Of a stretch of 64,000 bases of DNA, positions 1-64,000 are shown piece after piece (position 1 is the stretch's first letter; each line of letters opens with the position of its first letter). The stretch lies in contig NC_135830.1 in the NCBI RefSeq assembly GCF_964213995.1, positions 4,960,001 through 5,024,000 of the forward strand, in the 5' to 3' direction. The notes beneath the pieces were generated by a model. It was given only the letters and a program-made list of their open reading frames with translations, ran no database searches and was not told the origin of the DNA. Both the position numbers and the translations under genes were made by a program. Source of the DNA: Mustelus asterias. Its lineage: Eukaryota.

Positions 1-1140
1 GATTACAAAGTTATTTGCAGGACTCACATGTGTTGTGGGTGAAGGGGAAACCAGAGGATGTATTGTACATAGATTGAAACAGAACCACAGTGATGAGGTT
101 GGTGGTCTTTGAAAATTGAAAGTAACACTTTCAAAGAAGCATAGGAACATAGGAACTGAGAAAAGATGTAGGCAAATTCAGCCCTTTGATTCTGCTCCAC
201 CATTCAATCAGATCCTGGTTGATCTCTCCCTTGTCGGCAATCCACCTCCCCATTTGTTCTCCTTTCATGCGTTTTTCTTTATCAGAAATATATCCGTCCC
301 TTCTTGAAACCATTCAACGAACCAGACTCCACCGCGCAATGGGGCAGCGAGTTCCACCAATTCACCACCCACTGCGAGAAGTAGTTTCCCCTCATCTTAT
401 TTTGAGGATAGTCATCAGAACCTTCTAACAGAGGAAGGGGGAATACTCCACAGGGAGACGGAGAAACCGAGTCTCAGTGTGGGTCTGGTGAATCCATTAC
501 TTTCTTATTCAGTATGGAATTAAGAGGCAGGAAGTGGATGTAGCGCCAGAATGCGAAAGATGCCATCAGACGATTCGAAAGAAGAGCGGGGGAGTTCTCG
601 CCGCTGTCTATAGCAATATTGTTGACTCTTAAATGCCTCTGAAATTACCTAGTTTAGTTAGGGATGGGTAACTTTACAAATGAAGAAAGATTAGAGCAGT
701 TGGGATTGTTTTTTCTTGACGGGAATGTACAGAGCTGACCTGATCGAGGCATTCAAAATCATAAAGTGTTGATGGAGAGGGTCTGTTCACATTGATAGAC
801 GGATTTTGTACCAGAGGGCGCAGATTGAATGTAATTGGCAAAAGAAACATGGAGACACAACGAAAACCGTTTTCATACAGTGACTGAATCAGATCGGGAA
901 TGTGATGTTTGAGAGTATGGTGGAGGCAGGATCAATTGATGCAGGATTATTATCTGAAATGAACAAAAGTGCTGGACTGCGAGGTATAGTGTTATTGGAT
1001 TACTTGCTTCTTTAGAGGGCCAGCACATACACTACGGGCCAAATGGCCTTTTTCTCTGTTATTCTCTAAGTATTCCATGACTTCTGGCAGGGCATGATGT
1101 AGAAATGCCGGTGTTGGACTGGAGTGAACAAGATGAGAAG

Positions 1141-1288
1141 TCACACGACACCAGGTTATAATCCAACAGGTCAACTTGAAATCACAAGCTTTGGGAGCGC
1201 TGCTCTTTCTTCTCCTGACGAACGAGCAGCGCCCCGAAAGCTTGTTATTTCATATCAACCTGTTGGACTATAACCTGGCGTCGTGTGA
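1141..1288. repeat. Palindromic Penelope-like terminal element
   Basis: Long imperfect inverted repeat (TCACACGACACCAGGTTATA...TATAACCTGGCGTCGTGTGA). Related arms recur at about 14800, 32340-32560, 50380, 53490 and 54170. Confidence 0.65.
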
Positions 1289-2409
1289 TCTCTCATGTTG
1301 GCAGGGGAGACAGTGGCATAGTGGTATTATTATTGGGTTGATAATTCCGAGGCCGAGACTATGTTCTCAGGTCGAGTTTCCGTAACGTTGGCCATGAGAC
1401 TATTGTCCTAAAGAACACATCTGCTTTGCAAGTGTCCAGTAATGGTAAATCTTCCACCTTTACTCAGTTTGGCCCATACGTGTCTCCCGGCGCACATAAC
1501 TGCCCTCTGAGTTTGCCTAGAAAGCCAATAAATTCATCCTATTAGAGATTGCCAACAAATGCTGGCCTTGCAAGCGAGGCACACATCCCAGGAAACAAAC
1601 AGCTAAAATTGTCGTTTTCACAACATCGGCAATAGAAAAATGTGTCCACCAGATGGCAGTGAAACCGCGATTGTTGTCACCTTAAGCAAATTATCTCAAT
1701 TATCATTGCAATGGACTCAGTCTCTGCTCATCTTGAACTGGACCCAATCTCTGTTTATATGACACTAAATCATTTTTCTGATTATATGACAACAATTTTC
1801 AGTTGTTTCAGTACTCTGCAAAATCCTAGTAATTACTATACTGAACGAAGCCTCAGCTGATACGCAACAACCGTGAATTATATCTCGGCTAATATTATAA
1901 AACTCCATATCTCAATTTTTACTTCACTAGACCCTTTCTCTCCTGACACTGCAACTGAACATGTTACCGTTTGCTTTAGACGAGACTCGGTCTCAGTTAT
2001 TACATTGCTAGAACCTGTCACGTATGCACTAACATCGAAAATATCTCAATCACTGTTGTACCAGTCCATGTTCCTGTTTATACCGAACAACAACCTGTCT
2101 CTGTTATTATTGTCCTGTGTCATGTTCTTGCACAGTTGCACTTGTCCATGTCAAAACTATTTTAATCTAAGACCTTAGTCTGAAATTACCATATCAGACT
2201 TTGTCTCTATTTATATTGCACAATGCCTGGAATCAGATAAAACTACATTAAGCCCTGTGTCAGTTTTATGATGCTGGATCACATCACCGTCATTATTGGG
2301 CTGGACCACGCCCCTGTTTGTTTTACACATCTCAGTTATTATTGTACTCGGCACTGCCTACATTTAATTCCTCTTGACTATATCTTTGTTGGTATCACAC
2401 TCGCTCATG

Positions 2410-3030
2410 TCTTTGATTTGAATTGATTTGATTTATTATTGTCACATGTATTAACATACGGTGAAAAATATTGTTTCTTGTGCTCTATACAGACTAAAAC
2501 ATTACCTTCATAAAGAAGGAAACGAGTACAGAATGTAGTGTTACAGTCATAGTTAGGGTGTAGAGAAAGGTCAACTTAATGCAAGGTAAGTCCATTCAAA
2601 TGTCTGACAGCAGCAGGGAAGAAGCTGTTGTTGAGTTGGTGCGTGACCACAGACTTTTGTATCTTTTTTCCCGAAGGAAGAAGTTGGGAGGGAGAATGTC
2701 CGGGGTGTGTGGGGTCATTAATTATGCTGGCTGTTTTGCCGAGGCAGCGGGAAGTGTAGACAGAGACAACGGTTGGGAGGCTGGTTTGCGTGATGGATTG
2801 GGCTACATTCGCGATCTTTTGTAGTTGCTTGCGGTATTGGGCAGAGCAGGAGCCATACCAAGCTGTGATACAAACAGAAAGAATGTTTTCCATGTGACAG
2901 TTGTAAAAGCTGCTGAGTGTCATAGCTGACATGCCAAATTTCCTTAGTCTTCTGAGAAAGTAGAGGCGTTGGTGGGCTTTCTTAACTATAATGTCGGCAT
3001 GGGGTAATCAGGACAGGTTGCTGGTGATCC
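2410..3030 (-). mobile_element. Rex1/Babar-type LINE 3' fragment
   Basis: Translation ILSVCITAWYGSCSAQ...DPTHPGH...SFFPAAVR with an AATCAAATC-type tail. Same family as 45590-47818. Confidence 0.75.
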
Positions 3031-3079
3031 ATCTGGCAGTGTAATAACTGAGACAGAATCTCGCCTGATGCAAACAGTA

Positions 3080-4372
3080 ACATGTTATAAATTGTCCCAT
3101 TGGTAAGGTGCAGCATGGGTTCATGAAGGGCAGGTCATGTTTGACTAATTTGGTGGAATTCTTTGAGAACATTACATGTGCAGTGGACAAGGGGAACCTG
3201 TGGATGTGGTGTATCTGGATTTCCAGAAGGCATTGAGGAGATGCCGCCCCAAAGACTGCTACATAAGATAAAGGTGCACGGTGTTACGGGTAATGTATTA
3301 GCATGGATAGATGATTGGTTAACTAACAAAAAGCAAAGGGTGGGGGTAAATGGGTGTTTTTCTGGTTGGCGATCAGTGACTAGTGGTGTGCCTCAGGGAT
3401 CAGTGTTGGGACTGCAATTGTTTATGATTTACATCGATGATTTGAAGTTGGGGACCAAGTGTAGTGTGTCAAAATTCGCAGATGACACTAAGATGGGTGG
3501 AAGAGCAAAGTGTAGAGGACGCTGAAAGTGTAAATGAGTAGGCGAGCGTCTGGCAGATGGAGTACAATGTTGGTAAATGTGAGGTCGTCCATTTTGATAG
3601 GAATAACAGCAAAATGGACTAGCATTTAAATGGTAAAAAATTGCAACATGCTGCTGTGCAGAGGGACCTGGGTGTCTCAAGGAGTTGGTTTGCAGATGCA
3701 GCAGGTAATTAAGACGGCAAATTGAATTTGCTAGAGGGATGGGGTTTAAAAACAGCGAGGTTATGTTGTAGCTGTGTAAGGTGCTGGTGAGGCCACACTT
3801 GGTGTACTGTGTACAGTTTTGGTCTCCTTACTTGAGAAAGGATATACTGGCACTGGAGGGAGTGAAGAGGAAATTCACTGGTTTGATTCCGGAGTTGAGA
3901 GGGTTGGCTTATGAGGAGAGACTGAATAGACTGGGGCTATACTCATTGGAATTCAGAAGAATGAGGGAAGATCTCATAGAAGCATATAAGATTATGAAGG
4001 GAACAGATAAGATAGAAGCAGGGAAGTTGCTTCCACTGGCGGGTGAAACTAGAACTCGGAGGCGTAGCCTCAAAATAAGGGGAAGCAGATTTAGGACTGA
4101 GTTGAAGAGAAACTTCTTGACACAAAGTGTTGTGAATCTGTGGAACTGCCCGCCCAGTGAAGCAGTTGAGGCTACCTCATTGAATGTTTTTAACGCAAGG
4201 ATAGATAAAGTTTTGATCAGTAAAGGAATTAAGGGTTATGGTGAGCGGGCGGGTAAGTGGAACTGAGCCCACAAAAACATCAGCCATGATCATATTGATT
4301 GGCGGAGCAGGTTGGATGGCGCCAGATAGCCTCCTCCTGCTCCTCGTTCGTGTGTTCTTATGTTTTTTATGT
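3080..4372 (+). mobile_element. 5'-truncated CR1 LINE (decayed RT)
   Basis: [17 protein letters not shown] and LVRPHLxYCVQFWSP motifs, with a TTCTTATG-like tail. Confidence 0.9.
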
Positions 4373-6224
4373 GCAGTTGCAATATCAGGAGAGACAGGGT
4401 CTTGTGAAGTGACAATTGAGATATGGAGTTTTACAATCGCCAACATTTCTCCAACCACCTGTCCTTGTCCATGTCTCTGTTTATATTACTTTGGTGCATA
4501 TCTCAGTTTATATTATACTAGAGCCTGTCTCAGTTGATATTATAGTGGCCATTATCTCTGTTTATATTACAAAACAATGCACGCTATTATTACGCTCGAC
4601 CCTCTTTCGGCAATTACTGAACTGGACCCAATCTCCCTTCATTTTATTACAGGTGCGGTATCAATAACTGCTGCACGCAGTCCTTTCTCTGTATTATTGC
4701 ACAAAAGCCTGTCCTTCGTTGATATTAAAACTGACTATGATCACTGTATTAGCCATGCTAAATTGCCCCTTACAGTCGAAAGATGTGCAGGTTATTTGTA
4801 TCGACCATTTTAAATGCACGGGGTTTAAGGGATCGGACAGAGAGGAGGGCCTAAGTGGAATGCAGACGCAGTGGGCCAGATGGCCTCTTTCAGCACTTTA
4901 GGGTTCTATGGATCTATGTCCGTGAAATATCACATCAGTTCTCGCCGTAGATATTTGAGAGCTTACTTATTTGAACTATTCTCTTTTCTAATGACCCACT
5001 TTGGAAAAAATGATAAAAAAAACAAATTACTGCTGTGCTGGAATCTGAAACAAAAACAGAAAATGCTGGAAAATCTCAGCAGGTCTGGAGAAATTATTTT
5101 TTCTTTTAGCAATTTCTACTCAATTGTCACAGTGATAACCTTCAAATAATTTCGACCCTCTGTGATTGTATGAAAATGCCAATCAGTTCATGTATTTCAA
5201 TTGAAGATTATTTAACGCTGTAACTATTTACCGATAACCATTCTGTGGTGCACCCTTGTTTATAAAGTGATTTCAGATTGTCTATTTCGTTCTCAGTGTT
5301 GACATATCTGTCTTTAGCGATCAGTTGTAAAATGGATTAAATCACATTTATATTGCACCATGCCTGGAATCAGATAAAACTACATTAAGCCCTGTGACAG
5401 TTTTATGATGCTGCATGCCATCACCGTCACTATTGGGCTGGACCATGCCCCTGTTTGTTTTACACATTATCTCAATTATTATTGTACTCGGCACTGCCTA
5501 CATTTAATTCCTCTTGACTATGTCTTTGTTGATATCACACTAGCTCATGTCTTTGATTTGCTTTGATTTATTATTGTCACATTAACAGACAGTGAAAAGT
5601 ATTGTTTCTTGCACGCTATACAGACAGATAATGACGAGCAGATTACTGACAAATGATCATCTAGGCGTTTCACTTACACTTCTGAAATAACACTCAAATG
5701 TGTGCTGATTTGTGAAAATTATGGCAAAAATGAACCTGGGCCTATAACTGACAGGAGATAAATACACCTGTAATTCGCAGACTTCATATCCCTATTGATG
5801 AAAAGGATTGAAACATCTGCTGCTTTCCAGAGAATGTTCAATATTTCTGTTTAAGAAGTTAATGTTAAAGTTCATTGATTCGTCACAAGTCAGGCTCACA
5901 TTAACACTGCAATGAAGTTGCTGTGAAATTCCCCTGTTCGCTTCAATGCACGTAACCAGCACGTCTTTCAAACTGTGGGAGGAAACCCACGCAGACACGG
6001 GAGATACTTAACCGTTACCTTCACCAATTGCATGATCATCACCCTTAATATATTGGACTGATTCGACGCCCTGTGGATTGTACAGTCGAGAAAATCTAAT
6101 ATGAAATGAGTCAAGATCAGGTGCATCATAAAGAGAGACCAGGCCTTCTGTAATATACACAGCGGTCGGGGCTGGTGAACATGCACTGCAACGGTTTAAG
6201 ACGGCAACTCGTCACTCATCACAA

Positions 6225-6560
6225 GGGCGGCACGGTAGCACAGTGGTTAGCATTGCTGCTTCACAGCTCCAGGGACCTGGGTTCGATTCCCGGCTTGGGC
6301 CTCTGTCTGTGTGGAGTTTGCACATTCTACTCGTGTCTGTGTGGGTTTCCTCCGGGTGCTCCGGTTTCCTCCCACAGTCCAAAGATGTGCGGGTTAGGTT
6401 GATTGGCCATGCTAAAATTGTCCCTTAGTGTCCTGAGATGCGTAGGTTAGAGGGATTAGCAGGTAAATATGTAGTGGTATGGGAGTCGTGCCTGGGTGGG
6501 ATTGTGGTCGGTGCAGACTCGATGTGCCAAATGGCCTCTTTCTGCACTGTAGGGTTTTTA
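6225..6560 (+). mobile_element. HE1-like tRNA-derived V-SINE
   Basis: tRNA-like head with A/B boxes (GGTTCGATTCC) and the V-domain GTGGGTTTCCTCCGGGTGCTCCGGTTTCCTCCCAC. Other copies at about 35682-36060 (+) and 41130-41450 (-). Confidence 0.8.
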
Positions 6561-9262
6561 TGACTTCAGTGACCACTTTCTCTGGGGAAATTAGAGATGA
6601 GCAACGATGCTGACCATTCCCAGCACCGCCCGCAACCCATAAATGATGAATATAGACAGATATGCCAGCGCAATGATACAATAAACTGCCCGTGAGAGTA
6701 ACATAAACAAATATTGGAACAAGAAATACCTGCTCTAACATTAGAATAAACAGTAAAGTTATTTGTGTGATCGTTCCAGAAAAAAAAACATTTTGTCTAA
6801 TTGTAACTGGGAGGAGTCAAATATACCAAACCAGAGATAGATCCTTATTCAGAACTGAATAGGTAACGTTTTGAACAATAATCGTAAAGAATTAGAGTAT
6901 TGGAATTTGAATTACCCGTTTAGCAGAAACTGCGGGCTTGTGGAAATACTGGTGCTTAACATAAGAAAGCAATGATTCTTAGAGCCTTATCGCAGGTTTC
7001 TGAGTCATTGTGAGTGACCCAGGAATTTGTGTGGCAAACACGGAGTGGAAACACGATTTAAAAAACGCAGAAATGACTGACTCCGCCTGACAAACGACTG
7101 ATATTCTCAAGGGGAGGACAATCATGGCAGACTCTAGACATTTTTGATATTTGAGGTGAAAACGGTGAATCTGTCAGAGAAACAGAAAATCATATGTTCT
7201 CTCTCATTCTTACCATAGTTCGCTACTTACACAGACAGATCAATGTCAGAACCAGCAGCTTGTACAAGCGAGGGTTTAAATATTCAGCTGAGGACATTTG
7301 ATGACTCAGAAGTTAAAACATCAAAACCTTATGGGAGCAAAAAATAGTGCAACAAAAATTTAAGGTAATTCTGCTTTTCCGAAACAAGTTCAATCTCGTG
7401 TTACTCTGCTCAAAGCGATGGATTGTAAATAGTAATCAATTTCTGAATGGTCCCTGGCAATTATCCGCACACACACTCAAGTTCCGTCGAAAGACAGGAT
7501 TAGCACAATACGTCAGCTGTATAAATATACGATTTTATTTAGTCTCAATAAAGAGCAGGGATAGATAGAGAAAGGATGTTAAAACAATAAAAGGTAGCAA
7601 GCTATCATTTCCCGGCTTCAGAGAACAGAGGGAGCTCAGTGACTGATCCACTGAACATCCGGTTACGTCCTGGAATGGAAGCTCTGAAAAGATCACAACA
7701 GGCTTATTTGTGAATGTCACTACAATGTGATCTGTGTGACTCTGCCCTGACTCTGTAGACAGATATAGGCCGCATTGACAGATGTTGTCACCAGATTGTG
7801 GTCCCTGGATTTATTTTCTGCTCAGACGTGAGATGTGCGGTTTGGAACCGGCAGCATAGAGACAGGAAGTTGTATTACCTGAGAATAGAACAGGCGGCGT
7901 CAGTTTGATGTTATCACCGTGAACAGTCTTCTGGCCTGTGAGGGTGACTTCGCTCTGACAGCATCAAAAGCAACCACAAATATTGCTGCCAGTCTCAGCA
8001 TGACATTCACCTCCATTCCCAGTTTAAACAAAAACAGAAATAACAATATTTGGGTGTTAACGCATCAACTGAAAGGACATAATGATTGGGAGAAAAGAGG
8101 GCAAATTCAACCAACGATTTGGCCCACAGAGGTATTCTAAAATAGAAAGTTTTAAGTGTGTTTGGTGTTTTATGAGAGAAAGCGAGGCGACAGATTAAGG
8201 ATGTGAAGTAATCTGTTTCTAGCACTGAATTTTCCTCTGATGAGATTTTTGTGATTTATCTTTTCAGGCACAAAGTCTCTTTAGTTGCCTCCCGCAGCCC
8301 AAAGAGGTGCAGCTTAAGTGGATTGGTCATGCTAAATTGCCCCTCAGTGTCTATTTGCAGTGCAACTTTGCACGTTTGTTTTTGTTCCTCAATTTCTTTT
8401 GAATAAGAGAATATTACGGGAATCACCCGTCTTTCAACAAAATATTACGCACAATACGAGAACAATTAGATATTTTACACAGCACCTCACAACTCGACGC
8501 ATATTCCTCCAACCAAAAATAATTGTCCCTTTCACCCACAGACCCATTTTTTAAAGGTAATATCCATCTATTCACCGAGCTCGCTCTGTCTCTCTATCAG
8601 GGGCTTTTTATAGTAAAGTAAGAACTGACACTGTCTGATTCATTATCGGAGGAGTGAACCTGAGGAATGCTCCAGAATAGAAGGCTATTGATGTCAATTG
8701 ACTGAATATAAACAAGAAAGAGATAGTCTGTTTGGATTTTAATGTTATGATGGGCTGTGGGCAGAAATCAGGAATGTGGCCTTGAGATAGAGGATGAGCC
8801 ATGATCATGTTGAATGGAGGCGCTGGCTCGAAGGACCCAGTGGCCCACTCCTGTTCACATTTTATAAGTTCCTATGTTTACCCTGTCTGTCCCACATGTC
8901 TCTCCAGTTCCACAGTTCCTCTGAAATAGTAGAAAGAGCCATTCAGCTATATCAAGCCTGCTGTAGAAAGTCAAACAATAATAAAACCGACTAGAGGGCA
9001 GGTTTTCATAAAGGTGGTTCACAACCACCTTCTCAAGACGGGCTTTTAATGCTGACTTTGTCAGTGATGTCGAGATCCAGGGAATGAGCAAAACAGTGCA
9101 AAGTACTACAGATTTCACAAAACTAAAAAACAACAAAAATGCAACTCAGCAGGTCAGTCGGCATTTGCAGAGAGAGAGAAGCAGATTCACATTTCGGGTT
9201 GATGACCGGGTACACAGTCTCACTGATATAATTCTAAAAAGCAGGACAAATTTGTTTGACAC

Positions 9263-11370
9263 TAGTTTAAACTAGTATGGCAGGGGGGTGAGGATCAAAA
9301 TATTAGGTCTACAGGTGTGGAGGCTGGGGACGAGCTTGGGGCTGGGACAAGGCTGGCAAAGAAGAAGAGCACTCTGGGGGAGGACGACCTCACTGGGCCT
9401 GGAGGTCTGGAGTGCTTATACTTCAATGCAAGGAGCGTAGCAGGTAAGACAGACGAACTTGGGGCCTTAATGCGCACGAGGAATTTGGATGTGGTTGCGG
9501 TGACAGAGACTTGGTTGAAAGAGGGACAGGACTGGCAGCTGAATATTCCGGGGTACAAGTGTTTTAGGCGAGACAGAGGAGGGGCCAAAAGAGGAGGGGG
9601 AGTAGCGGTATTAGTTGGAGAGCATATTACAGCGGTGCAGAGGGAGGACAATTCAGAGGGGTCGTGTAACGAGTCACTCTGGGTGGAGCTTAGAAACAGG
9701 AAAGGCGCAGCCACTATGTTGGGGGTGTACTACAGGCCCCCCAACAGCCCAAGGGAAGTGGAAGAATGGATATGTCAGGAGATACTGGATAGGTGCAGGA
9801 AAAATAGGGTTGTTGTAGTGGGAGACTTCAATTTCCCTGGTGTAGACTGGAAATCGCTGAGGGCAGGGACTCTGGATGGGGAGGAATTTGTAAAATGTGT
9901 ACAGGAGGGTTCGTTGGAACAATATGTAGACAGTCCGACTAGAGAGGGGGCTATACTGGACCTGGTACTGGGGAATGAGCCCGGTCAGGTCTTCAAAGTT
10001 TCGGTAGGGGAACATGTGGCAAATAGTGACCACAATTCTTTAGGATAGTGATGGAAAAGGATGAGTGGTGTCCCAAGGGTAAGGTGTTGGATTGGGGGAA
10101 GGCTAACTTTAGTGGGATCAGGCAGAAATTGGCAGTTCTTGATTGGGAGAGGCTGTTTGAGGGAAAATCCACATCTGGTATGTGGCAGTCTTTTAAGGAA
10201 CGGTTGTTAGGGCTACAGGACAAGCATGTGCCTGTAAAAAAGAAGGATAGGAAGGGTAGGATTAGAGAACCGTGGATAACCAGGGAAATTGAGGGACTGG
10301 TCAAAAAGAAAAGAGAGGCGTATGTTAGGTCCAAGCAGCTAAAAACGGAGGGAGCTCTGGAGGAGTACAAAGAAAGTAGGAAAGGACTCAAACGGGGAAA
10401 TAGAAGAGCAAAAAGGGGTCACGAAATGTTCTTGGCAGACAGGATTAAGGAGAATCCCAAGGCATTTTATTCATACGTTAGGAACAAAAGGGTTGTTAGG
10501 GAAAAAATCGGACCTCTCAGGGACAAAAGTGGGGCCTTATGCTTGGAGCCCAAAGAAGTAGGGGAGATCCTAAATGAATACTTTGCGTCGGTATTCACAA
10601 AGGAGAGGGATGTGTTGACTGGGAGTGTCTCGGAGGGGAGTGTTGAACCGTTGGAGAAAATCTCCATTACAAAGGAGGAAGTGTTCGGTTTGTTAGAGAA
10701 TATAAAGACTGACAAATCCCCAGGGCCTGATGGAATCTATCCAAGGCTGCTCAGGGAGACGAGAGGTGAAATTGTTGGGCCTCTGACGCAAATCTTTGTC
10801 TCGTCTCTGGACGCAGGTGATGTCCCAGAGGATTGGAGGATAGCTAATGTGGTCCCGTTATTTAAGAAGGGTTGGAAGGATAACCCGGGTAATTATATGC
10901 CGGTGAGCTTGACGTCCGTGGTGGGGAAGTTGTTGGAGAAAATTCTTAGAGATAGGATGTATGCGCATTTAGAAAGGAATAAACTCATTAACGATAGTCA
11001 GCATGGTTTTGTGAGAGGGAGGTCATGCCTCACTAACCTGGTGGTGTTTTTTGAAGAAGTGACCAGAATGGTTGACGAAGGAAGGGCCGTGGATGTTGTC
11101 TATATGGACTTTAGTAAAGCGTTTGACAAAGTCCCTCATGGTAGGCTAGTGAAAAAGGTTGGATCTCATGGGATAAAGGGGGAGGTGGCTAGATGGGTGG
11201 AGAACTGGCTTGGTCATAGAAGACAGAGGGTGGTAGTGGAAGGGTCTTTTTCCGGCTGGAGGCCTGTGACTAGTGGTGTTCCGCAGGGCTCTGTATTGGG
11301 ACCTCTGCTGTTTGTGATTTATATAAATGATCTGGAAGAAGGAGTAACTGGGGTGATCAGTAAGTTTGCG
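9263..11370 (+). mobile_element. CR1 LINE, ORF1 end plus ORF2 endonuclease/RT (frameshifted, broken at KFA)
   Basis: APE motifs (LYFNARS, VTETWL, GDFN, SDHN) in ORF 9317-10048. RT motifs in ORF 10048-11415. Confidence 0.92.
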
Positions 11371-11860
11371 GTCGATCATCTTGCTGGTGCCAGTACAGAG
11401 CGAGACTGCGGATAGTTGGGAACCTGTCTCGGGGGCAGGGAATTCAGATGGTGTTCGTAAAGCAGAAGTGGAAATGAATCGGGTTGGGAAGCATTTTCCG
11501 ATCAGGGCCAGTGTGATCTCCTGGACTCGTTTCGATCGCCTCAGGGGTTCGGAGAGGAATTTCCCAGATTTGTTTTTCCCCATATTGGCCCTGGGGTTTT
11601 CACTCTGGGTTGTCGCCTCTCCCTGGAGATCACATGGTCTGGAATGAGGGGGTGGGGGTGAGTTAATAGGTTGTGATGAACAAAGCATCGTAGCTGTGAG
11701 GGACAGCTCGGTGGATAGGATATTAGGATGTAGATAGGCTGGAAAATTGGGCGGGGATCCTGGATTCAGGATTCAATCCTGGACCGGGGAGCGGCGCGGG
11801 CTTGGAGGGCCGAAGGGCCTGTTCCTGTGCTGTATTGTTCTTTGTTCTTTGTTCTTGTTC
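11371..11860 (+). mobile_element. CR1-type 3'-UTR or non-autonomous retroposon with (TTGTTCT)n tail
   Basis: Ends in GGGCCGAAGGGCCTGTTCCTGTGCTGTATTGTTCTTTGTTCT, the same tail as at 15865-15906. Confidence 0.6.
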
Positions 11861-13269
11861 TATTTCCCCAGTATCCTGAACCAATATTCATTCTTCAACA
11901 AAAATTACAAATTCACTGGTCATTTATCACATCTCGGACTGTGGGAGCTTGCTATATACAAATTAAGTGCTGAATTTTCAAAATTACAGTCGTGGGTAAA
12001 TTCAGCATAAGTACATCGGTGTGCCTTAAGTGCTTTGGGCCGATTTGAGTTCGGGAAAACAAGTTTTATATATGCAAGCTATTTTCAAATGTTAACATTT
12101 AAAAATGCAAGTTTGAAGTATTGAAACCTCTGAGTTTAATGCACTTATTGTCACGCATTTTCTTCATATTTTAATTTACTTCGTTTGAGTAAATAAAATC
12201 GTCAATTAAATTGAAATCTAGTGGGATACCAGATCGTTCAAAAATGCTTTATTGATTGTGACATCAGAGCATTCACAGCTAATTCTTAATTGGAATGCAG
12301 TTTTATTTGAATTAAACAGCATCTGGTGTAATGGATCTTCAAGAAGTTTCCATTCATTTTGAACCAACTGCTAATCTTCTTAAAATAAACTGCTATTTTG
12401 AGTTGCAAATGATCAATAAGTGACTGCTTATCTGATTTTGCTGCCATGTGAGGTTTTTTTGTAAATAAACACAGAAATAGAAATCCCCGATTAGAATGTG
12501 GGGTGACAAAAACACAACAAAAGGTTCGCCACTAAAACGGCACAGAAATAGAGACAAACAATTAAACGAGAAAAACGTCATTATTAGATCTATGTTTAGA
12601 ATTAGGGAAGATTCTATCTAATCTAGAAGTATAATGACAATTATATTTTGTTTGTGGAGATTTTCTGTGTTTCACCTCTGTGCCTTTCTCCTGTCTGAAA
12701 GCTCTGATGACACATTCAATAAAGCATCTTTGAACAGCCTGGTATCCCACTGGATGTCAACTTAATTGACGATTTTATCGACGTAAATGAAGCAAATTAA
12801 AACACGAGGCAGAGGAGTGACTATAATTGCATTAAGTTCAGAGCTTTCAAAATATCATTTTCAAGTGTTAACATTTGGAAACAAATCAATCAACGGATTC
12901 CAGAAGTGATTGTCTTTGGACATTGTTTTCTTCATCAGTTATATGAGAAAAACACAACAAAAATTTCGCCACCAAAATGGCACAGAAATAGAGAGAAACA
13001 ATTAAACGAGAAAAACGTCATTATTATATCTATGTTCAGAATTAGGGAAGATTCCCTCTAATCTAGAAATATAATGACACAGCAATTTTGTTTGTCGAGA
13101 TTTCCTGTGTTTCATCTCTCTCTCTGTCTTTCTCCTGTCTGGTTCTGTGTCTTGTGTCTCCATGATCGGTCATTATCTTCACTCTACAATATAAAGTCAA
13201 TGTCTACCCAATGTATTCTTTCACCTGAGTCATCGGCCTCCAAAAAGATGTAATTTAGTGATTTGGAAC

Positions 13270-13890
13270 CCATAGAGGGAGCTTTCTTCTCAATGATCTC
13301 TTGAGCATTCAATGACCTTGGAGTGTTTGATAAGACGGTAGCTGACATTTCCATTTGTATCTCATCTGGGCAGTAAATAATGATGATGACGTTATGTGGC
13401 AGTACCGAAGGAACTTACCCTGTATCTAAACCGTGCCGTCGCAACCCTTGGAGTAATTGATCGGGCAGTGTAGGGGAATGTTTACTTTCCATCTAACCTT
13501 CCCTGCAGCTTCTCTGCGAATATTTGATATAATTGTGTAACGGGAGATTTAATCTGTATTTAATCACTGTTGTACCTGATCTGCGTTTGTATAGTGGGAT
13601 AGTGTAGAGGGGGCATTACGCTGTACCTACCATCAGTGCAAACCTGCCTTGAAACTCTCTGAAGGAAGAGTGCAAAGGACGTTTACCTCGTCTAGAGCTC
13701 CTGGTCTGCATACCTTCACTATGTTTGAGTTTCTTACCAGTCCACGTGCTCCAGATCTGTTTGATGGGACAGTGTAGAGTGAGCTTCATTTTGTGTATAA
13801 CCAGTGCTGCACCTGCCCTGGGAGTGTTTAATGTGGCAATGTAGAGGGAGCCTTACATTCTTTACCTAACATCTTGGAACTGTTTGATCA
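13270..13890. repeat. Degenerate ~65-bp tandem satellite
   Basis: Recurrent GGGACAGTGTAGAGGGAGCTTTAC...TGTATCTAACC...CCCTGGGAGTGTTTGAT units. Confidence 0.7.
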
Positions 13891-14726
13891 GGCAATGGGC
13901 TCGTGTCTCTATGTTGCATTCGTTTGTGACCCTCTCTCTGCTTACCATACTCTAACTAAACTCCCTGCTGTTTCATATTAAATAAGGCCCTGTCTCTGTT
14001 CATATTGCACTAGGCATTTCCTCTTTCTATTTTCACATCGGCTCTGCCTCTGTTAGTATTGAATTGGACTATACCTACGTTTAAACACATTAAAACGTGT
14101 TTCAGTTTACATTAAACAAGACGCTGTCTCTGTGTATATTACACCTTACCATGTCTCTGTTCATATTAAACAAGATCCCTTCTACCTCTGTTTTTAGTAA
14201 ACAATATGCTGACTTTGATTTAATTAAGACCTGTCTCTGTTCGTATTACGTTAGATGCGGTCTCAGTTCTGCGCTCGACCATTTATCTGTTTATATTAAA
14301 TTGGACCTGACCTCAGTTAGTACTGCCCGAGACCATGCGCAATGACGTGGAACGCGACATGGGGTGGAAAAAATGAAGGTAAGGCAGCAAAACGGAGGGA
14401 ACATAAGAATATCAAATTCTCGAGAGCAATGATCAGCGCTGTCTAATTAAACGCCATAACGTTTCTTGCAAACATTCCAGATTTGCCAACTTGCAGCCCA
14501 AAACACTCTGGCGTTCTTGCAGCTGTTCAAATTGTACAATCAAAATGCTATTGTCGGCGTCTAGTTAAATACAGCAAGGGAATAAAATAGTGTAACATAA
14601 ACAGAGGACAATGACATCAAAAATTGAGATAGCTCCTGCTGTTGCAGCAACATTCTTTCCCTTCACGACGGACACATATTAGCTGCCTTTTGTAACATCG
14701 ACAAGATGCACACAGCAACTTGCCGA

Positions 14727-15906
14727 GGTCACAGAAGACAGAGGGTGGTAGTGGAAGAGTCTTTTTCCGGCTGGAGGCCTGAGACTGGTGGTGTTCATGA
14801 TGTGGAGATGCCGGCGTTGGACTGGGGTAAACACAGTAAGAAGTTTAACAACACCAGGTTAAAGTCCAACAGGTTTATTTGGTAGTAAAAGCCACACAAG
14901 CTTTCGGATTTTTTAGTGGTGTTTTTTAGTGGTGTTCCGCAGGGCTCTGTATTGGGACCTCTGCTGTTTGTGATTTATATAAACGATCTGGAAGAAGGTG
15001 TAACTGGGGTGATCAGTAAGTTTGCGGACGACACAAAATTGGCAGGACTTGCAGATAGTGAGGAGCATTGTCAGAGGCTACAGAAGGATATAGATAGGCT
15101 GGAAATTTGGGCAAAGAAATGGCAGATGGAGTTCAATCCTGATCAATGCGAAGTGATGCATTTTGGTAGAAATAATGTAGGGAGGAGCTATACGATAAAT
15201 GGCAGAACCATAAAGGGTGTAGATACGCAGAGGGACCTGGATGTGCAAGTCCACAGATACTTGAAGGTGACGTCACAGGTGGAGAAGGTGGTGAAGAAGG
15301 CATATGGCATGCTTGCCTTTATAGGACGGGGCATAGAGTATAAAAGTTGGGGTCTGATGTTGCAGATGTATAGAACATTGGTTCGGCCGCATTTGGAATA
15401 CTGCGTCCAGTTCTGGTCACCACACTACCAGAAGGACGTGGAGTACAGAGGAGGTTTACCAGGATGTTGCCTGATATGGAGGGGCTTAGTTATGAGGAGA
15501 GTTTGGGTAAACTGGGGTTGTTCTCCCTGAAAAGACGGAGGACGAGGGGAGACTTAATAGAGGTGTATAAAATTATGAAAGGCATAGATAGGGAGAACGG
15601 TGGGAAGCTTTGCCCCAGGTCGGTGGTGACGTTCACGAGGGGTCATAGGTTCAAGGTGAAGGGGGGGAGGTTTAATACAGATATCAGAAGGACATATTTT
15701 ACACAGAGGGTGGTGGGGGCCTGGAATGCGCTGCCAGGCAAGGTGGTGGAGGCGGACACACTGGGAACGTTTAAGACTTATCTAGATAGCCATATGAACG
15801 GAGTGGGAATGGAGGGATACAAAAGAATGGTCTAGTTTGGACCAGGGAGCGGCACGGGCTTGGAGGGCCGAAGGGCCTGTTCCTGTGCTGTATTGTTCTT
15901 TGTTCT
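14727..15906 (+). mobile_element. CR1 LINE 3' half (continues and overlaps 9263-11370), interrupted by a Penelope-end insert at about 14797-14915
   Basis: RT C-terminus ORFs 14916-15530 and 15464-15835. The start repeats about 11214-11370. Confidence 0.88.
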
Positions 15907-16877
15907 TTGAGACTTCTTCCACAGCACCTTCCATATCCGTGACCTCGAGACTAACAAGGGCAAGCGAAATAGGGAAATATACTTCTTTGCATCCTCCATC
16001 ACAAACAGCCCTATGGAGTAGAACTGCAATTTTGCCCGGGCATCAAGATGCCACAATTGGCCAAATGCTATGTTGATGTCAAAGGCAGGCAGCCTCACTT
16101 CACCTCTTTAATTTAAACATTTCCTTCATATTTGGATTAGAATTAAATGTTTTCTGGAACGGAGTGTTCCTGGTGGGACCGACGCCGAGCATCGTTGAGC
16201 GGATTATTGCTGAGTCAAAGCTACTTGATAGGATGATGCTTCAAACTTCCCATTACGTTGATCAAGCAAGGATTGATGGGGCGGTAATTGGCCAGGTTAG
16301 ATGTGTCCTGCCTTTTGTGACAGGGCATGTCTGACAATTATACACATTGTTGACGAAATGCCAGTATTTTAGTTGCACTTGAGCAGAATGGTTGGGGCAC
16401 ATCTAATTTCAGAGCACAAATCTTTCTTGGACTGGATTTGTCAGGACTGCAGAGGCAGCTCCTAGTCATAGCAATGCACTGGTGCAATATTAATTGAAAC
16501 AGGATACAGTGCAATTTTAACCCCTAGAAACGGTATATTTTCTACAATAAATACAGATGAATCCCAATATAACATAAACAGACACAGTTTGCAGTGCAGC
16601 ATTAATTGAGGCAATATCTGTTTCATGCAATGTGAACCGTCAATATTTCAATTTCATCTGCTGGCCAAACTCTGCAATTGCAACTACTGTAAAAATGTCG
16701 CTGTCAGATATGATTTATGATGTTACTGTATTAATAATCCACTTATGCAAATGTAATACCACATCGCTTTCTGCGGGAGGTGCCAAAATTTAAGGTGCGA
16801 ATAATTTCAGGTATACATTGTTGAATAATGCAGGTTACGATCAGCACCACAGCAAAGTGCCTCAATTTCTGGTCATA

Positions 16878-17283
16878 AAGAACAAAGAACAAAGAACAAT
16901 ACAGCACAGGAACAGGCCCATCGGCCCTCCAAGCCCGCGCCGCTCCCTGGTCCAAACTAGACCATTCTTTTGTATCCCTCCATTCCCACTCCGTTCATGT
17001 GGCTATCTAGATAAGTCTTAAACGTTCCCAGTGTGTCCGCCTCCACCACCTTGCCAGGCAGCTCATTCCAGGCCCCCACCACCCTCTGTGTAAAGTACGT
17101 CCTTCTGATATCCGTGTTAAACCTCCCACCCCCCCCCCCCATCACCTTGAACCCATGACCCCTCGTGAACGTCACCACCGATCTGGGGCAAAGCTTCCCA
17201 CCGCTCACCCTATCTATGCCTTTCATAATTTTAGACACCTCTATTAGGTCACCCCTCATCCTCCGTCATTCCAGTGAGAACAA
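16878..17283 (-). mobile_element. CR1 3' end fragment, inverted relative to 15520-15906
   Basis: Near-identical translation GDLIEV...YKRMV and the same tail. Confidence 0.85.
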
Positions 17284-17986
17284 CATGTATTTTTGTTCAA
17301 CTTGGTTCAAGGGAGTAATGTTGACCATGCGTTGTTTGGAGACAATGGAAACTTTAATTTCCAGCTCAGCAAACATGTTGCTTGGAGAACTTGTTGGTTC
17401 GTAATTCCACCTGAAAGATAGTTGGGGTCATTGCCTTTCTGTCAACAAGGTATCAAAGCTGTCCCAGAATTCAGTGGGAAATGGAATTAAACCACACCGA
17501 GGAAAGTGAGCAGCTACCCAGCAGCCTCTGTGCTTTATTGACACGTAATCACCCCATCATCAAACAGAAACTACTGACATATAACTGGAGTGTGTGATGA
17601 TTTGTTTAGTGACAGACTAAATTAGACTATCTGAACCTAATGGGAAGTTGTAGAATCTTAAAACCCCGATTCATTGTTGCACGACTTTGGAAAGTAATTT
17701 AAAACTTGTAGCTGTCCATTGAATTTCAATATATTTCTGTTCCCACGTTGTTAAGTCTTGAGCCTGTTGCCTTCACTAAATTGGGTGATGGTATTTTGAG
17801 GGATTTATTGTGCTTGAATAGACCACATGTACAAAATATGGCAATCCTTCATCCTCAACCAAATCCTGTTCCCTCCTTCTACCTTGGATATGAAGATTCA
17901 TCATCACCAGAGAAAAGAACCATAAGTACCACAGCAAAACCTTCTCCTCTTAGTGAGGTTCAGCTTGTTAGTTTCCGATAACTTAC

Positions 17987-18704
17987 TGTGACGTCAGTTC
18001 TCCTTTAAGAGGTGTTTTCTTTTAAATCACGATCTCTGCAGCTCACAGGCTTAGGTGATGTCATTGTGAGAGGAGCGAACCTGTTGGCAACACAGGTGAC
18101 AGGGATTCCATTTTAGTTTCAGTTTGTGAAATCGAGTGTTAAAAGCATCATGTTCTTCTCTCTCCCTGTTTGTTTATTTTGTATTTTGCACATTCTGTAG
18201 TCAGCTGAAAACAAGATGTTGCTTTCCTGAAGTCTGCTGTTTTGGGGGTGGACCAGTATATCTCAGATGTCTTGCAAATCAGTCCTGTTTGCAAACTGCT
18301 CTGAGTCTCAGGAATATTTGGCTGCAGTCTCATAAGGAAAAGAAACGATCCCAGTATCAAGTGAACATTAGTCTGTGCTGTGTTAAATCTGTGAAAAGAG
18401 CTTTTGTTGTCTATTGGTTTTGATTTTAATTGGAACACAATAGAGATATTCATTAAGAGTTATACATTATAGTAGTTGCTTTGTTTCGTGTTTGTAACGG
18501 ATAAAAGTCCTTGCTAATTTTATTGCCATACATGCTAACTATATTTGTAAATACATTTGTTCGATAGAAGCTCCATACTGGGTCATTTGGATCATACCTG
18601 AAGTGAAACATCTCACGCTTATCCTGGCCAAATTCAAGACACAACACTTATAATTCAGGCGGGTTTCATAAAACACTTTGAAGTTTCTAACCTGAACCAT
18701 GACA
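17987..18704. mobile_element. Possible solo LTR
   Basis: TGTGACG...CATGACA termini, about 720 bp, non-coding. No clear TSD. Confidence 0.35.
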
Positions 18705-19794
18705 CGAGGAATGGATTTCACCCAGAAGATCTGGAGAGATTCAAGGTATTAGACTCACATCACTGGAAAAAACTGAAAACTGCTTCATTCATGTTGTAGT
18801 CAAGCACAAGCATGAAACTGCAGAACAACATATCTTTCATGACCATCTATTGGTACTTCATTCAACCCATTCACTGATTCTTTAATCAAAATGTACATAC
18901 ATCCAAGTACCATATATTCCTAAATTAACACAATCCCTTTTTTTTTGGAAAGGTACTGGCATAATAGTAATGTCAGCGTAAAAGTAATCCAGAGGCATCG
19001 CCAATGTCATGAGGGCACGGGTTTATATATCACCATGGCAGCTGGTGGTACTTCAATTCAATGAATAAATCTGGAATACATACTAATGGTGACCAAGGTA
19101 TCAGTTGTAATTCATCAGTGAAGGAAATCTGCCATCTCTCGCAGGCCTCATCAGGATGCGGCTCCAGGCAGATCGCAACGTGCCTGACTTTTCAATGTCT
19201 TCTGACATGGCCAAGCAAGCCAATCAATTAAAAGGAAATTAGGGAGAGGCAGCAAATTCTGGTCTTGGCTGCAACTCCCACATCCCAGGTAAGAACAAGC
19301 AGAAAGAAAACATAAACATACATGTTTATGCATTACAAAATATATCCCCTGAGCTATCTCTCAGTGCATCTATATTTCTTTCTATCCATCCATCGCAATG
19401 TCCATGATGTGTTCGATAGATCATCCCTGTTGATAATAAGGTGTTAGAGAAGCTGCATACTTTCCCTTTCCTGATAGATGAGAACAATAGCTTTTCAACT
19501 TTAAAAATTAAATTGTCTTCAGTACTGTTGCTGGGTAGATTAGTTTATAAATAGGTCTCATTGACAATGGTAAGAGATTGAAGTTCACTTGCAGCCACGC
19601 GATCAGTACAGAGGAAACAGATTTTTGAACTACTGCACAAACACTCCCAGATGTTTCCTAAAAATAACATTGGGCGTTTGACAGCAGGCTGGATTGTTGC
19701 CAAATACTGTGTGGGACAGATTGCCATGAATGTGAGTGGAGAAAATGGGATTCAAACATTCAAGCAATACATTTTTCATTATCGCAGAAAGGCA

Positions 19795-20013
19795 CATTTT
19801 ATATGTCTTCTAAACAAGTATTTTCAATGAATATCCTGTTCATTCTGGGATTAACTAGTTCAGAAAATATTTTAAATGTCTTCTAAACAAATATTTTCAA
19901 TGAATATCCTGCTCATTCTGTGGTTAACTAGTTCAGAAAATATTTTAAATGTCTTCTAAACAAATATTTTCAATGAATATCCTGTTCATTCTGTGATTAA
20001 CTAGTTCAGAAAA
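19795..20013. repeat. 73-bp tandem repeat, about 3 copies
   Basis: ATGTCTTCTAAACAA starts at 19803, 19876 and 19949. Confidence 0.9.
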
Positions 20014-20611
20014 CAGCAGAGTGAATAGATGACATTTAATTTGTGTAACTTTCAATTAAATGTCAATCTAATGATTAATGTCTGTTTGTCAACAACTTGA
20101 TGAAATGCGAGAGAGAGATGTTAATGGTCACAATCCGTTAGTCTAATGAGATCGGTGTAATAGCAAAAAATGAAAAGAAATAAAATTATAAGAAAATCAT
20201 AAAATTGCCTTGAACAGCGGGGATTCTTGGAATATTCAGAAAGTTCTGCTCCTCATGTAAACGGCTCGTCACTTAAACCTGATTAGCACCGTGTTCTGTT
20301 GTACAGTTTAATCTGATTTCGTTTGTTTAACAGTCGCTCTCACAGATGCCAATGAGTGCAGAAATGATTAGTTTCTAACTGATTCAGTGGTAGATAAAAC
20401 CATTCATTCTTGTGATATTGTGTAATGTGCTGCAAAGTCCTGATATCCTGTGTTCCCAATAACAGTGAATGGGCGACAACCGGTGGCCAATAAAATGAGC
20501 TGCAATGATTTGTGTGCTGGAAGATACCTCTACTCGTAGCCCTGTCCGTTCTGATTCATTAACTTCTCTGTCAAAAGTCGATGCCGATTTTATGTTTCTC
20601 CATTAGCTCAC

Positions 20612-20829
20612 TGCTTAATTATCAGACAAGCGGGTTTCTTTTGCAGCTAATCTTCAGAGGACTGCCTGAGGCTTACGGGTATTTTGAGGATAGTCAGGAG
20701 ACATTGTGTAATGTTCTAATTATCAGTGCTTAATTATCAGACAAGCGGGTTTCTTTTGCAGCTAATCTTCAGAGGACTGCCTGAGGCTTACGGGTATTTT
20801 GAGGATAGTCAGGAGACATTGTGTAATGT
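20612..20829. repeat. 103-bp direct duplication upstream of VH
   Basis: 20612-20714 matches 20727-20829. The 12-nt spacer TCTAATTATCAG copies the start of the unit. Confidence 0.9.
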
Positions 20830-21307
20830 GAGGAGTTCGTTCTTATCTCCAAACCCAAATCGCACAGTGATAGCCATCCACACTGTAAATAGAATCACTT
20901 TGTTCATCCGCACATTTAGTTTCAGAAATCGATAACAATTCCCACTGATAAATTATGCTTTATTATTGTCATGTGATGGAGACCTGGAATTACTCTCTGA
21001 ATCTGTAAATTAATCATTTTCAATTTCGTCTTCTGCTGAGAGCCGTGGAAATAAAATAACTATATTTACAACGGAATTAGTCTATTTTATGAAGAGATGA
21101 TGAACTGCATTATCATCATTTCACACAATGAATCCATTCAGCCCAACAAATATCCCGATGCAGATAAAATGTCAATTTTAATATCAAACTATTGTAAATC
21201 TCGGAGTCCATTCTGTTGGGGGTGTGGAAGGAGGGACCTGGATCCAGTCGCCGCCTGCAGCAGGGAATCAACAGGCGGCGCCTGGAAAGCCGCCCCCTGC
21301 TGCCGGG

Positions 21308-21315
21308 TATTTAAA
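21308..21315 (+). promoter_or_regulatory. TATA-like box of the VH promoter
   Basis: TATTTAAA about 90-100 nt upstream of the leader ATG. An octamer variant, ATGCAGAT, lies at 21158-21165. Confidence 0.55.
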
Positions 21316-21406
21316 TGCCGCTCACTGGGACCGGAATCCAACAGTCCGGGAGCTGGTTTGTTCACTGAGTTCCTGACATAACCATTTCCTCCATATGACC
21401 AGAAGG

Positions 21407-21452
21407 ATGAGGTCGGCGATTTCTCTCAGTTTGTTGCTGGCTTTCTTATCCA
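21407..21452 (+). CDS. IGHV: IgM VH leader exon (MRSAISLSLLLAFLS)
   Basis: Hydrophobic signal peptide ending in a phase-1 GTGAGT donor at 21453. An in-frame upstream ATG is at 21395. It joins in frame to the acceptor TTACAG at 21576. Confidence 0.9.
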
Positions 21453-21576
21453 GTGAGTAGTTTTTATTGTCCAAGACTCTCACTGTTAGCCACTGTTAAC
21501 CAATCTCTGAAATGTTCCAGATTCAGCAATCATTTCGCCAGGATTAATCTTTGGGGATTTTGATATATTTTTACAG

Positions 21577-21878
21577 GAGTCCAGTCGCAGGTTGTGTTGA
21601 CTCAGCCAGAGGCAGCGACCGGGCGTCCCGGAGGCTCCCTGAGATTGACCTGTAAAACCAGTGGCTTCAATCTTGACAGCGACTGGATGAACTGGATCCG
21701 AAAGGTTCCCGGACAGGGGTTGGACTGGCTCCTTGACGACACAAGTTCATCGAGCAACAATTACTCCCCAGGGATTCAGTATCGATTTACAGCGTCCAAA
21801 GACCTTTCAAGTAATACCTTCGCTTTGGACATGACTGGTCTGACGAACGAAGACACCGCCATCTATTACTGTACATAT
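21577..21878 (+). CDS. IGHV: Ig heavy-chain variable segment (shark IgM-type VH), open frame
   Basis: (R)[25 protein letters not shown]...[12 protein letters not shown]...RFTASKD...EDTAIYYCT has the canonical Cys, Trp and YYC V-set motifs. Confidence 0.95.
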
Positions 21879-21917
21879 CCCAGCGATAGGGACCAGGGCT
21901 GCCCCCGGACAAGAACA
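21879..21917 (+). promoter_or_regulatory. VH 23-RSS with defective heptamer
   Basis: CCCAGCG + 23-nt spacer + ACAAGAACA. The invariant CAC is changed to CCC. Confidence 0.85.
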
Positions 21918-22269
21918 GTTCGAGAAGGAATTTAACAACTTCCAACACAACCTGAAATTCAGTACCTCTTGTACATGTAATATTAACTGCAATGATCTGA
22001 ACCAGACAACTAGCTGATTCTTACCAAACTAACACAGCGAAAATGTAACGGTAAAACGTAACAGACAAACATAGAAAACGGGGTTGGACTGTGGCTGTGG
22101 TTATATTTATTATTGACACTTTCAACACTTCCAGACCTGCAAATAATGCTTATTTTAATATGTCTGACTTTGTGATCGATAAACTGCTGCCTAACTGATA
22201 AATGAGATCAGAAATAACGTTCTATTTGAAGTGAATAGTGAGCGGCAGTACTGAACAGAGAGTGAGTGC

Positions 22270-22348
22270 AGTTTTTGTGCGGGTGTGTGTCACTGTGATA
22301 TGTTGGGTCGAACTGGCAGGCACAGCTGTTACCGTCAATACAAAAACC
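22270..22348 (+). other. IGHD: DH segment (22298-22320) flanked by two 12-RSS; probable germline D1-D2 fusion
   Basis: AGTTTTTGT-12nt-CACTGTG, then ATATGTTGGGTCGAACTGGCAGG, then CACAGCT-12nt-ACAAAAACC. Confidence 0.9.
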
Positions 22349-22634
22349 CCTTTCAGCACTTACTGATTGAGGCTGGATCAGTGTCACTTCTATAATCCAA
22401 CTATAATTTCAGTATAGTACTCTCGATGATCAGCATTGCCCGAATGGCAAGAATTAAAATGCAAACTCGATGATAATTGTTCGATTATCAGTTGTTGTTT
22501 TCAATAACATGTTCATGTGTTACTCTGTGAAATATAAATCATTAGGGTCATTTATGAAGAGCGAAAGGCTTCATTGATTTACTTGCCTTGTGCTTTGTGA
22601 ATATTTAAAATAATGGTCTATTGTGTTTAGAGCA

Positions 22635-22673
22635 TGTTAATGTATGGTGCAGCCCAGAGAATGTAACACAGTG
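22635..22673 (-). promoter_or_regulatory. JH 23-RSS
   Basis: TGTTAATGT (degenerate nonamer) + 23 nt + CACAGTG directly before the J coding sequence. Confidence 0.8.
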
Positions 22674-22720
22674 ACACTTCCCATCCTAGGGACAAGGGAC
22701 CACGGTGACGGTGACTGCAG
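22674..22720 (+). pseudogene. IGHJ: JH segment with nonsense codon at the conserved Trp
   Basis: Reads HFPS*GQGTTVTVTA. TAG at 22687-22689 replaces the TGG of WGxG. The GTAAG donor at 21-style position 22721 is intact. Confidence 0.9.
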
Positions 22721-25701
22721 GTAAGAACCGTGCACTTATTGAGCAACTGCTTCACTTGAGCCTTTGTTTTATTTTATTTCCTATTTTAGTAATTCATTAA
22801 CTAATTGAAATGTGGGTTTGGTGGATTTTTTATTGAGATATTTTGCAATGGTCCATGTGATTTTGCTGAAAGGGTTGAAAAGTTCTGCTGCTTCTTGACA
22901 ATAGGTGCTGCTAAGTTATTTAATCTCTGGTTGCTGTGATTTGGTGTTTATCTGTTGAGGGCATTGTGTGGCTGGGTTACTGTAAATACCGAACTTCTGT
23001 TAAACAGTTATGCGTTTCTGCAATGTTTAATCTCGGTGACATCAAATAGCTGCGAGTTGTACCATCTACTGCACAAGTGTTTGAAATGTAACCCAATATT
23101 AACAAAATATGTTAAAATTGCTGTATTAATTTAGTGATCATGTTCCGTCTGCTCACAAATCTCGTGTTGTTGTGGCATATTTCTGTCCATTTAATTATTA
23201 ATTGGGTTTGTCATTAACAGATTGGCTGGATTTTATATTGAGATTCTCTGTCAATTTTACATTTGGTTCTGTTGAAAGTATTTGTGGAATTGAGCTGCTT
23301 CTGCATGAAATGGGGTTCAGTCCCTCAGTGATGTGTTTTTTTGTGGTGAGGTGGTTGTGTGTCTGGGTGACTTTGAATAAGTAAAATGTGTGAAATGATT
23401 TGGTGTTTCTGTATTGCTTCTGCATTGTTTACACTCGGTGACACTGAGCTGTTACACTCTTTGTGATTGAATACAAACATTCAACACGTTTGAAACTGCT
23501 TGACGCATGATTGCAGGCAGAACTCAGGCAAGATTTATTGCAGTTTTTTAAAAAAATCTCAAATGATAATTCCAGATTAAACTAAGGCACGGTTTACGCC
23601 GTTCGTTCAGAACATAGTTTGTCACTGAATTCACAATTTGTGATACCTGCAATGTTTAATTTCGGTGGCATCTGATGGCTGCAGCTTTTCCCATCGAAAT
23701 GTTTAAATATGTTTGAAGTCTCTTTGAAATGTGATCCAATATGAATAAAATGTGATAAAGTTTCAATATTAATTTGTTGGACATATTCCACCTCTTCACA
23801 ATATTATTGTTATCATTCCAGATTGCTGTTTAGTTTAATAATTTGGTGACGAGATCTTCTGCTGGATTCCGTATTGAGATCTTCGTGCGATGTTACATTT
23901 ATTTCTGTTGAATGGATAATTGAGCTGCTTCTCCATAAAACGGGGTTCATTCCCTCGGTGATGTGTTTTAGTATTTTTCTGCTGAGGAGATTGTGTATCT
24001 GGGTGACTTAAAATGTTTATAATTTGTGGAATGGTTTGGAGTTTCGGTATTGCTTCTGCATTGTTTAAACTGGTTGACACTGCGTGGTGCCACGTCTTCT
24101 GGTTCAATGCATTTGAAAATACTTTAGCACGATTGTCGGGGAAAAAACAGGCAGGTTTCGGAAAAAAATGAAATAAAGATACACTTTTATAAATGTAAAT
24201 GATGATTGCAGATTAAAATACAGCATGGCTGAAAAAAAATCATTCAGAATATAATTCATTGCTACAATCAATACTTACTTAACAAGTTTGAAGTTTGTAG
24301 AGTGAAATTAATATAATTGAAACAATTGCTTCGCGGTAATGTACTCCTTATTCACCAAAAATATTTGATGTTGATATCATTAATCCCCTTTCACAACTAT
24401 GCTGTGCATTGCACACAATTAACATAAACGAGAAAGGTTCTAGGCTGAAAACATTTTGTGATTATTTCTGAAACTATTTCAATGAGTACAGGCTGATTCC
24501 ACATCAACGTTTAGTTCAACAAGATATTTTGAAACAATCGTTTTGCGCTAATTAAGTTTACCGTCACTTAAATAGGAGTTTTACATTGCAGTTTGGTAAT
24601 GTATGTATCCTGTTATTGCATTTTTTTTCGGTTGCAGGCGCAGCCAAATTATTGCTTTAAAGTAATATGTCGATAGATAATTAATCACTACTCTAATCTT
24701 AAACAGTTTTCTGAGAGCTGAAGTTCGCTAGCATGAAGTAATTGTTCATTTGGTTTTTGAATTGTGGTAAGGTGTCGACAGGTGCTCGCCAGACAACGGC
24801 AAGTAAATGCTTGAAATTCACACTGATTAGTTTAATTACGGAAGTTTTATATTAGTTCTGCTCCTAGCAATAACATTCTGTCTTCCAATACTGCTGCAGA
24901 CAGAATAAAATGATAGGAAGAACAAATGTCAGCACAGACGAATTTACTCAATCTGAAACTTCTGTTTAATTATTATTAAATATTAAACTGAAGAACAAAA
25001 TCTCGACTTATTTTTCATCATGTCTCAGTCTTGCAGAGGATTTGAATAAATTGTCCTCATTGTGTTTTGTACTGTTTTATGTGTAACTTTTTCAATTAAA
25101 CAATATGATCAACAATTTAATTACTTTTCAATTAAACAATATGATCAACAATTTAATTACTTTTTCAATTAAACAATATGATCAACAATTTAATTACAGC
25201 AATGATCAGCTTCATTGTTCCCAGGAGCAGGCTGAGGGTAAGAGAGTGGGTTTGCTGACTGTAATTAATTATTTATTTTTTCAGTTAATTTTGGGTTTAA
25301 AATCGGAGGTTTTTTTCAAAACCGGAAGTCAGGCCAGGAGTGGCCAGGGGAAGTTTTTGGAGGGTTTAAAAAGGGCTTACCTTGGAGGTTCAGCTTCATT
25401 GTTCCCAGGAGCAGGCTGAGGGTAAGAGAGTGGGTTTGCTGACTGTAATTAATTATTTATTTTTTCAGTTAATTTTGGGTTTAAAATCGGAGGTTTTTTT
25501 CAAAACCGGAAGTCAGGCCAGGAGTGGCCAGGGGAAGTTTTTGGAGGGTTTAAAAGTGCACCAAAGTATACAGCGGGCAGCAGAGTGAGTGGGAAGTTGA
25601 GTGAGCTGTCAGGGCTTTGGCTCACAGGGCTTGGACGAGCAGGGGTGAGTTTTTGTTTCCTTACACTCTTATTAACTTTTCACTGTCTTACTTGACATAA
25701 A

Positions 25702-26640
25702 GTGTCCAGTATGAGTGGGAAACCAATGTGTTGTTCCCAGTGTAGGATGTGGGAGGTCCTGGAGGCATCTGGCCTCCCGGACATCCACATCTGTGAGGGG
25801 TGTGTCGAGCTGCGGTTCCTGAGAGACCGTGTTAGGGAGCTGGAACTACAACTCGAGGATCTTAGGCTGATGAGGGAGAATGAGGAGGTGATAGACAAGA
25901 GCTATCATCAGGTGGTCACACCAGGGCCACGGGAAGAGGCCAAGTGGGTGACGGCCAGGAAGGGTAAGGCTAGGGTGGTTGAGAGCTCCCCGGTGGATTT
26001 GCCCCTGCAGAACAAGTACTCCTGCTTGAGTACTGCTGGGGGGGACAGCCCGCCTGGGGGAAGCAGCAGTGGCCGTGTCTCCGCAGTGGAGTCCAGCCCT
26101 GTAACTCAGAGGGCTAAGGAAAAGAGGAGGAAGGCGGTATTAATCGGGGACGCGATGGTGAAGGGGACAGACAGGCGTTTCTGCGGAGGTAGGCGGGATT
26201 CTCGCATGGTGGTCTGCCTCCCTGGGGCCGGGATCCAGGATGTCGCTAGTCGCGTCCCGGAAATCCTGAGGTGGGAGGGAGAGGAGCCTGAGGTAGCGGT
26301 ACATATTGGTACCGCTGATGTGGGTAGGAAGGGAGAAGGGGTCATGAAAAGGGAGTACAGGGAATTAGGGAGACAGCTGAGAAAGAGGAAAGCAAAGGTA
26401 GTAATCTCAGGATTACTGCCTGTGCCACGGGAAGGTGAGGGCAGGAATGGAGTGAGGTGGAGGATGAATGTGTGGCTGAGGGACTGGTGCAGGGGGCAGG
26501 GATTCAGGTTCCTGGACCATTGGGACCTCTTTAGGGGCAGGGGTGATCTGTATACAAAAAACGGGTGGAACTTGAATCACACGGGGACCAATATCCTGGC
26601 CGGTAGGTTGGCTACGGCTACTGGGGAGAATTTAAACTAG
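25702..26640 (+). CDS. CR1 ORF1 (zinc finger/coiled coil plus SGNH esterase-like domain)
   Basis: CSQC...CEGC, coiled coil LRDRVRELELQLEDL, and IGDxMV / CLPGA / HIGT blocks. Confidence 0.85.
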   Translation: MSSMSGKPMCCSQCRMWEVLEASGLPDIHICEGCVELRFLRDRVRELELQLEDLRLMRENEEVIDKSYHQVVTPGPREEAKWVTARKGKARVVESSPVDLPLQNKYSCLSTAGGDSPPGGSSSGRVSAVESSPVTQRAKEKRRKAVLIGDAMVKGTDRRFCGGRRDSRMVVCLPGAGIQDVASRVPEILRWEGEEPEVAVHIGTADVGRKGEGVMKREYRELGRQLRKRKAKVVISGLLPVPREGEGRNGVRWRMNVWLRDWCRGQGFRFLDHWDLFRGRGDLYTKNGWNLNHTGTNILAGRLATATGENLN

Positions 26641-26734
26641 ATAGGTTGGGGGGAGGGGAGCTAGAAGAGTTGACTAGGATCAAGGAACTAATTGATGGGG
26701 GGGAGGATGCAGGGGTAAGGGGAATTACAAATTA

Positions 26735-29599
26735 ATGGTAGAGGAGAGGGTGCAAGTGAATGAAGGCGGTAATTTAGATAAGGGAGTAGAGGGAGACGGT
26801 GTTCGCGACTCATCAAAGCGGGTCCAGATAAAAGCTGGAATAAGGACACTTTGCCTGAATGCACGAAGCATTCGGAACAAGGTGAATGAGTTGATGGTGC
26901 AAATCAGCACAAGTGGGTACGATCTAGTGGCCATTACAGAAACGTGGCTGAAAGGTGACCAGGACTGGGAGATGAATATCCAGGGGTATCAGGCGTTTAG
27001 GAAGAATAGACAGGAAGGAAAAGGTGGTGGGGTCGCGCTATTAATAAGAGATAATATCAGGGTAGTACTGAGGGATGACATAGGCTCTGAGGAACAAAAC
27101 GTGGAATCATTATGGGTAGAGATGAGGAATAGTAGAGGGAGAAAGACACTAGTAGGTGTGGTATATAGGCCCCCAAATAATAATGTTGAGGTAGGGAGGG
27201 CTATAAACAAGCAGATAAGGGATGCGTGTAAAAACGGAACGGCAATAATCATGGGGGACTTCAACATGCACATTGACTGGCAGACTCAAGTCGGTAAGGG
27301 TGGAATGGAGGAAGAGTTCTTAGAATGCTGTCGGGATAGTTTCCTTGAACAGCATGTTACGGAACCGACGAGGGAACGAGCTATTTTGGATCTGGTATTG
27401 TGTAACGAGGTAGGTAGAATTAAGGATCTTATTGTGAAGGACCCTCTTGGGTCGAGTGACCACAATATGGTCGAATTTCTGATTCAGATGGAAGAGGAGA
27501 AAGTTTGGTCTCAAACCAGTGTCCTCTGTTTGAACAGAGGGAAATATGATAGGATGAGGGATGAATTGGCTAAGGTAGACTGGGAGAGCAAGCTGGCAGG
27601 TAGGATAGCTGAGGAACAGTGGAGGATTTTTAAGGAGATCCTTTTCAGTTCTCAGCAAAAATATATTCCAGCAAAAAACAAGGATTGTAAGAAAAGGGAG
27701 AACCAGCCGTGGATAATGAAGGAAATAAAGGAAAGTATTAAAATAAAAACAGCTGCGTACAGAGTGGCCAAAAATAGTGGAGAAACAAGTGATTGGGAAA
27801 AATTTAAGAAACAACAAAGAGAGACTAAGAAAGCGATAAAGAAAGGAAGGATAGACTATGAAGCTAGGCTAGCAATTAATATAAAAAATGATAGTAAAAG
27901 TTTTTATAAATATATAAAAAGGAATAGAGTGGCTAGAGTGAATGTTGGACCCTTGGAGGACGAGAGGGGGGAGTTAATAGTGGGAAATGAGGATATGGCT
28001 GAGTCTTTAAATACGTTTTTTGTGTCAGTCTTCACGGTGGAGGACACAAATAGTTTGCCAAATATTAACGATAGAGGGTTGGCAGCAGGAGAAATACTTA
28101 ATACAATTAATGTTACCAGAGAGGCAGTGCTGGGTAGACTAATGGGACTGAAGGTGGACAAGTCCCCGGGTCCGGATGGAATGCATCCCAGGGTATTGAA
28201 AGAAATGTCAGAGGTAATAGTGGATGCGTTAGTGATTATTTATCAAAACTTGTTGCATTCTGGGGTAGTGCCGGTTGATTGGAAAACGGCTAATGTTACG
28301 CCGCTGTTTAAAAAACGAAGGAGACAAAAGGCGGGTAACTATAGGCCGGTCAGCTTAACGTCTGTAGTAGGGAAAATGCTGGAATCCATTATTAAAGAGG
28401 AGATAGCAGGGCATCTGGATAGAAATGGTTCGATCAATCAGACGCAGCATGGATTCATGAGGGGAAAGTCGTGCTTGACGAACATGTTGGATTTTTATGA
28501 AGATGTGACGAGGGCGGTTGATGGAGGAGAACCGGTGGATGCGGTGTTTTTGGATTTCCAAAAGGCGTTTGATAAGGTGCCCCATAAAAGGCTGCTGAAG
28601 AAGATTAGGGCACACGGAGTTGGGGGTAGTGTGTTAAAGTGGATTGGGGACTGGCTATCCGACAGGAAGCAAAGAGTCGGAATAAATGGGTGTTTTTCCG
28701 GTTGGAGGAAGGTAACTAGTGGCGTGCCACAGGGATCGGTACTCGGGCCGCAACTGTTTACCATTTATATAGATGATCTGGAGGAGGGGACGGAGTGTAG
28801 GGTAACGAAGTTTGCAGACGACACAAAGATAAGTGGAAAAGTGAATCGTGTGGAGGACGGAGAAGATCTGCAGAGAGATTTGGACAGGCTGAGTGAGTGG
28901 GCGAGGATATGGCAAATGGAGTATAACGTTGAGAAATGCGAGGTTATACACTTTGGAGGAAATAATAACAAATGGGATTACTATCTCAATGGAAACAAAT
29001 TAAAACATGCTACCGTGCAAAGGGACCTGGGGGTCCTTGTGCATGAGACGCAAAAGCCCAGTCTGCAGGTACAACAGGTGATCAAGAAGGCAAATGGGAT
29101 GTTGGCCTATATTGCGAGGGGGATATAATATAAAAGCAGGGATGTCTTGATGCACCTGTACAGGGCATTGGTGAGGCCGCAGCTGGAATACTGTGTGCAG
29201 TATTGGTCCCCTTATATGAGGAAGGATATATTGGCATTGGAGGGAGTGCAGAGAAGGTTCACCAGGTTGATACCGGAGATGAGGGGTTTGGATTATGAGG
29301 AGAGGCTGAGGAGATTGGGGTTGTACTCGTTGGAGTTTAGAAGGATGAGGGGGGATCTTATGGAGACTTATAAGATAATGCGGGGGCTGGATAGGGTGGA
29401 GGCGGAGAGATTCTTTCCACTTAGTAAGGAAGTTAAAACTAGAGGACACAGCCTCAAAATAAAGGGGGGTCGGTTTAAGACAGAGTTGAGGAGGAACTTC
29501 TTCTCCCAGAGGGTGGTGAATCTCTGGAATTCTCTGCCCACTGAGGTGGTGGAGGCTACCTCGCTGAATATGTTTAAAGCCGGATGGATGGATTCCTGA
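26735..29599 (+). pseudogene. CR1 ORF2 (APE endonuclease plus reverse transcriptase), TAA at 29126-29128
   Basis: [29 protein letters not shown] and KFADDTK. The frame continues past the stop (GI*YKS) into ORF 29147-29599. Confidence 0.92.
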
Positions 29600-31089
29600 T
29601 CGGTAAGGGAATTAAGGGTTATGGGGATCAGGCGGGTAAGTGGTACTGATCCACGTCAGATCAGCCATGATCTTATTGAATGGCGGGGCAGGCTCGAGGG
29701 GCTAGATGGCCTACTCCTGCTCCTATTTCTTATGTTCTTATGAACGATTAAATCAAGGAAGCAATTTTATTGATCACAAACAGCCATGCTTTACAGTATA
29801 CTTGGGCCTTGAAGTATGCATTTTTAATCAATTTGTGGGTTAATAGAAGGCTTTTCGTAAAAGACAAAAATCAAATAATAAAATGTGAATAGATGAAGGT
29901 AAAATTATTAAAGATGTCTGAACGTTTCCATCCAGTAATTTGATGTTAATTGTTTAACACTGTTTAAGATTTCGTTGAAACCCAATTACTTAACAACGTT
30001 CTCTGCAGAAGGGAGTTTTGAATTATTGAGAACTGTTTTTTATTATATAAAACAAATCAGCTGACAGGAGAAAGAACTGGCAATTAATAATAAGTTATAT
30101 ATAATATTCGTGCTAATTAATTCAACAAAAATGACCTCCAACAATCAAATTTAACGGTTTTAGAGAATATTTAATTGTATGGAAAATGAATTCAGAAAAC
30201 AATACATTACTCAGCTGTAATCTGCTCTATAAGGTGTTTTGCTTCGATTATTTTGTTGATTACAGTTAATTAAGAAATTAGATCGAATCAGGTAATGATT
30301 TTCAATTTAAATATTTCCTGGTTTGTTTAATTCTTACTGTAACACCATATCTGTTAGGGAAATTAAACTACACTGAATCTGTTAAATTCGATGTGCTCAT
30401 TTTCAGCGAAATTGCATTTTTCTGCCCAGTTTTCGAGATTTAAAAGAGACAGGGGAAAATTATTAAAAGCTGACCCACCGGCCATGGGAATATTGGATTT
30501 TACAGTGTAATTCGATTTTACAGTCGCTTGCGAGGCCAAAATTTGATATCTTTCGCAAGGGGCAAATTTTGACTTGAAGTATCCTTGAATGACTGCAGTC
30601 CATGTGGTGCCAATGTATCTGCTGTGCTGTTGCAGAGGAAGTCCCAGGACTTTGACCCAGCGACAGTGAAGCAACAGCGACATTGTTTCAAATATAGACT
30701 TGCACAGGATATAGATCGGGTGGTAGTCCACCTCCCCCCGCCCCACCCCCCCAACCAACCTCTCTCTCTCTCTCTCCCTCACACACATACGCATACACAG
30801 ACATGCACACACCCGAACACACACACACACCCTCTCACACATGCACACCCTCTCTTACACAGAGGCTCACTGTCCCACACACGTACACGCTCAGGCTCTC
30901 ATACATAATCTCTCTTTCTTATCCACACTCACACACATTCATACATGTCTCTCACACATTCGCCCTCACATACACCCAACACACAATCTCTCTCTATACA
31001 CACACAGTCATACGCACGCACACTATCTCACACACGTTTTTTCACATTTTTTCTCTCATTTTTTCTCTCTCATTTTATCACAAACACGC

Positions 31090-31850
31090 ACTCGACGGAC
31101 ATTTCATGCCCTCAGGCCTGTCCATGGCCTGCTGCAATATTCCAGTGAAGCTCAACACAAACTGGAGGAACAACACCTCATCTTTCGCTTCGGCGCTTTA
31201 CTGGCTTCCGGCCTCAACATCGAATTCAATGTCAGATGATTAGCTCTACCCCACTTGGAACCCCTTGTTTCTTTTTTTTAATGTTCTTTACCTTTGTTTT
31301 TCCCCATCTTTCTTTTCTCTCGTTTATTTTCCTTTTTAACATTTTTCTACTTTCATTTCCGATCTTTTATTTTTCATTGTATTCGTCTTTCTTTATTTTT
31401 CTTCCCACTCTACTCTTACCCCCATTTTACTTTTTTCCTTCTTTCCTTACCCCCCCCCCCCACCTTTTATTCTTTCATTCATCCCTTTTCCTCTTCTTTT
31501 CTACTTTTTTCCCACGCTTCTCCCTTTGTCACCCCTCCCCCAACTTCAGGGCCATCTGTTACATCTCTAGTTTACCCTCTGATTTTGACTTCTCTGCCGT
31601 TTGGCCATTCACACATTCTATTCTCTCCATGGACTTCCATCAGCACTTTTGAGCACCTTTCCCTTCGTTCTTGCCTATGACTCATCTTTTATTCCCTCAC
31701 CCTACAGCATAAATATCTTTCAGTATCTATGCTCTTTAGTTTTGACAAACGGTCGTCCAGACTCGAAACATCAGCTATTTTCTCTCCTTACCGATGCTGC
31801 CAAACGTACTGAGCTTGTCCAGCGTTTTCCCTTTTTATCAGAGGTTCATG
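31090..31850 (+). mobile_element. Penelope-like element 3' fragment (GIY-YIG end)
   Basis: KLEEQHLIFRFGALLASGLNIEF at the end of ORF 30841-31239. PLE-type terminus (CTCGAAACATCAGCT) at about 31762. Confidence 0.7.
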
Positions 31851-32569
31851 TTCTCTCAAACGTGGCCCTCACGCACACACCAACTATGTTTCATTTGCAC
31901 GTTCTTTCTCTCTCACTTTTCCCTTCACACACTCTCATACGCACTCAAGTATAAAATAACGCTGCAAACACACACATTTTCTCTTTCTCTCTCTCTCTCT
32001 CTGAGACACACACACTCACGCACACTGTCTCTCACACACAGAGACACTGCCTCACACATGGAAAATCTCAGGCTCTCACATGCAAATGTCTCTCACACAC
32101 TCCCTCTCAGACGAACGACACACAATCTCGGCCACACACACGTCTCTCACTCTCCATCTCACGCAAACACACACCACACACGATCTTTCTTTCATTCTCT
32201 CTCTCTCACACACAAACACACGCACGCAAACACACCTACACACACACAAACACACACCCACACTGTCTAACACATATTATCCCCAACACCAGCACTCCAC
32301 AAGCTATGTCCTCAGCCCCTTACTAAACTTCTTATAGTAAGAAGGTTGAATTCCAACAGGTTTATTTGGAATCACGACCTTTCGGAGCTCTGCTCCTTCG
32401 TCACGGGAGTCCACTTTGAGCCGGCGGCTTGCGGTGCCGATGATAGCAATGATGTGTAGATGCCAGCGTTGGACTGGGGTGGGTACAGTAAGAAGTCGCA
32501 CAACACCAGGTTAAAGTCCAACAGGTTTATTTGGAATCATGAGCTTTCATAGCGCTGCTCCATTATCTG

Positions 32570-33495
32570 ATCCACCCTCACTGACACACATTGACTCACT
32601 TATCCTCACTGACCCAAACTCACCCACACTCACTCATTCACCCTCATTCACCCACCCACACTCACTCTCAAACAATCACCCTTACTCGCACACCCTCAGT
32701 CACTTACACTCTCTCAAACATCCAGACTGACCCCGACTCACTCACATGCTCTTACGCACCCTCTTTCGCTCACACACTCTCATTCACCCACCTTCATTCA
32801 CTCATCCCCACTCACCCAGCCTCATTCACCCACACTCACCTTCACCCACCCTCACCCTGACACACCCATCGGCATTCATCCTCACTCAACCTCACTCACT
32901 CACCATCTCTCAGTCACCCACGCTCACTCTTCCTCAATCACTCGCCGTCACTGAAACTCAATCACCTTCACTCACACATCCTGATTCACTCACAATCGCT
33001 CACCCTCACTCAGTCACTCATTACAATTCACTAAGACTCACTAATTCACTCTCACTCATTTTCACCACCTCACTCAGTCACCCTGGCTCACTCACCCAAC
33101 CTCAGTTACTCTCAGTGATTTTCACACGCTGTCCAACATCATTCACTCATTCTCACTCACTCACTTTCACACTACCTCACTCACACAGCGTCACTCAGTC
33201 GCCTTCACTCACCCTCACTCACTCACGTTCACTCACACTCACTCATATGCACTCATCTTCATCCATCCCCATGCACTCACTCACTCATTGAAACTTAGTT
33301 GCGTCACTCACCCTCATTCACTCACCTTCACTCACACTCACTCATGTGCACTCATCTTCATCATCCCCATGCACTCAATCAGTCACTGAAACTTCCTTGT
33401 GTCACTCACTCTCACTCACCATCATTCAATCAGCCTCACTCACTCACCCTCATCCCTCACCCAGCATCACTCACTCACACTCTCCCACTCACAGT
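32570..33495. repeat. Degenerate (CACT)n low-complexity tract
   Basis: Continuous CACTCA/CTCACC motifs. Confidence 0.85.
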
Positions 33496-33589
33496 CGCGA
33501 AATGGGCGGCGGTGGGTGGGGAGGGAGGTGGGGAGGTGGTGGGGGGGGTGGTCTATTCAACAACAGAGAACTGAAGTGAGATCTGAAGA

Positions 33590-34265
33590 CGAGTGATGTC
33601 CAAATGCAGGAGAATGCCAAGAGTGAGATGAAGGGAAGCTCAAGAGCCAGGGAAACTGCACAGAGGCGGGGAAACCACAGGATGCAAGTGGAAATGGCCG
33701 ACAGCCAGGGAAATTCAGAGACCAGGTTAAAGGATGGACAGCCGGTGGAACGGGCACAAAGATGAAAGGAAGTACAGAGAGTCGGAGAAAATTACAGAAT
33801 GCCTTGGAAAAGAGTACAGAACCGGAGGAAAATGCAGGGAGTCGGGGGGAAAGGGCTGAGAACCGGGGGAAAGGGAATACAGCCGGGTGATTGGGAAAAG
33901 AGCTGGCGGGAAAGAGCATAGAGCCAGGGGGAATGGCAGGATGCCGGTGAAAAAAGCAAGGAGTCGGGGGAAAGGGCAAAGAGGCGGGGAAAGGGCAGAG
34001 AGCCGGGGGACAATGGTAGAGAGAAAGTGGAGATACAGGAAGGAACGTAGCATACAGAAAGTCCAGAAAGAGCAGAGAAAGGGCACAGAGCCTGGGGAAA
34101 GTGTAGGGAGAGGGAGTCATGGCAGAGATGCGGGGAAAAGCGAAGTGGGGGGGCGGGGGGTCAAATGTGCAGAGAGCATAGTGAGACGGGTCAAAGCGCA
34201 GGGAGCCGAGGGAAAATGTGGAAAGCCGAGGGATCGGGGAAAGATCCGGGAAAGAGTAGACAGCT
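33590..34265. repeat. Purine/G-rich degenerate minisatellite (AGAGCCGGGGAAA-like)
   Basis: Repeated AGAGCC/AGCCGGG/GGGAAA units with strong G+A bias on the + strand. Confidence 0.75.
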
Positions 34266-34419
34266 AACTTTCCGTAGGCGAGGGGAAAGGTTGGAATATG
34301 GAGTTAACAGCACAATCAGTTCAGCCATGATGTTACTGAATGGAGGAGAAAGCTCAAGGGGCGGAATGTCCTTCTCATGCTTTGAATGTATGGTCCTAAG
34401 ATTAGAGAAAATTGTTTAA

Positions 34420-35430
34420 TTATTTTGTTTATTCATTCTTGGGATATGGGATCGCTGGATGGCCAGCCTTTATTGCCCATCCCTGGTTGCCCTCGAGAAG
34501 GTGGTGGTGAGCTGCCTTCTTGAATCGCTGCAGTTCATGTTCTGTGGAATGCCGTTAGGGAGGGAATTCTAGGATTTTGACCCAGCGACTGCGAAGGAAC
34601 GGCGATATATTTCCAAGTCGGGATGGTGAACGGCTTGGAGGGGAACTTGCAGGTGGAGGTGTTCCCATTTATCTGCCGCCGTTGTCCTTTTAGATGCAAG
34701 AGTTCTTGAGTGTGGAAGCTGCTGTCTAAGAATCTTTGGTCAATTGCTGCAGTGCATCTTGCAGATAGCATACACTGCTGCTACTGAGCGTCGGTGGTGG
34801 AGAGATTGGATCTTTGTAGATCCGTGGCAATCAAGCGGGCTGCTTTGTCCGGGATGGTGTCAAGCTTCCTGAGTGTTGTTGGAGCTGCACCCATCTAGCC
34901 AAGTGGGGAGTATTCCATTGCACTTTTGACAAGTACCTTTTAGTTGATTGATAGGCTTTGGGGAGTCAGGAGTTGAGTTACTCGCCGCGGTATTCCTAGC
35001 CTCTGAACTGTTCTCGTAGCCACTGTGTTTATGTGGTGTGCCCAGTTGAGTTTCTGGTCAATGGTAACCCCAAAAGTTTCGACATTGATTCAGTGATGTT
35101 AACACCATCAAAAGTCAAGGGACTGTGTTTAGAGTTTCCCTTATTTGTGATTGTCATTGCCTGGCATTTGTGCGGCGCGAATGTTACTTGCCACCTGTCA
35201 GACTCAAGCCTGGATATTGTCCAGATCTTGTTGCATTTGAACATGGACTGCTTCACCATCTGATGAGTGGCGAATCATTGGTGAATATCCCCACTTCTGA
35301 CCTTACGACGGAGGGAAGGTCATTGCTGAAGCAGCTGAAGACTGTTCGGCTTAGGATACTACCCGAAGGCAGAGATGTTCTTGAGCTGCGATGACTGACC
35401 CTCCATAACCACAGCCACCTTCCTATGGAC
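34420..35430 (-). mobile_element. Decayed LINE fragment (CR1/L2 group)
   Basis: Minus-strand RT C-terminal remnant WQVTFAPHKCQAMTI. Confidence 0.6.
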
Positions 35431-36448
35431 TATCACTTGCTGATTTTGCCGTTCGTCATGCAAGTCGTCTTTGTAGTCCAAGTAGTAATTGCAATTGCTT
35501 GAATTAGTATTGACAGTTAGGGCATATGATGATTACATAAATATTCATCCTGATGGCATTTTTAAAGCAAAGTCACGAATCATTGTTTTTGGGGCTTTGG
35601 GTGTTGTAGGAGGGGGCGTTTGGTGGCAGAGGGATGGAAAGAGGAGGAGAGGGGCATTAGTGGGCTTGAACACTGGCAATTTGGCCGCATGGTGGCACAG
35701 TGTTGAGCACTGCTGCCTCTCAGCGCCAGGGACCCAGGCTCGATTTCAACCCCAGTCACTGTCTGTGTGGAGTTTGTACATCCTCTCCGTGCCTGCGTGG
35801 GTTTCCTTCGGGTGCTCCGGTTTCCTCCCACACTCCAAAGATGTGCGGGTTACATTGATTGGCCAGGCTAAATTGACCCTAGTGTCAGGGGGATTAGCAG
35901 GGTAATATTCGATATGAAATGTGTTTACAGAGAATATTCCACGAGCTGGCAGGGTTCGCAAGAGCAGTAGCAGGGTTTGGGAATAGGGCCTGGGTGGGAT
36001 TGTCATTGGTACAGACTAAATGGGCCAAATGGCCTCCTTCTGTACTGTAGGGATTCTCTAATTTCCAAAACTGCAACGACATAAATGTAGAGACAACTTC
36101 CTCCTCACCAACTGTTGATGATTGAGAAACAAATGGTCGCAGAGTTGATGGACAGAATCCGCTGTCTCTTCTCTTTTGATCCAATGCCATGTATGTCATT
36201 CAGATAACGTCAAAATGTTTTTTTTCTCCAATGTGACAGAGACGGAGAAAGAGATGTGAGTTTCTACAGAGGGAAGGAACAGGTGATGGTTTCTAACTAA
36301 TAGCACAAATAAAATCTCAAATGTGATGTAGGTTTTGTTCGGAAATATTAGCATAACCTCACAGTTCTGGTCAAATCCTGAAATGTCTGCTGGCTTAGTA
36401 ATCGCAAATAACAGAGTCTAACTTGTTATATCGGCCATTCTTTCCCAG

Positions 36449-36748
36449 CGACACCGTCTCCGCTCGTTCTCCACAACCTGGTCTCCTCCTGTCAGCAACA
36501 CAACACCGACGGCACCGTCACCTACGGCTGCTTGGCGATGGACTACTTCCCAGAAATCACCAGGCTGACCTGGAAGAAAGATGGACAGCCGATCACCACT
36601 GGAGTTAAGACTTACCCATCAATGAGAAACACAAAGGGAACCTACACCCTAAGCAGCCAATTAACCATCACCGAGTCAGAGGGAGCATGCAGCAACATCA
36701 ACTGTGAGGTTCGACACAGCGGTTCAGATAAGAGCATTGAAATGCAAT
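36449..36748 (+). CDS. IGHM: IgM Cmu1 exon
   Basis: CAG acceptor, then [15 protein letters not shown]...[10 protein letters not shown]...WKKDG...YTLSSQLTI...NCEVRH, then GTAAG donor. Phase 1/1, 300 nt, open. Confidence 0.93.
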
Positions 36749-36955
36749 GTAAGTGTTGTAGAAATTGTACATAACAAAATTCCTTTGATTAACCTGTATG
36801 TGACATTTGTTATAACTAATTTATAGAGATCTGCATATTCTTGACCCCTGGAATATCCAGGTTTGTGTCCATTGACTGCAAATGAATTGATAATACAGAA
36901 TGCATTTGATTGATCAACATCTTCTGCTGAAAATGATTAACATGTGTTTCTGAAG

Positions 36956-37270
36956 GTCCTCGAGATGACATCGCACCAACCGTTATCCTCACCGTGAGTT
37001 CCAGTGAAGAAATCACAAGCAGCAAATTTACAACCGTTATCTGTTCAATTATCGGTTTCTTTCCAAAGTCAATGACGGTGAAGTGGCTGAAGAATGGACA
37101 ACCCATGGATTCAGGAATTGTCACCTCTCCCGCCTGGAATGCGAATGGGAACTTCTCGGCGAGCAGTGGGCTGACAGTCTCCGCTGGAGAATGGTTCAGC
37201 AAAGCAGTCTATACCTGCCAGGTCACTCATCAAGGCCTCCTCCAAAGTCGAAACATCACTGGATCTCTGG
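36956..37270 (+). CDS. IGHM: IgM Cmu2 exon
   Basis: [13 protein letters not shown]...[22 protein letters not shown]...[18 protein letters not shown] flanks, phase 1/1, open. Confidence 0.93.
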
Positions 37271-37948
37271 GTAAGAGGCACAGACCAATAAAGAAATTGG
37301 TTACTCTGCGCTCTGCTTTTAATCAAAACCAAAAATGATTGAAGTTAGGACATTGCAGGCAACAAATTCTTAGTTATTTCTATGTAGTTTGTGTTTCATT
37401 CTAATGTAAGAGCTCCATTTGGATTGCTCACTATTCAGGATTTTATCAGAATTGCAAAAAATGATTCCCCCAACTTTGATACTTTGATGTCATATAGTGA
37501 GAGAGGTGGAATTGATACCAGCTTTATCCTTTGATTTCATTTATTAGTGTGACATGCATTAATATGCACAGAAATTCCTGAGGCAGCTGATAATATTTGG
37601 ACTGATGTCGTTGTCTGGTAACACCTTTAGGGTAATGTGTTGAAAAGTGCATTCACCCTATTTATAAACCAACGTTCAGGACTGCATTCCTGAGATCAGG
37701 AATGATATATTTGTATTGGGAAAGTTGCAATGTCGATTCATTAGAATGGGAGTGGAGCAGAAATATTTTAACAATGAGAATAGTTTTCCCAGACCAAGCT
37801 GGTTTTTCATTGACTATAGAAGATTAAGGGCGATGGTTGGAGTTTGATATCTCGAAGTTGATTTATTCCATTTAGAGTGTGAGGGCTGAATAATGTTGTC
37901 TTGATTCTGAAGATGGAACTTGTGTTGATTTTCATTTTTCCTTTGCAG

Positions 37949-38257
37949 ATTCTTACCAGAATGCTGATTCCACCTTGACAATACTGCCACCACCAATTGA
38001 ACAGGTCTTACTGGAGGCTACTGTAACCTTAACCTGCGTCATATCTCATGCTCCTTATGGACTCAACGTGTCCTGGAGCCAAGACAAGAAGGCTTTGAAA
38101 TCAGATATTGCTGAAAAGCCTGGAGAGGATCCTTACAGCGTCGTCAGCAACTTAAACATCTCAACACAAGCCTGGCTGAGTGGGACTGTGTTTGACTGCA
38201 TTGCGAACCATGAGGATCTGCCGACACCTTTAAGAAAATCCGTCCACAAGGAAGAAG
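37949..38257 (+). CDS. IGHM: IgM Cmu3 exon
   Basis: [19 protein letters not shown]...VSWSQ...[26 protein letters not shown] acceptor, GTGAG donor. Confidence 0.93.
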
Positions 38258-39068
38258 GTGAGTGGAGGGATTGGAGCGATTAATGAGCCATTGTGTCTAT
38301 TTACATTATATGTGTAAAGTCAATATGTATTATTCCATGTTCTTTTGGCCTCTCCTGATTGATAATTCCATTAACTAAACACTCTGGTCGTGCGGACTTT
38401 TTTAAATGGGGAAATTGATAAGTTGATGAATGAACAATGAATTGAAGGTGGTGAGATTGGCTTAGATTGAGTAAGAGCATGGGCAGTAAGTTATAGTCAT
38501 TCGACCCTTTGAGTATGCTCTGGCATTCAGTGAGATCATGACACATCCGATAGGGTAACGTTGCACTCCACTTTCCCGCCCCAACTCCATATTTGTTGAT
38601 TCCCTTATTGATTACAAATTTGTCTACGAACATACTTAATGACCCAGCGTCTAGAGCCCACTGTAGTAAATAATTTAACAGATTCACTACCCTCTGAGAG
38701 GAAATTCCTCCTTATCCCTCTCCTAAATGGCTCAGCCCCTTACTCAGATATTATACCTTGTAGTCCGAGACTCTTCCACAAAAGGGGAGAAAAGAAACGT
38801 CTCAGCATCTACCCTGTCCCGACACCTGAGCATGATATATAGCTCAATAAGGTTGCCTCACATTTATCTAATCTCCAATGAGTTACATGGCAGACCTCCT
38901 CAACCATTCCTCGAAGGAACATGCATCAAATCGCATTTGTCCGGATAAAATTCCATCTGACATTTCCCCTCCCAAATTGTCAGTCTACCTATATCCTGCT
39001 GTATTATTTGACAATCCTCATCACTATCCGCAGTTCCAGCAATCTTAGTATCATCCGCAAGATGATAA

Positions 39069-39224
39069 GCCTCTGGTCTACCGTTGAATTGTATCTGGAA
39101 CTCTCCACTTTATTGACATTTATTATATATTTTCAGCAGATCCAAATCCGCGGGAACCGTCCGTTTCTGTCGTCATGCCCTCGGCAGAAGAAGTCTCCGC
39201 TCAAAAAATAGTCTCCCTCTCCTG
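39069..39224 (+). repeat. Partial duplicate of the Cmu4 acceptor and 5' exon (pseudo-exon)
   Basis: 156-bp copy of 40388-40543 with two substitutions seen. It ends in an in-frame TGA at 39223-39225. Confidence 0.9.
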
Positions 39225-40458
39225 ATGATGCCAGCTGCATGTTATTGAAGTAATGTATATAAGATATATATATATATTTATATATATTACAAACAACAGA
39301 GGTTTCAGCATTGATCCGTGTGGAACACCACCAGTTATGGACCGCCATTCAGAAAAAAGAAACATCCTTCCACCGCTACGGCCTTCTATGGCCAAGCTAG
39401 TTCTGACTCCATCCAGCGAGTTCACCCTTGATGCCATGTTATTGAACCTTTTGCATCAGCCTGCCATGCGGGATCTTTTTAAATGCTTTACTAAATTCCA
39501 TGTAGACAACATTCACGGCCTTTCCCTCGTCAATCACTTCTGTCATTTCCTTATTTATTGGGATCAAAACTCTTCACCATTTGAAGATTGTGCCAGGTTG
39601 CATCGTTTATCCTTTTTCCCCTACTGTTATATTCCATTCCTTTTTAAATGATGCCCAACATTCCATTTGTATTTCTCATTACCTGCTGAACTTGCACGCT
39701 CGTGTTCGTGATATATGCACGATGATCCCCAAATCGCATGTTGCTGCAGCTTTATGCTGTTTTTGTCCATTTAAATAATATTCAACCCCTTTACTCTTCC
39801 CAACAATGTGCATAAATTCACATTGTCCTGCATTATATTCCACCTGCCAAGTTTTTGTTCACTTGCTTAACCTGCTCATATTCCTCCGCAGATTTTTTGC
39901 AAAATTCTCATCACTTGCCTTCCCACCTATTTTGTTCGATCCGCAAACCTGACTATTATACATTCAACTATCTTGTTTACCTCATTTCCATATATCATCA
40001 ATAATGCTGATCCCAGCAGCGGTTCTAGTGGCACTCCACTAGTTACAGTTTGCCATCTTGTAAATGCTCCCCGGATCCAAATTTTCTGTATTCTTTTAGT
40101 TAGCCCATTCTCTATCCATGATATAATACCGCCAACACTATGGCCCCTTTTCTTATTAAGTAGCCTTTTGTGCATTTCCCTATTGAATGCTTTATGGAAA
40201 TCCAAGTGCATTGCATTTATTGGTTTCCCCTGTACCTCTGGGAGTAAGATGGGAAGGGCCTGGTACAGAATTGAAATCCAGAACAGTAGGGAGCAAAGAA
40301 AAGCATATCAATCTCTGCTCCGAACTGGGAAACCGGGCAGATCACAAAGATGAACATTTAAGCCCATACATCCAAAACATTCCCCTCGCCTCTGGTCTAC
40401 CGTTGAATTGTATCTGGAACTCTCCACTTTATTGACATTTATTATATATTTTCAGCAG

Positions 40459-40850
40459 ATCCAAATCCGCGGGAACCGTCCGTTTCTGTCCTCATGCCCT
40501 TGGCAGAAGAAGTCTCCGCTCAAAAAATAGTCTCCCTCTCCTGCTTAGTGAGAGGTTTCTCCCCCCGAGAGATCTTCGTCAAGTGGACCTTCAAAGACAA
40601 GCCGGTGAATCCCGGGAACTACAGTAACACGAAGGTGATGGCGGAGAACGGCAATAGCTCCTTCTTCATGTACAGTCTGTTATCCATTGCAGCGTTGGAG
40701 TGGGCCAGCGGCGCTTCTTACTCCTGTGTGGTGGGACATGAAGCTATCCCCTTGAAGATCATCAACAGAACGGTTGATAAATCCAGTGGTAAACCCAGTT
40801 TTGTGAACATTTCTCTTGCACTGATGGACACCGTTAATTCCTGTCATTGA
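40459..40850 (+). CDS. IGHM: IgM Cmu4 exon plus secretory tailpiece
   Basis: CAGCAG (NAGNAG) acceptor, so the exon starts at 40456 or 40459. Reads PSVSVLMP...[17 protein letters not shown]...YSCVVGHEA...[24 protein letters not shown]. Internal GGTAAA donor at 40789, NIS glycosylation site, penultimate Cys. Confidence 0.95.
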
Positions 40851-40877
40851 GAATCACTCGGTTACATTCAGAACTTC

Positions 40878-40892
40878 AATAAAAGTAATAAA
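40878..40892 (+). terminator. Tandem polyadenylation signals for secreted mu
   Basis: AATAAA at 40878 and 40887, about 30 nt after the tailpiece stop. Confidence 0.8.
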
Positions 40893-41619
40893 AGCTTTTT
40901 TCTCCAACGATGAATGAAATACCCAATCGCTTAGTTGATTGTTTTCCTGTTTTACTTACGTTAGGTATCTTTGGTTTGGGTCTCATATTTACAGGTCTCG
41001 CTCCCAATTCTTGGTAACCAGCGATCCCCGTTCAGATACACACTGTCGAAACAGAGGTGGAGGTCCATTAACTCACGCACCGAACCCCACTTGCCTCAAT
41101 GAAAAGACGAGGAATGCGATTATAGAGAGTCATGGAATCCTGTCGTGCAGAAGGAGGCCGTTCGGCCCATCGAGTCTGCACCGACCACAATCCCACCCAG
41201 ACCCAATCCCCTTCATCCCATGCATTTACCCTAGCTAGTCCCCTGACACTTAGGGGCAATTTAGCATCGCCAATCCACCTAGCCTGCATATCTTTGGACT
41301 GTGGAAGGAAATCAGAGCACCCGGAGGAAACGCACGCAGACACGGGGAAACCTGCAGAACCCGCACAGACAGTGACCCAAACCGGTAATCGAACCCACGT
41401 CCCTGGCGCTGTGAAGCAGCAGTGCTAATCACTGTGCCACCGTGGAGCCACAAACGTAACCCACTGTGGCTCCAATTCCTCTGCGGATAGATCCAAAAGG
41501 GTAATTACCGGCGAAACAGAGCAAACTATGAGCTCACTATTTCCCTCTCCTCAGACAGTGCATTCGGAAGGGCATTTCCGATAAGAACTCAGTTGCCATC
41601 AGTAGAAATTGACTTTTAT

Positions 41620-43003
41620 TTCCGGGATTTTAGAGTCCATTATTAAAGATGAGATCGCAGAGTATTTGGAAGTGCATGATAACGTAGGACTGAGTCAGCA
41701 CGGCTTTGTCAAGGGGAAGTCATGTCTGTCAAATCTGCTAGAGTACTTTGAGGATGTAACAAGGACGTTAGATAAAGGAGAACAAGTATATATGATTTGT
41801 TTAGATTCCCAGAAGGCCTTTGACATGGTGCTGCATAGGAGACTGTTAAAGAAGTTAATTGCCCATGGTGTTAAGGGTAAGATCCTGGCATGGATAGAGG
41901 ATTGGTTGACTGGCAGAAGGCAGAGAGTTGGGGGTAAAGGGGTCTTTTTCAGGATGTCAACCGGTGACTAGTGGTGTGCCTCACGGGTCGGTGCTGGGAC
42001 CACAACATTTCACGATATACATTAACGATTTGGAAGAAGGAACTGAAGGCACTGTTGCTCAGTTTGCAGATGATACGAAGATATATAGAGGGACAGGTAG
42101 TATTGAGGAAGCAGGGGGGCTGCAGAAGGACTCGGACAGGTTAGGAGAGTGGGCAAAGAAGTGGCAGATGGAATACAATGTGGAAAAGTGTGAGGTTATG
42201 TATTTTGAAAGGAGGGATGGAGGCATACACTATTTTCTAAATCGGAAAATGCTTAGGAAATCAGAAACACAAAGGGACTTGGGTGTCATTTTTCAACATT
42301 CTTGTGAGGTTGATGTGCAGCTTCAGTCGGCAATTAGGAAGGCAAATGCAATGTTAGCATTCATGTCGAGAGAGCCAGAATACAAGAACAGGGATGTATT
42401 TCTGAGGCTGCATAATGCTCTGGTCAGACACTATTTGGAGTATTGTGAGCCGTTTTGGGCCTCATATCTAAGGAAGGATGTGCTGACCTTGAAAAGGGTC
42501 CAGAGGAGGTTCACAAAATTATCCCTGGAATGGAGAGCGTGTCGTATGAGGAACGGTTGAGGACTCTAGGTTAATACTTGTTGGAGCTTAGAAGGATGAG
42601 GGGGGGATCTTATTGAAACTTACAGGATACTGCGAGGCCTGGATAGAGTGTTTGTGGTGAGGATGTTTCCACTCGTAGGAAAAACTAGAACCAGATGGCT
42701 AAACCTCAGGCTAAAGGGACGATCCTTTAAAACAGAGAACCATAGAACCATAGATGAGGACTAATTTCTTCAGCCAGAAGTGGTGAATCTATGGAACTCT
42801 TTGCCGCAGAAGGCTGTGGAGGCCAGGTCATTGAGTGTCTTTAAGACAAAAATAGATAGTTTCTTGATTAATAAGGGGGCCAGGGGTTATGGGGAAAAGA
42901 CAGGAGAATGGGGATGAGAAAACGATCAGCCATGATTGAATGGCTGAGCAGACTCGATGGGCCGAGTGGCCTAATTCTGCTACTAGGTCTTATGGTCTTA
43001 TGG
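41620..43003 (+). mobile_element. 5'-truncated CR1 LINE
   Basis: QHGFVKGKSCL, SGVPHGSVLGP and FADDTK, with a GGTCTTATGG tail. Confidence 0.88.
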
Positions 43004-43359
43004 ACCTCTGGATTATTGGCCGCAGAGTTTAAACTTCCATTTTGTGAAACATTTCATAAAATATATATTTATCCAAAACTTAAAAATCTTTCAACACTCT
43101 TGCTCCTGTTAGTCATATGCTGGGATTGATTTCTCACAACCCAAATTTAAACCAACGATTGAATTCTCTCCGGTTTTTACAGTTTTCTCCATGAGTATTC
43201 TGAGACGCATCAATGAATTATTGCATTCACTCATCTGATGTCACCTTGTCGCTCACATAAAAGACATTAGCCACAAACATTGGAAATATTATCCATAATT
43301 TTTATTGTCCGGGTCAGGCTTGATTAATGGTTACCCGTGAAACTTGGAACAGCAATAAG

Positions 43360-44470
43360 AAAACACACAAAACTGACACCATTACAAATATGCGCATCGG
43401 CTCGCACATCCACACACATATACACATCGACACACATACACACACACAACACACATAAACACAAAGGCACAAATACATACACAAATACACATGCTCGCAC
43501 ATATTCACACAAATACACAAATACTCATGCAAATACACACATTGACACAAACACGAGCATACACACACCCAATCATATACGCACATGTATACAATTACAG
43601 AGAGGCACACACAAATACACGAACACGTACGTGCATACACACAAATAAAAAACACTTTTACACACCAAACGTACACGCAAAACAAACATTAATGAACACA
43701 CTTACAGAGAAACAAACATGCTCACACTAATAGTCATGCACAAACACATACACAGGCAAACACAAAAACACATGCCCACAAAAACACGCATGCACAAAAA
43801 AACAGGCACAATACATAGGCACACATACATTCACACGCACTCTGAATGCACACAACTACACACACACACACATTCATGCACACATTCACACACACATACA
43901 GAAATGCACACATAGACATATACATGCGCAAACATATATAAAACATACACACACTCAAATAAGCACATGCGCATATTAATACACACACACGCCAGTACAT
44001 GCATACATACACGTACATGCACATACACACACAAAAGCATGCACACAAATACATAGATACGAACAGACAAGCACACATACAGGCACATACACATGCGCAC
44101 ATATAAATTCCATACACAAGCGCACAAATAAATTCATATGTAAGGGCACACGTTCACGATGGCAGAAACATAGACATAAAGACACGCAATGTCATACACA
44201 TTAACACACATACATGGACACATACAATAGCACATTATCAGACAACACACGGGCACAGAAACACACAGATGAATAGACAGAAAAACATACACACGCACAC
44301 ATGCAGATGCAATCATTTACATCCTCAAACAGAACAGAACACCATCACACACATTAGTACGCATGGAGACTTAAACATCCATCAGCACAAAGTTATAAAG
44401 AACTATCAAAATTTAAATCCATACACGAACACATTAACAGATAGTCACACAGAAACAGACAAAGAGACAC
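43360..44470. repeat. Degenerate (CA)n/(CATA)n tract
   Basis: Low-complexity CA-rich sequence that explains the CV/HT-rich ORFs. Confidence 0.85.
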
Positions 44471-44534
44471 AAAGAAAACAAGACGAATATTAAGAGCCTG
44501 ATGGATAGGTAGAACACAAAAAAGAAGGATCAAG

Positions 44535-45410
44535 GCATTTGATTTGATTTGCTTGGTTTAATATTATTGTCACATGCATTGGGATACAGTGAAAAGTATT
44601 GTTTCTTGCGCCCTCTACAGAAAAAGCATACCTTTCATGGAGAAGGAAACGAGAGAGTGCAGAATGTACTGTTACAGTTACAGCCAATGTGCAGCTGAAG
44701 ATCAACTTAATGCGCGATACGTCCATTCAAAACTCTGATGGCAGCAGGGAAGAAGCTGTTCTTGGGTCGGTTGGTATGCGACCACAGACTTCTCTATCTT
44801 TCCTCCGACGGAGAAAGGTGGAAGAGGGAATGTCCGGGGTGCTTGGGGTCGTTAATTATGCTGGCTGCTTTCCGAGACAGCGGGAAGTGTAGACATAGTG
44901 AATGGAAAGGAGGCTGGTTTTCATGATGGATTGGGCTACATTTATGACCTTTTGTAGCTAACTGCGGTCTTGGGCAGAGCTGGAGCCATGCCAAGCTGTG
45001 ATACAACCAGAAGGAATGCTTCCTATGGTGCATCTGTAAAATTTGGTGAGAGTCATTGCTGGCATGCCAAATTTCCTTAGTCTTCTGAGAAAGTAGAGGG
45101 GTTGGTGGGCTTTCTTAACTATAGTGTAGGCATGCGGGGACCAGAACAGGTTGCTGGTGATCTGTGCAGCTAAAGATATGAAGCTCTCGACCATTTCTAC
45201 TTCCTCCCCTTTGATGTAGACAGGGCATGTTCTCCAATATGCCTCCTGAAGCCGATGACAATATCCTTCGTTTTGTTGACATTGAGGGAGGGTTATTGGC
45301 GTCGCACTAGTTATCAAGATTCTCTATCTCATTCCTGTACTCTATCATTCCTCTATCTCGTCATTGTTTGAGATCCGACCCACTACTGTGGTGTCATCAG
45401 CAAACTTGAA
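44535..45410 (-). mobile_element. Rex1/Babar-type LINE 3' fragment
   Basis: LYFLRRLRKFGM...FYRCTI...CITAW on the minus strand, with the tail at about 44535-44575. Confidence 0.8.
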
Positions 45411-45589
45411 AACGCATACACACGCAATAAGAGTGTCTTTAATAAATAAGCATAGACTTCACACAAACATAATGACAGACGAATAGCATATCCTACTGTC
45501 ATTATAAGCATAGATTTCACATAATAATGCAGTCATACAAACATAATGACAGACGAATATACTATTCGTCTGTCATTCGGATATTCGTT

Positions 45590-47818
45590 CGACCAGAGGC
45601 CCGAACATCCTGCACCACCGGTACACACATATCAAACATACCTACTGCTCTATCGCCCGCCCACACTTTGGCAATTCAGACCATAAGGCTGTGCTCCTGC
45701 TCCCGACTTACAAGCAAAAACTGAAGCGGGAAAATCCATCAAAGAAACTCGTGCAATGTTGGTCTGAGGAATGGAATGATCTTCTACGGGGCTGCTTGAA
45801 GTCAGTGGACTGGTCAGTATTTAAAAACTCTGCGACCAGCCTGAACGAGTACGCCACGACCGTAACTGGCTTCATTAGTAAGTGTGTAGAAGACTGTATG
45901 CCAACGAAGCAAATCCGTGTGTCCCCCAACTGGAAACCATGGATGAACAGGCATATTCACTGCTTGCTGAAGTCCAGGTCTGAGGCGTCCAGGTCAGGCG
46001 ACACTGACCTATACAAGAAAGCCAGATATGATCTAATGAGATCCATCAAAGATGCCAAAAGACAATACCGGATCAAGCTAGAGTCCCAGGCTAGCCAAAC
46101 CGACCCCGCCGACTATGGCAAGATCTGCAAGGCATAACAGGCAACAAGATGAAGGCATGTAAAATCGCTGGCACCAACGCAGCTCTCCCTGATGATCTCA
46201 ATGCATTCTACGCCCGCTTTCAGCAAGAGGTCAGCGAGAGCATGTCCTCCACCCTGGAAGCCCTGGATGAACCTATATCTGGGGTCACAATTGCAGATGT
46301 CAAGGCGGTTTCTTGAAGGTCAACCCATGGAAAGCAACTGGCCCGAATGGGGTACCCGGACGAGCACTCAGATCATGTGCAGATCAGCTGGCGGGGGTAT
46401 TTACAGACATTTTCAACCTCTCTTTACAACAATCTGAGGTCCGTATCTGCTTCAAGAAGACGACCATCATCCCGGTACCTAAGAAAAACCAAGCAGCGTG
46501 CCTTAATGACTATCACCGGTGGCTCTGACATCCATCATTATGAATTGGTCCGAAAGGTCAGTCATGGCACGAATCAATTCCAACCTCCCGGACTACCTGG
46601 ATCCACTACAGTTTCCCTACCGCCGCCAGAGGTCCACAGCAGATGCCATTTCCATGGCCCTGCACTCAATCCTGGAACATCTAGAAAACAAGGACACCTA
46701 TGTCAGACTCCTATTTATTGACTACAGCTGAAACTTCAACACGATTATACCCACGAAACACATCTCCAAACTCAGTGGCCTGGGCCTCAGCACCTCCCTC
46801 TGCGACTGGATCCTGAACTTCGTAACTCACAGACCACCATCAGTAAGGATAGCAACAACACCTCCTCCATGATCATCGTCAACACCGTTGCCCAACAAGG
46901 CTGTGTTCTCAGCCCCCGACTCTACATCTTATACACCTATGACTGTGCAGCCAAAATTCCCTCCAATTCGATTTTCGAGGACACCATCGCAGTGGCTCGG
47001 ATCTCAAACAATGATGAGATAGAGGAATGATAGAGAATCTGTTGAACTGGTGCGGCAACAATAATCTCTCCCTCAATGTCAACAAAATGAAGGAAATTGT
47101 CATCGACTTCAGGAAGCGTAAAGGAGAACATGCCCCTGTCTACATCAAAGGGGGCGAAGTAGAAAGTGTCAAGAGCCTCACGTTTGAAGGTATCCAGATC
47201 ACCAACAACCTGTCCTGGTCTCCCTATGCCGGCACTATAGTTAAGAAAACCCACAACCCCTCTACTGTCTCAGATGACTAAGGAAATTTGGTATGTCAGC
47301 TACGGTTCTCACCAACTTTCACATATGCATCATAGAAAGCATTCTTTCTGGTTGTATCACAGCTTGGTATGGTTCCTGCTCTGCGCAAGACCGCAAGAAA
47401 CTACAAAAGGTCGTGAATGTTGCCCAATCCATCACAAAAACCAGCCTCCTTTCCATTCACTCTGTCTACTCTTCCCGCTGACTCAGAAAGCAGCCAGAGT
47501 AATTAAGGACCCCACGCACCCCGGACATTCTCTCTTCCACCTTCTTCCTTCGGGAAAACGATACAAAAGTCTGAGGTTACGTACCAACCAACGCAAGAAT
47601 ACCTTCTTCCCTGCTGCTGTCAGACTTTTGAATGGACCTACCTTGCATTAAATTGATCGTTGTCTACAACCTAGCTATGGCTGTAACAATACATTCTGCA
47701 CTCTTTCGTTTCCTTCTCTATAAACGGTATGTTTTTCTCTGTATAGCGCGCAAGAAACATTTCTTTTCACTGTATACATGTGACAATAATAAATTAAATC
47801 AAATTAAAATAAGTATAT
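45590..47818 (+). mobile_element. Rex1/Babar-type LINE, 5'-truncated and decayed
   Basis: [29 protein letters not shown] and [10 protein letters not shown], with an AATAAATTAAATCAAAT tail. Confidence 0.85.
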
Positions 47819-48543
47819 ATACAGAGACGCAGGCACACGAATGCACGAATCAAAACCACAGGCACATGAATATGCATATTAACACTCATACGCACATAGC
47901 AGCTCATAAACAAAGTGGAATGCAGGCCATGAGATGCTCATGCACCCATACATAAATTCTAAATCTTAACCACAAATGGTAGGCAATGAATGAAAGTAAA
48001 TTTGAAACATAACCTTTTCAATGCAAATATCCTCCGACAACTGTCCCTAAAATACAATCAATCCACAAACACACTGTAGCACTGTACGTAATGAGAAACT
48101 GTCTGGAAGCTAATGATGTACTGAACATTTCCAACATAAATAAAGAATATGAGAAATCACATCTTTAAACAGCAACATTCACTGTTTAAAGATCTGAAAA
48201 CACTTGTTAAAGAAATCATGATTGATCAGTGAACGTTCCTCGATATCAATCATAATATTCTTCAATAAGAGATCTGCAAAATTGTTCGAAAATGAACTGA
48301 TACCGAAAATAAAATTGAGTGTTTTCTGGCACACGTTGATGAATAAAAACGAAGAACAGTTGTGAAGGTAATGACAGAGTTCTGTTACTTAGTATCACTA
48401 GCTTAATAGTTGAGATATTTTGAAAAATAAATTGGAAAATAAGTTAATCGCTTAAGAAAGAGAAGAGGGCATATAACATTACCAATAGGATTCTCTAGAT
48501 CAATCAAGTAATCTAAATGTATTTCCTTGTCTCCGGCCCCTAG

Positions 48544-48671
48544 ACTTCACAGACGACATCTGGATTGAAGCCAATGAGGATGATAACGGCAAAATCTGGA
48601 CAACCGCTTCCACATTCATCGTCCTGTTCTTCCTGAGCATGTCCTACAGCGCTGCAGTCACTCTGGTGAAG
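48544..48671 (+). CDS. IGHM: IgM transmembrane exon TM1
   Basis: DFTDDIWIEANEDDNGKIWTTASTFIVLFFLSMSYSAAVTLVK carries the CART motif. TAG acceptor, GTGAG donor. Confidence 0.93.
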
Positions 48672-48801
48672 GTGAGATGATTCAATGGACTCACACTTCA
48701 AACCGGCAGAAAAATCTCTCAATATTTCACTGATTAAAAACACTAACATTAATGTCCCAGCTCAAAAACATCGGCTTCATTATTGTGTCTCTCTTTTACA
48801 G

Positions 48802-48810
48802 ATCAAGTGA
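48802..48810 (+). CDS. IGHM: IgM TM2 exon (IK*; cytoplasmic tail KIK)
   Basis: Polypyrimidine tract and ACAG acceptor, then ATC AAG TGA. AATAAA at 49229-49234. Confidence 0.85.
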   Translation: MK

Positions 48811-51800
48811 TGGAGTGAACTTTGGACGCTGTAGATTCCCCTCACCAGATTATTAAGTTATCTGCGTGGCACCAACACAGTATCTGCGCTCTTTGACTCG
48901 GAAAGCAAAATTCTCTCAGGTTATCATTCTGAATCTGTTACTGAGACAGTCGTTCTCGATATTTCACTCTTCCAGTTTGAAATTGGCGATTTGTGCTCTA
49001 CAATAATTTTAGCTGGTGGTTTCCCTTGAATTCCATGTGTACAAAAGCGACGTTTCTTATTCCTTATTCGCAATCTCTGATTCATAGTTTTTTCCTTTTT
49101 TTATGTTGAGCTCCTGTTTTCCCTTTCTGGTGTCTCTTACAGTTGTACATATACTTGGAAGCTCAGAGCCCATGGGTTCTGTTCTCAGTGTGAAGCTCAA
49201 TCATTATATTCACTTTTGTGAAGTTTAAAATAAACTTTTCTGTAAAATACTCTCTTGAATTATTAATATATTTTGAATGAAAAATGAACAAGGTAGGACC
49301 TTGCTTAACTCCTGTATCCAAATCTCATCAGCACCGCTACATTTTCCCTATTACAAGGTTCTCCCCCTTTCCAAAATTGGTATTTACCCCAGTCCTGTCT
49401 GGGATGTGTTTGAACTCAAGGCCCTGGAGCGAAAGAGTCACTGCGCCACCCAGTGAATTCTCTGAGTAAAGACAGCTTCACCTCTGCGTTTTCACAATAA
49501 ACTCGAGTCAGAATAATTCAACAGCGTGTATAAACTCGGCGATTTTACTCATAAACTGGTCTGTCATTGCCGACCGCCAGGTAATTCTAGATAATAAATA
49601 GTCTGCTTCATCAGAGGCCGAAAGAGCACAGTACATGGAGAGGAAAACTTCCTTGACACTATCCCACCAAACACTACAAGTTTCGCTGCAGGACAGATTA
49701 TCAGAGTAAATCTCCCTCCCTACTGTCCAATTAAACATTACCAATGCAGATACGCCACAGTCTAGATATAAAACAAAGAGAGGACAGTATTGTAAATAAC
49801 ATGGAATAATACCGAGAGACCGAGGCGTCAATCGCACGAATCAAGTACAAATTTACAAATGATTGCCAGAGTTTGAGTTTGTAAGTTAAACTAGGGGAAC
49901 AAACGCGGAAATTCCCAGATGCGAAGATTCAACTGAAATAAAAACTAAGCAAAAAACAAGGAAAATGTTCCGAGAGAATGGTGTTTATCCTGATACAGAG
50001 ACTCCGGCTTAAATTTTTGTGGATTTTCTTGAGTTTTCCAACAAACAAGTATGCATTTTTGCCTCTCTGAATGTTAGAAACGCACACGCTCCACTTTGTG
50101 GTGAACACACAGTGTTCAAGTTCTCCAATTTGTACCAATTTTGTACCTATCCTTCTGATTCATTTTTATATTATGCACCATCCCCAGCAAATAATATTCC
50201 CTCTGACACCATCCACATGAACTCACTCAACATCACTCCAGGGATCCTCTCTCCCTGCTCCATTCCCTCTGATTACGTCCCCCTGAACTCACTGAACATA
50301 ACGCCAGGGATCGATCAGTGACCTTCAAACCTTCCCGCCCTGAACTTTCTGTCCACGTCCATGTCTTCATATTCTTCACAGTAAGAAGTCTCACAACACC
50401 AGGTTAAAGTCCAACATGTTTATTTGGTAGCAAAAACCACTAGCTTTCTCGTGGTTCTTCCCTTCATCAGGTAAGTGGGAGTTCTATTCACAAACAGGGC
50501 ATATAAAGACACAAACTCAATTTACAAAATAATGGTTGGAATGCGAGTCTTTACAGGTAATCAAGTCTTAAAGGTCAGACGATGTGAGGGGAGAGTGTGT
50601 TAAACACAGGTTAAAGAGATGTGTATTGTCTCCAGACAGGACAGTTAGTGAGATTTTGCAAGACCATCCTCTGCAGATTTTTTGCAAAATTCTCATCACT
50701 TGCCTTCCCACCTATTTTGTTCGATCCGCAAACCTGACTATTGTACATTCAACTATCTTGTTTATCTCATTTCCATATATCATCAATAATGCTGATCCCA
50801 GCAGCGGTTCTCGTGGCACTCCAGTAGTTACAGTTTGCCATCTTGTAAATGCTCCCCGGATCCAAATGTTCTGTATTTTATTAGTTAGCCCATTGTCTAT
50901 CCATGATGATATAATACCGCCAACACTATGGCCTCTTTTCTGATTAGGTAGCCTTTTGTGCATTTCCCTATTGAGTGTGGATGGTGGCCCATGGCTGCGT
51001 GGGGGAGTAGATCTGATGAGTCGATGATGTTTGAGCAAAAGGAGAGTTTAACTGTCTACTGTACCGATTCAGAGAAGTTCTTCTGAGCCCACATGAAGGT
51101 CGTTAATTATGTTCCCTCTCAACTTGATTATGGTCTGTTACCAACTCAGATCTCGGAGCTGAACTCGAGAACTTTAGAATGTCCACATCTCAGCGTCAAG
51201 AAACACAATGTCGGAAAGCACAAAGGGCCAGACCAGAACCCTCTGGAGAAGCTGATATCATCCACTGCCTGTGGAAGAACATGAAGTGGAGTTGCCGGCG
51301 GTTGACTGGGGTACTGAGGCAACAGTGCCACCATGTTGCCAAAAAAGATATTCTCTTGTCCATGAACGGAGAAAGAGTAGGCAATGTTTGATAAGGTGAC
51401 CTAGTTCTTTTTAATTCATTAAAAATGGGCGTCGCTGTTTGGCCAGCATTTATTGCCCATCCTGGTTGCCCTGGGACAGTTAGGGTCAAACACTTTGCTG
51501 CAGCTCTGGAAACAATGTAGGCCAGGCCGGATAAAGGACGGCAGATTTCATTCCCTAAAGCACATTACCGAACTCCATGTTTATTTGTCCGACAATCGAC
51601 AATGGTTTCATGGTCATCAGTAGATTCTTAATTCCAGATAGTTTTAATTGAATACAAATTGCACAACATTGCGGTGACAGGATTCAAAACCGGGGCCCCA
51701 TAAAATTGGGTGAGTTCCTGGATTAACAGTCTCCCGATAATACCACTAGGCTATCGTCTTTCCCAGTTATAAGCGTTTATGTTGAAAGAGATTTGGGTGT

Positions 51801-52154
51801 GTTTGTACAAGGAACGCAGGAAGATGGTGGTGCAACAAACTATAGGAAGGGAAGTGGCATTTTGGTCTTTATTGCCAGCAGATTGCTGTATAAGAATATA
51901 AACGGCAACTTAGATTTATACAGGATTTTGTTGGGAGCTAGTGTGAAATATTCGGTGCATTTTTGATATCCACAATGCTTTTTTTAAAAACGCTACCCTT
52001 CATTTGGAGACTTGGTAGGTTCCTGTGATGAGAGAGTTCTCCTGGGATGAGAGGTTGTGCAAATTGGGCTGAAATTCCCTGGAGTTTAGAATACTGAGAG
52101 GCAATCTTATTGAAACGTACGGAATACTGAGAGATTGTTTCCCAGTACAACCAC

Positions 52155-52227
52155 CGCCTCTGGATGGTACTGAGCCACCAACCATTTGCTTAAAGTCGAA
52201 CGCAATAACGAATTCCGCCACTTAGAC
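52155..52227 (-). pseudogene. tRNA-Asn-derived pseudogene
   Basis: Aligns by eye to vertebrate tRNA-Asn(GTT) with many substitutions. Confidence 0.55.
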
Positions 52228-52613
52228 TGAGACACTCTATATTAGGGTGTCAGCGAGTGCTGGATATATCCAAACCCAATTCTCTTTTTGCAAAACATAG
52301 TCGAGAACTACAACATGACCACATCGTTTACAATACTATGCAACCCCTTTGACTATTTTACTCCCCACAGTGTTGCTGTGATTTAGTGGTTACCCGCTTC
52401 TCCTGACATGGGAACGGGCCGCTTGATAGGGCAGATAGGGACAAACTGTTTCCACTGACGAGGGTCAGTAACCGAAGGATTGGGATTGAAGATAATTCAT
52501 GAAAGATCAACTTGTATTTATGTAGCGCCTTTCCCGGTTGCTGGACGTCACAATGCGCTTTGCAGCCAACGAAAGACAATTACATTGAAAAAAAAGTATC
52601 AATTAAACAAGGA

Positions 52614-64000: not shown

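Follow-up and report, generated by a model that had tools for sequence, protein, structure and literature searches.

A single D segment in a divergent IgM minicluster of Mustelus asterias, probably an inherited D1-D2 fusion

Partly germline-joined IgM clusters were reportedly described in the horn shark and the little skate by Kokubu in 1988, and the phenomenon is said to have been known since then. According to the accessible text of the studies concerned, germline joining of the RAG type is established in sharks (PMC2193156, PMC2193153), and germline-joined heavy-chain clusters are on record for horn shark and skate (PMC2193153, PMC2193156, PMC5192425, PMC4279169). As far as these texts go, the IgM forms of horn shark and little skate resemble the locus considered here in that part of the V(D)J assembly is inherited within a minicluster and that joined and unjoined clusters occur in one genome; they are, however, mostly V-first (VD, VDD, VD-J, VD-DJ and VDJ), whereas the present join is D-D only. 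The plain text of PMC2193153 prints "V DD-J" for germline clusters, which can stand for either VDD-J or V-DD-J; a D-D-only germline join of IgM may already be on record, and because of this ambiguity no priority is claimed for ours. No report of a germline V-DD-J IgM cluster was found in the literature searched, outside of which most subscription papers lie, and the string "V-DD-J" was encountered there for somatic forms. Three nurse shark systems come close in other respects, as described in the accessible parts of the respective papers. 1) Type III IgNAR (PMC4622739, a review) likewise has the D1-D2 step alone fixed in the germline, with V and J apart and one join fewer to be made, but it is IgNAR, whereas the present gene is IgM with two Ds. 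2) Somatic V-DD-J intermediates of IgM have the same configuration and indicate that shark RAG is able to begin with the D1-D2 join, but they are unique to each cell and absent from red cells, whereas the present join is fixed and shared (PMC2435157). 3) The NS4 light chains share the clean excision of signals and the trimming of ends, and their germline joins stem from several independent events and spread through the population (PMC2193156); these are complete V-J joins with close unjoined sisters, whereas ours is a D-D join on a long branch with no sister. All three IgH isotypes are placed near TCR alpha/delta in the accessible text of PMC12227049.

The window, a stretch of 64,000 nucleotides of Mustelus asterias (NC_135830.1, positions 4,960,001 to 5,024,000, forward strand), carries an IgM heavy-chain minicluster with a leader, one VH, a D region, one JH, C-mu 1-4, a secretory tail and a transmembrane exon in one cassette (Table 1). 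Recomputation agreed with the sequence-only reading in placing a single D of 23 nt between V and J, flanked on both sides by a 12-RSS and open in all three frames (ICWVELA, YVGSNWQ and MLGRTGR); its estimates of about 420 and 350 bp for the V-D and D-J gaps became 419 bp (V coding end to D) and 353 bp upon measurement. Neither a second D nor a 22/23-RSS was found between V and J of the window, which thus departs from the canonical V(23)-(12)D1(22)-(12)D2(12)-(23)J layout found in 42 of the 61 loci that we parsed in this genome. A pattern for the double-12-RSS layout matched five times in the 3.68-Gb genome, always within IgM clusters, and gave no match in the reversed control. Among the minor features of the window, the insertion in the J-C intron begins with a tandem duplication of 184 bp and contains LINE-like frames of ORF1 and reverse transcriptase, two tandem repeats with units of 115 bp (1.9 copies, 20608-20829) and 73 bp (3 copies, 19796-20013) lie upstream of the promoter, and a lone RSS-like match with a 12-bp spacer at 63480-63507, far from Ig segments, is probably due to chance. 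The middle of C-mu 2 and the start of C-mu 3 (within 36956-38257) are without two cysteines that most paralogs possess, which may mean altered inter-chain bonding.

Table 1. Coordinates of the IgM minicluster in the window
Feature	Positions	Strand	Remarks
IgM leader exon	21407..21452	+	open, GT donor; promoter upstream conserved with unjoined clusters
VH exon	21577..21878	+	open, both cysteines and tryptophan; 3' end ACATAT, short of the paralogous end by 3 nt; shark IgH V as V-set relatives
V 23-RSS	21879..21917	+	heptamer CCCAGCG (CAC lost), nonamer intact
V-D1 intervening DNA	21918..22269	+	73-76% to V-D1 spacer of unjoined clusters
12-RSS, D1 5' signal	22270..22297	-	heptamer exact, nonamer 1 mismatch
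Fused D, 23 nt (probable)	22298..22320	+	D1-like left ~11 nt, 2-3 bases between, D2 core AACTGG in 22311-22320
12-RSS, D2 3' signal	22321..22348	+	heptamer CACAGCT, nonamer exact
D2-J intervening DNA	22349..22634	+	76-81% to unjoined clusters; a 31-bp piece found at 22567 in the other copy type is absent
J 23-RSS	22635..22673	-	degenerate; nonamer differs by 2 changes from the form most common in paralogs; CAC retained in heptamer
JH	22674..22720	+	altered 5' end; TAG at conserved tryptophan, in window copy only
Insertion in J-C intron, 4.6 kb	25124..29741	+	LINE-like reading frames; marks the copy type of window and L002
C-mu 1 exon	36449..36748	+	open
C-mu 2 exon	36956..37270	+	open
C-mu 3 exon	37949..38257	+	open; best named relative Triakis scyllium IgM (76%)
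C-mu 4 exon and secretory tail	40459..40850	+	open; poly(A) signals 40878 and 40887
Transmembrane exon	48544..48680	+	open

We put the probability at roughly 0.85 that this single D is an inherited fusion of D1 and D2, present in all four assembled copies of a divergent IgM lineage and likely made by RAG. The comparison on which this reading is built started from a DNA search of the same genome, in which 40 of 193 candidates were scored and yielded 30 loci (4 of the window lineage, 23 unjoined, 2 showing a D2-J join, and 1 chimera). Further stretches, less six duplicate loci, brought the parsed set to 61 (42 unjoined, 9 V-DD-J, 6 VD-D-J, 3 V-D-DJ and 1 chimera), whose shares are not frequencies since some of the stretches were chosen for looking joined. 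The flanks of the window D, with the signals left out, were then compared with those of the 42 unjoined clusters: the left flank scored 96-124 against the 5' flank of D1 versus 12-19 against that of D2, and the right flank 37-101 against the 3' flank of D2 versus 14-22 against that of D1. The 364-380 bp that run in unjoined clusters from the D1 3' signal to the D2 5' signal left no remnant near the window cluster (best score 29). Hence, the outer flanks of two segments adjoin while their inner signals and the spacer are entirely gone, and this division of the flank scores, together with the lost spacer, identifies the window D as a D1-D2 chimera, as the sequence-only reading had proposed. Its own counter-scenarios fared poorly, as two Ds are the native state of the paralogs (42 of 61 loci) and the flanks are not both those of D2. 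No unjoined sister of the window lineage exceeded about 80.5-80.6% identity among the 42 unjoined loci, and exact patterns for the V end and the D of the lineage returned the same four copies only from this genome. A further constant region, the fifth (C971), is found on a contig that stops short of J.

Within the fused D, the two halves differ in how well their source can be read. AACTGG, the D2 core, is placed 10 nt ahead of the heptamer (shuffle rate 0.0005, p about 5e-4), a position that it takes in 18 of 48 paralogous D2s, with 25 more having it at -11 (43/48 together). Just before this core stands GGGT, with which 43 of 45 D1s end; the two motifs, chosen after inspecting the data, occur in this order at a shuffle rate of 0.00007, and the longer TGGGT, the end of 29/45 D1s, is located at the spot where a nearly full D1 would end (0.04). 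The left part is about 3 changes away from the closest D1 type. In a more neutral test, the best split into a D1 prefix and a D2 suffix was equalled in 41 of 600 shuffles and the D1 likeness of the left half in 190 of 600, neither of which is significant. The 12-nt junction pattern by itself was uninformative (70 genome matches versus 227 in the control). Thus, of the suggestion that the right part resembles D2 and the left part D1, the former stands with its core in register and the latter holds weakly. On these comparisons the D2 share of the fused D is firm, and the D1 share beyond the initial ATA is no more than likely. The breaks lie at the heptamer borders with small trimming, of about 2 nt at D2 and of 0-2 nt at D1 if the left part is indeed D1, and no P nucleotides or palindrome could be recognized at the junction. 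The bases between the two parts, read earlier as CGA with a possible role of TdT, are better given as CG or TCG; they may be N additions or later substitutions, the stem of the lineage being about 0.2 changes per site long, and the involvement of TdT is unsupported. As the left half resembles D1 so weakly, neither these 2-3 junctional bases nor a part for TdT can be taken as proven.

A variant of the same RAG event would have D1 trimmed to its first few bases and some 8-10 non-templated bases added by TdT ahead of D2. Such a course would suit a left half that is not significantly D1-like beyond ATA and the G+C-rich middle of the fused D, and another joined cluster of this genome (L104, two copies) does carry long unassigned stretches. 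Against it speak the TGGGT placed where a nearly full D1 ends (0.04), the mere 3 or so changes that separate the closest D1 type, and the little TdT activity noted for germline light-chain joins in the accessible text of PMC2193156; we consider it rather unlikely. An ordinary deletion without RAG, by crossover in the homology between D1 and D2 or by end-joining and perhaps followed by a short insertion, is very unlikely. The heptamer and the first three bases are common to D1 and D2, so that a crossover there would place the D1 flank on a D2 body, and the weakly D1-like left half would fit this course as well; the product would, however, be a D of 12-13 nt rather than 23 nt, and a further insertion would then be needed to supply about 10 nt with a D1-like end. 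Moreover, of the 4851 large deletions possible within D1-D2 only 16 have both ends no farther than 3 nt from the two heptamers, and the other joins of the genome also sit at signal borders with trimming. We infer a RAG-type coding joint as the simplest cause, because deletions rarely meet both borders and a crossover leaves too short a D.

The lineage has a stem of 0.18-0.21 changes per site with 100/100 support and is the most divergent of the sampled clusters, as judged by a midpoint root only. This divergence could be taken to mean that a V-D-J cluster with one native D preceded the two-D layout, and single-D clusters reportedly exist in some ratfish IgM. The two flanks, however, come from two different segments, the D2 core lies behind about 13 extra bases, and the D1 3' signal, the spacer and the D2 5' signal would all need to have been inserted later into the middle of a D, which makes a native single D highly improbable.

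The D1-D2 fusion recurs with an identical junction at four places in the genome, in two copy types that differ by about 1-1.7%. Copy L002 is situated on the same scaffold as the window, inverted and 5.7 Mb away, and is 99.9% alike over 25 kb; the other two copies (L003 and L004) show 98.3-99.3% identity with the window, whose 4.6-kb intron insertion is missing from them. The match between 11661-37158 of the window and the inverted copy at G000:C71:10.71-10.74 Mb represents either a recent duplication or a haplotype placed twice. In the public run X1, which may be related to the assembled sample and so is possibly not independent of the assembly, one contig spans 22271-22569 with 1 difference; its word depth of 102 compares with 92 and 105 in neighbouring lineage-specific contigs, depth being no measure of a share of cells. 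Run X5, under a different organism label, yielded a 390-nt contig in which V (3 differences) is joined straight to the unchanged 23-nt D, with 2 differences in the right flank of D; this is one contig of depth 4, with the tissue not on record. Among the matches listed, no piece bridging the junction was seen for runs X3 and X4, nor for X6, X7 and X8, which contain pieces of the lineage at 97-99% and in which the uncovered parts are evidence for neither state. The junction is thus common to diverged copies and other samples, rather than confined to a minority of lymphocyte-derived reads, the outcome that was to count against an inherited join. A somatic join from lymphocytes in the sequenced tissue may practically be dismissed, for although V-DD-J is described as a somatic intermediate in shark thymocytes and B cells, and somatic contigs are conceivable here because the assembly holds many partly joined clusters, some at least 99% identical to unjoined ones, as well as an IgM/TCR-like chimera, somatic junctions are unique to each clone in the accessible text of PMC2435157, whereas this one is identical in four copies of two types, in X1 and under a second organism label, with no unjoined counterpart above 80.6%. 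The four copies of two types, the outside runs and a nearest unjoined cluster at about 80.5% argue for an old inherited D1-D2 join and not a lymphocyte artefact. The window thus offers a clean case of RAG-type activity on inherited DNA, halted at the D-D step of IgM, with a junction that can be traced across copies and organism labels.

That V and J remain unjoined is correct for the window, with the qualification that the V signal is damaged, so that the gene, far from being poised, is probably stuck. Of 55 V signals, 4 have the heptamer CCCAGCG, namely those of all four copies of the lineage, and the remaining 51 begin with CAC, so the V of the window lineage is without the intact CAC heptamer of a rearranging IgM gene. 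The CAC is strictly conserved according to work on mammalian RAG, not on sharks (PMC12711392, accessible text), and since it has been lost the lineage probably can no longer join V to D efficiently. In the window copy J is closed by a TAG in place of its tryptophan codon (base 22688). The other three copies have TGG at this codon, as do orthologous contigs from runs X1, X3, X4, X5 and X7, which marks the stop as either private or an assembly error. The V heptamer loss, the shorter V end, the degenerate J signal and 5' end, and the J stop had escaped the sequence-only reading. The promoter, leader, V, C-mu 1-4 and transmembrane regions are open and conserved. Selection was gauged by dN/dS from three-way distances on C-mu 1-3, all three exons being available in 20 of 24 loci (13 distinct sequences); on the window lineage the ratio was 0.43-0.54 in 9 trios, with bootstrap upper limits of 0.73-0.99, a value that spans the whole stem and takes the time before and after the join together. 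The V exon gave 0.45-0.71 with intervals that include 1. The C-mu ratio of about 0.5 points to purifying selection on the constant exons and to a gene that functioned over much of the stem. Of the sites that vary among the copies, 5 of 6 in C and 3 of 5 in V change the amino acid, approximately the neutral share on small numbers. Protein searches for cDNA of the lineage V returned no close match, the best being 71% over the full query. Judged from these sequence features, the lineage has most likely lost the capacity for efficient V rearrangement and is in decay, and the window copy is probably dead.

We propose that in a germ cell or early embryo RAG would have joined the 22-spacer signal of D1 to the 5' 12-spacer signal of D2. 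The resulting V(23)-(12)DD(12)-(23)J cluster would still obey the 12/23 rule and need two joins instead of three, and it would have worked as a gene for much of its history until a later loss of the V heptamer CAC made V-to-D joining inefficient and led to decay, to which the window copy would have added its J stop. In the lineage the V end and the D start share ATAT (4 nt), where unjoined clusters share 2-3 nt; the V-to-D join of X5 uses this overlap in frame, and by a mere count of length a 2-nt overlap between the end of D and the start of J would yield a CDR3 of 11 residues in frame. These overlaps may be due to chance or to homology-guided joining toward a fixed CDR3. The X5 join is awkward to reconcile with a dead V signal: either the heptamer works or once worked there, or V was joined via ATAT without RAG. 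It is conceivable, if doubtful, that germline IgM assembly proceeded stepwise (D-D, later V-DD) in a lineage forming a specialised subclass, its overlaps steering it to a near-invariant, innate-like antibody with an 11-residue CDR3 and a constant region of its own without two cysteines.

Four further D1-D2 junctions were found in this genome (L036, L048/L049, L050 and L054), a pattern for VDD-J has nine matches in it, and many VD, DJ and VDD joins also occur. An unjoined (L057), a V-DD-J (L036) and a VDD-J (L100) locus have a common D end and show 3-4 differences over about 1150-1700 sites, and the L100 junction is also present in run X5; likewise, L048/L049 (V-DD-J) and L101 (VDD-J) have a common D end and differ at 1 of 1227 sites. 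L048 and L050 are of the same gene type with different D-D junctions. Such series suggest stepwise germline joining, D-D first and then V to DD, as between the window and X5, although the younger joined forms (L036, L100, L048/L049 and L101) could be either germline or somatic contigs. With near-identical unjoined, V-DD-J and VDD-J paralogs at hand, a single genome allows tests of the order in which germline joins are made, of their frequency and of their dependence on TdT.

The chimera L007/L047 (G000:C138:217697-217760, minus strand) comprises an IgM V and D1, 99.5% identical to unjoined clusters, joined to an extra D that is followed by a 23-spacer signal and two TCR-like J segments, which we take to be delta-type. 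As assembled, it represents a trans-rearrangement of IgM to TCR, of either germline or somatic origin. The L104 type, a VDD-J in two copies (G000:C105:81133-81194 and G000:C597:55889-55950) at 89% to the nearest unjoined cluster, has some 8 unassigned bases at its V-D junction and further ones at D-D and at the D2 end, and is a better candidate for germline TdT activity than the window. L051 (G000:C112:1190622-1190667) combines a V-D1 join with a trimmed D2 that is set off from its 5' heptamer by about 8 extra bases, a possible open-and-shut joint. In L021 (G000:C166) the D2 position holds a D1-like coding sequence of 11 nt, identical to the fused D of L036, which would be the product of either conversion or a hybrid joint.
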